Shown here piece by piece: positions 1 to 64,000 of a DNA stretch of 64,000 nt (the stretch's first letter is position 1; each line of letters opens with the position of its first letter). Where the stretch lies: assembly GCA_034669905.1 (NCBI GenBank), contig JAXMOL010000038.1, positions 17,367 through 81,366 on the forward strand. Direction: 5' to 3'. This DNA is from Candidatus Hydrogenedentota bacterium. Lineage in GTDB: Bacteria; Hydrogenedentota; Hydrogenedentia; Hydrogenedentales; JAEUWI01. The notes beneath the pieces were generated by a model, which was not told the DNA's origin, searched no databases, and saw only the letters and a list, made by a program, of their open reading frames with translations. Position numbers and translations under genes: made by a program.

Positions 1-948
1 GAAGGATGCCGTCTCTAATCCATCGGCCTCCGCTTCGTCGATCAGACCGTCAAGATCATTGTCGGTAAAATCGTCGTCGACACGGTTGGTTGTACCATCG
101 TCAAGAAAGTCGCCACCGCTGAAATACCGGTCCCGCGCGATGGGAATCCAGATGGCGTCGCGCAATCCGTCGCCGTCGTTGTCCACATCCGTCCAGGTGT
201 TTATCCATTCCAGGGGGTAGCGTTCCTCGGTGAAGCCGTCGGTGGCAGAGACCCCATAGAAGGCGGGTGTCACAAACAGGGGCGTTTCGTTGCCGGGGGG
301 GACATCGTAGCGCGCGGCAATGTCAAAGGCCCGGCCATTGAAAGCGGTTCCGTTCCGAAAGGTGGTGAAATTGACAAATCCGGTAGCATCGGTATAGAAA
401 TCCAAGCTGGTGACATCGCCGAAGCCAGCGGGCGCCCCATACACGTAATTCCTGTTGTTTTCGAAACGGGGGTAGTAGAGCCATTCCTTGGAAAGGGGCC
501 CGCTGTAGAGCTGTTCGCGGTAGGTGTCACCTGTTACGTTGGTAAGTTCAAAATAGGGCATGTCGGCCAGATCCACAAGGGGAATGCCACCACTCTGGAG
601 GGGCAGGGCGTTCACCCCATCGGGCTTCCACAGGGCCCACTCTTTACCCACGGCCCAACTGCCGTTGAACTTGGTAAAGAGGGCGTGGTCGAGGGAAGTG
701 GCCTCGGGGTGAAGGGAGAAATTCAGGTTGATTTCCGCCATGGCCAGGGCCAGGGCCGAATCCACGAGCAAATCGGCCTGCACGCGGTTTTTCACGTTGG
801 TGGCGTTTTCCACTTCCTGGCGACTGATGGCATAGAAGGTCAGGGCGACGGCCAGCAGGATCGTCATAATGGCAATGGCGATCACGAGCGCCGCACCGCG
901 CTCTGGATTTCGGCGGCCACCGGTTACACGCTGTTTCCTGTTGTTCAT
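1..948 (-). CDS. PilX/GspK-like minor pilin, large and acidic; 3' end runs off the window
   Basis: Not in the ORF track because it has no stop in the window. Translated by hand: MNNRKQRVTGGRRNPERG|AALVIAIAIMTILLAVALTF..., a class III signal lacking E5, which is typical of PilX/GspK. In frame with position 1; contains DVDNDGDG and DNDLDGLIDE acidic motifs. Confidence 0.8.
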   Translation of the reverse strand, partial: MNNRKQRVTGGRRNPERGAALVIAIAIMTILLAVALTFYAISRQEVENATNVKNRVQADLLVDSALALAMAEINLNFSLHPEATSLDHALFTKFNGSWAVGKEWALWKPDGVNALPLQSGGIPLVDLADMPYFELTNVTGDTYREQLYSGPLSKEWLYYPRFENNRNYVYGAPAGFGDVTSLDFYTDATGFVNFTTFRNGTAFNGRAFDIAARYDVPPGNETPLFVTPAFYGVSATDGFTEERYPLEWINTWTDVDNDGDGLRDAIWIPIARDRYFSGGDFLDDGTTNRVDDDFTDNDLDGLIDEAEADGLETASF

Positions 949-1112
949 TGCTACTTCACCTTTAGCTGGCCGCGATCCGTGCGGCCCCTTCCCAAGACGG
1001 GAACCCGAACCCACTGTTCGGACTCCAACCGCGCGCGGGATCCATCCCGCCCGTATCTTGCTCTCTCCTGGTCCTGCGACCGGTGTCTGTGCCGGTTACC
1101 GAGGCACATACA

Positions 1113-2732
1113 CTACATGGCCTGACCGGGGCTCTTTGCAATTACCGTGCTCGGAATGCGGCCCGTGGCCGCCGGCACCTGAATACCCTGTACAAAGCGA
1201 CGGCGGAACACCGGCGCACCCGGACGGGTCTGGGAACGGGTCACCCACAGCTCCGGCGTGACCACCTTGGGCAGGCGGGGCAAGAGGGGCGATCCCAAAT
1301 TGGCGCGGGAACTCCGCGTGGCGGAAAGCTGATTCTCCGCCAGCGTATTGTCCGCATCCACCACCAGATTGTTGGCCACGTTGGCCGTCTTCAACATGGT
1401 GGGGATATTGGGGATGAAATAATCCACCACACCGTCATTATCCGTATCCACCGAGCCATCGAGGCTGTCGGGATGGGCGAGGTTTTCGAGGGCATTGAAA
1501 TAATAGACCGAGCCGTGCGCGCCGTCGCTGTAGGAAAACTTCACGCCGGCATCCAGCGCGTCCAACGCGTAGCCGTCATAGCGTATTGGGTCCCCGTCAC
1601 CATCCAGGATCATGGCACGCGCGATAATGCCATCGGCCACCACAAATTCATTTACCACCCGGCGATTGGTCGTGTTGGGCAGTCCATAACCCTCGTCATA
1701 CCAGAAGCCCAGGTGCCCGTCGTCGGGGATATAGTTCGGGTGGGTCGATGCCAGCGTGGGTGTGGCGGCGCTGGCGGGCACCAGTTCTTGAACGTCCATG
1801 TGTTCACCACCCAGCATGCGCAACCAGAACTCACGCTTCTTGGCCTGCAACATGGTGTCGAAGGCGTCACGCCCGAGGACGCGCAGGAAGAGTCGGTCGT
1901 TGGTCACCGGGTGCCACCAGCCGTTGTTAATCTTGATGTTGTCATACACATTGCGGAGATCGTCGGAGGGATCGTTAAAGGGCGTGGGGTCCAGGGCCTC
2001 CAGCAAAAACTTGAGCTGATTGTAGGTGTCGTCCCCGAAGGTTCCCGTGACCGCATCCAGAAGGGGGTTGATGGGGTCCACATAGGGCCAGGCCAGATCC
2101 ACCCCGGTGGCCACGGTCATGTCGAAGGTTTCCAGATCGCTGAACTGGGTTTCTTCGTAGCGGATCAGACTTTCCGTCTCAATAAAAACATCAAAGGGAA
2201 CGAGATCGGTGTCGTCGGCCGGAATCCCATAAACCGCGGCCAGTTCGGCCAGGGCGGCATTCGCATAGGCGGTGGCAGCATCGCCCACGAGCCCCTCATC
2301 TTCCCAGGCGATACGGCGGAACTGGCGCTCCACGTTGTCCGTCACGAATTTCCATTGCTCCGTAAGCGTCGTCGTGGAACCGGGCTTGCCCGCTTCCTTG
2401 TGAAAGGCGTAACTCACCCGACCCAGCACACCGCCGTCCAGGGCGCCCACAAACATAAAGCTGTCGGGACGGCCATAGAAGTTGTAGACATCGCCGAACT
2501 CTTCGGAGACAAAGGCGCTGCTCAAATCGCGGTCGATGGTGGTCATGGCAGCCCGGGCATTTTCGAAGGCGTCAATGCTGGCATAGCCCTGCCGCGCACT
2601 GCTGACGGCCGAGTTAAACATGACGGCCAGACCACTCATCAGGATGAGGAAGAGGGCCATGGCGACCATCAGCTCCGTAAGGGAAAAACCCCGGGTGCCT
2701 CGGCGATCGATTGTCGGTACGGTGCGCTCCAT
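1113..2732 (-). CDS. PilW/GspJ-like minor pilin (about 539 aa)
   Basis: RG|FSLTELMVAM prepilin motif; ATG at 2732 with AGGAAGG RBS; DTDNDG motif. Confidence 0.8.
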   Translation of the reverse strand: MERTVPTIDRRGTRGFSLTELMVAMALFLILMSGLAVMFNSAVSSARQGYASIDAFENARAAMTTIDRDLSSAFVSEEFGDVYNFYGRPDSFMFVGALDGGVLGRVSYAFHKEAGKPGSTTTLTEQWKFVTDNVERQFRRIAWEDEGLVGDAATAYANAALAELAAVYGIPADDTDLVPFDVFIETESLIRYEETQFSDLETFDMTVATGVDLAWPYVDPINPLLDAVTGTFGDDTYNQLKFLLEALDPTPFNDPSDDLRNVYDNIKINNGWWHPVTNDRLFLRVLGRDAFDTMLQAKKREFWLRMLGGEHMDVQELVPASAATPTLASTHPNYIPDDGHLGFWYDEGYGLPNTTNRRVVNEFVVADGIIARAMILDGDGDPIRYDGYALDALDAGVKFSYSDGAHGSVYYFNALENLAHPDSLDGSVDTDNDGVVDYFIPNIPTMLKTANVANNLVVDADNTLAENQLSATRSSRANLGSPLLPRLPKVVTPELWVTRSQTRPGAPVFRRRFVQGIQVPAATGRIPSTVIAKSPGQAM

Positions 2733-2745
2733 ACAACTGCCCTTC

Positions 2746-3138
2746 CTATTGTTGGGTAACATAGGTTACGAAGCGTTCGCGCCGCCCGTCGAACATCTCT
2801 ACATTATAGGTGACCCGATAAAGGTCCACATCACTGCTGATGCGCTTGACCGAGCTGGTCCAGGATTTATACAGCCCATAGGTACCTGCCGCGGCGTCCA
2901 GGTTGTGGTAGGCATTGGCGGCAGCCCATTCGTTGAGTAAGGGGCCCACGCCACCCGCCCGCAGCTTGCCCAGCTCGGTCTTGGCGAGGAAGGCCACCTG
3001 CTGCCGTTCGGCGGCAAGGCGGGATTGCTGGATGGCCACGGGGAACAGTCTCATAATCGCGATGATGGCCACCGCAAGAATGGTGAGGGCCACCATCACT
3101 TCAACCAGTGTAAAGCCGTGTTGCTTGTTCTTCGTCAT
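2746..3138 (-). CDS. PilV/GspI-like minor pilin (130 aa)
   Basis: MTKNKQHG|FTLVEVMVAL; ATG at 3138. Confidence 0.8.
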   Translation of the reverse strand: MTKNKQHGFTLVEVMVALTILAVAIIAIMRLFPVAIQQSRLAAERQQVAFLAKTELGKLRAGGVGPLLNEWAAANAYHNLDAAAGTYGLYKSWTSSVKRISSDVDLYRVTYNVEMFDGRRERFVTYVTQQ

Positions 3139-3151
3139 AGCCAATACCTCG

Positions 3152-4084
3152 CTAGAAATTCTTGGGAACTTCTGTCCGTCCGGTGGACTTGAATACGTGA
3201 ATCTTGCGATACAACATGTTGGAGGAGCCATCGGGATTGATGAGTCGCTCCGCCTCGGGATCCACCAGGCGATCGCCCGCATCCCGACTCGCCATGGGCG
3301 CTATGTAAATACTGAAACGCTCGCCGTTACTCGCCGCGAGACGACCCGACGGCTTGAATACATGGGCGGCAAAGTTTTCGGCCACAAAGCCCGTGGTGCC
3401 GTTGGCATAGTCAGCAAAGCTCAGGGGATCCAGGCCGGTGGGGATGCCCAGCGCGGCCGTGATGCGGCTCAGGCCCATTTCGCGCACAAAGTTCTCGGTC
3501 GCATCGTTCCGATAGTTGGAGCGCCCCAGTTCCAGGTAGAAATTCGCCGGAACCAGCGGGTCGCCGCCCGAGGGGAGTTCGGGATTCATCAGCAGGATAG
3601 ACATGTCCTGCGGCAATTTCGTGAAGGTGCCGGCGGACGTGGGAATGGGCACATAGTGCTCGCTCAGTCTGCCCGTCGTGGTCGGCAATTGATACATAAT
3701 GGCCGCCGCTTCAATCTGTCGTATGGGGTTACCCGAGACGCTGTCGACGATAGGGTTGGCGACGGCCACCGCCGGGTCAGCCCCGTCTTCGTCGGACGGC
3801 TCACCAGCGGGCGTCGAATCGACAAGCGTTGCCTCGTTTTCGGACCAGTTGTCCATGGAATACACCACCGCCGTATTCACGTTGTAGGTCGTGGCGTAGA
3901 TCTGCGCGGCACGGAGCATGCCCGACACTTCCTGTACGGAACGTCGGAACTCGTCGCGGGAGAAAGCACCCAGCTTCGCCAGACCCGGAATGGCAACAGC
4001 GGTCAGCAGCACAATAATACCGAGGACAACCATCAATTCGACCAGCGTAAATCCCCGCTGATATCGGTCGGATTCTTGTCTCAT
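3152..4084 (-). CDS. FimT/FimU/GspH-like minor pilin (310 aa)
   Basis: RG|FTLVELMVVLGII; LRAAQIYA helix; late FKPSGR motif. Confidence 0.75.
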   Translation of the reverse strand: MRQESDRYQRGFTLVELMVVLGIIVLLTAVAIPGLAKLGAFSRDEFRRSVQEVSGMLRAAQIYATTYNVNTAVVYSMDNWSENEATLVDSTPAGEPSDEDGADPAVAVANPIVDSVSGNPIRQIEAAAIMYQLPTTTGRLSEHYVPIPTSAGTFTKLPQDMSILLMNPELPSGGDPLVPANFYLELGRSNYRNDATENFVREMGLSRITAALGIPTGLDPLSFADYANGTTGFVAENFAAHVFKPSGRLAASNGERFSIYIAPMASRDAGDRLVDPEAERLINPDGSSNMLYRKIHVFKSTGRTEVPKNF

Positions 4085-4128
4085 CGTAGGTACTCCTTGC
4101 TTCTCGCGTGTCCCGCGCTACACAACAG

Positions 4129-4162
4129 CGCCCCGACGCCGCCCACGGGCGGCGACGGGGCG
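4129..4162 (-). terminator. GC-rich stem-loop directly downstream of the putative major pilin gene (weak terminator or mRNA stabiliser)
   Basis: CGCCCCG-A-CGCCGCCC ac GGGCGGCG-A-CGGGGCG inverted repeat; only a weak U-tract. Confidence 0.55.
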
Positions 4163-4169
4163 GAAGTCA

Positions 4170-5042
4170 TTAGTTGTAGAACTTCATGAACGTCTGTCCA
4201 CGATCCCAATTGTTGATGTCGTCACCACCACCCATGAGTTCGGGTTCCTGCCCTTGATCATAGTGGCCGGTGCCCGTCATGAAATCGTACCCGGTATCGT
4301 GGTAGAGATCGCCGTCATAGCGGGCCTGACCGGAAATCAAGTTCTCGCCGTTGGACCAGATAAACACGTCCGTTTCCCGGGGGGCCGGGGCACCGATTGA
4401 GGGCAGGGTCACGCTGGTCTCCGGATCGATGAGGCCCGAGGGGAAATTGTCCCCCAGCGACGTTACACCCAGGGTGAACACGTCTTCTGAAGCGCCCAGC
4501 ACGGTATCGCCGGGCAGCACCTCAGCCGCATCTTCCGGGGGACTATAGATTCGAAAGGGAACCGGGCCGTCACTGGCGCGCCAGGGGCCGGGATAGATAT
4601 TGTAGAGGTTGCCCCACGGGTCAAAGGACAGTTCGCTCATGTAGGAGGTGCCCAGATTACGGACCACGTCGGCATTGTAGTAGGGCTCGAGGGCCACATC
4701 ACCCAGCACCGCACGCCCCTTACGCAAAATGGCGTAGGTAGCGAAGGTGTACTCCGCGATGGCGTCTTCAAACTGGTCTGCGGTCCAATCCTTCATTTCC
4801 GTTCCGCCCACGGCGGTTTCTATCGCGCTGGTACTGATAATATCCTTCAGGCTACTGCGCCCCGCATCCGATAGCAGCTTGGTAATGGCCAGTTCGATGT
4901 TGCTGATTTCCGCCTGGGCCCGCACTGCCCGGCCTTTTCGAATCCATTTCTGCACATTGGGTATTGCGATGGCGGCGAGGATGGAGATGATTGCCATCAC
5001 CACCAACAACTCTACGAGGGTGAAACCGTGCTTCTTGCGCAT
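4170..5042 (-). CDS. Type IV pilin, probable major pilin with GspG-like motifs (290 aa)
   Basis: MRKKHG|FTLVELLVVMAII; AGGAG RBS; DPWGNLY and WSNGEN...GDDINNW motifs. Confidence 0.8.
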   Translation of the reverse strand: MRKKHGFTLVELLVVMAIISILAAIAIPNVQKWIRKGRAVRAQAEISNIELAITKLLSDAGRSSLKDIISTSAIETAVGGTEMKDWTADQFEDAIAEYTFATYAILRKGRAVLGDVALEPYYNADVVRNLGTSYMSELSFDPWGNLYNIYPGPWRASDGPVPFRIYSPPEDAAEVLPGDTVLGASEDVFTLGVTSLGDNFPSGLIDPETSVTLPSIGAPAPRETDVFIWSNGENLISGQARYDGDLYHDTGYDFMTGTGHYDQGQEPELMGGGDDINNWDRGQTFMKFYN

Positions 5043-5119
5043 GTTAATTCCTCCTGCGCGGACGCGCTGTCCGCGATACGTCACAAAGTGTAGGGCGTGG
5101 CCCGCAGCGGGCCCTTCGC

Positions 5120-6355
5120 CTAATTGTTAATCTGGTCGCCCAGGGTGAAGATGGGCAGGTACAACGACACCACGATAAAACCGATGATGCCACCCAGCAC
5201 CACGATAATCATGGGCTCCATCAGGGTCAGCATGGCCTCGACGGCCACTTCCACTTCCTGGTCATAAATATCGGCCACCTTGTTCAGCATGGAATCGAGC
5301 TGACCGGTCTCTTCACCCACGTCAATCATGTTGACCACCATGGGGGGGAATACTTTGGTCTCATCCAACGGCGCGGCGATGGTGTCGCCTTCCTTAATGC
5401 TGTCGTGCACCTTGTCTACCGCATCCTGAATCACGCTGTTACCGATGGTTTCCCGGGTAATCTTCAGGGCCTGAAGAATCGGCACACCGGAAGAAATCAG
5501 CGTACCCAGGGTACGGGCGAATCGGGCCACACCAATCTTGGTGACCAGGTCGCCCACCAGGGGCATCTTCAGGCTGACCACATCCACGATGCGCTGCACG
5601 AAACGGAATTTCATGGAAAGTTTCAGGGCGATGATACTGGAGTTAATTACCAGCAGGATCATCCACCACTTGTACACCATGAAATCACCGCACGCGATGA
5701 GGAACCGGGTCGGTGCCGGCAGTTCGCCGCCCATCTCGCTGAAAATCTCGTCGAAAACGGGCACCACCTTCACCAGCAGGAAGGACACAATCGCCGCCGC
5801 AATCAGCAACACGGCAATGGGGTACACCATGGCACCCTTCACGCGCCGCTTCAGGGCTTCGCGCCGTTCCATGAAGGTGGCCAGACGCTGCAGCACCACT
5901 TCCAACATACCACCGACTTCACCGGCCTTCACCATGTTCACGAAAAGGCGGTCAAACTGCTTGGGGTGTTTGGCCAGGGCTTCCGAGAAAGTCGCACCGG
6001 TCTGAATATCGGTGGCGCATTCCTTGAGAATGTCCCGGAGCTTACAGGGTTTGAGCTGGGCAATCAGCACGTTAATACTACGCAGCAGCGGCAGACCGGC
6101 GTCGATCAGGGTGGAAAGCTGACGGGTCATCGTCACGATTTCCTTGGTCTTCACGCCACCGAAATAAAGCTCGTCGATGCCCTTTTTCTCTTTGCGCGCA
6201 CGTTTCTCGTCGCGCTTCGACGCTTCACGCACCGTCGTCGGGTAAAGCCCCAGCGTCCGCACGTCGTTAATGGCCAGTGCTTTACTGTCGGAATTCACCA
6301 CACCAGTGACGGTCTGGCCTTCCTTGTTGGTGGCCTTATAGAAATACTTGGGCAT
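5120..6355 (-). CDS. pilC: PilC/GspF-family platform protein
   Basis: RQLSTLIDAGLPL, VKAGEVGG, GEETGQL and EP motifs; located next to pilB/pilT. Confidence 0.92.
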   Translation of the reverse strand: MPKYFYKATNKEGQTVTGVVNSDSKALAINDVRTLGLYPTTVREASKRDEKRARKEKKGIDELYFGGVKTKEIVTMTRQLSTLIDAGLPLLRSINVLIAQLKPCKLRDILKECATDIQTGATFSEALAKHPKQFDRLFVNMVKAGEVGGMLEVVLQRLATFMERREALKRRVKGAMVYPIAVLLIAAAIVSFLLVKVVPVFDEIFSEMGGELPAPTRFLIACGDFMVYKWWMILLVINSSIIALKLSMKFRFVQRIVDVVSLKMPLVGDLVTKIGVARFARTLGTLISSGVPILQALKITRETIGNSVIQDAVDKVHDSIKEGDTIAAPLDETKVFPPMVVNMIDVGEETGQLDSMLNKVADIYDQEVEVAVEAMLTLMEPMIIVVLGGIIGFIVVSLYLPIFTLGDQINN

Positions 6356-6370
6356 GACTTGGTTCCTTCA

Positions 6371-8116
6371 TCAGTCTTCGTAAAGGTCCGTGTGATAAAG
6401 CACTTCTTCCGCGGTCGTCACGCCCTGGACGGCCTTCAACAGACCGGCTTCACGCAGGGTGATCATGCCGAGATACTTCCGGCAATAGCGCCGCAACTGA
6501 ATCGACGTCGCACTTTCCAGGATCAAATCCCGGATACCTTCATCCACCGTCACCATTTCGTAGAGACCGGTACGGCCCGAGTAGCCCGTAAATTCACAGC
6601 TCTCGCACCCGTTGGCCTTCACCAGCTGAAGCTTGGGATCATTGCGCCACGCCGGGGGCAACCCGAGGGCTTCCATCTCTTCTTCGTCCGGTTTGTAGGT
6701 TTCTTTACAGAAACGGCAGACCTTACGGCACAGCCGCTGGGCCAATACCGCTTCCAGGGAGGCCGCAATCAGGAAGGGTTCCACGTCCATATCCAGCAGA
6801 CGGGTGATCGTTTCCGGAGCACTGTTCGTGTGCAGCGTGCTCAGCACCAGGTGACCGGTGAGGGAGGCTTCCACCGCGATCTGGGCGGTCTCCAGGTCAC
6901 GAATCTCACCGACCATCACGATGTCCGGGTCCTGACGCAGGATAGAGCGCAGACAGCGGGCAAAGGTCAGGCCCACGTCGTCGTTCACATTACACTGGAT
7001 CAACTGGTCAATCTGGAATTCGACGGGATCCTCGGTGGTAATGATTTTTACACCGGGTTCGTTGAGCAGGTTCAGACAGCCATAGAGGGTCGTCGTCTTA
7101 CCCGAACCCGTAGGCCCCGTCACCAACATGATGCCGTTGGGTTTGCGAATTACGTTGTCGATGGAATCAAAGACGTCCTGGGGGAAGCCCAGGGCAATCA
7201 GATCGTGTTTCACCGCGTTCCGGTCAAGAATACGCATCACCACGCTCTCGCCGTGGAGCACCGGCAGGGTCGATACACGAATGTCGATAATCGTGTCGCC
7301 CACCTTCAATTCAATACGGTTATCCTGGGGCATGCGCCGCTCACTGATATCCATATTGGAGATAACCTTGATACGCGAGGTCAACGCAATGGCCAGGTGC
7401 CGCGCCGGACTCACAATCTCCTGGAGAATACCGTCCACACGGATGCGGATACGGAAATCTTCTTCATAGATTTCAAAGTGAATATCCGAGGCACGCTTCT
7501 GCACCGCCTCCAGGAACACGAGGTTGACGATCTTGATGACTTCCGGCTGCTGCGCCAGTTCCACCAGGTTGTCGACGTCACCCGTTACCTGCTGGAGCCC
7601 CATCTCCTCCATCGAAAGTTCGCTCGTGCCCACCCGCTCTTGCAGGTCCACGAGCATTTCGTGGATCGAATCCCCCTCGAAACTGTAATTGGACTTCCAC
7701 GCCGTCGCCACATCAAGCTCGTTGCTGACCGCACCCTGCACCAGGAGGCCCGTGATCTGTTGCAGATCATCGAGCACCTGAATGTTGAGCGGGTCGGCCA
7801 TGGCCACGATGAGCTTTTCATCGGTCTTGCGGATGGGAATGACGCTGTAAAACTTCGCCACGTCCGCAGTCAGCGTGCGGATCGTTTCTTCCGGTATCTT
7901 CAGCTTGGACAGATCGACACGCTCCATGCCCGACTGGACACCGAGTGACTCGATAATATCCTGCTCTTCGCAGAGGCCCATGGTCACCAGCACACGGCCG
8001 AGCATGTCGCCCGTCAACCGTTGCCGTTGCAGGGCCTCGTCCAATTGCAGGGGACTGATAACACCCTGTTCGACGAGGATGTCACCCAGTTGCTTTTCGC
8101 GTGATCCAAGAGCCAT
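6371..8116 (-). CDS. pilB: PilB/GspE-family extension ATPase with N-terminal MshEN-like domain
   Basis: ASDIH, GPTGSGKTTT, EDPVE, LRQDPD, TGHLVLSTLH, CxxC...CxxC zinc site. Confidence 0.9.
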   Translation of the reverse strand: MALGSREKQLGDILVEQGVISPLQLDEALQRQRLTGDMLGRVLVTMGLCEEQDIIESLGVQSGMERVDLSKLKIPEETIRTLTADVAKFYSVIPIRKTDEKLIVAMADPLNIQVLDDLQQITGLLVQGAVSNELDVATAWKSNYSFEGDSIHEMLVDLQERVGTSELSMEEMGLQQVTGDVDNLVELAQQPEVIKIVNLVFLEAVQKRASDIHFEIYEEDFRIRIRVDGILQEIVSPARHLAIALTSRIKVISNMDISERRMPQDNRIELKVGDTIIDIRVSTLPVLHGESVVMRILDRNAVKHDLIALGFPQDVFDSIDNVIRKPNGIMLVTGPTGSGKTTTLYGCLNLLNEPGVKIITTEDPVEFQIDQLIQCNVNDDVGLTFARCLRSILRQDPDIVMVGEIRDLETAQIAVEASLTGHLVLSTLHTNSAPETITRLLDMDVEPFLIAASLEAVLAQRLCRKVCRFCKETYKPDEEEMEALGLPPAWRNDPKLQLVKANGCESCEFTGYSGRTGLYEMVTVDEGIRDLILESATSIQLRRYCRKYLGMITLREAGLLKAVQGVTTAEEVLYHTDLYED

Positions 8117-8122
8117 AAGCGT

Positions 8123-9226
<1,104 letters not shown>

Positions 9227-9259
9227 GAAATATATCTCCCAAGCTTGGCCTCGTCAATC

Positions 9260-11095
9260 TCAACTACGAACCAGTTTTTCCAGGGGTTCGTCCACACGGG
9301 TGCGGCGGTTTACTTCTTCCACCGTGGTGATACCGTTCAACGCCTTCTGGAAGGCATCTTCACGCATGGTCACCATACCCTCTTCACGGGACGCACGCTT
9401 AATGGCCATGGACGACTCTTTCGCCATGAGCATCTCGCGGATACGGTCCGAAGTAATCAGCAATTCATAGGCACCCAGTCGGCCGGCGTGCCCGGTACCG
9501 TTGCAGTTGTCGCAGCCGGCCCCGTGGTAAAATTCCGAGTTCTCCATGTCCACCGGAATGCCCAGCCGCTCGATCTCCCGGGCTTCCGGCACGTAGGTCT
9601 CTTTGCAGTTCGTGCAAATCGTCCGCACCAGGCGCTGCGCCAGAATGGCGCGCACACCGGAGGCCACCAGGAAGGGCTTGATGCCAATATCCACCAGACG
9701 GGTGAAGGAACTGGCCGTATCGTTGGTGTGGAGGGTACTGAATACCAGGTGACCCGTCAGGGCCGCCTTAATGGCGATTTCCGCCGTCTCCGCATCACGA
9801 ATTTCACCGACCATCACGATGTTCGGGTCCTGACGCATAATGGCACGCAGGGCCCGGTTGAAATCGAACTTGATCTCGTGGTTGATCTGCACCTGGTTGA
9901 TACCGGCCAACTGATATTCGACCGGGTCCTCAACGGTGATGATCTTCGTATCGGGCTTGTTCAGCGTGTGGAGCGACGCATAGAGGGAGGTCGTCTTACC
10001 CGAACCCGTGGGCCCCGTCACCAGGATAACCCCGGTGCTCAGTCCCATCAGCTTTTCCCAGGCACGCTGGTGCTCCGGACAAAAGCCCAACTGCCCCAGG
10101 CCCAGCAACAGACCGCTCTTGTCGAGAATACGCATTACGATACTCTCGCCAAAGTAGGCCGGCAGGGCGCTGACACGCAAATCCACCACCTTCCCGCTCA
10201 TGGTCATCTTAATACGACCATCCTGGGGAACGCGGCGCTCGGTAATATCCATACCCGACATGATCTTCAGGCGGGAAATGATAGAGGCCTGGGCCCGCTT
10301 CGGCGGCGGGGGCATCAATTGCATGACGCCATCCACGCGATAACGGACCTTGACGTCGGTCTTGGAGGGCTCCACGTGAATATCACTGGCCCGCAGACGG
10401 AAGGCTTCGAGAATCAGCTGATTCACATAGCGCATGACGGGACTGTCGTCGTCGTCGTCATCTCCGTCTTCTCCGGCAAGCGCGCCGGCATCCATCGCAT
10501 CAATGCTGATACTGCTCAGGCTGATGTCGCTCTGGCTCATGCTGCCCAGACTGCTCATGGAAGAGTCGAGGGAGCTCAGGTTGGACATGGTACTGAGGGT
10601 GCTCATGCTGCTCGCCGAACTCACGGAAGACAACATGGTCTCTACCGATTGGTCCTGCAGGCCATAGCACTTGTTCAGCGCCACCGACACCTCTTCGCCC
10701 GTGGCCAGGACCGGCTCTACATTGCGGTCAAGCAGGCGGCGGAGGTTATCGAGGTTGTTGATGTTGGTCGGGTCGGCCGTGGCGATAACGATGGTATTGC
10801 CCCGCTCCTCAATGGGAACCACCCGATACAGGGTCGCAATACTGCCGTCGATCAGGCCCCGGATACGTTCCGGGATCTCCCGATCACTCAGCTTGACGAT
10901 GGGAATCCCCAGTTGATCAGCCAGGCCTTCCGTAATATGGTGCTTGCTGATGTAGTTCAGGCGTACCAGGATCTCACCGATCTTGCGGTGAGCCATCGTG
11001 GTCTGCTGTTTGTGGATGGCCTCATCAAGCTGTTGTTGCTTGATGACACCTTTCTCCACCAGACGCTGCCCGAACAGCGTGTACGTGGTTTGCAT
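9260..11095 (-). CDS. pilB: Second PilB/GspE-family ATPase with MshEN-like domain and Ser-rich insert
   Basis: ASDIH, GPTGSGKTTS, EDPVE, MRQDPN, CxxC...CxxC. Confidence 0.88.
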   Translation of the reverse strand: MQTTYTLFGQRLVEKGVIKQQQLDEAIHKQQTTMAHRKIGEILVRLNYISKHHITEGLADQLGIPIVKLSDREIPERIRGLIDGSIATLYRVVPIEERGNTIVIATADPTNINNLDNLRRLLDRNVEPVLATGEEVSVALNKCYGLQDQSVETMLSSVSSASSMSTLSTMSNLSSLDSSMSSLGSMSQSDISLSSISIDAMDAGALAGEDGDDDDDDSPVMRYVNQLILEAFRLRASDIHVEPSKTDVKVRYRVDGVMQLMPPPPKRAQASIISRLKIMSGMDITERRVPQDGRIKMTMSGKVVDLRVSALPAYFGESIVMRILDKSGLLLGLGQLGFCPEHQRAWEKLMGLSTGVILVTGPTGSGKTTSLYASLHTLNKPDTKIITVEDPVEYQLAGINQVQINHEIKFDFNRALRAIMRQDPNIVMVGEIRDAETAEIAIKAALTGHLVFSTLHTNDTASSFTRLVDIGIKPFLVASGVRAILAQRLVRTICTNCKETYVPEAREIERLGIPVDMENSEFYHGAGCDNCNGTGHAGRLGAYELLITSDRIREMLMAKESSMAIKRASREEGMVTMREDAFQKALNGITTVEEVNRRTRVDEPLEKLVRS

Positions 11096-11125
11096 AGGGA
11101 CACCTCTCGCTTATCACACACCGTA

Positions 11126-11154
11126 ACTGTACCAAAGAAGGGGCAGATTGTCAA
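11126..11154 (-). promoter_or_regulatory. sigma70 promoter for the pilus operon
   Basis: Minus strand TTGACA-17 bp-TACAGT with extended -10 TG, 30 bp upstream of the pilB ATG. Confidence 0.75.
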
Positions 11155-11430
11155 TGTAAATACTGAGAGTAATTACTGATATATCTGGACTTACGAACAG
11201 TTTTGTCAAGTAATTACCTGCTCTGAAACGCCGTTTCGGTCCGCGAAGCAACCCCGTCCCTCGCTCCGCATCCATGCAGGCCCCAGGACTGCAAAAGCAC
11301 GACTCTACATTGTAATCAGGCCTCATTGTCACTGATTCGCCCCGTAATGTCAACCGTTGATTCTTGACAAACACCGGCCAACCGGAAGAGTAGACCCGAT
11401 ATTCCCGAGTGGAACCCCGAAAAAGCGGGA

Positions 11431-11961
11431 CTAAACCTTCACGCTGACGAAGGTGATTTCACAGCGCAACCCCCGATCGCGCACGGCAGGCTCCATCTCC
11501 ATCTGGTAAATGGTCACCAGGTTGTTGCTGCTGCGAATCTTGTAGAGCAGCTCCACCACCTCCTCCAGAGATACCCCCGTCAACTCCAACTCCACCATGG
11601 GATGGCGGGGCCATTGCTTGCGGTTCCGGGCGGACTGGTCATCCCCCAGTTTCGCACGCTCGCTCAGCCCGGCGTCGCTCACCATACCGTTGATAAAGGG
11701 AAAGAGGCTGAAGCTGGCGCCCCGGGCGTTGAGCTGGGTCAAGAGCTGTTGCTGACTCAGCACCCGCTCTTCTTCGGCCAGCTTATCCACCTGGACCAGT
11801 TGGAGCTCCTGCTGCTTCTGGGCGAGCTGGCTCTTGGCCGCCTTATATTTCTTGCCCCAGCTATTGGGCACGTAATAGGCCATGAAGAGGGCCAATACGC
11901 AAAAGAGGGCGGCGAATAGGACCGTACCCTTCTCGCGCTTATCGAGTTCATTCGCTCCCAT
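11431..11961 (-). CDS. gspM: T2SS GspM-like protein
   Basis: N-terminal xREK plus TM, coiled coil, ferredoxin-like C-terminus; last gene of the gsp operon. Confidence 0.65.
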   Translation of the reverse strand: MGANELDKREKGTVLFAALFCVLALFMAYYVPNSWGKKYKAAKSQLAQKQQELQLVQVDKLAEEERVLSQQQLLTQLNARGASFSLFPFINGMVSDAGLSERAKLGDDQSARNRKQWPRHPMVELELTGVSLEEVVELLYKIRSSNNLVTIYQMEMEPAVRDRGLRCEITFVSVKV

Positions 11962-13405
11962 CGTCACCCTCCTCCGTAATGCGGTGTACCCGTATCGTAA
12001 AGGTCACCCGGCTACCTTCGGCTTCCTGACGCAGGTTCGGGTCCACCCGAAACAAGGTCGATTGTTCCAGCTCCGTCATCACCTGCCCCACGTGCTCGGC
12101 CTTGTCGGTCGAGCCGTAAATGGTGATCCAGCCACTCCGGGCTCCCGGGGGCGACACGTCAATGCGCGTAATCAATACCTTCGACTCGGGCATGCGGCGG
12201 GCAATGTCTTCCAGCACATCCAGCATGGGCGGATCGCGAAAAAAGTCCGCGTTCACATCCTGCCCGAGCCCCTGGGCCTCCAGGGCACCAATCTCCGCGT
12301 TTACCGCATCGATATCGGCCTGAATCCGGGCCACCTGCTCTTTATAGTAGCTGGTGCCAATGTAGTAGTAACCGCCCCAGAGGAGCAAGGCCACCAGCGC
12401 CATGGCCGCGGCGTAGACCAGATGGGGTGCCACCGCACGGGCCACGCTCGCCTGACTGGCACCGCCTTCTTCAAAGTTCAGGGCATAGCCCCCACCGGCA
12501 CCGGCAAAAGCGGCCCCAACCACCGGCTCCCAGCAGTTGGCCCCCTGGGAAATGTCTTCCCGGGCCAGCACCCCTTCGCCCCCTTTGAAATCACGGAGGA
12601 GGCAGCGGGACGTGACCGGCAGGCGCACCGCCGTGGAGAGACCATCCTGCTCGGAAGGGGACAAATCAATTCCGGTCACTTCGATGCCATCAATTTCACC
12701 GCCACCACGCCATTTGGTCAAAAAGGCCCGAAGGGTATTCTGAATTTCCCGGCCCACCCGCTCGGGGTTTTCGATAAGGGCACCGCCTGTCATGGGGAGA
12801 TTCCGGAAATAGGCCAGATGGCCATTAAACAAGACCACGAGGCTGCTGGTCTGCTGGCGGATATGCAATACCGCCTCCAGCCCCTTGGACGCCTTGCGGC
12901 CCGACTGCCAGAGTCCCGTGAGGGCGATGGCATCCAGGTTCACCGCTTCAATGTCGATGCCCGCTTCGTCCAGTATGGCCCGCTGCTCTTCGAGGTGACT
13001 CCGACGCACGCCCACGGCGAGCACTTCCGTCTCCCCGTCCACTTCCGCGACCAGGTTAAAATCCAGGAGCAATTCTTCGATGGGAAAGGCCAGGTGGGGC
13101 TCGAGCTCAAAGCGCGCCGCCGCCATTACCCGCTTCTTCCCGCGAATCGGAATCGTAATGGAGCGCACGATGCTGTGACTGCTGCTCGCGCACAGCACAA
13201 AGGACACGGGCGGATGCTTCAAGGCGTCCACCGCCTCACCCACGGCCAGTACCAGCGCCGGGATGCGGTCCTCCTCTTCGGCGTACGCCGCCGTCCGCGA
13301 CTGCACCTCCAACACCGTGGGCGATTTCCCCCCGGTCTTCACCACCGCCACGCGGACTTCGTCACCGACGAATTCGATGGCACCAATTTTTGCACTCAAT
13401 AGCAT
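11948..13405 (-). CDS. gspL: T2SS GspL/PilM-PilN-like protein
   Basis: Actin-like N-domain (RFELEPHLAFPIEE), TM, PilN-like C-domain; follows gspK. Confidence 0.75.
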   Translation of the reverse strand: MLLSAKIGAIEFVGDEVRVAVVKTGGKSPTVLEVQSRTAAYAEEEDRIPALVLAVGEAVDALKHPPVSFVLCASSSHSIVRSITIPIRGKKRVMAAARFELEPHLAFPIEELLLDFNLVAEVDGETEVLAVGVRRSHLEEQRAILDEAGIDIEAVNLDAIALTGLWQSGRKASKGLEAVLHIRQQTSSLVVLFNGHLAYFRNLPMTGGALIENPERVGREIQNTLRAFLTKWRGGGEIDGIEVTGIDLSPSEQDGLSTAVRLPVTSRCLLRDFKGGEGVLAREDISQGANCWEPVVGAAFAGAGGGYALNFEEGGASQASVARAVAPHLVYAAAMALVALLLWGGYYYIGTSYYKEQVARIQADIDAVNAEIGALEAQGLGQDVNADFFRDPPMLDVLEDIARRMPESKVLITRIDVSPPGARSGWITIYGSTDKAEHVGQVMTELEQSTLFRVDPNLRQEAEGSRVTFTIRVHRITEEGDDGSE

Positions 13406-13451
13406 TGACTGCTGTACCTTTCAAAAGAGCTTGCCAAAACAGAACCAATCC

Positions 13452-13480
13452 CCGTCATTCCCGCGAAGGCGGGAATCCAG
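13452..13480. repeat. Palindromic dRS3/REP-like element
   Basis: CCGTCATTCCCGCGAAGGCGGGAATCCAG (ATTCCC-N8-GGGAAT); identical copy at 19553-19581. Confidence 0.8.
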
Positions 13481-13537
13481 AACGCGACCAAGGAACTGTC
13501 ATTTCAAGCGATTCACTATCGCCCCACATAAAGGGAC

Positions 13538-14803
13538 CTATTGTATAACTTTCCATTCCAGAATGCGATAGAACTCTTCCGGCACCGGAATCTGCACCGA
13601 CTCTACACTGGGGTCCTGACCCGACTGCACGATGGGCCACTCATAGAGATTGTCGTCCTGGGGCACCCGAAACACATAGGCTTCGTTCCGCACCATGATG
13701 TCATCCAGCAAGGCGTCGCCCTGTATCCGGAAAATATGACTGTAGACCGTAAACATTTTCTTCAACGCCGTGTCCTGCTGATTCTGCTGGAGATTGGGGT
13801 CCGGGTCGATATTGTTCCCCCGGCTATCCGTGTCCTCCACCACGTCGGCCTGGGCCGCCGGCGTCACGTAGGCACTCAAATCGCCTACCTGCGCAAAGGG
13901 CTGCCCCGCCTCCACATCGAGCACCACCAACAAGATGTCTTCCACCAACACCTCCTCCGCCAGGGGGCCTACATCCGTGTTGGCAATCCACCCCTCGCGC
14001 ATGGCCTCGAGCACCTCACTGATGCCCGTATCGTAATCCACGTGCACCGTGTTGGGGTTGATCCGTCCCAGCCAGTCGCCGTGGACCGTCAGGTACTCCG
14101 AGAGGGGCAGCTGGATGGGCTCCACGTTCTGTTTCCCGAAGTAGAGGTCGGGTGTCATGCCCTTGATGAGCAGAAGCTCATCGATGGAATCCATGGGACC
14201 ATTCTTACAGGGATAGGGCGTCTCGGCCTTCTGATAGAATTCGCTCTCCGCCCCATCACCATCCACTTCGTCGTCCTCATCGATCCAATCGCGGATGGAA
14301 TCCACCAGGGCTTCCGCGTTCACGCTCTCGTCACGCTGCTGGAAGAAATAGACCAGGGCTTCCCAGATATGCTCCCGCAACTGGGGCTCGCCCCCACCAT
14401 CGTAGTAGACCAGGGCGTTCAGATTAATCTTGCCGAACTCATCGCTGATGGTCGTCCGCATGACCGCGTCATTCAACGGGTCGAAGGTACTCGGCTGGGC
14501 CCAGGCACTCAGGCGGCTGTCCGACGGCGTGGTCGAACCATCGGCCACGGCCAGCTCGGTCTCCAGCCGGTCGGTCTCTAAGATAGCGATGCCATTGTAG
14601 ATAGCCGAGCGGGCCGCCAGCCGGGCCTGGTATTCGTTGCCACTGTTGAGGGCATAGGCCGACTCCACCTGGGCCTCATAGGAAAACTCCACCACCAGCA
14701 CCGTCAGCAGCACCACAAAGAGCAGCGTCAGGATAAGCGCCACCCCATCGTTGCGTTGGTTCATGGGCCGCTTCCGCGGGTTTTTCACGTTGGCCCGACT
14801 CAT
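13538..14803 (-). CDS. gspK: T2SS minor pseudopilin GspK
   Basis: G|VALILTLL, DEFGKINLN, DSIRDWIDED, KNGPMDSIDELLLIKGM, GRINPNT. Confidence 0.92.
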   Translation of the reverse strand: MSRANVKNPRKRPMNQRNDGVALILTLLFVVLLTVLVVEFSYEAQVESAYALNSGNEYQARLAARSAIYNGIAILETDRLETELAVADGSTTPSDSRLSAWAQPSTFDPLNDAVMRTTISDEFGKINLNALVYYDGGGEPQLREHIWEALVYFFQQRDESVNAEALVDSIRDWIDEDDEVDGDGAESEFYQKAETPYPCKNGPMDSIDELLLIKGMTPDLYFGKQNVEPIQLPLSEYLTVHGDWLGRINPNTVHVDYDTGISEVLEAMREGWIANTDVGPLAEEVLVEDILLVVLDVEAGQPFAQVGDLSAYVTPAAQADVVEDTDSRGNNIDPDPNLQQNQQDTALKKMFTVYSHIFRIQGDALLDDIMVRNEAYVFRVPQDDNLYEWPIVQSGQDPSVESVQIPVPEEFYRILEWKVIQ

Positions 14804-15645
14804 GACTCATCCTCGAAAATATTGGATCCACCATCCACGGTTTCGGTCTGGCGGCGGTGATTCGGATCGATGAAGTCCGGCGAGATGACCCCCGCCCCCG
14901 TGGGCAACACAATCGTAAAGCCCACGTCGGGTTCCTCTTCCGTACCCACGCCATCCGCCAAATCCACCCGCAGCTGTTCTTCGGTCTTGGCCAGATTGAT
15001 GCTCACCTTGATGGCCCAGGGCAGAAAGCCGAGCTCGTCGGAGTTCCAGTCTTCGACCCAATCCTCCGCGGTGCCGTCATAGTATTCAAAGTTCAACGAG
15101 CGAATGGGAATCTCCCGCTGCCAGAGCCCTTCCGCTTCCTCGTCGGCCTCAAAGAATTCCTCGTCGCCGTCTTCCCCCAACACGAGGGGACGTTCCGTGA
15201 TGAACAAGGTCACCGACGGCTTCTCTTCCGTCTCGTCGGCCCCAAAGGTCTGAAAACCGCTCTCTTCCGAAAAACTCGGGTCGTCGATAAGGTACTCCAC
15301 CTGCTTCACAATCCCCGGAAGGGAGCGCGCGCCACTCGTGGGCAGGGAGGTGACAAAAGTCAGGCTGTCCGCCGGACCATAGGCACCGGATTCATCTTCG
15401 CCAATAAGGGCATACTCTCCCCGCACCTGGGCATGGATGGCGCTGAGATGGTTGATAAAATGTTCGCGCAGGTAGCGCTGGATACGCATGGCCTCCGTGG
15501 TGGACCGGGCAATCTCAGCGGTATTGACCACCGAAACGAAACAGGTGTAGAGGGCCCCCACCAGGATGACGAGCACCGCCATGGCCACCATCATCTCGAT
15601 CATGGTAAACCCACTGTTACGCTGTTGGGCAAGGCGCCTCATCAC
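14800..15645 (-). CDS. gspJ: T2SS minor pseudopilin GspJ
   Basis: G|FTMIEMMVAM; C-terminal FEYYDG..WVEDW..LPWAIK; 4-nt overlaps with both neighbours. Confidence 0.85.
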   Translation of the reverse strand: MMRRLAQQRNSGFTMIEMMVAMAVLVILVGALYTCFVSVVNTAEIARSTTEAMRIQRYLREHFINHLSAIHAQVRGEYALIGEDESGAYGPADSLTFVTSLPTSGARSLPGIVKQVEYLIDDPSFSEESGFQTFGADETEEKPSVTLFITERPLVLGEDGDEEFFEADEEAEGLWQREIPIRSLNFEYYDGTAEDWVEDWNSDELGFLPWAIKVSINLAKTEEQLRVDLADGVGTEEEPDVGFTIVLPTGAGVISPDFIDPNHRRQTETVDGGSNIFEDES

Positions 15646-16064
15646 ACGCCCCCTTCAATCACTTCATTGCTGCTGATGTGAAACACGTAAAAGCTCAGTG
15701 TCTGATCTTCCCCATCGGGATTCCGCAGGGTCACTTCCACCTGATAAAAGGGGATGGGCGTCTCTTCCGTGCCGCCGAGGGGCGCGCCCTGGTAGGACCA
15801 GGTATAGCCTGCGAAACGGCCTTCGAATTCGCCCGAGCCCGTCAACTCGCCAATCAGCACGCCGAACTCGGCCTCGCCCACGGCCCGCTCCAGCAGTTGG
15901 CTCTCCACCACCGAGGCATTCATGGCTTCAAAAAGGCGCAAGGCCCCATGGTGGGTGCTCAACAGAATAAACAGGGCGCTACCGAGAATGGCCACGGCGG
16001 CCAACACCTCGACGAGGGTGAATCCCCCACGCCGTTCCTTTTCGCGATACGGACGGACACTCAT
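15642..16064 (-). CDS. gspI: T2SS minor pseudopilin GspI
   Basis: G|FTLVEVLAAVAIL; SGEFEG..YTW. Confidence 0.85.
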   Translation of the reverse strand: MSVRPYREKERRGGFTLVEVLAAVAILGSALFILLSTHHGALRLFEAMNASVVESQLLERAVGEAEFGVLIGELTGSGEFEGRFAGYTWSYQGAPLGGTEETPIPFYQVEVTLRNPDGEDQTLSFYVFHISSNEVIEGGV

Positions 16065-16936
16065 AGGTCGCTCACCCGACCAAGATAGACGGTGGCACGA
16101 TTGGAAATCGGATCCCAGAGCACCGTAAAGGCTTCGCCTTCTTCGTTCTCGAGGTAGAGAATAACTTTCTGGGTCAGGCCCAGGACCGAAAACTCGACTT
16201 CCGGGACACCCCGGGAGTGGTACTCGCCATCAATCTCAACCCCCGTAATCTCGACCGCACCCCGCAATCGGGTACGCCGTAAAATGGGGTCCGCCAGCTC
16301 TTCTTCCACCGGCTCTTCTTCATCCAGGTCAAAAATTTCTTCGTCGCCGAAAATATTGGCCACATCATCCAACAGACTCTCATCGTGCTTCACATTCTCC
16401 GCACGAATCTCGAGGGCCTCACGGGCAAAGGCATTGAACTTGTCGTCCATCTGGTAGCCCGCCAACTCGGAATCAAAGGCCCCGCCATCCCCCCCCAGAA
16501 TCCCGGAGAGATCGTCACCCCCTAAAAATTTTTCCTGCAGATCCGCCGGCGAACGGATCCCCATCTCGCGGAGCTGGGAAAGCTTGGCCAACTGGTCCGG
16601 CTCGCCCTCCGCCGCCAGGGCTTCCGCCTCTTCCTGCTCGGGGAGAATCCAATGGACCGCATAGATTTCCTGGGCCTTAAGATCGATACGCACCACCACC
16701 CGGTCGCGCAGCAAGGCCGCATGGGCCATGGCACCCTGGCCAAAACCCGCTACCCGCCGCGCACTGCCTTCCAATTCACTGAAGGCAATCACCGGCAAAA
16801 GACGCGGTACCGCAATGGCCGCCACAACACCCAGGAGGAAGACCACAATGGCCAACTCGATGAGCGTGAACCCGGCACGAGCCCCTATCGGCCCTGAAGA
16901 AACAGGACGTAAGGACCGACGACTGTTTCGCCCCAT
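16061..16936 (-). CDS. gspH: T2SS minor pseudopilin GspH
   Basis: MGRNSRR...AG|FTLIELAIVV; start moved to ATG 16936 because the upstream part of the 539-aa ORF is repeat DNA. Confidence 0.8.
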   Translation of the reverse strand: MGRNSRRSLRPVSSGPIGARAGFTLIELAIVVFLLGVVAAIAVPRLLPVIAFSELEGSARRVAGFGQGAMAHAALLRDRVVVRIDLKAQEIYAVHWILPEQEEAEALAAEGEPDQLAKLSQLREMGIRSPADLQEKFLGGDDLSGILGGDGGAFDSELAGYQMDDKFNAFAREALEIRAENVKHDESLLDDVANIFGDEEIFDLDEEEPVEEELADPILRRTRLRGAVEITGVEIDGEYHSRGVPEVEFSVLGLTQKVILYLENEEGEAFTVLWDPISNRATVYLGRVSDL

Positions 16937-16948
16937 CCGGAATAGTTG

Positions 16949-17716
16949 AACCACGAATGAACACGAATATACACGAATTTTTTTTATGCCGGACAAAGCG
17001 ACGCAGCACAAACGCCAAACACCCGCGAACAAATTCCGCCCCAGAGGGGCGACAGCATTCAACCCGAAACTCACATTCAGCCCCGGAGGCGCGACAACAA
17101 TCGACTCGGTGTCCACATTCAGCCCCGGAGGGGCGTCAGCCTGTAGCCTGGGGTGGAGCGAGGAACGAGCGGAACCCCAGGATCGAAGCCCTCTCCCCCC
17201 CCACGAACCCGCGGAGCGGGTGACAGCACGCCAACCCGACCGCCACGGCCCACATGCGACGCCACCACGCAACGGCAGGGGGCTGTCCACATTCCGCCCC
17301 GAAGGGGCACAACAGTTCAAAAGCCCAGGGCAACGCCCTGGGTAAACACGCCGCAAAAAAGCACCCAGCCCTGAAAGGGCGACGCAGCAAGAACGCCAAA
17401 CACCGCTGCGACCATAACGCCTCAGCGGGACAACACCACACGGCTCACCCCCACCATTCAGCCCCGGAGGGGCGTCAGCCTGTAGCCTGGGGTGGAGCGA
17501 GGTCGGAGACGCGCCGTGGCGGGGACGAGCGAAACCCCAGGATCGAAGCCCCCTCCCCCCCCACGAACCCGCGGAGCGGGTGACAGCACACCAACCCGAC
17601 CGCCACGGCCCACGCGCAGCGCCACCACGCAACACACGATCACACCAGGGAAGCAACAGATCATAGATTCGACTCAACATCCATCACTCCCTTCGTGTTC
17701 TTCGATACTTCGTGGT
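16949..17716. repeat. Composite REP/BIME-like repeat cluster between gspG and gspH
   Basis: Imperfect direct repeat 17116-17273 vs 17455-17633; multiple GCCCC-ggag-GGGC and GCCCTGAAAGGGC hairpins, CCCAGGGCAACGCCCTGGG; short CACGAA tandem motifs at both ends in opposite orientation. Confidence 0.8.
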
Positions 17717-17759
17717 AAAAAACGGCCGGCTCATTTCACCGCAACGCGCAACCGTCCCG

Positions 17760-18185
17760 CTAGTCCGCGCTCATGTCATCGCTGCGAATATCGGCATCCA
17801 CATCATCCCCACCGGGCGCACCATCGGCACCCAACGAAATAATCACGTACTTCCGGGAATTCTCCAACTGATACTGGAAGGGATTGCCCCAGGGGTCCAG
17901 GGGCACCTTGCTCTCCGTCAAAAACGAATCGCCCGACGGCGGACTCACCAACGCATCGAGGCTGTCCGGAAATTTCTTAAACTTGAGCTTGTAGGCCACC
18001 AGCGCCTGGTCGAAGCTCTTAATCTGGGTCTTCGCCGCCGCCACGTTGCCTTCATCGGCCGCGTTCAGCACGTTGAAACCCACGATAGCCGCCAAGACCG
18101 CCAGAATGGAGATCACCACCATCAATTCAATCAGGGTAAAGCCGCCGTTGGCCCGCGCGACCCGTCGCATCTGTTTCGTTTTCAT
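17760..18185 (-). CDS. gspG: T2SS major pseudopilin GspG
   Basis: G|FTLIELMVV; DPWGNPFQY; SLGADGAPGG..DADI. Confidence 0.95.
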   Translation of the reverse strand: MKTKQMRRVARANGGFTLIELMVVISILAVLAAIVGFNVLNAADEGNVAAAKTQIKSFDQALVAYKLKFKKFPDSLDALVSPPSGDSFLTESKVPLDPWGNPFQYQLENSRKYVIISLGADGAPGGDDVDADIRSDDMSAD

Positions 18186-18200
18186 GACCGTTGTCCTCCG

Positions 18201-19427
18201 TTATAGATTTTGGCTCATATTCAATATGGGCAGCAGAATGGAAATCACCAGGAAGCCAACAAAGACACCCATCACAATAATGATCACCGGCTCGATAAGC
18301 CCGACAATGGCCTCAATCGTGAGGCGCACGTCATCGTCGTACGTATCCGCCACCTTAATCAGCATATCCTCAATTTCACCACTCTTCTGTCCCAGCTCCA
18401 CCATGTGAATCATCATGGAGGGAAAAAGGCCGGTCTCGCGCAACGGCTGGGCCAAATCACGACCCCGCCGCACCCCCGCCTTCACCTCGTCCATGTGTTC
18501 CTTAAAATAGGCATTCTCTAATACCGAGTTTACCACCTCCAGCGCCGGCAGCATGGTCAGTCCACTTTGGAGCATGGTGCCCATAGTCCGGGCAAATCGC
18601 GCACACACCAACTTGAGGTGCAGGCCGCCGTAAAGGGGAAAACGCAGCTTGAGCCGGTCCCATTTGACCCGTCCCTCCGGCCGGGAAATCCACCACCGCC
18701 ACAGCGAGAAGGCACCGACGATCACACCCACAATGAGCCACCAATAGGTACCCAGAAAGTGACTCGACGCAATAAGAATTTCCGTCGGCTTAGGCAGCTC
18801 GGCCTCTTGCCGTTCAAAGATGAGGGTAATACGGGGAACGATGAACATCATCAGAAAGATGACCACCGCCACGGCGAAGAGTCCCATGAAGACCGGATAG
18901 GCCAGGCTTGAGGTCAGCTGGGCTTTCAGTTTGGCCTGATGCTCCTGGATATCGGCCAGGCGAAAGAGCACCTCTTCCAGGGTGCCACTCACTTCACCGG
19001 CACGCACCATATTGACGTAGAGGTTGTTAAACAGCCGCGGATGCTTCGCCAACGCGTCACCCAGCGTCGCGCCGCTGTTGACACTGTCACGAATGTCGTA
19101 GAGGGCCGCCTGGAGCCGCTGCTTGCTGGTCTGCTCCTGCATGGCACCCAGGGCATCCACCAGGGGCATCCCCGCACGCAGCAACACACCAAACTGGCGC
19201 GTAAGCATGGCCAAATCCCGCGCGGACACCCGGCCACCACCGCCGCCTTTGGGACCATCGCCCCCTTTGGTGGAGGCGGAGAGGGCCTTGCTCTCTTCGA
19301 TGTCGGTGGGAAAGAGCCCCTGGTCGCGCAGCTTCTGGCGGGCCTGTGCCGCACCTTCCGCATCGATCACGCCCTTTGAATTCTTGCCCGTCGCTTTGAC
19401 TATCGCTTTGTATTCATAGACCGCCAT
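18201..19427 (-). CDS. gspF: T2SS platform protein GspF
   Basis: RQFGVLLRAGMPL, VRAGEVSG, AYP and EP motifs. Confidence 0.92.
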   Translation of the reverse strand: MAVYEYKAIVKATGKNSKGVIDAEGAAQARQKLRDQGLFPTDIEESKALSASTKGGDGPKGGGGGRVSARDLAMLTRQFGVLLRAGMPLVDALGAMQEQTSKQRLQAALYDIRDSVNSGATLGDALAKHPRLFNNLYVNMVRAGEVSGTLEEVLFRLADIQEHQAKLKAQLTSSLAYPVFMGLFAVAVVIFLMMFIVPRITLIFERQEAELPKPTEILIASSHFLGTYWWLIVGVIVGAFSLWRWWISRPEGRVKWDRLKLRFPLYGGLHLKLVCARFARTMGTMLQSGLTMLPALEVVNSVLENAYFKEHMDEVKAGVRRGRDLAQPLRETGLFPSMMIHMVELGQKSGEIEDMLIKVADTYDDDVRLTIEAIVGLIEPVIIIVMGVFVGFLVISILLPILNMSQNL

Positions 19428-19492
19428 AGGACGTCCTGGCTTCCTTCATAGTTTATTCAACGCACCGCCTGACAGGAGGACCCACGGCGAGA

Positions 19493-19581
19493 CATTCCCG
19501 CAAAGGTCGAAGACTTCGCGAAAGGCGAGCGGGAATCCAGCAACTGCTCAACCCGTCATTCCCGCGAAGGCGGGAATCCAG
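19493..19581. repeat. Two dRS3/REP-like elements, the first carrying a 23-nt insertion
   Basis: CATTCCCGC...GCGGGAATCCAG at 19493-19540 and a canonical copy at 19553-19581. Confidence 0.75.
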
Positions 19582-19628
19582 TGGCATCCATCCGGGACCT
19601 TCCGGCCCCCGAAAGGAACGCCACCCGC

Positions 19629-21362
19629 TCAGTCCATGATTTCCTCTTCCATATCGTTGCGCGTCACCCGCAAAATCTCTTCCGCTGAAGTGAGCCCCAA
19701 CATGGCGCGGTTGGCGCCATCTTCACGCAAGGTCCGCATACCAAATTTGCGGGCTTCCCGCTTGATCTGGTTGGAGTCCACCCCCTGCAGCGCCATCTCC
19801 TGGATGCGGGGCGTCATAATGAGCAACTCAAAAATACCCGTACGACCACGGTAACCCCGGTCAGAGCAATCCTTACAGCCCACCGCATGGTAGAGCACCC
19901 GCTTCTCCGGATCGGTGGGCGCTTCCACACCCAACTCCTGATAGGTCTCCAGGTCCGCCGTGTAGGCCTCTTTGCAGGAGTCGCAAATTCGACGCACCAG
20001 GCGCTGGGCCTGAATGGCAATCGTGGACGACGTGACCAGGAAGGGCTCAATCCCCATATTGACCAGACGGGTAATGGCACCCGCGCTGTCGTTGGTGTGG
20101 AGCGTGGAAAACACCAGGTGACCCGTGAGGGACGCCTGCACCGCCATCTCCGCCGTCTCCATATCCCGAATTTCACCAATCAGAATAATGTCCGGGTCCT
20201 GACGCAAGATACTGCGCAGCCCTGCGGCGAAGGTAAGGCCAATCTTGGGCGCCACCTGAATCTGACCGATGCCTTCCAACTGGTATTCGATGGGGTCTTC
20301 CACCGTAATAATGTTTTTGTCGGGTGAGTTCACCTTTTGCAGGGCCGCATAGAGGGTCGTTGATTTACCCGAACCCGTGGGCCCCGTCACGAGCATGATG
20401 CCGTGGGAACTCTGGATTATGCGGTCCAGCTGGGAGTTGTCCCGCTGCTCCATGCCGAGCTGCTCCAGGCTGAAGAGGAAGCTTCCCTTCTCCAGAATAC
20501 GCATCACCACCCGCTCGCCGTGGGCAACGGGAATAATCGATACACGAATATCGATTTCCTTACCGCTCAGCCGAATCTTGATACGACCATCCTGGGGCAG
20601 CCGGTGCTCGGCGATGTTCAGGTCGGCCATGATCTTCACGCGGGAAATCACTGCCGCCTGTTGACCCCGGGGCACGGAAAACTTTTCATAGAGCACGCCG
20701 TCAATACGGTAGCGTACGCGAACCTCTTTCTCGAAGGGTTCAATGTGAATATCCGACGCCCGGTCTTTCACGCCCCCCGTAATCACCAGGTTGATCAACT
20801 TGATGATGGGCGCTTCATTCGCCAGATCGAGAAGGTCCCGCTCGGAATTCAGCGCGTCGAGGGACTTGTAATCATCGCCCTCGGACATCGTAATGCTGTC
20901 GATCATGTCGGCAGCATTTTCGGTCTGCTGCTCGAAGTAGCTGTCGATAATCTGCTGAATCGCCGCCTTCGTACACAGTACGGGCGACACATCCCCATCG
21001 AGCAAGAGACGGAGATCATCGAGCGGCAACAGATTGACCGGGTCGTTCACCGCCACCAGGTAGCCGTTGCCGTTCTTCTTCACCGGCACCATGTGGTACT
21101 CGCGAATAAACGAAATGGGCACCTTCGTGGTCAGCGACGAATCCACCTCATCCACGATGCCGGGCTCAAAGGGCACATGGTACTGCGCACTCAATGCGCC
21201 CAGCACCTGTTCCTCATCCACATAGCCCAGATCCAGCAACAGATCGGCCACGGCCTTGGGCCGGATCTTCTGTAACTCGAAGGCTTCTTCGACTTGCTCG
21301 GCGTGCACCGATCCCTGTTCAACCAGAATGGCGCACAATTCCTCGTCGTGACCGCTGCTCAT
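19629..21362 (-). CDS. gspE: T2SS ATPase GspE
   Basis: ASDIHIEPFE, RLPQDGRI, GPTGSGKST, LRQDPD; lies between gspD and gspF. Confidence 0.93.
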   Translation of the reverse strand: MSSGHDEELCAILVEQGSVHAEQVEEAFELQKIRPKAVADLLLDLGYVDEEQVLGALSAQYHVPFEPGIVDEVDSSLTTKVPISFIREYHMVPVKKNGNGYLVAVNDPVNLLPLDDLRLLLDGDVSPVLCTKAAIQQIIDSYFEQQTENAADMIDSITMSEGDDYKSLDALNSERDLLDLANEAPIIKLINLVITGGVKDRASDIHIEPFEKEVRVRYRIDGVLYEKFSVPRGQQAAVISRVKIMADLNIAEHRLPQDGRIKIRLSGKEIDIRVSIIPVAHGERVVMRILEKGSFLFSLEQLGMEQRDNSQLDRIIQSSHGIMLVTGPTGSGKSTTLYAALQKVNSPDKNIITVEDPIEYQLEGIGQIQVAPKIGLTFAAGLRSILRQDPDIILIGEIRDMETAEMAVQASLTGHLVFSTLHTNDSAGAITRLVNMGIEPFLVTSSTIAIQAQRLVRRICDSCKEAYTADLETYQELGVEAPTDPEKRVLYHAVGCKDCSDRGYRGRTGIFELLIMTPRIQEMALQGVDSNQIKREARKFGMRTLREDGANRAMLGLTSAEEILRVTRNDMEEEIMD

Positions 21363-21365
21363 GAA

Positions 21366-23939
21366 CTACCTCTTGATGTCGCCGCGGCGAAAATTGCTGG
21401 ATGCCGTCGAACCGGTGTCGCGCCCCGTTATCGCCGCCGACTCTTCGAAGGTGGGACGGTGGGTCTTACGCCGCTGCCGTTTCTTTTTCACGCGCTGGAA
21501 AAATCCCTGGTCGAAGAGCTCGTCGAGATTGGTGTCGTGGTATTCGTTGAGCTTGTGGAGCGTCAAGCGCTCCATGTCGACGCTCTCTTTGACGATGTGG
21601 GGCGTAATCAGCACCACCAGGTTGCTCTTCTGCCGCGTGTTCCCCTTGGAGCGGAACAGGGCACCCAGGACCGGGATATCGCCCAACACGGGCGCCTGGT
21701 TGCGGGTGCGGTTCGTCGAATCGCGAATCAACCCCGCCAGCACGGCCGTAGACCCATCTTTCACCAACACCTTATTGGCAAATTCCGATTTGTTAGTCGT
21801 CGGACCCACCAGGTCCACGTTACCCACGTTGGCATCGGCCTCGGCGATATCGGAAACTTCGATGGAAACTTCCAGCAACACGTTGTCGCCTTCACTAATC
21901 TGAGGCGTTACCGTGAGCTTCACACCCACGTCTTCACGCTGAATCCGCGTGGTGCCGAAGGAGGTCGAGGTCACCTGACCATCCGCATTGGTCGCCGGAC
22001 GGGAACTACCCGTAATAAAGGGCACTTCCTTACCTACCGTAATCGAGGACTCTTCGTTATCGATGGTGGTCAGGCTGGGCTGAGAAAGCACCTCAAGGTC
22101 GGAGATGGTCTCCAGCGCCTGAAAGAGCACCGGCACAAAGGGTATATCCACCGATTGTCCGCCCACTTCAATGGAGAGGGAATCATAGACACCGGCGGAC
22201 AGGCCACCGCCCGAGCCCAGGCCGAGTACATCGGTGGCCAGGCTCGTGCCACCCGCCAACACCGTGGCCAGGTCCGCAACGGGAAGGAGTCCGGTAGCCG
22301 TCATGCCGAAACCATCTTCACCGCCTACACCCGCAGCGTTTACCGTGAGGCTGTAGTCGTCGTTGAGCGACACATCCATCACGCTGGCCTTCACATAGAC
22401 CTGACGCTGGGGCACATCAAGACGGGCGATAAAAGCCTCGAGCAATTTGTAATCCTGGGGCGAGGCCACAATCAGCAGGGAGTTGGTCTGGTCATAACGG
22501 GCCACCTGCACCTGCTGGTCGAAAATCTGCACCTCGGCCGATTGGGTGGCACCGCCACCACCACCGGGGGCCGCTGCATTGCCGCCGGCCGAAGCCTGAC
22601 GTCGGGGCGCCGTGCCCAGGAGGGGCTGGAGAGCCTGCTCCATCAGCTCGGCGTCGGCATTCAGCAATTCATAGATGTGCATGTTGTTGCGTTCGTAGGG
22701 CGTCGGGGAATCGAGGCGCACCACCAGGTCGCGCACCTGCTCCATCATGCCGTCGGTCGCCACCACGATGAGCGCGTTAAGCCGCTCGTCGGGCACCATG
22801 CGCAAGACTTCCTCGTTGGACCCAATCACTTCAGAGGTATTGGCGCCCGGAACGGTCCGCGTCGTGGGACGGGTCGGACGCGTGGTGGGGCGCACCGTCG
22901 TGGTCCGGCTGGAGGTACGACCGGCCGTGCCGCCATCTTCCGGTGCAAGGAGCACTTGCTCCAATTGGGTGGCGATGACGTCGGCCCGGGTGTACTCAAG
23001 GGTGAAAATTTCCATCCCCGTGTCGTTGCCCGGAATATCCGCCAGGTCGATAAAGCGCAACATCCGGCGCAGGCCGTTGGCCGTGTCGGTAATAATCAGG
23101 GTGCCGGTGGGCAGGTAGCTGTCGATCTTCGCCGATTTACTGCCGAGCTGCTGCAGGGCCGTCGCGATCTCGGAAGGGTCCGCATATTTGATCGGCACGA
23201 TGTGGGTCGAGAAGGTATCGAACTTGTCGGGCGGCAGGGTCTCGTAGTTTCCACCAATAACCAGGTCGGTCTTGTCTGGCTTCACATCGCCTGAAGGAAT
23301 AACCTGAATCATGTGGCCGTCCAGGTTTTCCACCAGGGAGAAGCCACGAGTCTGCAGTACCGACTCCAGGACTTCGTAGGCCATTTCGGGTGGAAACTTA
23401 TCGTGGGTGATAATCGTCACCGTCTCCGCCCCGATATCGGGGTCCACGTCGAAGTTCTTGCCGGTGAGCTTGGCGATGTGTTCGATCACCTCAATAAGCG
23501 GCTGATCGTTAAAATTGAACATCACGTCTTCGCCGGGCGTTTCACCCAGGGGAATGCGGCTGGCACCTTCGGCGCTACTCAGCTTGGCGCCACCACCAGG
23601 TTGGGGCGCGGCAGGGCGGGCCGGGGGGGGCACGGCCGTCGGACGGGCAATACGGGGACGGGTCGTGCGGGTGCCACTGCTTGGCGGCGCAGGGGGGGCA
23701 GGCGTGCCGGGCTTCCGGGTCGCCGTGCCACTGCTCGGGCGGGCCGGTGCGGGTTCGGGTTCAGGCTCCTCCATCTCCTCCTCCACATACTCCTCTTCCT
23801 CAACGATGTCTTCCGCTTCTTCTTCGACCAGCTCCTCTTCCACCACGGCCTCATCTTGCGCGTAGGCGGTGGGCGCAAGGGATAGCAATTCCAGCGCGAC
23901 AAGGAATGCGGCGCAACACGCGATACAATGCTTCAGCAC
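21366..23939 (-). CDS. gspD: T2SS secretin GspD
   Basis: Signal peptide (GTG 23939 with GAAGGA RBS; alternative ATG 23978), N0-N3 domains, LDVPQRQV, EDVGVKLTVTPQI, PVLGDIPVLGALFRS. Confidence 0.93.
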   Translation of the reverse strand: MLKHCIACCAAFLVALELLSLAPTAYAQDEAVVEEELVEEEAEDIVEEEEYVEEEMEEPEPEPAPARPSSGTATRKPGTPAPPAPPSSGTRTTRPRIARPTAVPPPARPAAPQPGGGAKLSSAEGASRIPLGETPGEDVMFNFNDQPLIEVIEHIAKLTGKNFDVDPDIGAETVTIITHDKFPPEMAYEVLESVLQTRGFSLVENLDGHMIQVIPSGDVKPDKTDLVIGGNYETLPPDKFDTFSTHIVPIKYADPSEIATALQQLGSKSAKIDSYLPTGTLIITDTANGLRRMLRFIDLADIPGNDTGMEIFTLEYTRADVIATQLEQVLLAPEDGGTAGRTSSRTTTVRPTTRPTRPTTRTVPGANTSEVIGSNEEVLRMVPDERLNALIVVATDGMMEQVRDLVVRLDSPTPYERNNMHIYELLNADAELMEQALQPLLGTAPRRQASAGGNAAAPGGGGGATQSAEVQIFDQQVQVARYDQTNSLLIVASPQDYKLLEAFIARLDVPQRQVYVKASVMDVSLNDDYSLTVNAAGVGGEDGFGMTATGLLPVADLATVLAGGTSLATDVLGLGSGGGLSAGVYDSLSIEVGGQSVDIPFVPVLFQALETISDLEVLSQPSLTTIDNEESSITVGKEVPFITGSSRPATNADGQVTSTSFGTTRIQREDVGVKLTVTPQISEGDNVLLEVSIEVSDIAEADANVGNVDLVGPTTNKSEFANKVLVKDGSTAVLAGLIRDSTNRTRNQAPVLGDIPVLGALFRSKGNTRQKSNLVVLITPHIVKESVDMERLTLHKLNEYHDTNLDELFDQGFFQRVKKKRQRRKTHRPTFEESAAITGRDTGSTASSNFRRGDIKR

Positions 23940-23992
23940 GGTCTGTCCTTCCGAAAGTGTTCGGCGGGCCCTGTCCATCAGGGTCCCGTAGA

Positions 23993-24916
23993 TTACTTTA
24001 AGTTGTAGGTAATGTTTTCAACCCGTCCGTTACGGAGAATTCCGATTCGGAAGGAGTTTACGTTCTGGTATTTCTGCACCATCTCAAGAATCTTTTGCTC
24101 GCTGTCGATCTTCTCATTGTTGACCGTCTGTAGCACGTCCCCATTCTCGAGACCGAGCTTCTTTGCCAACGGCACGTCAGAGATATCGGCCGCCGTGATA
24201 CCCGCGACGCGCCCACTGGAATCGCGGTAGAGCTCGGGCTTGACCTTGGTCACCAGGTCCACATAATTGACCTGGAGTTCCTGGATAAACTCATTCTTGT
24301 CCAGCTCGACGCGGGTCGCTACCTGGGCCGTTGGGCGTGAGGGCCGGTTAGACGCCGAAGCAGAGGGCGCATTGCCCGCCTCTTTGTCTTCGTCCATGCT
24401 CAAGCGCTCCAAGGTGGGCGGATTCTTCAACCCATTCTTGAGCACGACCCAGCGGGGGTGCACCTCTTCCAGGGTCACACTCGGAACCACCGTATCGCCC
24501 ACGAAGAAGAGCTGGCTGCCCGTCTTGCGGCTCGCATCTTCGATACTGGCGGAGGCATACACACTCTTTGCCGAAAGACTCGTGGTGCCCCACAGCGTAA
24601 GATTCAGCGTGGTCTCGATCACCTCATTGTCGGGCTCGGGCGGCGGGGGCGGTGCCGCGGGCACTTTGTCGGGATCGAATCGCCCGGCTTCCCCAAAGAG
24701 CCCATTACTCTTGATGCTGTCGTAATCTTTGCGGTCTCGCAATGCCACTATCAGGGGCGGTGCGGCCCGTAAGGCTTCCGTATCGTTTGGACTGGCGGAC
24801 ACCACCGGGGCTTCGAATAATTGCATCACGACCATCCCGCCGGTGAGCACGATCAGGCCAAAAAGGACCAGATAGAGCACCAGGAAACTTTGTCGTATGA
24901 TGAGACCACGTACCAT
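23993..24916 (-). CDS. gspC: T2SS GspC with PDZ domain
   Basis: TM, HR domain (LTLWGT), KLGLENGDVLQTVN PDZ motif. Confidence 0.88.
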   Translation of the reverse strand: MVRGLIIRQSFLVLYLVLFGLIVLTGGMVVMQLFEAPVVSASPNDTEALRAAPPLIVALRDRKDYDSIKSNGLFGEAGRFDPDKVPAAPPPPPEPDNEVIETTLNLTLWGTTSLSAKSVYASASIEDASRKTGSQLFFVGDTVVPSVTLEEVHPRWVVLKNGLKNPPTLERLSMDEDKEAGNAPSASASNRPSRPTAQVATRVELDKNEFIQELQVNYVDLVTKVKPELYRDSSGRVAGITAADISDVPLAKKLGLENGDVLQTVNNEKIDSEQKILEMVQKYQNVNSFRIGILRNGRVENITYNLK

Positions 24917-25217
24917 TTTTACCTCATATCCCTGGGGGGCATTCTATCGATTGGTGAATCCAATGTTCCGTCGCACAGGGCGTTCCGACCCTGGGGCCCG
25001 CCGTTTTGCCAGTGGTGCAACGTGTTGCAATCACTCAAGTAACGCCCGGTCTTCCAAGCAGGTTGACACGGACACGCCCCGTTGGCCTCTCCACGCCGTG
25101 CACCCCGGATGTCCACGGACCCAGGCCCGAGCCGCTAGTGTATCCCATTGCTTTTGGAAATCGCAACGGATGGGAGGCCAGGGTGGCCACACCACGGTCC
25201 CATCGGCCCGAGACCGT

Positions 25218-25254
25218 AAAAAGCGCGCACCCCCTAGAAATTGGGGATGCGCGC
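25218..25254 (-). terminator. Rho-independent terminator after the protease gene
   Basis: Minus strand GCGCGCATCCCC-loop-GGGGTGCGCGC followed by TTTTT. Confidence 0.75.
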
Positions 25255-25282
25255 AAATAATCTACCACAGGTAGGTGAAAAA

Positions 25283-27673
25283 CTAGTCCTCTTCCGCGGC
25301 GGCCTGATCCTGGGCGATGGCCCGCAGCTCCGCCATGTAGTCCGTCAGGGACATGGAAGCGGGAACTTCCGCACCCTCGGGAAGGGACTTCGCAATCCGG
25401 CTCTGAAGGTCCGCCGGTATGGCAACCGTATCTTCTTCGGACGCCGATTTCGCGTTGGAGACGCTGACCTTACCGCCCTGACCGTTGTAGACCCGATAGC
25501 CGAATCCGTCCACGTATTCGAGGTGAACGACAACCGTTTCGCCCTGCGAAAACTTCGCCAGGTCCGTCACTTCGGAAACCAGGCCACCCACGCGCCCGCC
25601 AAGCTGCGTCAGCGTAATGGTGGACTGCTTGTTTAACGTACCTTTAGCCCGATCGCTGATTTCAATGACCACGTCGGTGTAAATCTCTGAAGCGGTGGTC
25701 GCTTGCCGCGAAACCACGGAAGTGACTGTACCCGATACGATATCGGTCGAATTGGCAACCAGATCTTCCGTCGTCTGGAACAGCAACAGGGCCTGGGCAG
25801 GAATGCCAAACAGCAAACCACCCACGATCGCGAGCGCTGCGACGGCCCGCGCCACCCGACGGCGACGTCGGATTACCCACGCCCCCGCCAGTAACGCACC
25901 GGCCAGGACCAGCACATGGTCAAGACACCAGTACACCGCCACTACGAAGGCCGCCGTCAGGCTGTACGCCGTCGAATTGCCGAGCATATAGCGGGCGAGG
26001 GTCGGAGAAATTCGGTAATACGTATCCACTACAAAGCTTCCCAAGGCGGACTCCATCAGGATTCTGTCGCGAATGGAACGGACGGAGTTGGCACCCGTCA
26101 CCACGCCGGCCACACCGCCCATGTCCGCTCCAGCCTTCACGCCGGACACGACATTAAAGATACACACATCGTTGGGGTCACCAAACATAGGCCCGTCGCC
26201 CACAATGGACGAAATCGTGCGCTCCGTCTCCTTGCTGATCAGGGTCCCGCGCTGAAAATCCCAAACGAAGGGCGTTCCAGCATCCTTGTTGGAAATATCG
26301 ATAATATTGTCCACCTCGTGAAGCACTTCCGACGTAAACACGTTGTTGAACGCGGCCGTCGGGGGGAGGATGGAGTCCAGGATATCCGGATTCTGCTGGG
26401 CTTCCGGCGGCGCCTGGCGATCATAACCCGTGAAGTTCAGCGGATTGCTCGAGAACGTATAGTCCGCGTTGAACACGCCCGACTCCGTTTCCATCTGCTT
26501 CCAGATGTAGGGCAGTTCAAAACGACCTTCCCGTTCGGGATAGAGATCGCTGTTCACATAGAGCGCACTCAGCGTGCTGAAAACCGCGACGCGAGGCGTC
26601 GTTTCGTCATTATCCACATCTGCCCAGGCTACGATGTGTGCTCCCGGGATAGGCGCGGAGGGTAGAGCCGTACCTGGATTCGTACGCGTGCGCACTTCAC
26701 CGGTCAGATTGAAAAAGAGGTCCTGGCTACCACGGGGATAGAGCCACGCCATACCCGATATATCATCGGGCGCCAGGTCAGCACCGCCGCCCTGGCGGGT
26801 TCCGTTGCCATCAATCACGTCAAAGAGAAAGGGATACATGGTCGGCGTGACACCGATGCGACGACTTACCCCTGCGATGGAGTGACTGAGTACCTGACTC
26901 TCCACGAGACCCTCAATACTGGTCGGGTCACCAGGGACAGCCAGATCAGGGGCCAGGTTATTCAGCGCCGTATGGGTCAGACCATAGAAGTGCCCGATCT
27001 CGTGCACCAGCGTGGTCAGCAGATCCGATTGGGGCGCCTCGCCAGCCGCGGCGGGCCGGGTCATGGCACCATTGATAATGATGTCATTGTCGAGGATCGT
27101 ACCGGAACTGACCAATACGAGATCCGTACCGGACTGAATGGTGGACTCATCGATTGCCCAGAAGAAGCGATTGACACCCGCTACGCCATTGGCCAGATCG
27201 GGCACGATGATCGGATCTGGCACGACGTCTTCGTCGGCTTCGCCGTCACCGTCCAGATCCTGCGTGGTCGTAACCTGGATGGCAATCACATTGAGCGTAT
27301 CAAACTCATCCTGCCCCGTAAAGATGGGATCCTGGATCATGCCAACCACCCGGGTGGAGGCATAGGATTGGGGAATGCGTTCCCAGACTGCCAGGGCTTC
27401 CTCGACGATGGCGATTTCTGCATCGTTGAATCCGCTCTTACCATCTTCAATATAGACGGGAATACCTTCGTCCTCGCCAACCTCTCCGTCATTGTTGGTG
27501 TCGAAGAAGCTACGATTGTACTGCTTGTAGCGCAATACGCCCGTCGCATCGTAGGCACCGATGGGGAAAAATGCCCATGTGGTCGGTGCCAATACTACGC
27601 CGCAACAAAGTATTGCCAGTCCTAGTTTCCGTGTACGTGATGTCACGAATCCGCTTCCTTTCATACCGGGCAC
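25283..27673 (-). CDS. Secreted matrixin (M10)-like metalloprotease with CFI-box-CTERM-like segment, TM, internal signal peptide and a further C-terminal domain
   Basis: Signal peptide ending TWA; HEIGHFYGLTH at 26972-27004; PTMYP Met-turn; RSIRDRIL..G..VDTYYRISP motif; exact start uncertain. Confidence 0.8.
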   Translation of the reverse strand: MPGMKGSGFVTSRTRKLGLAILCCGVVLAPTTWAFFPIGAYDATGVLRYKQYNRSFFDTNNDGEVGEDEGIPVYIEDGKSGFNDAEIAIVEEALAVWERIPQSYASTRVVGMIQDPIFTGQDEFDTLNVIAIQVTTTQDLDGDGEADEDVVPDPIIVPDLANGVAGVNRFFWAIDESTIQSGTDLVLVSSGTILDNDIIINGAMTRPAAAGEAPQSDLLTTLVHEIGHFYGLTHTALNNLAPDLAVPGDPTSIEGLVESQVLSHSIAGVSRRIGVTPTMYPFLFDVIDGNGTRQGGGADLAPDDISGMAWLYPRGSQDLFFNLTGEVRTRTNPGTALPSAPIPGAHIVAWADVDNDETTPRVAVFSTLSALYVNSDLYPEREGRFELPYIWKQMETESGVFNADYTFSSNPLNFTGYDRQAPPEAQQNPDILDSILPPTAAFNNVFTSEVLHEVDNIIDISNKDAGTPFVWDFQRGTLISKETERTISSIVGDGPMFGDPNDVCIFNVVSGVKAGADMGGVAGVVTGANSVRSIRDRILMESALGSFVVDTYYRISPTLARYMLGNSTAYSLTAAFVVAVYWCLDHVLVLAGALLAGAWVIRRRRRVARAVAALAIVGGLLFGIPAQALLLFQTTEDLVANSTDIVSGTVTSVVSRQATTASEIYTDVVIEISDRAKGTLNKQSTITLTQLGGRVGGLVSEVTDLAKFSQGETVVVHLEYVDGFGYRVYNGQGGKVSVSNAKSASEEDTVAIPADLQSRIAKSLPEGAEVPASMSLTDYMAELRAIAQDQAAAEED

Positions 27674-27744
27674 GCGCTCGTCGGAGTGACCAGCTACATG
27701 CTTCGTTACTATCTACTCATTCTATACGCGGCCCGGTTTCAAGC

Positions 27745-30700
27745 TTAGTGGGCTGTTCCTGCATGCTTACGTTTCAATCCAATCAGCAACCCGCCGACTG
27801 CCAGAAGCAGTACTACCAGGTCACCCATCGGCATGGAGCCACCGCCCGCTTCACCACTGCAACTCGCCGGATACTTCGGCGGGTCAGCCTGACTTACATA
27901 TTCGAAGCCGTTGATCTTCAGATCTTGCGTGCCGTTGTTCTTGTTGCGCACGGTTACGTTGAGCATACCCACCTGCGAGAAGCCACCGGTCGGGAACTTG
28001 ACCATCAACTTGGTGCCGGAACTCGCATCCGCTTCGACTTCGTAGACCTCTACGAGCGTCTCACCGAAGTAGACTTCCGCACTCGCCGCTGTTGGCAGGT
28101 TCTCACCGATGAGGCTCACCGGGAAGTCCGATTTCTCGGCCCGGGCTGGCGACACCCGCGTGATCTTCGGCGCCACATCACCCGTCGAATTGGCCAGGGT
28201 GAAGAGGTTCGTGCGACTGGCTTCTTTGCCCGTCGACGGATTCCGCACGATGAGCACGATGGGCAACTGGGGCGATGCACCACTGGTGGTGGAGATGGTG
28301 ATGGAGATAGCCGTGTCCGTGGCCTCTGTCACCGTCACATCATAGCCACTCAGCACCACTTCCGGACTCGTGCCGAAGCCGCGGCCGAAGAGGACGAAGC
28401 TGAAGGGATTCGTATCCAGCGTCTGGGCCGGCAATTCGGTCGAAGAGGCCGACTCAATCACCACCGAGGTGGGACCCACCGGGATATCCCGACCTGTAAT
28501 CAGGCCTGAACGTTTTTTCTGGGCCGAATGCGTACGCACCCAGTTGTAACCACTCGAGTCCGTCTTGGCACCGGGGCGGTCACCGTCCATGAAGTAGCGC
28601 ACGGGCGCGTCTTTGTAGAAGGTAATGAAACCAACGCCACGGTTACCCCACGGGAATTCCTGGAACTTCTTATAGTCTTCCCGTGCCGGCCCATCGATAT
28701 TGATGAAGGTGTGCGGGTCCGGTTCCGTCGGGGTATTCGGACCCCAGGACACAATGCCCATACGGAAGTTGTCGCCTTCCCGCATTTCTTCGGAGGCGCG
28801 AACCACCACGAAGAAGTCCGGTCCGGCATTGGCACCTTCCCACGATTCCGGTACCCACTGGCGATAGCGCGGCTGCGTCGCGGGATCATCTCCCTCGAAG
28901 TCCGTACCCGGCGAGGACAGGACAAATTTGACCTGCGGCGCATCGCCAGACACACCACTCAGACGTGGCGCACTATCCAGTTGGAGCGGAATATCGATAC
29001 CCGCATCAAAGTGTCCATTCCGGTTTTCCGGATGGAAGTCATTATCGCGGTAGAGGGCGACACCGCTGAGACGCTGATCCCGCTTGAGCGGAAGCAGGTC
29101 CGTCACGATGTCAAAGTCAGCCGCGTTGGCTTCGTTATAGAATTCCACCACGAGCTGCTCAAGGAAGGTCGGGTTCTGCACGATCTTCCAGGCACCGTCC
29201 CGTGGCGTACCACTCAACAGGGTCAACGCCGTGGCACTGTTCCCCGTGATTTCATAGGTTTCATAACCGGAGTCCACCAGCCAATCGCCTGCGAAGTCAT
29301 CGGCGGTCCAGCCAGCGCCTGCCACCGTGAAGGTGAGCTCCGTACCCTGGCCACTGGTACCCTCGGCCCGCACCGCATCGGCGATGTTGGTCGAGACATC
29401 CAGGCCAAGGGCCGCAACGGCTGGTCCATTGATGTCAATCGTGGCCGTCTGACTGATCAGGTCCTGAATAATCAACGGCGTGTTCATCGTGAGCACATCA
29501 TGCCCATAGAAACTATGCACCGCGGATTCTTCCGGGTTCGCTTTCGTCAACGCACCGGCACTCGCCAGGCCCGTCGGCACGAAACGGATACCCGCGTCCT
29601 GTTGACCCTCTACCCGCGAGGGCAGTGAGGCCGGAACGACAACCCGAATCTGTTCCTGCGCGCTGGCGTTCGGCGAGACCTTAACCGTTACGAAGAGGTC
29701 ATTACCGGGCTGGGGCGAATCCAGATCCAGCGTCTTCTGGCCCACCTGTCCGGCAGACGATGCCGTGAGCAGCTTCTTGCTCGCCAAGGTGAAGTCGATA
29801 CCCGGGAATTCTTCCACCGCGATATCCAGCACGCTGGAGTCCGTGTCCGTACCGGTGACGAAGAATTCGGTCGCTGCGCGCAGCCCGTCCGTATTCGGGA
29901 TGGTACTGCCGCTGCGAATGTACTCTTCTTTCAAACGATGACGCAGACCCGAACCGGCACTGGCCGGCTCAGCCAGGAAGTCAAAGAGGTCGAAGACGAT
30001 GACGTTCTGGTGATTCGGGTTACGGGCCTCATAGGCCGGGAACCAGGTCGTCGCCACCCAGTCGGAGAACTGACGCGCCAGATCGGCCTCTGCGTCCGTA
30101 ATCTGTCCGGGCGGAAGGGGCGGTGCCGTCACCACCACAAACAGGGTGTCTGCGTTGGCTTCGAAAATCGCCTCCAGCGGCTCGTAGACATCCCCTTCAC
30201 CATTGGTGTAGATGCTGCCACTGCCCGCACCATCGGGATGCTGGAACACGGCCTTGTAGTTCTCAAAGGTCTGCTCTTCACTGAACGGCTCACCCGGGGT
30301 CGAACCCGGACCGCTCAGGATATTACTGAAGGCATCGCTGTTGAACATGATAATCCGGTTTTCACCGTCCGCGGTATCGTGGTCCTCGATACCCGAGTAG
30401 TAGTCGTTGAACCACAGCAGCCAGTGACGCATGTCTGTGAAGTTACCGGGCGTAGGCGCAAGGGAATCGGGGCGATTCGAATCCGCCGATACGTCGGTCA
30501 GCTCACGGATGTCATTCCGTTCGTCAATATACTCTTTCTCCAGCAGGGCGTCGCTGAGACCGCTGGTCAGCCAGTTGCTGCCCATGCTGTGGTGGATGTA
30601 CAGGAAGTCATCCGACGTGGTGCTGCTGCTGCCGCCACCGCCGGTGCTGCCACCGCCGGTTCCAGAGCCCGTACCACCGTTGGATTGGCCTTCGCAAATG

Positions 30701-33700
30701 AACAGACGCAGTACGGACAGCGAGGTGCCGTCGGAATCGTTGTGCGGCACCGGCCACAGGTTGCTCAGACGAAGCTGGAGCACCCAGGCGCGGTCATTGT
30801 TGTCAATGAGGCCGTCGCCATCCATGTCATCGGGGGCACCGTCACCGTCCAGGTCAATGTATTCCGGAGCCGTTGCCCACTTGGCATTGCTCAGCGGAAC
30901 CACCCGATCCTGGTTCGAGAAGGTTTCACCCGATTCTGCGTAGCCGTTGAAGTCACCTTCATTCAGGAAGATACCCGATGTGAAGATGCCACCACCGTCT
31001 TCGCCTTCGCCGTCTTCCCAGAGGAGGACGCCGGAATCGAGGTCGATACCGGCTCCATCCAGGGGATAGAGGTCGCTCGGGTCAAAGTCCGGACCCCAGA
31101 AGGCCAGGTTGATCTCGGAGATATAGGTTTCGGCCGATTCATTCACGACCACATCACCGGTACCGACGGCATTGATGCCGAGGACGGGAACGTGGTTGTT
31201 GTTGATATCCGTACGCTGATGAAGCAGACGGGCACCCGCATTTTCCGCGCTCCAGTCGCTCAGGCGCGGGTACTGACCCGGCAGCAGCGCGAAGGACCAG
31301 GTGTCGAAGGTCGGCAGCGCAGGCTGGGCCGGCAACTGGGCAATCGCATTGGAGCGCAGGGCGTCGTCAGGACTTCCCGTACCGAAGGGTACGGTTTCCA
31401 GCGGGAACTGGAAGTCCAGGGCGTTGCCTTCGGTTTGGATAATCTCTTGTTCTCCAGCGATATTCAGCTGGATATTAAAGACCACATCAGTCGCATCGAC
31501 TTCCACACCATGGTGGTTGAGGAAGCGCACCTGCTGAATGCCGAAGGGATCCATCCAACGGTCGAAGAAGGTCTGATTCGTACCCTGGCTGGAGAAGCCG
31601 TAACAGATGCTGCTTCCAAACGGAATACCGAAGAAGAGGTCGGAGACCTTTCCGTACTCGGAGTTCGTTCCATAGGTCAGGTTCAGATCGTGGACTTCAA
31701 GTCCCACGCGCAAGGGCTTGGCGCTCTTGGCGTTCATGGTGCGTTCATTCCACCAGGGCTCATCCGAGCCCCAACGGGGATCATCCTGCCAGGTGGCAAA
31801 CTCGGTACCATTGTCCGAGAAGGACGGACCATAGGGCGGAATCATGCTGTTGACATAGATACCCCCTTCGAAGGACTCCGTCGCCAGGTCGAAACGGCGG
31901 GGCTCGATGAAGGCACGGAAGTCCGCACCCGGCTGAATGCCCTGGCCATCGGCGATACCCTGCGATACGTCCTTGAAGCCGCTGTCCGTACGGACCACGA
32001 CAAAGAAGTCGGGGCTGATGCTCGTGGTGACAAAGTCGTCGTCACCAACCACCCCGTCGGTGGCAAAGGTTTCGTCGGGCGTCGGTTCGAGCAGCCCTTC
32101 GAAGTCTTCCCCTTCCAGGCGGTTCAGGCCGAAGTTCAGACTGATCTTCCACCACGGATCACCACCTCCCGGCGGGAAGGCAATGTATTCCCACTGGAGA
32201 TCATGGTCGAACAGGGGCTCGAGCGGATAGTCGCCATTGAAGACCACCCCATTACCATCGGCATTGGGCGTGGGCGGATCAAAGACGCCGTTGTTGTTCT
32301 CGTCGGTCCAGACCCAGGCACCGTTGAAGGTGTAGTCGGGAGAGCGGGCGATGAGGTCCGAGTCCCCTTCGAGGATAACCCGGTTGGTCACAAAGCCGTT
32401 CATACCACTGCGGGGATCGAAACCACCGTTACCGGGCGTACCAAAGGGATCGCCACCCACATCCGTGAGGATGAGGTTCAACTGCTGAAGCGCTGGCGGT
32501 TCATCCTGGGCCCAGATACGGAGTCCATCCACTTGCGAATCGAAGAAGTCGAAGTGTTCGGTCGCCGTACCGTGCAGGTTGATGTTGATGACATTGACCC
32601 ACTCTTCCACCGCTATCAGGCGACGCATCTGAAGCGTTTCACCGCCGAGGATGCTCAGGAGTTTGGTGGGCGAATTCCAACGGGGGCGCGTGAACTCCGC
32701 CGTCGGCACATGGAAGAAGTACGGGTGATCCCAGGAATTGATGTTGGGGATCAGGTTCTCGCCATCATTTCCACCCCGGGCATCGAAGACGCCGAAGCTG
32801 GAGGAATAGCTCACCTCATCATCCAGAATCTCACCACCAGGGAAGTCGGGCGAGTAGCTGTCAAGCGGCGCGCCGTCATCCGCCGTCGGGAAGGTACCGT
32901 CGGCATCCGGAATAATCATCCGGGCACCCAGCATCGTGGTCGCCAGCGTGAGCTGGGAGCGCCAGGTGGCAGAGGTGCGCACGGCAATAATATAGGAGTT
33001 GCCGTCGATGGTGTTGTCACCGTCCGGACCCGCAGGCACAAGTACCTCGGGATCTTCCGGCGTACCTTCACCCACGAAGTTTACGGTGTAGGTCAGGTTA
33101 CCACCGGCGCCGTCCAGGGTGGCAATGCCACCGCCAACTGCATCCCAGGTGGCCAGCAGGAAGTCGTGACCGACGTCCAACTTGTTGTTGTCTTCTTCAT
33201 CACTCGAGTAGTTCTCGAAGAAGATACCAAACTCCAGGAGGTCCGACACTTCCGGGCCACCTGCGTTGATGTAGTTGAGATCCGCGGAGTCTTTCGGATT
33301 GCCGTGAATCTGGTAAACGAGGGTCTCCAGGATACGGGCAGCCGGTTCTTCCGGATTGGTCGCCATCACGATATTCAGCAGGGGCACCCAGTCATTCAGG
33401 GGCACCAACGCTTCGGTGTCGGCGATAAGATTCGTGGCCGTAAGGTCGACCGTGGGCTCATCGGTTTCACCTTCGCCCTCGCCTTCACCTTCGCCTTCCC
33501 CTTCTCCCTCGCCTTCGCCCTCACCTTCACCCGCGCAGCCGGCACCTGTACAGGGGCGAACCGTGATGTAGTCGGTGAGTTCAATGGTGCGAATAACCTC
33601 TTCTTCCGTCACACGGTTCTGGAAGGTCACCTGCAGGCTGACGGTAAAGAAGCCTTCCGTCAGATAGCGGTGCGAGGGGTTCTGCAGGTCCGATACGGTG

Positions 33701-36700
33701 CCGTCCCCGAAATTCCACGCATAGGCGATGGCATCATGGTCCGGTCCAGACGCGCTCAAGTCCGTGAACTGCACGGTCAGGCCGTCGGGCAAGGACCCTT
33801 CGGTATCCGGCGTAAGCGCACCGTCTGTAGGCGTACCCACGAAATCGGCGTACGGCAGTTCCACGATCTCGATGATGTCGACTTTGGTAACAGTGTCCTC
33901 TACTCCGTTGCCGTCGGTCACCGTAACGGAGACGTCATAGGTGCCTTCGTTATCGTAGACGTGGGTATATTCATAGCAGGTAACACCGGGATTCTCCGGG
34001 TCGGCGGGCAACGGGGTCGGGTCCAGATCGTCTTCGGTCTGGCCGTCGCCGAAGTTCCAGACGACACGGGTCACCGTACCGGTGGTGATCAGCTTGAAGG
34101 TCACCGGCTCGCCCACAGACTGCCGGTTGCGATCCAGCTCGAAGTCGATTTCGGGCGCGGCGGTGGCGGTGACCACACCGGTCCGTCCGGCGACATTCGG
34201 GTTGGTACGAATCCAGTGACGAACGTTCTTGTCGTCCTGGCTGTGATCCAGTTCCATGGTCGGAATGGAACGACGCTTGTCTTTGTCGTAGGTCCAGTAC
34301 CGTACTTCGGGCGCTTCCTTGAAGAAGGAAATGAATCCAAGGCCACGGGCACCCCACGGGTATTCGGAGAAGATGTCGAATTCATCCTCGCGCTGGCCCG
34401 TGTTACCGCCCAGATCCGGGGAGAAGTTATCCGGGTCGGGTTCGGACGGCGTATTCGGACCCCAGGACACGATGGCCGCAGAGAAGTCATCTCCCAGCGC
34501 CATGTTGCGGGAAGTTCGGACCACCACGAAGAAGTCCGATCCGAATTCGGGATCGTTGTTCGCCAGGCCGAAGGTCTGGGGAATAACCTGGCGCAAGCGG
34601 GGCTGACTACCATAGGGCACCGAGTCGCGACCGGTCGAATCATCCGTACCGGGGGAGGAGAAGACAAACTTCACCTGGCGTTCCGGCTCACCAATGGCGC
34701 CGATAAACTTGGGCTCATCATCGAGCGTAATCGGCAAATCGATGTATTCCATTTCACCCGTGGTCTCATTCAAGACCGGCGGATCAAACTTGCCGTTGGT
34801 GTTGTTCGGGTGCAGATCGTTATCCCGATAGAGGGATACGCCACTGAGAATGCCATTGGCCGGATCTTCGTGCTGCAGGGGCAAGAGGTCCCGCTGCATA
34901 TCGAAGTTGCCGTCCACCCCTTCGTCGTAAAATTCGACGATGACCTGTTCGAGGAAGATGGGATTGCGTACAACCTGCCAGGGGCTGCCGTCGGCCGGAG
35001 CACCGGCACGCAGTTGCAGCGTGGACCCGTTAACGCCCACGATCTCATAGGCCTCAATCCGGTCGGGGGCCGTAACACCATCGTTGTCGGCATCGGGATC
35101 TTCATACCGCGCGATGAGCCAGTCACCGATGTTGCTCGCATCCCAGGTGGCGCCGGTCGTGGTGAAGGAGGAGGCACCTGCCGTACCCGTCGTGCCTTCA
35201 CCCAGCAGGTTCGCACCGCGGTTGGCCGACGCGTCGATACCCAGCAGGGCTCCGGGAGGACTACCCGGCTCCACGGAAGTGGGGAAGCTACTGGCTACGG
35301 CGTCGCTATTGATATCTTCGCTGATGATGCGCGCAGGGACGTCGATGGCCAGCATGTCGTGGCCATAGAAGTCGCCCAGCGTACCTTCATCGGGGTTCAC
35401 TTTTTCAAAGACGTCGCCAACCGGATAGGTCCGGGGAGACACTTCGATACCCGCGATCTGTTCCGACGTGGGTGTCCGATTGGGCAGACGGGACGGGATA
35501 ACCATACGGAACTCTTCGAAAGATCCGATGGTTTCCGAGGTCCGAATGACGACAAAGAGGTCATCACCCTGGTTACCGCCGGCGGCCAGGGCTTTGGCGC
35601 TCTTGGCGACCAGTCCGTCGGTCGTTTCCGTACCCAAATCGATGAGGGTCGGGGTTGCGGTCCAGAAGCTCGGCCACTCGCCAACCGCCGCAGCCGATTT
35701 GGCGCCGGGGTTCGTGCCGTTTGAGCCACCGCTCCGGATATCGGACTGGGGCACATTCCACTGGTCGGCCAGTTCGAAGGTCAAGACCCAGGCGCGATCC
35801 GAAAGCCCATCAAATCGGGCCTGCTCTTCTGCGGTCAGCGTGGCCGCGAAGGCGTCGACTTCAGCCTGGTTGTACTGGTCGCCGGTAAATACGATGCCGT
35901 CGCCACTCAAATCGTCGGCGGCAAATTGGCCCGTATCCGGATCCAGACGTCCATAGAGATTGACCGGCTCGGATTCGGTGCGCCAGTTCAGGCTACCCGG
36001 TTCTACAGGCACAATACGGTCACGGAAGACCGGGGTAACCGTCGTGTCGTGAATGATGGGCCCTTCAAAGACGCCCGTGCCGTTTGTATCTTCGTAGATC
36101 AACACACCCGAAGAGAAGAGCTCACCGTCTTCATCCAGTTTCGCCAGGTCAGAGCGGGTAAATTCCGGACCCCAGAGGGCCACGGTAATGCTGTTAACCG
36201 AAATATTCGGATTGCTGTTGACCACCTGGTCATCGGCACCAATGAGGTTGATACCCAGCATGGCCGTGGGCTTGGACGCGAAGGCAGCATACTGCTTCAA
36301 CAGTCGGGCCGCACGACGTCCCTGCTCTTCCACCGGCACGTTCGCAGCCAGACCGGCGGGCCAGTTGCTTACGCGGGGATATTCGCCATTGACCATCGTG
36401 TCGCTCACGATCAGCCAGCGACCGCGCTGCACCCGCTGGTTCGGCACCACGCCTTCCGGGTGATTCGGCAGGTTCAACTCACCACCGGCGCTCAGGAAAC
36501 GATCGAGATAGAGGCGGTGACCATTGGCAATCGTCAGCGCATTACCCGTGTTGGACAGGATGCGGTTACGGGAACCGTTCTCGTCCACGAGCCACATACC
36601 GGCCACATCACCAATAGCACCATACTGCGCATCATTGGCTTCGAAGATGTACACGTCGTCCGAGTAGGTAAATTCGCTCTGCGACGTCGTCGGATGGTGG

Positions 36701-39700
36701 AATGACTCGTTGGCCATGGCCCCTTCGGACGCCAGGTAGACTTCACCGGAGTTACCGGCATTGATCAGGCCGTCCGTGAAGGCGGGCCAGGTATCGTAAC
36801 GCGGCAGCGTCGGCTGTTCCGGCGGATTCGGGAAGAAGACCGAGCGCGGATCGTTCAGCTGCGCATCGATAGCATCGGCGCTGAGCTTAAAGGGCACCGT
36901 CTCGAAGGAATACTGGATAGACGTCAGGTTATCGTCGGTCAGGACACCCTGTCCACCTTCGTTGTGTCCGCTGATGGTATAACCGTCCGTTTGATCCCGA
37001 ATACCACCTGGATTGTGGAAGTTGAAGAAGCGGGATTCCATGATGCCGCGGTTATAGAAACCACCGGCCTCAAAGAGATTGACAGCGTTGCCGTCATTCA
37101 TTTCCGCCAGCGCCGGGTCCAGCCAGAGACTGTCGATGGAGCGGTAAGAACTGGAGGACGCCGTAACGAACCAACTGAAGCCAAAGGTCTGGGGCGTCAG
37201 AGGCGTCGCTTCGAGACCCTTGGGACTCTGGCCCACGGTAATGAAGGTCTCTTTCCCGTAGAGGTTGTTGGTGGCGTAGGTCAGGACCAGATCGTGCACT
37301 TCGAAGCCAGAACGAATCGGCTTCACCGTGTTGCGGTTGGTGTAGCGCTCGGGCCACCACGGATCCGTCGGATAAGCCTCATCGATCGCCGGACAGGGGA
37401 ATTCTGTCGGCAGACAGATGTAGTCAAGGCGAATATCGTCCTGGGGACCCACGCCGGGATTCTCGACCACATTGCGGGGATTGATCACGCTGCCAGAGGC
37501 TCGGCCCTGCACGTTCAACTGGTTGTTGAACCAGATACCACCATCCCAATGACCGGGAAGGGAGGGCGCGCTGCTCGAGGAGCCGGGGCGACCGGGGTTC
37601 CACCGGCGTGGCTCCACAAAGGCCCGCATATCGGCACCCAGGGCCAGGCCCGTGCCATCGCCATTCAGGCCAGAGATATCACCGAAGCCACTATCAGCAC
37701 GCACCGTGACAAAATAGTCGGCGCGGGGACTGCGCGGGCCACCACCAAAGTTATAAGGATCGGGCACCAACTCCATGGCACCCGTGGGCGTATCGCCTGG
37801 ATTTCTACGCCGACCGCCATCGAAACGCATTTTGATTTTCCACCAGGGGTCACCACCACCGGGCGGGAAGGGAATATACTCCCACTCCAGAAGACCTGCT
37901 TCGACGAAATCTTCCCCATCCAACGAATCAAAGAACTCTGGATTCATGGGATAATCGCCGCCGCTGAAGCTTACACCGGGGCTGCCATTCTGGGGCACAT
38001 CAAAGAAGGAGCTGTTGTTCGTATCGTGATAGAGCCACGTTCCATTAAAGGCGTAGTTGGTACTGAAGGCTACGTTGGCGTTGTTTGGATGGCCTTCGTA
38101 GGTAAAGGTATCGAAGCCTTCCGTGGGATCAAGGCCACCGTTACCGGGAGGACCGAACGGATCGGCACCGATATCGGTGAAGATCATATTGACTTCATAA
38201 GGCTGTGCAGACGCATCTGCGCCGGCAGCTACACCAAAGAAGGCGCCGTGGGCATCGATGGACAGCACATCCACCCAGGTCTCAACCGCGAAGAGGTTGC
38301 GCAGACTGATAAACTCACCAGATACGGCGTTGATCAGGGTATCGCCCAGATCCCAACGGGGACGAATGTGCTCACCCAGGGGTGTGTACATCTCCACCGA
38401 ATGGTTCACCCGGTTGTAGTTGGCATCACCGGCACTTCCGCGGGGGAAGGTGCCCGGCTCCCAACCAGAGGGATCCCACACGGAGAAGCTGGAGGAGTAG
38501 CCCGTTTCGCCATTCAGCACTTCGCCCTCGAAGAAATTCGGGCTGTAGGAGTCCAGCAATTCGCCTTCAGGTGTAAAGGGAATGGGGCCCACTTCACGGC
38601 CTTCGTCGTAGGCCGTGTTCGTGGTATAGGGCTGCATGCGGGCGCCTGTAACAATAACGCCGAGGTGCTGGGAAGATTCCCACGTATTCGAGAGGCGCAC
38701 CATAACAAAGTAACCCGGGCCACCTTCGCCACGGGAAAGAATCCATTCATTAAAGGGAAACTTCGGGTTCCGCCCATCTACCAGGGTAAAATCCGAGAAG
38801 GGTTCGTTGGGATCAAAATTGGGGTCGTTGGGATCAAAGGTAAAGTTCAGATCGTAGACGCCGTCATTGATGTTGTAGATGCGGCCGTTGGGACCCGCAA
38901 TCTGAGTGCCCCCACTCGGGCCGCCCGCACGTTGGGGCATTTCATAGGGAAAACCGTGGGCGTCAAATGTTAACGAAGGCACGCTCGGATCATAGCGGGT
39001 GCCCGTGTCATAGCCATCCCAGACACCGTCTGGCCCATCCTCACCAAAGTCACGGATAATAGCGAATTCCAGGAAGTTATCTTCCCGCGGGGCCGCACCC
39101 TGGGCATAGCCCGGGTCACTGGGATGGTTGGCTCCCGTGATGCGGAATTGCAGATTCGTGAGGGTACGGGGCGCTACGTCATCGCCGTAGGACATGGTGA
39201 AGCTAAACAGGGGCACCCAGTCATTCAAGGGCACCAGTCCTGCCATGTTGGCCTGACCGATCATATCTTCCGCGGTGAAGTCGGCCGAAGGCGGCGTATC
39301 CCCACCCGAGGTAACCAGAAGCTGTCCCACCTGCTGAGGCGATGCCGGGCAAAAAGTCAGCGAACCATCGGGCTCCAGAAAGGCCAACTGCATCAGGACA
39401 TCGTAAACCCCTTCCGCCAACGGGTTGGGGTTGCCCAGATCGCCCGAGGTCACGATGGACCCATTGGTCGCCTCGACACCGCGCTGCTCATTGTAGAGCA
39501 CTTCAAACTCACCCATATCATCGGGTTCCGTCTGAATTACCCAACGAATCGCCACGGGCTCCTGCTGGCCATTGAGGTTGGACGTGTTGGTAATACGCGT
39601 GACGTGGGGCGCGGGACCAACGGGCATATCAATGGCCACGCTCAGATCGACGTTATTGCAGTTGACCTGCTTGTCGCTTCCTGTGGCCCCGAAGGAAGTG

Positions 39701-40062
39701 AACTCAGCCAGCGCCAAATCGGTCGCCGTGCTCGCAAGTTGGATCTCGGGCGTGTTCGAATCCACCATTTCCGTCGAGTCCACTTGCACGCTGATGTTCG
39801 GCACGCGTGCATCGCGGAGTTCTGGCTGAATGGGATGAATCGTCAGGACCGGGGCTTCCGCCGTGGCGTCTGCCACCGTCGCAGGTGGTGGCGTCACGTC
39901 TGAAACGACCACTGGAATCGCGGGTTGCGCGGTCTCCACAGGCGTCGAATCGGTCGTCGCTGCCGCTACGGCATGGGGTGCGTGGTTATTCCACGCCATG
40001 GCCCCAGATACAATAAGACCCACGAGGGTTAAGCCTGCCAAGGCGCCGTGCTTCTTGCTCAC
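27745..40062 (-). CDS. Giant (4105 aa) acidic cell-surface protein: two long homologous halves, two PKD domains, (GE)11 linker, two IPT/TIG-like domains, C-terminal sorting/TM anchor
   Basis: GTG start with GGAGGAG RBS; signal peptide; WNFGDG twice; C-terminus CSGEAGGGSMPMGDLVVLLLAVGGLLIGLKRKH. Confidence 0.88.
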   Translation of the reverse strand: MSKKHGALAGLTLVGLIVSGAMAWNNHAPHAVAAATTDSTPVETAQPAIPVVVSDVTPPPATVADATAEAPVLTIHPIQPELRDARVPNISVQVDSTEMVDSNTPEIQLASTATDLALAEFTSFGATGSDKQVNCNNVDLSVAIDMPVGPAPHVTRITNTSNLNGQQEPVAIRWVIQTEPDDMGEFEVLYNEQRGVEATNGSIVTSGDLGNPNPLAEGVYDVLMQLAFLEPDGSLTFCPASPQQVGQLLVTSGGDTPPSADFTAEDMIGQANMAGLVPLNDWVPLFSFTMSYGDDVAPRTLTNLQFRITGANHPSDPGYAQGAAPREDNFLEFAIIRDFGEDGPDGVWDGYDTGTRYDPSVPSLTFDAHGFPYEMPQRAGGPSGGTQIAGPNGRIYNINDGVYDLNFTFDPNDPNFDPNEPFSDFTLVDGRNPKFPFNEWILSRGEGGPGYFVMVRLSNTWESSQHLGVIVTGARMQPYTTNTAYDEGREVGPIPFTPEGELLDSYSPNFFEGEVLNGETGYSSSFSVWDPSGWEPGTFPRGSAGDANYNRVNHSVEMYTPLGEHIRPRWDLGDTLINAVSGEFISLRNLFAVETWVDVLSIDAHGAFFGVAAGADASAQPYEVNMIFTDIGADPFGPPGNGGLDPTEGFDTFTYEGHPNNANVAFSTNYAFNGTWLYHDTNNSSFFDVPQNGSPGVSFSGGDYPMNPEFFDSLDGEDFVEAGLLEWEYIPFPPGGGDPWWKIKMRFDGGRRRNPGDTPTGAMELVPDPYNFGGGPRSPRADYFVTVRADSGFGDISGLNGDGTGLALGADMRAFVEPRRWNPGRPGSSSSAPSLPGHWDGGIWFNNQLNVQGRASGSVINPRNVVENPGVGPQDDIRLDYICLPTEFPCPAIDEAYPTDPWWPERYTNRNTVKPIRSGFEVHDLVLTYATNNLYGKETFITVGQSPKGLEATPLTPQTFGFSWFVTASSSSYRSIDSLWLDPALAEMNDGNAVNLFEAGGFYNRGIMESRFFNFHNPGGIRDQTDGYTISGHNEGGQGVLTDDNLTSIQYSFETVPFKLSADAIDAQLNDPRSVFFPNPPEQPTLPRYDTWPAFTDGLINAGNSGEVYLASEGAMANESFHHPTTSQSEFTYSDDVYIFEANDAQYGAIGDVAGMWLVDENGSRNRILSNTGNALTIANGHRLYLDRFLSAGGELNLPNHPEGVVPNQRVQRGRWLIVSDTMVNGEYPRVSNWPAGLAANVPVEEQGRRAARLLKQYAAFASKPTAMLGINLIGADDQVVNSNPNISVNSITVALWGPEFTRSDLAKLDEDGELFSSGVLIYEDTNGTGVFEGPIIHDTTVTPVFRDRIVPVEPGSLNWRTESEPVNLYGRLDPDTGQFAADDLSGDGIVFTGDQYNQAEVDAFAATLTAEEQARFDGLSDRAWVLTFELADQWNVPQSDIRSGGSNGTNPGAKSAAAVGEWPSFWTATPTLIDLGTETTDGLVAKSAKALAAGGNQGDDLFVVIRTSETIGSFEEFRMVIPSRLPNRTPTSEQIAGIEVSPRTYPVGDVFEKVNPDEGTLGDFYGHDMLAIDVPARIISEDINSDAVASSFPTSVEPGSPPGALLGIDASANRGANLLGEGTTGTAGASSFTTTGATWDASNIGDWLIARYEDPDADNDGVTAPDRIEAYEIVGVNGSTLQLRAGAPADGSPWQVVRNPIFLEQVIVEFYDEGVDGNFDMQRDLLPLQHEDPANGILSGVSLYRDNDLHPNNTNGKFDPPVLNETTGEMEYIDLPITLDDEPKFIGAIGEPERQVKFVFSSPGTDDSTGRDSVPYGSQPRLRQVIPQTFGLANNDPEFGSDFFVVVRTSRNMALGDDFSAAIVSWGPNTPSEPDPDNFSPDLGGNTGQREDEFDIFSEYPWGARGLGFISFFKEAPEVRYWTYDKDKRRSIPTMELDHSQDDKNVRHWIRTNPNVAGRTGVVTATAAPEIDFELDRNRQSVGEPVTFKLITTGTVTRVVWNFGDGQTEDDLDPTPLPADPENPGVTCYEYTHVYDNEGTYDVSVTVTDGNGVEDTVTKVDIIEIVELPYADFVGTPTDGALTPDTEGSLPDGLTVQFTDLSASGPDHDAIAYAWNFGDGTVSDLQNPSHRYLTEGFFTVSLQVTFQNRVTEEEVIRTIELTDYITVRPCTGAGCAGEGEGEGEGEGEGEGEGEGEGETDEPTVDLTATNLIADTEALVPLNDWVPLLNIVMATNPEEPAARILETLVYQIHGNPKDSADLNYINAGGPEVSDLLEFGIFFENYSSDEEDNNKLDVGHDFLLATWDAVGGGIATLDGAGGNLTYTVNFVGEGTPEDPEVLVPAGPDGDNTIDGNSYIIAVRTSATWRSQLTLATTMLGARMIIPDADGTFPTADDGAPLDSYSPDFPGGEILDDEVSYSSSFGVFDARGGNDGENLIPNINSWDHPYFFHVPTAEFTRPRWNSPTKLLSILGGETLQMRRLIAVEEWVNVININLHGTATEHFDFFDSQVDGLRIWAQDEPPALQQLNLILTDVGGDPFGTPGNGGFDPRSGMNGFVTNRVILEGDSDLIARSPDYTFNGAWVWTDENNNGVFDPPTPNADGNGVVFNGDYPLEPLFDHDLQWEYIAFPPGGGDPWWKISLNFGLNRLEGEDFEGLLEPTPDETFATDGVVGDDDFVTTSISPDFFVVVRTDSGFKDVSQGIADGQGIQPGADFRAFIEPRRFDLATESFEGGIYVNSMIPPYGPSFSDNGTEFATWQDDPRWGSDEPWWNERTMNAKSAKPLRVGLEVHDLNLTYGTNSEYGKVSDLFFGIPFGSSICYGFSSQGTNQTFFDRWMDPFGIQQVRFLNHHGVEVDATDVVFNIQLNIAGEQEIIQTEGNALDFQFPLETVPFGTGSPDDALRSNAIAQLPAQPALPTFDTWSFALLPGQYPRLSDWSAENAGARLLHQRTDINNNHVPVLGINAVGTGDVVVNESAETYISEINLAFWGPDFDPSDLYPLDGAGIDLDSGVLLWEDGEGEDGGGIFTSGIFLNEGDFNGYAESGETFSNQDRVVPLSNAKWATAPEYIDLDGDGAPDDMDGDGLIDNNDRAWVLQLRLSNLWPVPHNDSDGTSLSVLRLFICEGQSNGGTGSGTGGGSTGGGGSSSTTSDDFLYIHHSMGSNWLTSGLSDALLEKEYIDERNDIRELTDVSADSNRPDSLAPTPGNFTDMRHWLLWFNDYYSGIEDHDTADGENRIIMFNSDAFSNILSGPGSTPGEPFSEEQTFENYKAVFQHPDGAGSGSIYTNGEGDVYEPLEAIFEANADTLFVVVTAPPLPPGQITDAEADLARQFSDWVATTWFPAYEARNPNHQNVIVFDLFDFLAEPASAGSGLRHRLKEEYIRSGSTIPNTDGLRAATEFFVTGTDTDSSVLDIAVEEFPGIDFTLASKKLLTASSAGQVGQKTLDLDSPQPGNDLFVTVKVSPNASAQEQIRVVVPASLPSRVEGQQDAGIRFVPTGLASAGALTKANPEESAVHSFYGHDVLTMNTPLIIQDLISQTATIDINGPAVAALGLDVSTNIADAVRAEGTSGQGTELTFTVAGAGWTADDFAGDWLVDSGYETYEITGNSATALTLLSGTPRDGAWKIVQNPTFLEQLVVEFYNEANAADFDIVTDLLPLKRDQRLSGVALYRDNDFHPENRNGHFDAGIDIPLQLDSAPRLSGVSGDAPQVKFVLSSPGTDFEGDDPATQPRYRQWVPESWEGANAGPDFFVVVRASEEMREGDNFRMGIVSWGPNTPTEPDPHTFINIDGPAREDYKKFQEFPWGNRGVGFITFYKDAPVRYFMDGDRPGAKTDSSGYNWVRTHSAQKKRSGLITGRDIPVGPTSVVIESASSTELPAQTLDTNPFSFVLFGRGFGTSPEVVLSGYDVTVTEATDTAISITISTTSGASPQLPIVLIVRNPSTGKEASRTNLFTLANSTGDVAPKITRVSPARAEKSDFPVSLIGENLPTAASAEVYFGETLVEVYEVEADASSGTKLMVKFPTGGFSQVGMLNVTVRNKNNGTQDLKINGFEYVSQADPPKYPASCSGEAGGGSMPMGDLVVLLLAVGGLLIGLKRKHAGTAH
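33466..33531 (-). repeat. (Gly-Glu)11 coding repeat
   Basis: 11 hexamer units with varied synonymous codons. Confidence 0.95.
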
Positions 40063-40083
40063 GTTAGAACTCTCCTCCGGCGG

Positions 40084-40125
40084 AAAAATAAGACATCCCT
40101 CTGCCGCGTGGTGCGACAGGGGTGT
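40084..40125 (-). terminator. Terminator-like hairpin in the 5' leader of the giant gene
   Basis: Minus strand ACACCCCTGTCGC-accac-GCGGCAGAGGGATGT followed by CTTATTTTT, just upstream of the RBS. Confidence 0.55.
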
Positions 40126-40314
40126 TACAGTGCTTGTTTATAAACGGTTTCACCTGCATTCTGCAACACTACGACGAAAACCTGGCCCGTCCATACGGAC
40201 AACGCTCCCAGCCGCTCCCGTTACCGCCCCCGGAGTCCAAAGACACCCCGACCGACAGCAACAATACTTCAAAGGTTGCAAAACCATAAAAATCCCCAAT
40301 TTGTTGTCCCGTTG

Positions 40315-40343
40315 TTTATAGCATAGCCCAGCGAACGTGTCAA
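40315..40343 (-). promoter_or_regulatory. sigma70 promoter for the giant-protein/protease unit
   Basis: Minus strand TTGACA-17 bp-TATAAA with extended -10 TG. Confidence 0.8.
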
Positions 40344-40432
40344 TAGTAAAACTTGACGCAATTCCCGATGCCATCGGAAGTTAGGGCCACTCCCGACCCC
40401 TCTTCCTCGCTAGAATTCTTGCTTTTTGTCAA

Positions 40433-42292
40433 CTAATTACCCTCGCCGGCCGCCCCGGGCTTCTTCCGAATGCCACTCACCGACGCCTGCACCGTCTCCA
40501 CAAAGGCCTGCTTAATCAGGAACACACCGTCCCGGGTCGCGCTCCGTGCAAAGCGTTCCTGGTCCAGCCCCGGCACCACCGCGCCCACCTCCAGCGGCCC
40601 GAAAGTCTCGGGCGGCGAATCCACTTCCAGGGGCGACAAGGTCACACGGAAGCTAAAGCGAGGCGCTTCAAAACCATACTCTTCCACCGCCGCCGGGTTC
40701 TCTTCTTCCGTTCCACTCGCCCGAAGACGCGAGACGGCGGTCAATAGATTTTCGGCGTCCCGTTGGTTGGGCATGAAGTAACCCTCGGGTGAAGTCACCA
40801 GCCAGCGGTTGTGCTCCTTCTCCAACACGTAGTCGATCCCGTCGAAGTGGAAGTCCATCTTAACCGCTCGGAGGGCATCAAAGCGAAGTAATGCCCGATC
40901 ACGGAAGGCCTGGGCCGTGGTCAGCAGAAATTGAAGGTGCTCCTGGGGCACGGAGGCCACCTCACCGGCATCGGTCAGAACATAGTAATGCCCTTCCACT
41001 TCGGCCGCCGGGCCAATCCGCAATTCGACCGGCTCCCCTTCGCCTTCCAGGGTTATGCGGAAGGTCGCCTCCGGTGTATCCAGTCCATATTCCGCCGGGC
41101 CACCGGGGTAGAAGCGGGTTCCTTCGATGGTCTTCAAGGCGCTGATAAACTGGCTCACAAAAAACGGATCCGTGTCGTCCAGGGGGGGCTCCGTCATGGT
41201 CCATTCCCCGTTTTCGCCCAACTCCAACGTGTAGCTGTCTTCACCCGCGATGCGTTCCAGACGGACGGGACCCTGCACGCGCGTGAGGATGCGCCGCTCG
41301 CGGAAGGAGTTCGTTGTGCGGGGAAAGAGCGTAAGAATGTGGCCATCCATCAGAAAAACCGAGGCATCCCCTTCCTTACGCACATACACCCCACCCTTAT
41401 CCGCATCCGTATTGACGTCGCCAAAATAAAAGGTCTGGGGATAACCTTCCGCATTGTCCACCACGGTAATCCGCTGGCGCGGGGGCTCCAGGCCAAAATC
41501 CGCAAAGGATTCGGGAGCGTCAATATGTGCCCGGCCGCGGGCCGTTTGAATTTCCGTCACGAGGGCATCCACCGCCCCCTGATTCGCCGCCACATTCACC
41601 GGCTCCAATTGGACCCAGGGACTCTCCCCGTCGGCCCGCTCCAACACGACCACGGCAGATTCCTCGCCCACGGGCGGAGGGTTTTCCATCGATGCCGCCT
41701 CTTCCGGAGACAAGTAGCGGGCGAATTCCAGATGCACGATGGGCGCTTCGCGGTTTTCCACCACAAAACTATCGCGCAGCAGATCCAGCGAGCGGTCCAG
41801 GGCGAAGACCGCGTCTTTGTCCGCCAGAAAGACCCCTCCGTCATCCAGCCGTGCGTAGCGCAGCGTCTGGGTGGGCTCCAGATAGCCAAAGCGTAGGGTG
41901 TGGGTGTCTCCCCCCACTTCCGCGCGCACGACCAGGCGGGGCACTTCCAGGCCATAGGCGTCATCGTCCAGGGCACCGTCCGGCAGGGAGCGCTGATTCT
42001 TCAGGTTGGCCAGCGCTTCCGCCACACTATTCCACAGTGGGTGGTAGGGCCGAATCGTGGGATTGGGCTCCACGATTTCCCAGTGGCTGTCATCCTGGCG
42101 CACCCCTACGGTAGCTGGCTGATCCAGCTGCTGTATCTCCAGCTTACGCACGTCTTCCGGCGCGAAACGGAACACCGCCTTCTCCGCCTCCAGCATGGCA
42201 TCGCTCTGGCGACTCAACAACTGCTGGCCAAAATACAACAGCACGAGCAACAGCAGCGCCGCACCCAGTTGAACGGTCTGACGAAACTTCAT
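40433..42292 (-). CDS. DUF4340-domain protein (three repeats)
   Basis: N-terminal TM; three [YF]G[LF]ExP..FG motifs; ATGA overlap with the gldG-like gene. Confidence 0.8.
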   Translation of the reverse strand: MKFRQTVQLGAALLLLVLLYFGQQLLSRQSDAMLEAEKAVFRFAPEDVRKLEIQQLDQPATVGVRQDDSHWEIVEPNPTIRPYHPLWNSVAEALANLKNQRSLPDGALDDDAYGLEVPRLVVRAEVGGDTHTLRFGYLEPTQTLRYARLDDGGVFLADKDAVFALDRSLDLLRDSFVVENREAPIVHLEFARYLSPEEAASMENPPPVGEESAVVVLERADGESPWVQLEPVNVAANQGAVDALVTEIQTARGRAHIDAPESFADFGLEPPRQRITVVDNAEGYPQTFYFGDVNTDADKGGVYVRKEGDASVFLMDGHILTLFPRTTNSFRERRILTRVQGPVRLERIAGEDSYTLELGENGEWTMTEPPLDDTDPFFVSQFISALKTIEGTRFYPGGPAEYGLDTPEATFRITLEGEGEPVELRIGPAAEVEGHYYVLTDAGEVASVPQEHLQFLLTTAQAFRDRALLRFDALRAVKMDFHFDGIDYVLEKEHNRWLVTSPEGYFMPNQRDAENLLTAVSRLRASGTEEENPAAVEEYGFEAPRFSFRVTLSPLEVDSPPETFGPLEVGAVVPGLDQERFARSATRDGVFLIKQAFVETVQASVSGIRKKPGAAGEGN

Positions 42293-43968
42293 CGGTATTT
42301 TCTCCGCAGTACATACACCACCAACCCGGCGGCAACCACCAATTGCAGGGTCAGCAAGGTGCTTACCCACACGATGGCCCGCTCTTCGCCCTGGGAAAGC
42401 ACGAGGGGGGGATCGGTCTTGCCCGAGGGGCGGATGGCAATCAGATCCTGCCGCTCACCCAACCAGGCCACCGAGTTCAAAAGGAAATTCAGGTGCCCCG
42501 GCAGTTCGGCCGAGAGCAATTGGCCGTTGGAGGCAAAGTCGGAATCGCCCATGACAATAATACGCGACACAACAGGCTGACCCGTTTCATCCACCGTGTC
42601 CGTCTGGCGGACGGCAGCCACCCCAAGCGAGATGGGACCGGCCTTTTCTTCCGTGTGCTGAACAGCTTCACCCTTCTCCTGCAAGGCATCCAGGTCGGTC
42701 TCCGCCCAGTAGTTCGGCGTACTCCGCAGGAGCTCCGTCACCACCACATTCTCGGGCACTTTCGGGGCCCGCGAAACGGAGCGCACGGTCTGGAGCAACA
42801 TGATGCTGTCAAAGGCCTGGGTAATGCCATGCTCCTTGTGGAAGGAGCCATTGTATTCCATAAACCCTTCGTCCACCTTGGCAAAAGGCCCGTCGTCATT
42901 ACGCAATTCCACCTGCCAGATGCGCTTCTGGTCTTTCGTGATAACCATGTCGCTGCCCACCACGATGCCAAAGCGCTCCTCAAGCCAAGGCCGCAGTTGC
43001 TCGCTTTGCCCGGCGGCGGTATTCACCGATTTCCACGGCTCCAGCAGCAGCAACAGACGGCCGCCCCGCTCCAGATAGGCATCGATGGCCTTGAGCTCCT
43101 GGGCATGAAGGTCGCCCAGTGGATTGTTAATCACGAGAATATCGCAGTCCTGCGGCACTTCCGGATCGCTGATCTTGATGGCAATCCGTTCCAGAATATA
43201 GGACTCACCCGCCAGCAGGTTGGCCAGCGCCGATCCCCCGCTCTGGGGATCATCATTGGTCACATCCCGCTCCTGGTGCCCCGTAAGGAAGCAGACTTTC
43301 GGCTCCCGATCACGGAGCACATTGATCAGCGCGTTGGTGAAGTCCCGCTCTTCCAGACGGGGACTCGCCCCCGACAGGGTAATGACGCGCTGACGATTGC
43401 CCGCCCGAATCACTACCGTGCCCTGGGTGGAAACCCGGGTGAGATTCATGGCTTCCAGGCGGTGCATTTCCACCTGGGGATCCAACACTTCCACCTTCAG
43501 TAATCCGGTGTAGCCCTGGCACTGCTCCAGAAAACGCAGGGTTTTGTCCTGCGCAATCCAGACCAATTCATCGTCTACCCGCAGGAAGAGGCAGAAGACC
43601 TCCACTTCCTGGCTCATACTCTGAAGCACCTGCACCGTCTGGGGCGCCAGCTTGCGACGCCCTTCCTGGGTCAGATCCCAGGACGCGTTCCAACTGCCCA
43701 TAAACACATAGAGCACCATGCAGATGCCCAGGAAAAAGAGGGTGGACAGGGCCGCATTGACGCCACCGGCCGCCCAGCCTTCCCAGCCGGCACTGCCGGC
43801 CAGTCCAAATACCACCATGATGACCCACAACACACCGAGCACCGCCCCCACCAGGAGCAGCCCCCAGGCCAGGGACATCAGGCCCGCGGCCTGCCAGACC
43901 AGCAGGTTCACGGCCACAGCCACAGCTACCAGGGCCAAAAGACCCGTAATCAATCGAAGCGTTTGCAC
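42289..43968 (-). CDS. GldG-family ABC transporter auxiliary component
   Basis: WDLTQEG..L..QT, ERDFTNAL, FLTGHQE, GDSDF..N, N.V.WL, C-terminal TM. Confidence 0.85.
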   Translation of the reverse strand: MQTLRLITGLLALVAVAVAVNLLVWQAAGLMSLAWGLLLVGAVLGVLWVIMVVFGLAGSAGWEGWAAGGVNAALSTLFFLGICMVLYVFMGSWNASWDLTQEGRRKLAPQTVQVLQSMSQEVEVFCLFLRVDDELVWIAQDKTLRFLEQCQGYTGLLKVEVLDPQVEMHRLEAMNLTRVSTQGTVVIRAGNRQRVITLSGASPRLEERDFTNALINVLRDREPKVCFLTGHQERDVTNDDPQSGGSALANLLAGESYILERIAIKISDPEVPQDCDILVINNPLGDLHAQELKAIDAYLERGGRLLLLLEPWKSVNTAAGQSEQLRPWLEERFGIVVGSDMVITKDQKRIWQVELRNDDGPFAKVDEGFMEYNGSFHKEHGITQAFDSIMLLQTVRSVSRAPKVPENVVVTELLRSTPNYWAETDLDALQEKGEAVQHTEEKAGPISLGVAAVRQTDTVDETGQPVVSRIIVMGDSDFASNGQLLSAELPGHLNFLLNSVAWLGERQDLIAIRPSGKTDPPLVLSQGEERAIVWVSTLLTLQLVVAAGLVVYVLRRKYR

Positions 43969-43972
43969 GAAG

Positions 43973-44803
43973 CTAGCCCCTCCAATTCCGACTTTCCAAC
44001 GCGCGGAAGGTCAGGAAAATAAAAAATGCACTGAAGAGCACGTAATACGCAATATCCACCGGCTGCACAATACCCAGCGCCATTTCACGGGCGTGGGCAT
44101 CAATCGGCAATTCCACAATCAGACCCCGCACGAGGGTGTAAAAGAAACCAATCACGGAGCGCAGGGTACCCGGCCAGCCCTCGGGGGCCGGATTGGCCTC
44201 GGGCATATCCTCGCCCAGGTTACCCAGAATAAACAGAATGAGGGTCACCCCAAAGGTCACCGTGCCCGACATGATCTGGGTCTTCGTCACCGAAGAAACG
44301 AAAAGGCCCAGACTGATACAGGAGGCCCCCATGAGGAAGACGGTCAACAAGCCGAATAGCAGCACCGGCGGCTCCACGCGGACAAAGTAGCCCATAATAA
44401 AGAGGTTAACCACCACCACCAACAACATGGTGCCCAACATCCCCAGGGCGGCCAGGAACTTACCAAAAATAATCTCCCGGTCACGGAGCGGTTGGGTCAG
44501 CAAGAACTCGATGGTACCCCGGTTGCGCTCCTCGGCCAGCAAACGCATGGTGATGAGGGGCGTCAAAAACATGATCAGCGTGCCGCAAAAGACCAGATAG
44601 GGACTCAGGAAGGTCTCTTCAAAGTCCGGCACCGCCGTATAGGAGTACAGACTGGGGTTTTGCGTAATATCGGCATGGGTAATAAAGGAAATCGAAAACG
44701 ACATGCCCGCGATGATGGCCACCATGCCCACCACCACGTAACCAATCGGTGTCAGAAAATAGGCTTTGAATTCCCGCTTACAAACGGCCCAGGTACTGCT
44801 CAT
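43973..44803 (-). CDS. GldF-like ABC-2 permease
   Basis: KREFKAYFLTPIGY, ITMRLLAEERNRGTIEFLLTQP. Confidence 0.88.
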   Translation of the reverse strand: MSSTWAVCKREFKAYFLTPIGYVVVGMVAIIAGMSFSISFITHADITQNPSLYSYTAVPDFEETFLSPYLVFCGTLIMFLTPLITMRLLAEERNRGTIEFLLTQPLRDREIIFGKFLAALGMLGTMLLVVVVNLFIMGYFVRVEPPVLLFGLLTVFLMGASCISLGLFVSSVTKTQIMSGTVTFGVTLILFILGNLGEDMPEANPAPEGWPGTLRSVIGFFYTLVRGLIVELPIDAHAREMALGIVQPVDIAYYVLFSAFFIFLTFRALESRNWRG

Positions 44804-45555
44804 GCCGTCGCCCCTTTCTTGCCCGTCGCACGATCCACACGATCACTGGATACGACGCGCATGAATATTTCTTCCAGACTCTCGCCGCCTCCGCCTTTGG
44901 TCAGATTCTCCATCTTATCCTCTGCCACGATGCGGCCATGGTGAATAATGATGGCCCGTTCGCACAGCATGGCCACTTCCGGCAGGATATGGGTACTGAT
45001 CAAGACGGTGTGCTTATCCCGCAGCCCCTTGATCATCTGGCGAATCTCCACAATCTGGGCCGGATCCAGACCCACCGTGGGCTCATCCAGAATCAGCACC
45101 GGCGGACTGCCGATGAGGGCCTGTGCCAGTCCGACCCGCTGCTTATACCCCTTTGAAAGATTCGCAATCAGGCGGTTGGCCATATGGCTGAGGCCGCAAC
45201 GCTCCAGGGCCTCGCCCACTTCCGTGCGCCGCTTGGCCCGCGGAACCCCTTTGAGTTCCGCCACATAGCGCAAGAAGCTCGTCACCACCATCTCTTCGTA
45301 GAGGGGCACCCGCTCGGGCAAATAGCCAATGCGACGCTTCACCTCCAAAGGATTCTGGTGCACCTCATATCCGGCAATGCGCGCCTCCCCTCGGGTGGCC
45401 GGCGCGAAAGCGGTCAAGATCCGCATCGTCGTGCTCTTGCCGGCCCCGTTGGGTCCCAGAAAGCCCACAATCTCGCCCTGGGCCACCTGAAACGAGAGGT
45501 CCTCCACCGCGGCGATGGGTCCGTAGTATTTCGTCAGACCTTCAACTGCAATCAT
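44800..45555 (-). CDS. GldA-like ABC ATP-binding protein
   Basis: GPNGAGKST, LSKGYKQRVGLAQA, LDEPT, STHILPE. Confidence 0.92.
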   Translation of the reverse strand: MIAVEGLTKYYGPIAAVEDLSFQVAQGEIVGFLGPNGAGKSTTMRILTAFAPATRGEARIAGYEVHQNPLEVKRRIGYLPERVPLYEEMVVTSFLRYVAELKGVPRAKRRTEVGEALERCGLSHMANRLIANLSKGYKQRVGLAQALIGSPPVLILDEPTVGLDPAQIVEIRQMIKGLRDKHTVLISTHILPEVAMLCERAIIIHHGRIVAEDKMENLTKGGGGESLEEIFMRVVSSDRVDRATGKKGATA

Positions 45556-45804
45556 GTTAGATCTCCGTCAAAATGACAAGAAACGGCCCATTTACGAAGT
45601 GTAAATAATATTACAACGACCAATAACCCGTTCAAAATATAAAGTAATAATGTATATGCACGGCATATTCCGCCGCTGGAAAGGGCAATATCTGCCGCTT
45701 CTATTGCACCATTATGGAACCATCCAATCCCCCGGAGGGGGGACGGGCTACTAAGTGTATGTATCCGCAAGGATTTAAATCAACTCTTCGGGGCATCGGC
45801 GTAT

Positions 45805-45819
45805 TGGCACGGTTAATGC
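45805..45819 (+). promoter_or_regulatory. sigma54 (-24/-12) promoter
   Basis: TGGCACGGTTAATGC (GG-N10-GC), 45 bp upstream of ATG 45864, preceded by an AT-rich tract. Confidence 0.65.
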
Positions 45820-45863
45820 GTATATCAATCCGCATGATGAATGTGCAGAAAGGCAGGCACGAT

Positions 45864-46061
45864 ATGGTAGTTCAGTGTTGTGTATGTAAAAAAATCCGGG
45901 AAAATGGCGCGTGGGTCAGGCCTGCGAATCCGATCCTCGACAGCAATTCCACCAGTCACGGGTATTGCCCCCATTGCGCGGACACCGCATTTCGCGAGGT
46001 AAGAGAGTACCATCGCCACAATCTTCGGGGCCTTCAGACGGCCAGCGCGACCACCCCATAA
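45864..46061 (+). CDS. Small Cys-rich putative Zn-binding protein (65 aa)
   Basis: CCVCKKIR..W..SHGYCPHC motif. Confidence 0.75.
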   Translation: MVVQCCVCKKIRENGAWVRPANPILDSNSTSHGYCPHCADTAFREVREYHRHNLRGLQTASATTP

Positions 46062-46091
46062 TCCGCGCGTATCACATAACAACGACACCTT

Positions 46092-47186
46092 CTAGCGGTC
46101 CAGTTCCTGGACCGCTTCTTCGTAGTAACGATGAAAGGGGGTCGGAAGTTGATAGCCGTCAAGGGTTTTTATACATTTTTCTTGCGGGACACTGTTATAC
46201 GTGTTCCAAAATAGCACCTGCTTGTCCCGCAATCGGTCATTAGCGCCGTCATCCAGCAGGCAGTCAAAGGCTTTTCCCGTATACGTACCTTCCAGCGACA
46301 GCCCCGCCTGCGTATCCGCAGTGGCCACCGCCGCCATCCCGGATTCGGTAAAACGCCCATAATGGGGCCCGAGATAGCCATCCCGCAGACAAAACCGGGT
46401 TTCGGGAAAACTCAGCGCCGGAAACTCAGGCTCCGCCTTTCGTAACAACGCCACGGTACGCCTGTAAAGCATCCGGGCCTTCTTCACGCTTGTGAAGGGG
46501 GGCGCGGTCACCCGAACGGCCATCACGACCGTGTCCAATCCCGCCAACTGCAGTCCGATCAACAAGCCCACACAGGTGCCCATGGTGCCCGAAGCCACAT
46601 AGATCCGGTCCGGTTCGGGTAGTAATCCCTCGGCGACCTGTTCCGCCAGCTCCAACCCGGCATTCACATAGCCCACGGTACCCAGGGGGGAACTGCCCCC
46701 CGCCGGAATGATAAACGGAGAGGGCTCGCCCGCCTTTCGGGCCGCCAACAGCGCCTCGATCGTGCCGTCGCGCACCTCCTTCCGGCTGGAAAAGTGGCGC
46801 AACGTCGCCCCGGCGGCAAAGCCTCGCAGTAGATTCCGCCGGACGCTGTGGGCGTTCAATTGGGGCACCAGCATAGAAATGGGCTGCAGGCCGGCCTGCC
46901 GGGCGTAAATCGCGGTGGCCAGGGCGTGGTTAGAGCCCACGGCACCAAAAGTCAGGGTCGATTTCTTCCCCAGCGCCTGAGCCCGGGCCAGCAAGAAGGC
47001 GAGCTTGCGCACCTTGTTGCCCCCATAAGCCGCGCCGGTCTGGTCATCCCGCTTGATATGGAGGGAGGCCACCCCAAAACGTTGGGCCAGCGGAACGCAT
47101 TCCGTGACGGGCGTGGGGAGTTCGGTCATCGGTAGACAGGGCACCGAAGTCGCCAGCGCAGGGAATCGCTTGAACAGAGGAATCAC
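46092..47186 (-). CDS. PLP-dependent D-cysteine desulfhydrase / ACC deaminase family enzyme
   Basis: PTP, KRDD, GGNKVRKL, SNHA, IPAGGS, YTGKA. Confidence 0.88.
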   Translation of the reverse strand: MIPLFKRFPALATSVPCLPMTELPTPVTECVPLAQRFGVASLHIKRDDQTGAAYGGNKVRKLAFLLARAQALGKKSTLTFGAVGSNHALATAIYARQAGLQPISMLVPQLNAHSVRRNLLRGFAAGATLRHFSSRKEVRDGTIEALLAARKAGEPSPFIIPAGGSSPLGTVGYVNAGLELAEQVAEGLLPEPDRIYVASGTMGTCVGLLIGLQLAGLDTVVMAVRVTAPPFTSVKKARMLYRRTVALLRKAEPEFPALSFPETRFCLRDGYLGPHYGRFTESGMAAVATADTQAGLSLEGTYTGKAFDCLLDDGANDRLRDKQVLFWNTYNSVPQEKCIKTLDGYQLPTPFHRYYEEAVQELDR

Positions 47187-47315
47187 AGGGGATAGTATCC
47201 TTGGTAGACTTCATCGATAGCGGCAGGGTACCACAGCACCCCCCGAAGTCCCAACCCGGGCGACCATCGGCACGCCAGGACGCCACCCCATAACCCCGTA
47301 AGATACTGTCCCACC

Positions 47316-48056
47316 ATGACCTACGAACTCCTCATCGTCGCACTCGCCCTCTTCCTCGGGGGCGCGGTGCAGAGTATTGGCGGCTTTGGCTCCATGCTGG
47401 TTGCCATGCCCATGATCACGCTGGTATTGCCCCTCAGCGTCACCGCCCCACTCCTGGCCACCCTTGGTCTGCCCATCACGCTCTACATCTTCTACTACAA
47501 TCGCAGCGGCATCGATTGGGGCGAAACGCTCCGCATCGTGCTGGGCTCCCTGGCGGGCATTCCCCTGGGTATCTGGGCCCTGGCCACCCTCGATTCCACC
47601 CTCATCATGCACGTACTCGGCGGCCTGCTCATTGCCTACAGCCTCTATGCCCTCCTGGTGGAACCCCGGCTCCTCGCCCAACGCCACGAAGCCCGGGACA
47701 GCGCCCTGTGGCTGAGCCTCTTCGTAGGACTCACCTCCGGGATGCTGGGCGGTGCCTTCAACACCAACGGGCCACCCCTCATTGTCTATGGCGACTGGCT
47801 CCGCTGGCCCAAGGCGCGCTTCAAGGCCCTCCTTCAAGGCGTCTTCCTCGTCAACGGCTCCCTCATCCTCTTGGGCCATGGGGTCGCCGGTCACCTGGGA
47901 ACCCACATGCTGCCCTACGCTGCGGTCGCCCTGCCCGGTATCCTCCTGGGACTCTGGGCCGGCCACCGAATCGATCACTATATCCAACCCCACCAGTTCC
48001 GCATTACGGTGCTGGGACTTCTCCTCGTCATGGGCCTTTCGCTCATCGCGCGCTAG
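47316..48056 (+). CDS. TauE/SafE-family sulfite exporter
   Basis: About 8 TM helices; GGFG; GGAFNTNGPP. Confidence 0.85.
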   Translation: MTYELLIVALALFLGGAVQSIGGFGSMLVAMPMITLVLPLSVTAPLLATLGLPITLYIFYYNRSGIDWGETLRIVLGSLAGIPLGIWALATLDSTLIMHVLGGLLIAYSLYALLVEPRLLAQRHEARDSALWLSLFVGLTSGMLGGAFNTNGPPLIVYGDWLRWPKARFKALLQGVFLVNGSLILLGHGVAGHLGTHMLPYAAVALPGILLGLWAGHRIDHYIQPHQFRITVLGLLLVMGLSLIAR

Positions 48057-48145
48057 GCAATGGCGCCCACGACACTTTCGTGCGGGACGACGTGACAAGC
48101 GAGACGTTGGTCTTGGATAACAATCCAAGACGCCTATCCCACGGT

Positions 48146-49450
48146 TTACAGCCCATACTCGCGCAGCTTATACACCAGCTTTCGACGACTGATCCCCAAC
48201 ATCGACGCCGCCTGGGTCTTGTTGCCCCCCGTTTCCTCCAGGGCATCGAGGATCGCTTTCCGCTCTATCTCGGCCATCGTCCCCACATGGGACGGCCCCC
48301 GTGGCGCCTGGCCTGGCCGGTAGTCCCGAATGTGTCCCGGCAAATGGGCCGGCAAGACCTGCTGCCCATCGGCAAGTATCGATGCGCGCTCCAGGGCGTG
48401 CTTCAGCTCCCGCACGTTTCCAGGCCACGGGTAGGCGAGCAATTGCCGTGCGGTCGCAGGGGCAAGACGTTTGCCGTAGTCCCCCACGAGCTGCCGGGCC
48501 AGGGCATCTATGTCCTCGCACCGCTCCCGCAAGGGGGGCACGGTCACGGGGAACACATTCAGGCGGTAGTAGAGATCTTCGCGAAAGGCCCCGGACGCCA
48601 CCGCTTCGGACAAGTCCTGGTTGGTCGCGGCAATCAGCCGCACGTCGGTCTTCTGCTCCGTGTTGGCACCGACACGCTGATACTCACCCGTTTCCAGCAC
48701 CCGCAAGAGCAGGGGCTGAAGGGCCAACGGCAGGGAGCCAATTTCATCGAGTAGCAAGGTGCCGCCATCGGCCACTTCAAAATACCCCGCGTGGCGGTGC
48801 TCCGCCCCCGAGAAGGCGCCTTTTTCATGACCAAAGAGGGCGCTTTCGACCAGATGCTCCGGGAGAGCGCCACAATCCACCGTCACAAAGGGCCCCGCCT
48901 CCCGGCCACTCACCCGCTGGATAAACTCGGCCACCACCTGCTTCCCCACCCCCGTTTCCCCTTCGATCAAAATCGTGGCGTCGGTCGTTGCCGCACGCTG
49001 TACCTGGCGAAACAGCGCCTGCATAACCGGACTCTCCGCCACGATACCCGCAGGCAATATCGCCGATTCCAGGGTCGAAAGGGCCTCCCGCCCAAGCCCC
49101 AGGGCCTCATCCACCGCCACGACAAGCTCATCCAGGTCAACCGGTTTCTCCAGATAATCCCGTGCGCCATGCTTCATGGCCGACACGGCATCCTTCAGAT
49201 CGATATAGGCCGTCAGCAAGATTACCGGAAGAGACGGATGGCTCTCCTGAAGACACGCGAGGACCTCCAAGCCATTCATGCCGGGCATCCGCACATCGAG
49301 CACCATGGCGTCCACCTCGCCCGCTATGGCCAGACCAGCTTCCCCCTCCTCACACAGCCGAGTTTCAAACCCCGCACGCGCCAATGCGTTGTCGAGGAGT
49401 TGCCGCTGACCAGGGTCGTCGTCCACGATAGCGATTCGGGGTCTAGTCAC
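48146..49450 (-). CDS. NtrC/ZraR-family sigma54-dependent response regulator
   Basis: REC (DDD, DVRMP, KP), GETGVGK, GAFSGA (variant of GAFTGA), FREDLYYRL, WPGNVREL, Fis HTH; GTG start at 49450. Confidence 0.92.
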   Translation of the reverse strand: MTRPRIAIVDDDPGQRQLLDNALARAGFETRLCEEGEAGLAIAGEVDAMVLDVRMPGMNGLEVLACLQESHPSLPVILLTAYIDLKDAVSAMKHGARDYLEKPVDLDELVVAVDEALGLGREALSTLESAILPAGIVAESPVMQALFRQVQRAATTDATILIEGETGVGKQVVAEFIQRVSGREAGPFVTVDCGALPEHLVESALFGHEKGAFSGAEHRHAGYFEVADGGTLLLDEIGSLPLALQPLLLRVLETGEYQRVGANTEQKTDVRLIAATNQDLSEAVASGAFREDLYYRLNVFPVTVPPLRERCEDIDALARQLVGDYGKRLAPATARQLLAYPWPGNVRELKHALERASILADGQQVLPAHLPGHIRDYRPGQAPRGPSHVGTMAEIERKAILDALEETGGNKTQAASMLGISRRKLVYKLREYGL

Positions 49451-50756
49451 CAGAATCCTCCTCCCGGACCAGGCCCACCAGGCACACCGTCGTGCCCACA
49501 TCGGGTTGAGAATCTATCTGCACCCTGCCGCCGTGGGCTTCCATAATCTGCTTCACCACCGCCAACCCGAGGCCCGTTCCATTCGGAAAGCGGGAATAGT
49601 AGGGCTCTGTAACCCGTTCAATCTCTGCACGTTCCATGCCACACCCTTCGTCGCGAACGCAGATAGCGCACTGATCACCACCCGTGACGGAAATCTCGAT
49701 CCGACCACCCGCTTGGGAGGCCTGCAACGCGTTGAGCAGCACATTGAGTACGGCCCGCCGCAATTGCCCTTCGTCGGCCCACACCACCCCGTCGGCGTCA
49801 CCCAGAACCACCGACACCCCCTGGGTCCCTGCCTCATCGGCGACGAGGGCCACCAACGTGGTCAACAGGGGCCGAAGTGCTACGGGGCCAAATGAGAGTG
49901 CCGGAGGATGGGCCAGCTTCAGAAAGCCATCAATTTGGCCCACGACCCGGTCGATTTCATCTACAATCGTCTGGGCACGGGCAACGCGCTCGCCGTCCTC
50001 CCGCCCATCCGCGATCAACTGGGCCTGCCCCCGAACAATGCCGAGGGGGTTCTTGGTCTCGTGGGCGAGCCCCGCCCCCAGTTGGGCCAATGCGGACTGT
50101 TGGGCCGCCTGGGCACGGGCCTGGGCCAGCTCACTCCGCAAGGCACGACGACGACTCCAACCCACCGCAAGAAAGGCCCCGCTGATCGCCATCAGGCAAA
50201 GGGCCAAGAAAACCAGAATTGTGCGGGTCCGTGACCGTCCGATAGCCCGCAAGGTGTCCGTGGCATCCAGTGACACAACGATATGATAGGGCCCCTCGGG
50301 CAGGGGTTCCCAGGTGCCCTCTTCGGCCATACGTCCCCGGCCCCATCCCCCACCGGGTCCGCCGCCCCCCGTCTCCAGCGCCACGGTGCTGTAGAGCGAA
50401 ACACGCCCCGAATCCCAACGGGCGTGGCCCGCTTCGAAAAGTCCGCCCTCCGGAATAGACCCGGCCCCCGCAATCTTCCTCCCCCCCTCATCGAGCAGGG
50501 CCACCCCCATCACATCCCGGGTTTCCGCCAACTCTTCAAAGATGTAGGCGAGACGCTCGTGACGATAGCGGCCCATGCGACCATGGGCCCGCAAGCCAGC
50601 CGCCAGGGCATCCAGCGTAGTCTCCGCACGGGTCACCAGCAAGGAGCGATGAACTTCCCGCTCCTTCTGGAAATCCAACTGCAGAAGAAAAGCGCTGGCC
50701 ACCATGGCGAGCATGGTGACCATCGCTATTGCGTATTCGATCCGTTTGGCACTCAT
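49443..50756 (-). CDS. Membrane sensor histidine kinase
   Basis: Two TM helices, HETKNPL H-box, N box, DEGCG, GTGLGL. Confidence 0.92.
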   Translation of the reverse strand: MSAKRIEYAIAMVTMLAMVASAFLLQLDFQKEREVHRSLLVTRAETTLDALAAGLRAHGRMGRYRHERLAYIFEELAETRDVMGVALLDEGGRKIAGAGSIPEGGLFEAGHARWDSGRVSLYSTVALETGGGGPGGGWGRGRMAEEGTWEPLPEGPYHIVVSLDATDTLRAIGRSRTRTILVFLALCLMAISGAFLAVGWSRRRALRSELAQARAQAAQQSALAQLGAGLAHETKNPLGIVRGQAQLIADGREDGERVARAQTIVDEIDRVVGQIDGFLKLAHPPALSFGPVALRPLLTTLVALVADEAGTQGVSVVLGDADGVVWADEGQLRRAVLNVLLNALQASQAGGRIEISVTGGDQCAICVRDEGCGMERAEIERVTEPYYSRFPNGTGLGLAVVKQIMEAHGGRVQIDSQPDVGTTVCLVGLVREEDSGD

Positions 50757-50777
50757 CGTGTCACCGTCATTTCACGG

Positions 50778-51731
50778 TTACCGCGTTACACCCTGATTGT
50801 ACCAGCACGTACCCGGTCCGCGCCCTGCAGGCTGTTGTGCACCGCGACCGTAGCCCCGGCCATTACCAAGACCGTTACCGCGGCCATAGCCCTGGCCATT
50901 ACCAAGGCCGTTGCCGCGGCCGTAGCCCTGACCATTGCCAAGACCCTTGCCGCGGCCGTAGCCCTGGCCATTACCAAGACCGTTACCGCGGCCGTAGCCC
51001 TGACCATTACCAAGACCGTTACGGCGGCCATAGCCCTGGCCATTGCCAAGACCGTTACGGCGGCCATAGCCCTGACCATTGCCAAGACCGTTGCCGCGGC
51101 CGTAGCCCCGACCATTGCCAAGACCGTTACCGCGACCGTAACCCTGGCCACGTCCCTGTCCATTCAGGCCAGCCGACGCACGGTCCACGAAACGCTGAAA
51201 GGCCGGCAGGTGGTGCTCCATCGTGGCATACTGGAGCGCCGCAAAGACAGCGCGCACTTCTGGATTCGTCACATCCGCCAGGAGCTTGTCATAGAGGCTA
51301 CCGTTGTCCATTTCTCCCTGTACGGAAGCCTCCGCCGCGGCCAGGAGGGTGTCGAAGGCCGGCACACGGGTCGCCCACGTATCGGCGGGCACCGGAACGC
51401 CGTAGCGGGTGTAAAGCTGGGTCAACATAGCCACGTGGCGCCCTTCGGCCCTTACGATATTCGAGAAGGGGCGCACCGTGCCGAAATCGGCCAGCACGCG
51501 GCTGTAGGTGGCACGGGATTTGTACTCATCTTGCAGCGCCACTTCCAGGGCATTGCGTTCTGCCGTGGAAAGCGGTTGGGTAGGAGCCGCCGTATTCCAT
51601 AGACTCTGAGGTCCATTCAGGCAACAGGCACCCGGTGCGCCCGGGCGACCCGGCTGGGCCAGTGCGGTCGCTGTCAGCACAAGGGCCGCGACAGCGACCA
51701 AGAGGTTGGTCATTCTGTGTGCATGTTTCAT
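50778..51731 (-). CDS. Exported ferritin-like (DUF2202-type) protein with Gly/Asn/Tyr/Arg-rich repeat tail
   Basis: Signal peptide; DEYKSR..Y, FSNIVRAEGRH, E..N..LY, HHLPAF; AAAGGAGG RBS. Confidence 0.82.
   Translation of the reverse strand: MKHAHRMTNLLVAVAALVLTATALAQPGRPGAPGACCLNGPQSLWNTAAPTQPLSTAERNALEVALQDEYKSRATYSRVLADFGTVRPFSNIVRAEGRHVAMLTQLYTRYGVPVPADTWATRVPAFDTLLAAAEASVQGEMDNGSLYDKLLADVTNPEVRAVFAALQYATMEHHLPAFQRFVDRASAGLNGQGRGQGYGRGNGLGNGRGYGRGNGLGNGQGYGRRNGLGNGQGYGRRNGLGNGQGYGRGNGLGNGQGYGRGKGLGNGQGYGRGNGLGNGQGYGRGNGLGNGRGYGRGAQQPAGRGPGTCWYNQGVTR
50842..51150 (-). repeat. 36-bp coding tandem repeat, about 8.5 copies (GNG[QR]GYGR[GR]NGL)
   Basis: Directly visible in both DNA and protein. 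Confidence 0.95.
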
Positions 51732-51805
51732 GGCACGCCTTCCTTTCTGAAACCACACCACGCGGTTTCGATTCCGTGGCCCCGACGGGGCCTTACCTTG
51801 AAAGG

Positions 51806-51820
51806 GCATAAAGCGTGCCT
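51806..51820 (-). promoter_or_regulatory. sigma54 promoter upstream of the ferritin-like gene
   Basis: Minus strand AGGCACGCTTTATGC (GG-N10-GC), about 75 bp before the ATG; TGCA-aaaaa-TGCA palindrome at 51882-51894. Confidence 0.6.
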
Positions 51821-52016
51821 GAATAAACATGGAAATATCGTCGAAAGTGGACCGCTCAGTGCGGCAAAGGTGTCCTCCCCATGCAAAAAATGCAGCGCAC
51901 TCCCGTCATCCGCCACCCAAGGAAAGGCTTGACTCCGGTTGAATAATTTCGCATGGTAAGATTTCCGTTACATTTTCCATACCTACCAAACGAACCAACT
52001 GGGAGAATCTTGAATC

Positions 52017-52532
52017 ATGCCAAAAGTTGATATCGCAGCAGAGATTGACGCTGCGGAAGCTCGCGTCAAACAGCTGGGGCGAACCACTAAGGCGGTGGCC
52101 GGTGCGCAAAAAAAGAAATATGCCGAATTTGAAACATTGAACGGGGCGCTCTTTGAAGGTATCGAAGTCATTGCAGACAGCAAGAAAGCACTCAAGAAGG
52201 AGAAGGACGGCCGCAAGATCAAGGCGCTGGAAGCTGAGATTGATGCCCAGGAAAAAACCTTTAAGAAAATCTCAACCAAGCTCACACCCATCGTGCGGGA
52301 TCTGGGACGCTCGGGCACCGAAGGCGATGCCCTCAATGAGCAGCTGAAAGCGGAGCGGGCGACTTTGGTGGAGCTCGGCAACAGCCTGAAACGGACGGGC
52401 GGCGAATTGGATCAGCTTCGCACTTGGGCGGGGGAAATCAAGGCCCTTATCAAGAAGGTGGGTGCAATCGCGGAAACCGCCGGTCAGGTCGCCGAATTGC
52501 CCAGCAGCCTTCCTCGGACACCCACCCTGTAA
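52017..52532 (+). CDS. Hypothetical Lys/Glu-rich coiled-coil protein
   Basis: 171-aa ORF, GGAG RBS, helical heptad composition. Confidence 0.7.
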   Translation: MPKVDIAAEIDAAEARVKQLGRTTKAVAGAQKKKYAEFETLNGALFEGIEVIADSKKALKKEKDGRKIKALEAEIDAQEKTFKKISTKLTPIVRDLGRSGTEGDALNEQLKAERATLVELGNSLKRTGGELDQLRTWAGEIKALIKKVGAIAETAGQVAELPSSLPRTPTL

Positions 52533-52616
52533 GACAACACGGAAACGGGATGGTCCGTGCAGACGACATGGGGGGTAGCACGACCCAAGTCGTACCACCC
52601 CATAAATCCATATGGG

Positions 52617-52892
52617 CTATGCGGCGCGGCGCGTCCGGTAGCTGCTATGGGTGCCGCCCCAGCCCCCCATGTCGAGGATCACCCCCACGATGACGAGGGC
52701 GATTCCCATGCCCTGGAGGCCAAACTGGTTCACCGCAATGGCGTAGAACAGGGTCGTAAAGGGCATGAACAGGAAGCCGAGCAAGGGAAACAACACCGAC
52801 TCAAAGGCGGCGGCGCCATAACCACTCAACCAGACAAAGATCAGGGCGATTCGGGGAAAGAATGCGCCGATAACGGCAAATACGCATGGCAT
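52617..52892 (-). CDS. Small membrane protein
   Basis: MPCVFAVIGAFFPR..LGFLFMPFTT; GGAGG RBS. Confidence 0.75.
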   Translation of the reverse strand: MPCVFAVIGAFFPRIALIFVWLSGYGAAAFESVLFPLLGFLFMPFTTLFYAIAVNQFGLQGMGIALVIVGVILDMGGWGGTHSSYRTRRAA

Positions 52893-52904
52893 GACCAATC
52901 CTCC

Positions 52905-53066
52905 TTAACGTTCCAGTGCAATCAAGACGCCGGCCACAATCGCCAGCACACCCATAATCAGCCCCAGGCCTTCGAAGTGCAAGTCGACTAAGGTCATAAG
53001 TCCAGAGAGTACCAGCCAGACGGCCAGCAGTTTCAGGCCCATGTGGGGGGGAATTCTTCGTCGCAT
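52905..53066 (-). CDS. Small two-TM membrane protein (53 aa)
   Basis: GGAGGA RBS; LLAVWLVLSGL..LAIVAGVLI. Confidence 0.7.
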   Translation of the reverse strand: MRRRIPPHMGLKLLAVWLVLSGLMTLVDLHFEGLGLIMGVLAIVAGVLIALER

Positions 53067-53280
53067 CGTCAGGTCCTCCTTCAAGGTTTTCCTGTGCCGC
53101 AGAACGCTCCGTCCCGGCGACACAGGGCACCTGACTCCCGCAATCGCTGTGCCACAATACGCAACCCATTTCCTATCAGATGGTTACGCATATACCGCTG
53201 CACACCCACTGTCGGCCTGTATAGTTTCGATACAGGTGATCGGGCACCTTCGGAACAACCGCCCTGCTACCCCCCTATCC

Positions 53281-55068
53281 TCAGCTGGTCTGTTCCTTCG
53301 CGTAGAGGTCTGCAATCACGGTCTCATTGTTGGAAAGCACCACATTGCGTTTAATCTTCATGGTGGGCGTCATTTCCCCGCCCTCGACAGTAAAGTTGCC
53401 GTCGAGAATGTGATAGCGCTTGACCTGCTCGTAACGGGCCAGTTGGAGGTTGGCATTGTCGATGGCCTGACTGACCCGGGCCTGGATTTCCTCGTCGGAA
53501 AAATCGTTTTGCTCCAGCATTTCGGGCGACAGCGTGATAAGCGCCACGAGATAGGGCTTGCGGTCTCCCACGATGACCACCTCACCAATGAGGGATTCCC
53601 GCTTGATGAGCAATTCGATATTGGAAGGGGCCACGTTCTTGCCCCCCGCCGTAATGATGAGATTCTTTTTTCGGTCCGTAATCTTGAGGAAACCATCGTC
53701 ATCAATCTCGCCAATATCCCCCGTGTAGAGCCAGCCGTCGTTATCCAGGACATCTCGGGTGGCTTTTTCGTTATTCAGATACCCCTGAAAGACCGAGGGG
53801 CTCCGCATGAGCACCTCCCCGTCTTCGGCGATACGGACCTCACAGTGATTCACCGCTTTCCCCACGGTGCCGACACGCAACGCATGACGGGCGCTGATAT
53901 GGCTGCAACCGCCGTACTCGGAAAGGCCGTAGGACTCACAAAACAAGATACCGAGGGCCAGAAAAAACTCTACGATTTCATCGTCAATAGGGGCGGCACC
54001 CGAGGTCACAGCCCGAAGCCGCCCGCCCAATTGGGCCCGTACCTTGGACAAGACCAGCCGGTCGGCCACCCAGTGCCGCGCCCGCAGCCACGGCCCGGCC
54101 ACCTGTTGTTCGACTTGTTTTCGGGCCATCTCGCCCCCGACCCCCATCGCCCAACGAAAGAGCCGTTGCTTCCCCGCCGGGGCCTGCGCGACCGCATCCA
54201 GTACCCGGTGATAAATCTTTTCATAGACCCGGGGCACGGCCACCAACACGGTGGGGGACTTCTCTTTCATCACGACCCCCACCTGGGTCATGTCGGGACA
54301 GAAGTACGCGTTCATACCCGAATAGATGCGCCCCATAAAGCTGCAAGTATGTTCCGCCACATGGCTCATGGGCAGAAAGGCGATCATCGTGTCTTCTTCG
54401 GTCGTTTCCTGTTGGGTATCAACCACATTGATGGCGTTGGCCACACAATTGCCGTGACTCAGCACCACCCCCTTCGGGTTGCCCGTCGTGCCGCTGGTAT
54501 AAATGAGCACCGCATAATCCTCGGGCTGAACCGCTTGCCACAGGGCATCATACCGTGAGGGGTCTTCTGCTGCCAGGGCCGCGCCCCGTTCCAGCAGGGT
54601 TGTCATGGGGATAACCCGCCCGTCATCCGGGGCGGCACCCGACCAGAGAATGTAGTGGGTTACGGAAGGCGTCTGCCCGGCCAGTGCCAGCGCCTGGGCC
54701 AGGCGCTCCGGCGTATCGACACACAGAACGCTGGCCTGCGTGTCGTTCAGGATATAGACGGCCTGCTCGTCGGCAGTAGATTGGTAGATGCCCGCCACGT
54801 GCCCTCCGGCGGCCATGGCCCCCAGGTCGAGGATGGTCCACTCGGGCATGGTGTCGCCCCAGATGGCCACGCAGGTGCCGCGCCTTACCCCCAACTCGGA
54901 AAGTCCCAGCGTCGCCTCGGCCACCCGTTTCCCATACGTGCCGTAGGAGACGGCCTGCCAGGTGTCGCCTTCTTTGCACTCGTAGGCGGTGCGCTCGGGC
55001 GACTGGGCCACCCGACGACAAAAGAGCTCCGACACCGTGCGACTCGAACTGAGGGTTTCTTCCGACAT
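53281..55068 (-). CDS. Long-chain fatty acid-CoA ligase
   Basis: IYTSGTTGNPKG, YGLSE, TGD, DRKK, AGGKNVAP. Confidence 0.92.
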   Translation of the reverse strand: MSEETLSSSRTVSELFCRRVAQSPERTAYECKEGDTWQAVSYGTYGKRVAEATLGLSELGVRRGTCVAIWGDTMPEWTILDLGAMAAGGHVAGIYQSTADEQAVYILNDTQASVLCVDTPERLAQALALAGQTPSVTHYILWSGAAPDDGRVIPMTTLLERGAALAAEDPSRYDALWQAVQPEDYAVLIYTSGTTGNPKGVVLSHGNCVANAINVVDTQQETTEEDTMIAFLPMSHVAEHTCSFMGRIYSGMNAYFCPDMTQVGVVMKEKSPTVLVAVPRVYEKIYHRVLDAVAQAPAGKQRLFRWAMGVGGEMARKQVEQQVAGPWLRARHWVADRLVLSKVRAQLGGRLRAVTSGAAPIDDEIVEFFLALGILFCESYGLSEYGGCSHISARHALRVGTVGKAVNHCEVRIAEDGEVLMRSPSVFQGYLNNEKATRDVLDNDGWLYTGDIGEIDDDGFLKITDRKKNLIITAGGKNVAPSNIELLIKRESLIGEVVIVGDRKPYLVALITLSPEMLEQNDFSDEEIQARVSQAIDNANLQLARYEQVKRYHILDGNFTVEGGEMTPTMKIKRNVVLSNNETVIADLYAKEQTS

Positions 55069-55217
55069 AACAGCCCTTCCTGATTTACGGGAGGGCACCG
55101 GACGCACCCATCCGAATACACCGCGAACGGGGCGTGGCCCACCATACCTTCGAGTCTAACAAGGCCCTCGGGATTCCACAACTAAAAACGCGCTCGCGGG
55201 CCTGAAAACCAAGGGGT

Positions 55218-55595
55218 TTATCCTTGAAAGGCGTCTCGAATCAGGCGAATGTCCGGTTTACCGGTCTCGGGAAGAATGACGCTCACCACATCGAAGCGGT
55301 AGTAGACCCCGGGTGCGTCCTCCCGGGCATCCATGTAGCGGCGGGCCGCCTGCCGGATGCGGTGCTGCTTGGTGGGGCCAATCGTATCTTCCGGTGGGAT
55401 TTCGTCGCGGGTCGCCCGGGTCCGAACTTCAACGAAGGCGATGGTGTCCCCTTCCCGGGCGATGATATCGATTTCGTAGCGCCCCAGGAATTGATTGCGG
55501 GCCAGGATGGTGTAGCCCGCCCGCTTCAGATGCCGTACGGCCGCATCTTCGCCTTGTTGCCCCAGTGACCGCGGGCTCTTACGTGGCCACCACAC
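55218..55595 (-). CDS. yraN: YraN/UPF0102 family protein
   Basis: LGQQGEDAA..L..GY.I..RN, EIDII, FVEVR, RFDVV; start approximate. Confidence 0.88.
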   Translation of the reverse strand: MWWPRKSPRSLGQQGEDAAVRHLKRAGYTILARNQFLGRYEIDIIAREGDTIAFVEVRTRATRDEIPPEDTIGPTKQHRIRQAARRYMDAREDAPGVYYRFDVVSVILPETGKPDIRLIRDAFQG

Positions 55596-56484
55596 CCGTC
55601 TCTTCCCCTTCGACGTACACATCCCCCTCGTCTTCCTTGGGATCCCGGGCAAACAATCGAATTTCGCCATAGGTGCCATGCTGGTGACAGCGGACACGGC
55701 GCATACGGCACAGCTCGAGAATGGCGAGCAGACAACAGACCAGGTGGATTTTGTTGTTGTTGTCGGCTTTCAGATCGGCCCAGGAGATGCTGTCTTTGCC
55801 CTGGAGCACTTCTTGAATGAAAGCGATTTTCTCGTCGACCGAGGCCCCTTCCAGTTCGACTTCGTGAAACGGCGCGTCAATCACATAGCGCAAGATAGCC
55901 CGGATAGCCTTCATCAGATCATAGAGCGAAATATCCAGTAGCTCGGATTCCTCGTTCTCGTCTTTTTCGATTTTCGGCTTGGAGCTGCGGGCAAAGTGAT
56001 CCTGCGCGCGATCGCCCCGCTCGCCCAGGGCCTTGGCGAGGTCCCGGTATTTGCGGTATTCGAGGAGCTTTTCCACCAATTCCATGCGCGGATCTTCTTC
56101 CTCGATATCTTCATCATCCTCATCATCTTCCAGATCTATGGGCAGAATCATCTTGGATTTGATCTGGATCAGGGTCGCCGCCATAACGAGGAAGTCCCCC
56201 GCCACATCGAGGTTTTCTTCTTCCATCATCTCGAGGAAGCGCAGGTATTGCTCGGTCACCTTGAGGATGGGGATATCGAAAATGTCGATTTCCTGGGATT
56301 TGATGAGGTAAAGCAATACCTCGAAGGGCCCCTCGAACTTCTCCAACTCCAGGCGAAGCACCTCATCGGGGATTTCGTCCTCGATCCCTTCGATGATGAT
56401 GGGGCCGTCTTCAGTGCCCTTGGGGGTCTCTTCGGTGACGGCCGGGGTGGCTTCTTCCGTCGTAGGGGGGCTGGTCTCGCTCAA
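55579..56484 (-). CDS. scpA: Segregation and condensation protein A
   Basis: FEGPFEVLLYLI..EIDI.DI, FLVMAATL.IKS, LAILEL; start approximate. Confidence 0.9.
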   Translation of the reverse strand: MSETSPPTTEEATPAVTEETPKGTEDGPIIIEGIEDEIPDEVLRLELEKFEGPFEVLLYLIKSQEIDIFDIPILKVTEQYLRFLEMMEEENLDVAGDFLVMAATLIQIKSKMILPIDLEDDEDDEDIEEEDPRMELVEKLLEYRKYRDLAKALGERGDRAQDHFARSSKPKIEKDENEESELLDISLYDLMKAIRAILRYVIDAPFHEVELEGASVDEKIAFIQEVLQGKDSISWADLKADNNNKIHLVCCLLAILELCRMRRVRCHQHGTYGEIRLFARDPKEDEGDVYVEGEETGVVAT

Positions 56485-56908
56485 TATAAGGTGCCTGGTA
56501 GATTGGGGGTTACACGTGGTGTCGCGGGGGGCCGCAGGAGACGCTTGCGCACACATCGCCACGATCGCTACCCCGCCCGGGGCTGTTTCCAGCGGATTTT
56601 CCGTCGGGAACGGGGTGATCGTATCCTTTCATCGGGTCCGATCGCAACCGACATCCCGGAGAAAGCCGGGACCCGTGGCACACCGGGGGGTGGTGGTGAA
56701 TGTTGCCATGACCGCAAAGGCCCTGCTAGTATCTGAACCCAGAGAAGCACAGAAAGGTCGGGGCGGGTGCCGTGGCATCCCGGATGACCGTTACCGGCCC
56801 ACCCCTGACCAACATTATGACCTCGAAACTACCGTCGTTTTCTGCCCTGTCCGTCATGAAGACACTCATTGCGCATGCGCACCGTGGAACGCGACCTGGA
56901 GACTGTAT

Positions 56909-57916
56909 ATGCGAATGCATTTCCGCGCCACACTACTGGTAGCACTCATTGCAACCATGGGCTCCCTGGACGCCGCGGCCCAATGGACCTGGACACCCCA
57001 GACGGGGCGCTGGGTCAACCTCAAGCGCCTGCCCAAGGAAACGCCCCAGCTCCAGCTGGAATATGCGCGGGGCCTCATGCTCGACGGGGAATACAACAAG
57101 GCCTGGCGTGAGACCAACAAGTTCGTCAACTTCTACGAAGACAGCGAATACCGCGACGACAACCAGTTCCTCCGCGGTGAGATCAAGATGGCCCAGGGCG
57201 ACTTGCTCGACGGGGCCAAGGAATTTCAGAATCTCATTTCCGCCTACCCCGATACAGACCACTACGACGAAGCCATCGACAAACAATATGAGATCGGTGA
57301 CCTCTTTTTTGAGCGGGGCCAGCTGAAGATCAAGCAAAAATGGACCCTCTGGAAAAAGCGCCCCCTCAAGCGCGCCGTCGAGGTCTACTCCATGGTAATT
57401 GAAAACCAACCCTTCACGGCCAACGCCGCCAAAGCCCAGTATCAGGTGGGCCTTTGCCGCTACACTACCGAGAACTACCTCGAAGCCGCCTTCGATTACC
57501 GCCGCGTCATCGAAGATTACCCGGGCTCCGATTGGGTCGATGAAGCCAGCTACGGCCTGGCCATGTGCTACTACGACATGTCCCTGCCCCCGGAATATGA
57601 TCAGACCCCCAGCCAACTGACCATCGATGCCATCAACAGCTTTGGCAACCGCTATCCCGATGACGAACGTTTGGCGGGCCTCCGGGAGAAGCAGGGCGAA
57701 ATGCAGGAGCACATCGCCCAGCAACAGCTCATCAACGCCAAATTCTACGAAAAGCGCCGGAAATTCGCCTCGGCCAAGATCTACTATGAACTCGTCGTCG
57801 ACAAATATCCGGACAGCAACGCCGCCGTCGAAGCCCGCACGTGGCTGGAAACCCACAGCGGCGTACGCCATATTGGCAGCCCCAAAGCCGACGTCGTGAC
57901 GGTGACGGCCCAATGA
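56909..57916 (+). CDS. bamD: BamD/YfiO-family TPR outer-membrane assembly protein
   Basis: TPR repeats (YP motifs), YDQTP, FYEKR..SA.IYY; upstream of lptE-holA. Confidence 0.8.
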   Translation: MRMHFRATLLVALIATMGSLDAAAQWTWTPQTGRWVNLKRLPKETPQLQLEYARGLMLDGEYNKAWRETNKFVNFYEDSEYRDDNQFLRGEIKMAQGDLLDGAKEFQNLISAYPDTDHYDEAIDKQYEIGDLFFERGQLKIKQKWTLWKKRPLKRAVEVYSMVIENQPFTANAAKAQYQVGLCRYTTENYLEAAFDYRRVIEDYPGSDWVDEASYGLAMCYYDMSLPPEYDQTPSQLTIDAINSFGNRYPDDERLAGLREKQGEMQEHIAQQQLINAKFYEKRRKFASAKIYYELVVDKYPDSNAAVEARTWLETHSGVRHIGSPKADVVTVTAQ

Positions 57917-58488
57917 TTCGGAATACGTTACAGGGTCTCGCCCTGGTGGCAGGCCTGACCGTACTGACAGGTTGCGGGTATAGTGCCCAGAGCACCCTGG
58001 ACCCCCAATACCAGACCATCGCGGTGTCGCCCTTTTTTGACGAGACCAGGGAATACGACCTGCAGGCCCCACTGACCAACGCGGTGACCCGCAAGTTCAT
58101 CCACGACACCCGCCTCGATGTCGTCCACCCGGACAAGGCCGACCTGCTCCTGGAAGGTGTCATTCTGGACTACCGCCTCAAGGGTCTGACCTACGACCGC
58201 AACGACGATGTCACCCAGTATCTCCTCGTGATTACAGCGGGCGTGCGGGTCACCGACCTCCGGAATGGCGAAGTCCTCTGGGAAGAGCAGGTCATGGCGG
58301 GCGAAACCAGTTATTACACCCGGGCAGCGGGCCAATCTTCTGACCGCCTCCGGGGTAATGCCGAAGTCTTCCTGCCCACCGTCCGCTCCTTCGCCAGTGA
58401 CGAGGAAAACCGGGCGGCCGCGGAGGCCCTGGAACAGCTCGCTTCCGACATTTTCTATCGCACGGTGGAGCCCTGGCCTCAGTCCTGA
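57913..58488 (+). CDS. lptE: LptE-family lipoprotein
   Basis: LTGC lipobox followed by GY; ADLLLEG; upstream of holA. Confidence 0.75.
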   Translation: MIRNTLQGLALVAGLTVLTGCGYSAQSTLDPQYQTIAVSPFFDETREYDLQAPLTNAVTRKFIHDTRLDVVHPDKADLLLEGVILDYRLKGLTYDRNDDVTQYLLVITAGVRVTDLRNGEVLWEEQVMAGETSYYTRAAGQSSDRLRGNAEVFLPTVRSFASDEENRAAAEALEQLASDIFYRTVEPWPQS

Positions 58489-58648
58489 GACCGCCAGGCA
58501 GCGCCCCACCGCAGATGTTAAGACCCCTGGGCAGTCGGATCCCGCAGCCCACGAATACCTGGCCTATGGGATGGGCCGGGTAGTCGCTGCGGGGATTGCC
58601 GCCCCTGGTGCAGTGGATTCAATGGGAACACATTAAGGTACGCCGGTT

Positions 58649-59677
58649 ATGCACGCCAATGAATTACTGGATCAAATCGGAAACCGCCCCCTCCCACCCG
58701 TGTTGCTTTTAGGCCCGGGCAAGGCCCCTTTTCAAAAAGAGCCCTGGGAGCCTCAGTTGGCCGAGCGGGCCATCACCCGGATTATCGATACCCTCGTCGA
58801 CCCTTCCATGCGCGATATGGCCCTGGGCGTTTTCTACGCCGACGAAGCCAAAGTCGCCGACATCGTTTTGGAAGCCCAGACCCTCCCTTTCCTCGTCGAG
58901 CGGCGGGTGATCATCGTCCGCAACGCCGATCGTTACAACGCCATGTCCGGCGACAAGAATTCCGTCTTGTATCCGCTGATCGGCTATCTCGAGAATCCAT
59001 CGGAATCCACCCTGCTGGTCTTAATCGCCAGCAAACTGGACAAGCGCAAGAAATTCTACAAGGCCTGCCTCAAGGGCGGTGCCGTGGTGGAATGTCCTCA
59101 ATTAGACGACGGCGCGCTCAATGCCTGGATTCGGGCCGAGGTGCGCAGCAAAGCCAAAGAAATCGACGGAAACGCGGTCAACGAACTCATTCACCGGGGT
59201 GGCAGCCGTCTGGGTGATATTAACAACGCCATCAACCTGGTCAGCACCTACGTGGGCGATGCGCCACGGATCACCCAGGACGACGTGGTGGCTGCCTGCG
59301 CCGATGTGGCCGAAGAAACGGTCTGGGCCCTGACCGACGCCATTGCGGCCTCGGACCCGGATCGGGCCCTGAGCACCCTCTTCCAGCTGAGCGATCTCGG
59401 CAAGAGCCCCGACGAAATCATGGGGCTTATTAACTGGCTGCTGGACAGCGCCTACCGGGCCATGCCGGAGACCGACGCGACGTTGAAGAGTTCCTTTGTG
59501 GGCCAGAAAGTATTGCCCCTGGCCCGAAAGCTGGGGCTGTCCAAACTGAAGCGGGCCTTCGCCCTGTGCACAGAAACCCACCTCATGCTGCGCAGCACGG
59601 GTGTGGACCAGATGCTGGCCCTCGAACTGCTCGTGATTAAGCTGTCCGCGCCCCGGCCGCGACCGACCCGGGCCTAG
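58649..59677 (+). CDS. holA: DNA polymerase III delta subunit
   Basis: AQTLPFLVERRVIIV, LDKRKK, VWALTDAI, LELLVIKL. Confidence 0.88.
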   Translation: MHANELLDQIGNRPLPPVLLLGPGKAPFQKEPWEPQLAERAITRIIDTLVDPSMRDMALGVFYADEAKVADIVLEAQTLPFLVERRVIIVRNADRYNAMSGDKNSVLYPLIGYLENPSESTLLVLIASKLDKRKKFYKACLKGGAVVECPQLDDGALNAWIRAEVRSKAKEIDGNAVNELIHRGGSRLGDINNAINLVSTYVGDAPRITQDDVVAACADVAEETVWALTDAIAASDPDRALSTLFQLSDLGKSPDEIMGLINWLLDSAYRAMPETDATLKSSFVGQKVLPLARKLGLSKLKRAFALCTETHLMLRSTGVDQMLALELLVIKLSAPRPRPTRA

Positions 59678-59700
59678 GCCGGAGCGATACCCTTGGGAGA

Positions 59701-60789
59701 ATGCGGGCTATGAAGGACAAGCAATTCGAATGCGGCCAATGCGGTGCCTCGCTGGAATTTGCCCCCGGCACCGACGGCCTCACCTGCCCCTACTGTGGCC
59801 ACGAAAACCCGATTGCTCCCGTCGAAGACACCATCGAAGAGCTCGACTATCATGCCGCCCTCAACAATGCAGCCGACACCGCCGATCTGGAAGAACGGCT
59901 GGAAATAGACTGTACATCGTGCGGGGCATCCACAACGCTGGCCCCCAATGTGGCCGCCGACGAGTGCCCTTTTTGTGGCACTCCCATCGTGAAGGCCGGC
60001 ACCACCCACCGCATGCTGCGCCCCAAGGCCCTCCTGTCTTTCAAAATACGGCGGGAAGAAGCCCAGACGGCCTTCCGTGATTGGATCGGCGGACTCTGGT
60101 TTGCCCCCAACGCCCTCAAGAAACGGGGAAAGCAATCGGAACGCCTCCAGGGGGTCTATATGCCTTACTGGACCTACGACTGTGACACCCGGAGCCGCTA
60201 CACCGGCCAGCGGGGCGAACACTATTGGGACACCGTGACCCGCACCGTGACGGTGAATGGAAAAAGCGAACGACGCACGGAACGCGTGCGCAAGACCCGC
60301 TGGTATCCCGCCAGTGGCCGGGTACGCAATACCTTCGATGATGTGCTGGTGCTGGCGAGCGAGTCTCTCCCCCGAAAAAAGACGGACGACCTCGAACCCT
60401 GGGACCTCCGCAATCTGGTGCCCTACAAAGATGAATACCTGAGCGGATTCAAGGCGGAGAGCTACAAGGTCCCGCTGGTTGCCGGCTTTGAGCACGCGAA
60501 ATACAAAATGGACCCCGTTATTCGCGCAAGTATCTGTCGGGATATTGGCGGTGATGAGCAGCGCATCCGCGACGTCTCCACAGAGTATCGGGACATAACC
60601 TTCAAGCATGTGTTGCTGCCCATCTGGATCAGTGCTTACCGATACCATAATAAAATCTACCGTTTCATGGTCAATGGACGGACCGGCGAAGTGCAGGGCG
60701 AACGGCCCTGGAGCTGGATCAAGATCACCTTTGCCGCACTCGTTGGTGCCGCAATTGTGGGTGCCATTGTGTGGGCCACCAACGCCTGA
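59701..60789 (+). CDS. Double zinc-ribbon membrane-anchored protein
   Basis: Four CxxC motifs; GVYMPYWTYD; LLPIW; VNGRTGEVQGERP; C-terminal TM. Confidence 0.8.
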   Translation: MRAMKDKQFECGQCGASLEFAPGTDGLTCPYCGHENPIAPVEDTIEELDYHAALNNAADTADLEERLEIDCTSCGASTTLAPNVAADECPFCGTPIVKAGTTHRMLRPKALLSFKIRREEAQTAFRDWIGGLWFAPNALKKRGKQSERLQGVYMPYWTYDCDTRSRYTGQRGEHYWDTVTRTVTVNGKSERRTERVRKTRWYPASGRVRNTFDDVLVLASESLPRKKTDDLEPWDLRNLVPYKDEYLSGFKAESYKVPLVAGFEHAKYKMDPVIRASICRDIGGDEQRIRDVSTEYRDITFKHVLLPIWISAYRYHNKIYRFMVNGRTGEVQGERPWSWIKITFAALVGAAIVGAIVWATNA

Positions 60790-60857
60790 TCAGGCGGGCA
60801 ATGGACGGGTTATTCTGAGAATAGATTTCTCTTTCCACATGCGATGGGGCCTTTTTC

Positions 60858-60886
60858 TTGCATTATTCCCGGTAGGTCACTACAAT
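60858..60886 (+). promoter_or_regulatory. sigma70 promoter for ilvC
   Basis: TTGCAT-17 bp-TACAAT. Confidence 0.65.
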
Positions 60887-61036
60887 ATGCGGGTTGTGCG
60901 CATTTTATTTGTATGCTTACGGGCCACCCACAAGGGGTTTGGTCCGCAACCAAAGCCTGGCCCAACACCTGATTCCTTGACGCAAATCCCACTGCCACAA
61001 GGACGGGCCACATTCTGACTCTACTGGAGGAGTAAC

Positions 61037-62134
61037 ATGTTAATCGATTTTGGCGGGGTTGAAGAAAACGTCGTTACGCGGAAAGAATTTTCCATAGCCA
61101 AGGCCAAAAAGGTCTTGAAGAATGAAACCATCGCGGTCATCGGTTACGGCGTACAGGGCCCGGCCCAGGCGTTGAATATGCGCGACAACGGCTTCAACGT
61201 CATCGTCGGTCTGCGCGAAGGCTCCAAAGAGAGCTGGAAACGCGCCCAGAAAGATGGCTGGAAAAAAGGCGTCGACCTCTTCACCACCGAAGAAGCCCTC
61301 GAACGGGCCACGACGATCCAGTACCTCGTTTCCGACGCGGCACAGAAGGCCTACTGGCCGACCCTCAAGAAGTACCTGAAGCCCGGCGATGCCCTCTATT
61401 TCTCCCACGGCTTCTCCATCACCTACAAAGAACACACCAAGGTCATTCCCCCGGAAGACGTGGACGTGATCATGGTCGCCCCCAAGGGCTCCGGCACCTC
61501 GGTGCGTCGGAACTACCTCGCGGGTGTGGGCATCAACTCCAGCTACGCCGTGTTCCAGGACGCGACGGGCAAAGCCACCGACCGCTGCCTCGCCCTGGGC
61601 ATCGCCCTCGGCTCCGGCTACCTCTTCCCCACGACCTTCGAAAGCGAAGTGTACAGTGACCTCACCGGCGAACGCGGTATCCTTATGGGTGCCCTGGCCG
61701 GCGTGATGGAAGCCCAGTATGAAGTACTGCGCAAGAACGGCCACAGCCCGGCCGAAGCCTTCAACGAAACCGTTGAAGAGCTGACCCAGAGCCTTATCCG
61801 CCTGGTCGACGAAAACGGGATGGACTGGATGTTCGCCAACTGCTCGGCCACGGCCCAGCGTGGCGCCCTCGACTGGGCTCCCAAGTTCAAAAAGGCCACC
61901 CTGCCCGTCTTCAAAGACCTCTACAAGCGCGTCAAGAACGGCGAAGAGTGCAAACGCGTCCTGCGCTCCACCGGCGGCAAAGACTACAAAGAGAAGCTCG
62001 ATAAAGAGCTCGCCGCCATCCGCGACAGCGAAATGTGGCGTGCCGGTGCCGCGTCCCGCTCCCTGCGGCCCAACGTGCCGGAAGCCAAGCGCATCAAGTC
62101 CACCAAGGGTGTGGCTGGCCGCGGCAAGAACTAG
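61037..62134 (+). CDS. ilvC: Ketol-acid reductoisomerase
   Basis: IGYGVQG, FSHGF, APKGSG, SDLTGERG, CSATAQRGA. Confidence 0.95.
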   Translation: MLIDFGGVEENVVTRKEFSIAKAKKVLKNETIAVIGYGVQGPAQALNMRDNGFNVIVGLREGSKESWKRAQKDGWKKGVDLFTTEEALERATTIQYLVSDAAQKAYWPTLKKYLKPGDALYFSHGFSITYKEHTKVIPPEDVDVIMVAPKGSGTSVRRNYLAGVGINSSYAVFQDATGKATDRCLALGIALGSGYLFPTTFESEVYSDLTGERGILMGALAGVMEAQYEVLRKNGHSPAEAFNETVEELTQSLIRLVDENGMDWMFANCSATAQRGALDWAPKFKKATLPVFKDLYKRVKNGEECKRVLRSTGGKDYKEKLDKELAAIRDSEMWRAGAASRSLRPNVPEAKRIKSTKGVAGRGKN

Positions 62135-62145
62135 CCTTTCGCATC

Positions 62146-62190
62146 ACGCTGGACCGGGTAAATAATCATTTGCCCGGTCCAGCGTTTTTT
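62146..62190 (+). terminator. Rho-independent terminator of ilvC
   Basis: ACGCTGGACCGGGTAAAT / ATTTGCCCGGTCCAGCGT stem plus T-run. Confidence 0.88.
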
Positions 62191-62419
62191 GCTTTAATAC
62201 CAATAGATATGCCATTCTCCACGACGAGGGTGAGCACGATACCGCGGAGACTTGAATGGTCACCAATGGGAAGAGACAGCATCACGGGCACTGGTGTGCA
62301 GGGCAAGTGCCTCCACACCCGACCGTCTGGTCTTCTCGTCCAGCGGTATCGACGCGTAATCGTGTCCCGGTCACACGGGCTCACGCACGCGGGGGATGTT
62401 TCAGAAAGGGAGAAGCCCG

Positions 62420-63328
62420 TTGAATGACCTGATTCCAGGCGCCGTTGCCGGCCCGCCCGATGGCAGAAATTTTGAGTCATCCTGGTATGGCGACTACCTT
62501 CAGGCCCATCTCTTAACGGACATCGGCCTGAAGCGGCAGAAGAATGAAGATTCCTGCCTCATGTGCGCCCCGAAAAACCCTGTCCTCATCGACGAACGGG
62601 GGCTCTTCTTTTCCGTCGCCGATGGCATGGGCGGTGCCAGTGCGGGCGAGTTCGCCAGCCGCATGTCCCTCCGGGCCATGCACACCGCCTACTACACCGG
62701 ACCCCGAAACCCCATCCCCGAAGCCCTGGGCGAAGCCCTCGAAGACGCCAACCAGCGGGTCTTCGAAGAAGCCGAAATTAACCCCGAATACGCCGGCATG
62801 GGCACTACCGTTTCTGCGGTCCTTATCGATGGAGGCTGGGCCTACATTGCCCAGGTGGGCGACAGCCGGGTGTACCTCCTCCGGGAACGCTCCGGCATCC
62901 ACCAGATCACCGAAGACCACTCCCTCGTCGCCGAGCAAGTCCGTAACGGCGTCATCAGCGAAGAAGAAGCTGAAAACAGCTCCTTCAAAAACCTCATCAC
63001 CCGCGCCGTCGGCATCAAGGCCGACGTAGAGGTCGACCTCTTCGCCGTCCGCATCATGCAGGGCGACACCCTCCTCATCTGCTCCGACGGCCTCTGCAAC
63101 ATGGTCACCGACGAAGAAATCGCCACCTGCCTTTCCGATGGCGACCTCAAGCTCGGCACCCGCAAAGTCGTGGACCTGGCCCTGGCCAATGGCGGCTCCG
63201 ACAACATTACGGCGGTTACAGTCCGGGTCATCGACACGCCGCCCCGGGCGCCCTTACAAGCCGGTGCCCGCGAAGTATCCATCCCCAACAGTGGATTCTT
63301 CCGCCGCATCCTCGCCTGGTTTCGCTGA
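62420..63328 (+). CDS. PP2C-family Ser/Thr phosphatase (Stp1/PrpC type)
   Basis: RQKNED, VADGMGG, MGTT, GDSR, DHS, CSDGL, GGSDNIT; TTG start inferred. Confidence 0.92.
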   Translation: MNDLIPGAVAGPPDGRNFESSWYGDYLQAHLLTDIGLKRQKNEDSCLMCAPKNPVLIDERGLFFSVADGMGGASAGEFASRMSLRAMHTAYYTGPRNPIPEALGEALEDANQRVFEEAEINPEYAGMGTTVSAVLIDGGWAYIAQVGDSRVYLLRERSGIHQITEDHSLVAEQVRNGVISEEEAENSSFKNLITRAVGIKADVEVDLFAVRIMQGDTLLICSDGLCNMVTDEEIATCLSDGDLKLGTRKVVDLALANGGSDNITAVTVRVIDTPPRAPLQAGAREVSIPNSGFFRRILAWFR

Positions 63329-63465
63329 AAAAGTCGGAGCGGCGTGAGCGTAAACAAGCATATCCCCGCCCTTGGTGCAGCTGACATCGCTCGAAGGCCT
63401 TTGGCCACACCAACAGGGGGACACCCTCCCCTGCAGACCGTCTACCCTGGCCCCACCTATCCAGA

Positions 63466-63644
63466 TTAGAACCGGATTCTTTCGTAATTCATGGAAACTC
63501 TTCCACTGGAAGGGAACACGCCGCACGGGATCCCCCCTTGATGTCGCCCAGTTTGAGGTAAGCAGGTCCACCCTTTACCGCCGCCGCTTCGTCCGCACTG
63601 ATCACTTTTTCTTCCGTAATCTCGGCAACCGTGATGTCCTTCAT
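63466..63644 (-). pseudogene. Double-glycine-leader peptide precursor, copy A (probable 1-nt frameshift)
   Basis: MKDITVAEITEEKVISADEAAAVKGG|PAYLKLGDIKGGSRAACSLPVEEFP* (stop at 63489). One extra base near 63498 gives ...LPVEEVSMNYERIRF* (stop at 63466), 59 aa like copy B. GGAGGA RBS. Confidence 0.7.
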
Positions 63645-63711
63645 AGCGCATTCCTCCACCCCTGCACGGGGCCCGGTTGCTTCGATTTCGACGTGATGGG
63701 AAAGGGGACTG

Positions 63712-63891
63712 TTACGTCCACTCTACTTCGGTGTAACCCGAGGCGGGCTTCTGAACCGTGGGACGGGCCAACCGGGATTCACCCTTGATGTCGCCCAGTT
63801 TGATGTAAGCAGGTCCACCCTTCACCGCCGCCGCTTCGTCCGCACTGATCACTTTTTCTTCCGTAAGCTCGGTAACCTTGATGTCTTTCAT
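63712..63891 (-). CDS. Double-glycine-leader peptide precursor, copy B (59 aa)
   Basis: MKDIKVTELTEEKVISADEAAAVKGG|PAYIKLGDIKGESRLARPTVQKPASGYTEVEWT*; GGAGGA RBS 7 nt before the ATG; below the ORF track cutoff. Confidence 0.85.
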   Translation of the reverse strand: MKDIKVTELTEEKVISADEAAAVKGGPAYIKLGDIKGESRLARPTVQKPASGYTEVEWT

Positions 63892-63955
63892 GGCACATTC
63901 CTCCGCCCCTGCACAGGGCTCGTTCGTTTCGGTTTCGACGTGATGGGAAGGGGGA

Positions 63956-64000
63956 CTAGTACGTCCACTCTACTTCGGTGTAACCCGTGGCGGGCTTCTG
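63956..64000 (-). CDS. Peptide precursor copy C, 3' end only
   Basis: ...QKPATGYTEVEWTY* in frame from the window edge; homologous to the copy B C-terminus. Confidence 0.75.
   Translation of the reverse strand, partial: QKPATGYTEVEWTY

Follow-up and report, generated by a model that had tools for sequence, protein, structure and literature searches.

The window, by which we mean the whole stretch of 64,000 nucleotides from an uncultured Hydrogenedentota bacterium that was analysed, ends in an array of small genes on the minus strand (Table 1). Positions 63526-64000 were detected by Tandem Repeats Finder as one tandem array with a period of 247, 1.9 copies, 90% matches and a score of 803. The distance from ATG to ATG is 247 nt, and a GGAGGA ribosome binding site is located 7 nt upstream of each ATG. 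A preliminary description of this DNA had claimed a repeat with a 247-bp period in which each unit carries such a binding site and a small open reading frame (ORF) on the minus strand; the repeat search and the ORF list bear this out, and the ORF of 59 aa described there for copy B agrees exactly with the list. The core of copy B consists of an Hcp N-strand motif, a linker and an Hcp C-strand motif, in this order. Copy B is 98% identical to copy 2 of the same array on contig C47; a change of TAC to TAA has removed the final Tyr that the other B copies have.

Table 1. Array genes and neighbouring features at the right end of the window.
Feature	Position	Strand	Details and basis
Copy C, 3' end of a B-type precursor gene	63956..64000	-	...QKPATGYTEVEWTY then stop; truncated at contig end; sequence and translation
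Ribosome binding site of copy B, GGAGGA	63899..63904	-	7 nt upstream of ATG
Copy B precursor gene	63712..63891	-	59 aa: 26-aa double-glycine leader and 33-aa core; ORF list
Ribosome binding site of copy A, GGAGGA	63652..63657	-	Sequence and spacing to ATG
Copy A, A-type precursor gene, frameshifted	63466..63644	-	Alignment to intact orthologues
Spacer between last array gene and convergent PP2C phosphatase gene	63329..63465	.	Simple terminator scan, RNA fold

For copy A the ORF list contains a frame at 63489-63659 on the minus strand with the ATG at 63644; the frame starting at this ATG stops at 63489 and encodes 51 aa ending in VEEFP. Alignment to intact orthologues in the genomes G007 (locus L008) and G003 (locus L065) revealed a 1-nt deletion, so that the conserved tail MNYERIRF, followed by a stop, is found in the next frame and reaches to 63466. 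Intact A-type forms of 59 aa are represented by P0003 and P0004. Copy A carries in addition a Glu to Gly change in the GDIKGE motif, and at the deletion site the covering contig of DNA run X1 is identical to the window. Copy A had been described as a near-identical leader with a divergent core; the difference from copy B stands, but it is that of a distinct, conserved A-type gene which has suffered a 1-nt deletion.

The right edge of the window is the end of contig C38, and the array resumes on contig C47, which carries the promoter-proximal copies together with a sigma-54-type promoter; both contigs terminate within the repeat. The arrangement is seen in L008, a 4657-bp contig of G007, a genome of the same genus, which spans both array flanks. 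L008 contains a match to the tail of C47 (89% over 2706 nt), followed by one B and one A gene and a match to the end of C38 (92% over 514 nt). Since L008 bridges the flanks with only these two genes, the B unit has been amplified in the genome studied here. Copy C and the end of C47 show no exact overlap, therefore at least one further copy is located in the assembly gap. The array comprises at least five genes, the amplification of the B gene is at least 4-fold, and the genome contains at least eight such peptide genes in total. Thus, the multicopy locus proposed in the preliminary description is real, and extending the contig rightwards to count copies, as suggested there, leads to the contig end at 64000 and to the rest of the array on C47. 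Contigs assembled from DNA run X1 break within the array, and a copy number is not obtainable from them. A 210-nt stretch of C47 that includes an insertion relative to G007 belongs to no repeat family (three matches, including itself).

The array is flanked by an ExbD/TolR-like gene and the PP2C gene. Neither a sigma-70-like promoter nor an intrinsic terminator was found at 63200-64000; the spacer next to the phosphatase gene contains no intrinsic terminator according to a simple scan, and its RNA fold (z 0.26) is not better than that of shuffled sequences. Overall, the RNA folds of spacers and 3' flank had z values of +0.9, +1.0 and +0.3, none better than shuffled sequences. The fold of the 5' UTR reaches a z of -2.1, with 5 of 200 shuffles equally good, and nothing is concluded from it.

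The same peptide genes are present in seven of the eight other genomes of the genus. Comparison with the L008 orthologues in G007 yielded dN/dS values of 0.10 for the B-type and 0.19 for the A-type gene at a dS of about 0.5, showing that the codons of the array genes are under purifying selection. Codon-level conservation among homologues, the lack of which had been named beforehand as an argument against functional genes, is therefore present. Among one another the B-type cores share 85-98% identity, and the orthologues keep both core types, which does not support the earlier notion of diversifying cores. One 264-nt contig from RNA-library run X18 spans the A-type gene of a relative together with about 73 nt upstream of its ATG and about 11 nt downstream of its stop; with 11 differences in 148 nt it stems from a relative, and RNA libraries can contain DNA. 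The RNA runs X19 and X20 show coverage on the phosphatase side only.

Upstream of the array a -24/-12 motif of the sigma-54 type (TGGCACGGCCTTGGCT) begins 113 nt upstream of the copy 1 ATG on C47, and the G007 orthologue has a similar motif at the same distance from the ATG. Such motifs are located 88-165 nt upstream of 12 of the 56 distinct peptide genes, where about 0.2 would be expected from 0.0136 motif matches per strand-kb, and all 12 genes are the first or sole gene of their run. With a -24 GG/-12 GC motif upstream and an enhancer-binding activator encoded in the genome (on contig C6), the array has the attributes of a sigma-54 operon. We predict from the motif that it is transcribed from this promoter, probably under control of the C6 activator.

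Double-glycine leaders comprise about 15-30 residues, end with Gly-Gly and have hydrophobic residues at -4 and -12, with an acidic one at -8. The 26-aa leader found here has Gly at -1 and -2, Val at -4, Glu at -8 and Ile at -12; Ala instead of Leu occupies position -7. In an alignment of 17 family members Met1, Val-4 and the Gly-Gly pair do not vary, in agreement with the earlier assignment as double-glycine-type leaders. The two window peptides matched none of the Pfam or NCBIfam families, curated leader models included, even at E<=10. Leaders of relatives scored 19.5 bits with the Pfam model ComC (cut-off 20.4) and 12-13 bits with Bacteriocin_IIc. Leads from the protein Atlas were all below 0.9; they comprise small hypothetical proteins, a cluster with GRASP_targ_2 in 18% of its members (0.86) and a ComC cluster (0.83).

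A search for PF03412 identified two places in the genome, which is 95.7% complete: a 1038-aa protein on contig C6 (135 bits) and a stand-alone protein of 292 aa on contig C24. The C6 protein is the only C39-peptidase ABC transporter (PCAT) found in this search. It consists of two cNMP_binding stretches, Peptidase_C39 (130 bits in the domain search), ABC_membrane and ABC_tran; QIDEMDCG and NHWIV stand at the sites which we take to be those of the catalytic Cys (DCG) and His (NHW). Its scores are below the NCBIfam cut-offs of named bacteriocin exporters (TIGR03796, 549 versus 853 bits; TIGR01193, 442 versus 524 bits). Encoded next to it are an HlyD adaptor, a sigma-54 activator (Sigma54_activat, 201 bits, and HTH_8), a SurA/PrsA-like chaperone and two paralogous peptides. 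The gene for the SurA-like cytoplasmic chaperone is the first of the exporter operon; the predicted fold of this 325-aa protein (pLDDT 89.5) best matches the chaperone-parvulins SurA, PrsA and PEB4 in the PDB (E 3e-5 to 1e-3). A Cys-rich protein of 379 aa, which could be an enzyme, is conserved next to the activator, and a paralogue of it precedes the peptide gene on contig C3. Among nine scanned loci of relatives this PCAT type was present in four, HlyD in four and the sigma-54 activator in three.

Since array and exporter are not linked, the case for pairing them is built on a common leader family, a common promoter type and the absence of a second PCAT. The transporter had been expected either beyond 64000 or elsewhere in the genome: it is elsewhere, on C6, with C39 and ABC domains and the HlyD partner that had been named as worth looking for, and beyond 64000 there is the rest of the array. 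The search for a radical SAM or ATP-grasp maturase, likewise proposed, returned none among the ORFs scanned at the nine loci of relatives or at the own loci, and no graspetide-type ATP-grasp in the genome.

In the mature peptides of 33-34 residues, the N-terminal strand motif of Hcp, the protein that forms the tube of the type VI secretion system, is joined to the motif of its C-terminal strand; the order is that of Hcp. A profile of the family was compared to all PDB sequences and obtained 13 matches at E<=10 (best E 0.0035); at least nine of the 13 are chains of Hcp (1y12 itself plus four fusion constructs with its Hcp1 segment), of EvpC or of the Hcp1 family, all aligned at the N-terminal strand. 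In the host's own Hcp, hhalign aligned residues 123-138 with the tail of the core (P 2e-4, probability 47%). With a custom Hcp HMM the observed score was reached by 7 of 1000 shuffles for copy 1, 5 of 1000 for copy 2, 49 of 1000 for copy B and 0 of 1000 for three orthologues, this HMM and the Hcp alignment A4 being thin with seven and six sequences, respectively. Only three proteins were retrieved when homologues of the host's Hcp were searched for, insufficient for a broad Hcp profile. Further family members match other parts of the Pfam model T6SS_HCP, namely positions 1-31 (P0018, 24.1 bits, above the cut-off), 112-129 (P0039, E 4.5e-4), 19-67 (33.1 bits) and 86-108. Taken one by one, the statistics for likeness to Hcp are modest.

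The genome's own Hcp has 163 aa, is encoded next to TssC on contig C9 and starts with MANAFFLKIDGVTGES; the peptides instead match FIKIGDVKGES of 1y12. The cores resemble the general family consensus and not the Hcp or the pilin-like genes of the host. A recent capture from these host genes was rejected: when the DNA coding for the cores was compared with the genome by blastn-short, neither the Hcp nor the pilin-like genes emerged as a source at the nucleotide level. The N-terminal 12 residues of the core are nearly invariant among records from Hydrogenedentota, Acidobacteriota, Verrucomicrobiae and Rhodanobacteraceae/Xanthomonas. AlphaFold2 predicted the 33-residue mature core, from a 9-row alignment, with a pLDDT of 58 and no secondary structure. 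Five residues of the mature peptide are basic and four acidic; it lacks Cys as well as any hydrophobic stretch. To judge from their sequences, the window peptides are Hcp fragments, not members of PF05638, as they have no Pfam match and do not span the full beta-barrel profile: about 20 of 129 profile positions are covered, the Hcp fold is missing, a leader for ABC export stands in front, and the host's own Hcp differs in these motifs. Our literature searches returned no description of double-glycine peptides with Hcp-fragment cores, whose make-up from Hcp strands is apparently new; the cores may act as mimics of Hcp. Neither the Hcp motifs in the cores nor the sigma-54-type promoter is part of the preliminary description.

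Sister peptides in the genus contain other pieces of Hcp or motifs of DUF1559 pilin-like proteins, and in some relatives from the Acidobacteriota the peptide carries a segment of EF-Tu. The sister peptides reading LLLPAVQ match positions 1-28 of Pfam DUF1559 (38.2 and 34.5 bits). The 46 pilin-like paralogues in the genome, found with a prepilin N-terminal pattern, all read LPAL(A/S)RAR..A after the helix, and 44 of them share one exact 11-residue form. Large Sec-type secreted proteins elsewhere contain the same 11-residue motif as the peptides in 4-15 tandem copies. In one search, 7 of the 33 matches were large FG-GAP repeat proteins, which were taken as unrelated. Searches of peptide-bearing genomes returned no Hcp match in G021 and G022 and only fragments in G024, and no TssC in G021, G022, G024 and G012; these genomes are metagenome bins, and G012 is 60% complete.

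The explanation that we tentatively favour, as the best available but hardly an assured one, is that the array encodes at least five double-glycine precursors which are exported by the C6 transporter and act as unmodified mimics of Hcp strands towards other bacteria. The sigma-54-type promoter would drive the tandem genes for precursors of 59-60 residues under control of the C6 activator; the leader would be cut off after Gly26 by the C39 ABC exporter with its cNMP domains, and the mature peptides would be released without modification. Outside the cell they may mimic Hcp towards other bacteria, either as a stoichiometric decoy or by interfering with an Hcp-binding partner. Stoichiometric mimicry is preferred over a pheromone or a pore former because the B gene is amplified, because Sec-type secreted proteins hold the 11-residue motif in many tandem copies, because the cores fit the general consensus of Hcp and DUF1559 and not the paralogues of the host, and because some peptide-bearing genomes show neither Hcp nor TssC. 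A wider version, which we regard as doubtful, extends this to several phyla: sigma-54- and nucleotide-gated export would deliver a library of peptides that copy the most conserved strands of nanomachine subunits belonging to other cells, namely the Hcp tube, DUF1559 pseudopilin-like proteins and, in Acidobacteriota, a segment of EF-Tu; these peptides would jam machines for type VI secretion and pilus-like ones, serve as decoys for them or report on them.

The same exporter could release ComC/CSP-like quorum or alarm signals through a nucleotide-gated PCAT, sensed by kin and feeding back on the sigma-54 activator, with the likeness to Hcp being what the receptor recognises. The leader is closest to the ComC type both in the Pfam scores of a relative and in the Atlas, the exporter locus includes the sigma-54 activator, and a 1396-aa CHASE/PAS hybrid histidine kinase is encoded upstream in the relative's locus L012. 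In addition, HetC of Nostoc, a PCAT with a ppGpp-binding domain of the cNMP type, has been proposed to export a signalling peptide (PMC10986499). However, no sensor kinase was found among the ORFs scanned in the own C6 locus, the activators have no receiver domain, signals are usually encoded in single copy and not by an amplified gene and several further ones, and the motif repeats within large secreted proteins do not fit a pheromone, so that we hold this reading to be unlikely. Colicin V and class II bacteriocins are exported with a double-glycine leader, a PCAT and HlyD. The genes found here conform to this architecture, and tandem multicopy precursor genes are known in such systems; the peptides would then be unmodified class II bacteriocins or microcin-like membrane toxins, with Hcp as the mere evolutionary source of the sequence. 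This is improbable given the flanking genes, none of which is a small immunity-like membrane gene, the charged composition of the mature peptide, and an N-terminal dodecapeptide that hardly varies across phyla, which is atypical of arms-race toxins.

A modification before export would be in line with the preliminary description, which proposed a secreted-peptide or RiPP locus; the motif rich in K, D, E and S would be cross-linked in a graspetide-like manner, for example, or altered by the Cys-rich protein, and the active product would be a modified peptide. Part of the 325-aa operon protein matches TIGR04500 weakly (48.5 bits, cut-off 180), the Atlas cluster with GRASP_targ_2 members points in the same direction, and the Cys-rich protein accompanies the activator, as its paralogue does the C3 peptide gene. 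Yet no maturase was found at any locus examined: the best TIGR04187 match in the genome, on another contig, reaches 26.4 bits where the cut-off is 350, so there is no graspetide synthetase, and the ORFs scanned at the nine loci of relatives and the own loci include no radical SAM, lanthipeptide or YcaO-type gene. Furthermore, the 325-aa protein has the fold of a chaperone-parvulin, not of a modification enzyme, and the peptides do not fit the KxxxD motif of corallotide, which makes modified peptides quite improbable. Hardly credible is the view that the array is a decaying or selfish, unexpressed minigene repeat. Copy A is indeed frameshifted and altered in one motif residue, and copy B has lost its last codon, but the low dN/dS values, the ribosome binding sites and promoter motif conserved in the G007 orthologue, and the retention of the family across the genus all speak against it.

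The array and exporter resemble the double-glycine PCAT substrates of class II bacteriocin, colicin V and ComC/ComA systems in the short acidic leader ending in Val-x-Gly-Gly, the C39 and ABC exporter, HlyD and the tandem small genes. They differ from them in cores that are Hcp strands instead of amphipathic toxins or pheromones, and in an exporter with two N-terminal cNMP-binding domains, a SurA-like chaperone as first gene and sigma-54-type control. The best NCBIfam matches of the C6 exporter and adaptor are those of the NHLP/Nif11-type systems (TIGR03796 for the PCAT, TIGR03794 for HlyD), in which multicopy precursor arrays are typically distant from the exporter. Here the scores are below the cut-offs (for the adaptor 37.6 versus 156), the leader has 26 aa and is not a long enzyme-derived one, and the borrowed piece of protein is the core, whereas in NHLP/Nif11 systems it is the leader. 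HetC of Nostoc PCC 7120 is likewise a PCAT; its N-terminal domain of the cyclic-nucleotide-binding type is essential for function, and it has been proposed to export a regulatory peptide. HetC has one such domain and no adjoining membrane-fusion gene (PMC10986499), whereas the exporter here has two cNMP stretches, an adjacent HlyD gene and candidate substrates. In the graspetide cluster of rosaritide (MirA-D), MirC of the TIGR04500 family partners the graspetide synthetase, and a TIGR03796 PCAT is part of the same cluster (PMC13097080). The PpiC/chaperone-type partner, the TIGR03796-type PCAT and a precursor with a Gly-Gly cut site are common to both; unlike that cluster, the genome studied here has no ATP-grasp synthetase, and its TIGR04500 match is partial and far below the cut-off. 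Finally, Hcp itself (PF05638, PDB 1y12) has the two terminal strand motifs that recur in the mature peptide.

Double-glycine peptides are usually taken for toxins or pheromones whose cores are arbitrary, whereas the cores described here are recognisable as strands of Hcp and pilin-like DUF1559 proteins. If the mimicry is true, it would be a natural, encoded way to interfere with or sense type VI secretion from outside the cell, and the peptides would be ready short ligands for Hcp rings. They would also be physiological substrates for PCATs with cNMP domains, no substrate being known for HetC, their studied relative (PMC10986499). Should the wider version with a library of nanomachine strands be correct, it would amount to a class of interbacterial defence or sensing that is new and based on molecular mimicry. 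Arrays of this kind break short-read assemblies and elude gene callers.

Tandem Repeats Finder reported a single array at the end of the window (period 247, 1.9 copies, 90% matches, score 803). This confirmed the minus-strand repeat with peptide ORFs that the preliminary description had placed at 63466-64000. Copies B and A are both present in the ORF list, and copy C is cut by the window edge. Seven nucleotides separate each ATG of the array from a GGAGGA on its 5' side, and successive ATGs are 247 nt apart. Compared to intact orthologues, copy A carries a 1-nt deletion, which shifts the conserved tail MNYERIRF-stop into the next frame, and in its GDIKGE motif Glu is replaced by Gly; at the deletion site the covering contig of DNA run X1 agrees with the window. 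The final codon of copy B is missing. The convergent neighbour of the array is a PP2C Ser/Thr phosphatase of the Stp1/IreP family (NF033484, 251.5 bits at a cut-off of 230), and an ORF judged by eye to resemble ketol-acid reductoisomerase is also encoded on the plus strand of the window.

The preliminary description had proposed extending the contig rightwards to count copies. The window corresponds to positions 17367-81366 of contig C38 and its position 64000 is the end of that contig; the array resumes on contig C47 of the same genome, which terminates in the same 247-bp repeat and carries, in the sense direction, the 5' untranslated region, copy 1, copy 2 and the beginning of a third copy. 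Since the ends of C47 and C38 do not overlap exactly, the array comprises five genes or more, namely copies 1 and 2, a third one (possibly identical to copy C), and then copies B and A. The 4657-bp locus L008 from a genome of the same genus (G007) matches the C47 tail at 89% over 2706 nt; past this part it contains one B-type and one A-type gene and then matches the C38 end at 92% over 514 nt. Because L008 spans both flanks, the join is proven: a single array was broken up into C38 and C47 during assembly. The relative has two genes compared to at least five here, thus amplification of the 247-bp B unit took place in the lineage of the source genome. Part of the long gene-free region that precedes the array on C47 is missing from the orthologous G007 contig, and a 210-nt query over that stretch (C47 62510-62719) found no repeat elsewhere in the source genome.

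Coordinates of the array copies, their neighbours and related loci in the source genome
Feature	Sequence	Position	Strand	Remarks
247-bp tandem array	window	63526-64000		
Copy B	window	63712-63891	-	59 aa; ORF list
Copy A	window	ATG 63644, stop 63489	-	ORF list
Copy C (open-ended edge frame)	window	window end	-	reads ...QKPATGYTEVEWTY-stop
PP2C phosphatase	window	62396-63328	+	
Ketol-acid reductoisomerase-like ORF	window	61037-62134	+	365 aa
Copy 1	C47	63321-63500		60 aa
Copy 2	C47	63568-63747		
Stretch missing from G007 contig	C47	~62526-62704		~180 nt
Cys-rich protein	C6	23567-24706 (L027 3567-4706)		379 aa; directly before sigma-54 activator
Cys-rich paralogue	C3	176111-177337		before C3 peptide gene
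ADP-ribosylglycohydrolase	C6	32468-33415 (L027 12468-13412)		adjoins exporter operon
DUF1559-type protein, then C39 protein	C24	46682-50616 (L031)		997 aa, then 292 aa

The codons of the array are under purifying selection and the genes are real: dN/dS against the G007 orthologue is 0.10 for copy B (dS 0.47) and 0.19 for copy A (dS 0.55). Conservation at the codon level, proposed as a test in the preliminary description, was thus found, and its suggestion of diversifying cores is not borne out by the same ratios. Among 20 relatives, the peptide family was present in seven of eight other genomes of the genus and in the single genome of a second genus, and was found in none of the eleven other genera. 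In the phylum, 10 of 135 genomes carry it (the source genome counted), representing three of 66 genera, all from one family. It was also detected at 19 loci in Acidobacteriota, Blastocatellia, Verrucomicrobiae and Rhodanobacteraceae/Xanthomonas records, and this patchy spread suggests horizontal transfer. A 264-nt contig from RNA library X18 gives a weak hint of a transcript: it contains the whole A-type gene of a relative, with about 73 nt ahead of the ATG and about 11 nt beyond the stop.

The leader consists of 26 residues ending in V-K-G-G, and Met1, Val-4 and the Gly-Gly are invariant among 17 aligned family members, in agreement with the double-glycine type originally assigned. The window peptides match no curated Pfam or NCBIfam model; leaders of relatives come near Pfam ComC (19.5 bits, cut-off 20.4). 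A -24/-12 motif on C47, TGGCACGGCCTTGGCT, has its first base 113 nt upstream of the copy 1 ATG, and the G007 orthologue has a similar motif at an equal distance from its ATG. Such a motif is found 88-165 nt upstream of 12 of the 56 distinct family genes in the loci fetched (about 0.2 expected from the genome-wide motif rate), and all 12 are the first or sole gene of a run.

The main interest of the array lies in its cargo, which may mimic Hcp, the type VI secretion tube protein. After the Gly-Gly, B-type peptides contain PAYIKLGDIKGES, a 12-residue linker and GYTEVEWTY, and the A-type has the tail P-x-E-x-F-S-L-N-Y-E-R-I-R-F instead. Comparison of the family profile with all PDB sequences yielded 13 matches at E<=10 (best E 0.0035), at least nine of them of Hcp type: 1y12, four fusion constructs with its Hcp1 segment, EvpC and Hcp1-family chains. 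All of these matches map to the N-terminal strand (FIKIGDVKGES in 1y12, for instance). In profile-profile alignment, the core tail aligns to residues 123-138 of the genome's own Hcp (PTEEGSIAFTTIKWEY; P 2e-4, probability 47%), and a small home-made Hcp HMM placed the tails on the same C-terminal positions. The observed HMM score was reached by 7/1000 shuffles for copy 1, 5/1000 for copy 2, 49/1000 for copy B and 0/1000 for three orthologues. Pfam T6SS_HCP was matched by 12 of 23 scanned family proteins of a 1.8-billion-protein library (four above cut-off), at profile positions 1-31 or 112-129. With pieces this short, no single statistic is more than modest; all of them point to one family, with consistent positions and order. 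The peptides are fragments of Hcp, not members of the Hcp family.

Sister double-glycine peptides of the same genomes match Hcp profile positions 19-67 (33.1 bits, above cut-off) and 86-108, the DUF1559 N-terminal motif (38.2 and 34.5 bits, above cut-off) and the DUF1559 C-terminal H-X9-DG region (22.8 and 20.3 bits; 26.2 bits for P0035), and chimeras of the Hcp N-strand and the DUF1559 C-terminus were seen too. At four loci from Acidobacteriota/Blastocatellia records (L017, L018, L021, L022) an EF-Tu-matching segment comes after the Hcp N-strand motif; in this segment 15 of 18 residues match the tuf gene product of the source genome. Two GG-type sites occur within single precursors at L021 and L022. 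The 11-residue N-strand motif (Y-[ILM]-K-[LI]-G-D-I-K-G-E) is present in 4-15 tandem copies in larger metagenome proteins (P0009, P0010, P0011, P0016, P0021, P0030), some with a signal-peptide-like N-terminus, as judged by eye. In P0030 the middle motif of Hcp is repeated too (T6SS_HCP, 65.9 bits), and phage tail-tube gp19 is matched weakly, under the cut-off, by P0010.

The cores look foreign rather than host-derived. The own Hcp of the source genome (163 aa, beside TssC on contig C9) starts with MANAFFLKIDGVTGES and its last strand ends in FTTIKWEY; the peptide cores are nearer to the 1y12-type motif. A prepilin N-terminal pattern search revealed 46 pilin-like paralogues, all with LPAL(A/S)RAR..A after the helix (44 share one exact 11-residue form), unlike the sister peptides, whose LLLPAVQ... 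conforms to the Pfam DUF1559 consensus. The core DNA shows no nucleotide-level similarity to any other gene of the source genome. Among five bins of other lineages bearing the peptides, two are without an Hcp match and one has fragments only, and TssC was not found in the bins G021, G022, G024 and G012; in such bins, one of them only 60% complete, the genes may have been missed. The pilin-like paralogues form an unusually uniform family, with about 40 nearly identical N-terminal residues (...NNLKQ...).

Peptidase_C39 occurs at only two places in the source genome, a 1038-aa protein on contig C6 and a 292-aa stand-alone protein on C24. The former combines two cNMP-binding stretches with C39, ABC membrane and ATPase domains and has ...DCG... 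and ...NHW... motifs. Beside it are encoded a HlyD-family adaptor, a 325-aa chaperone-parvulin-like protein with a confident predicted fold (pLDDT 89.5) resembling SurA, PrsA and PEB4, two paralogous double-glycine peptides and a sigma-54 activator without receiver domain. The putative transporter, placed by the preliminary description beyond position 64000 or elsewhere in the genome, is encoded on C6. Since leader family and promoter type are shared and the genome (95.7% complete) contains no other C39-peptidase ABC exporter (PCAT), the array is probably both controlled and served by the C6 system. A Pfam scan of nine relative loci (78 of 89 called ORFs; 11 ORFs of L014 omitted) detected a cNMP-PCAT in four, HlyD in four and a sigma-54 activator in three; the remaining loci are orphan arrays like C47/C38.

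In the mechanism we propose, the C6 activator would fire the sigma-54 promoter, the SurA-like chaperone would hold the precursors and the C39 domain would cut after Gly26. The ABC part, gated via the cNMP domains, would export the 33-34-mer together with HlyD, and the exported peptide is presumably unmodified. A secreted-peptide locus with a transporter elsewhere, as the preliminary description had suggested, stands in outline, minus the diversifying cores and the RiPP maturation. The latter is unsupported, and a modified RiPP is quite improbable. The rosaritide cluster (PMC13097080) recalls the C6 locus in pairing a chaperone with a PCAT but differs in its ATP-grasp enzyme, no graspetide-type counterpart of which was found in the source genome.

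As to function, we tentatively favour Hcp mimicry, with the peptides acting as decoys or interfering with a partner that binds these strands; its chances are somewhat under even. Gene amplification, multivalent secreted relatives, foreign-type motifs and genomes without detected T6SS argue for it. A pheromone or alarm signal appears unlikely. An ordinary unmodified bacteriocin is a rather unlikely product. The export logic of the array and the C6 system is that of class II bacteriocins, ComC and colicin V, and the nearest protein to the C6 exporter in domain make-up is HetC of Nostoc, which is reported to have a cNMP-type domain binding ppGpp and a substrate that is not known (PMC10986499). 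Copy A with its shifted frame stands beside codons under purifying selection, and a decaying element is very improbable. In the literature outside subscription journals, no description of Hcp- or DUF1559-bearing double-glycine peptides or of secreted peptides mimicking Hcp was found.

The Cys-rich protein of C6 is conserved in the relative loci L019 and L023. It and its C3 paralogue (proteins of about 380-410 aa) have a common C-terminal ...LYDFGILE motif and matched no Pfam family. The C6 ADP-ribosylglycohydrolase hit a Tri1-type ADP-ribosylarginine hydrolase model best (311.9 bits, below the cut-off of 490), and L019 keeps such a neighbour together with a DSP-type phosphatase. On C24, the protein encoded before the stand-alone C39 protein combines a DUF1559 N-terminal motif with an H-X9-DG match.
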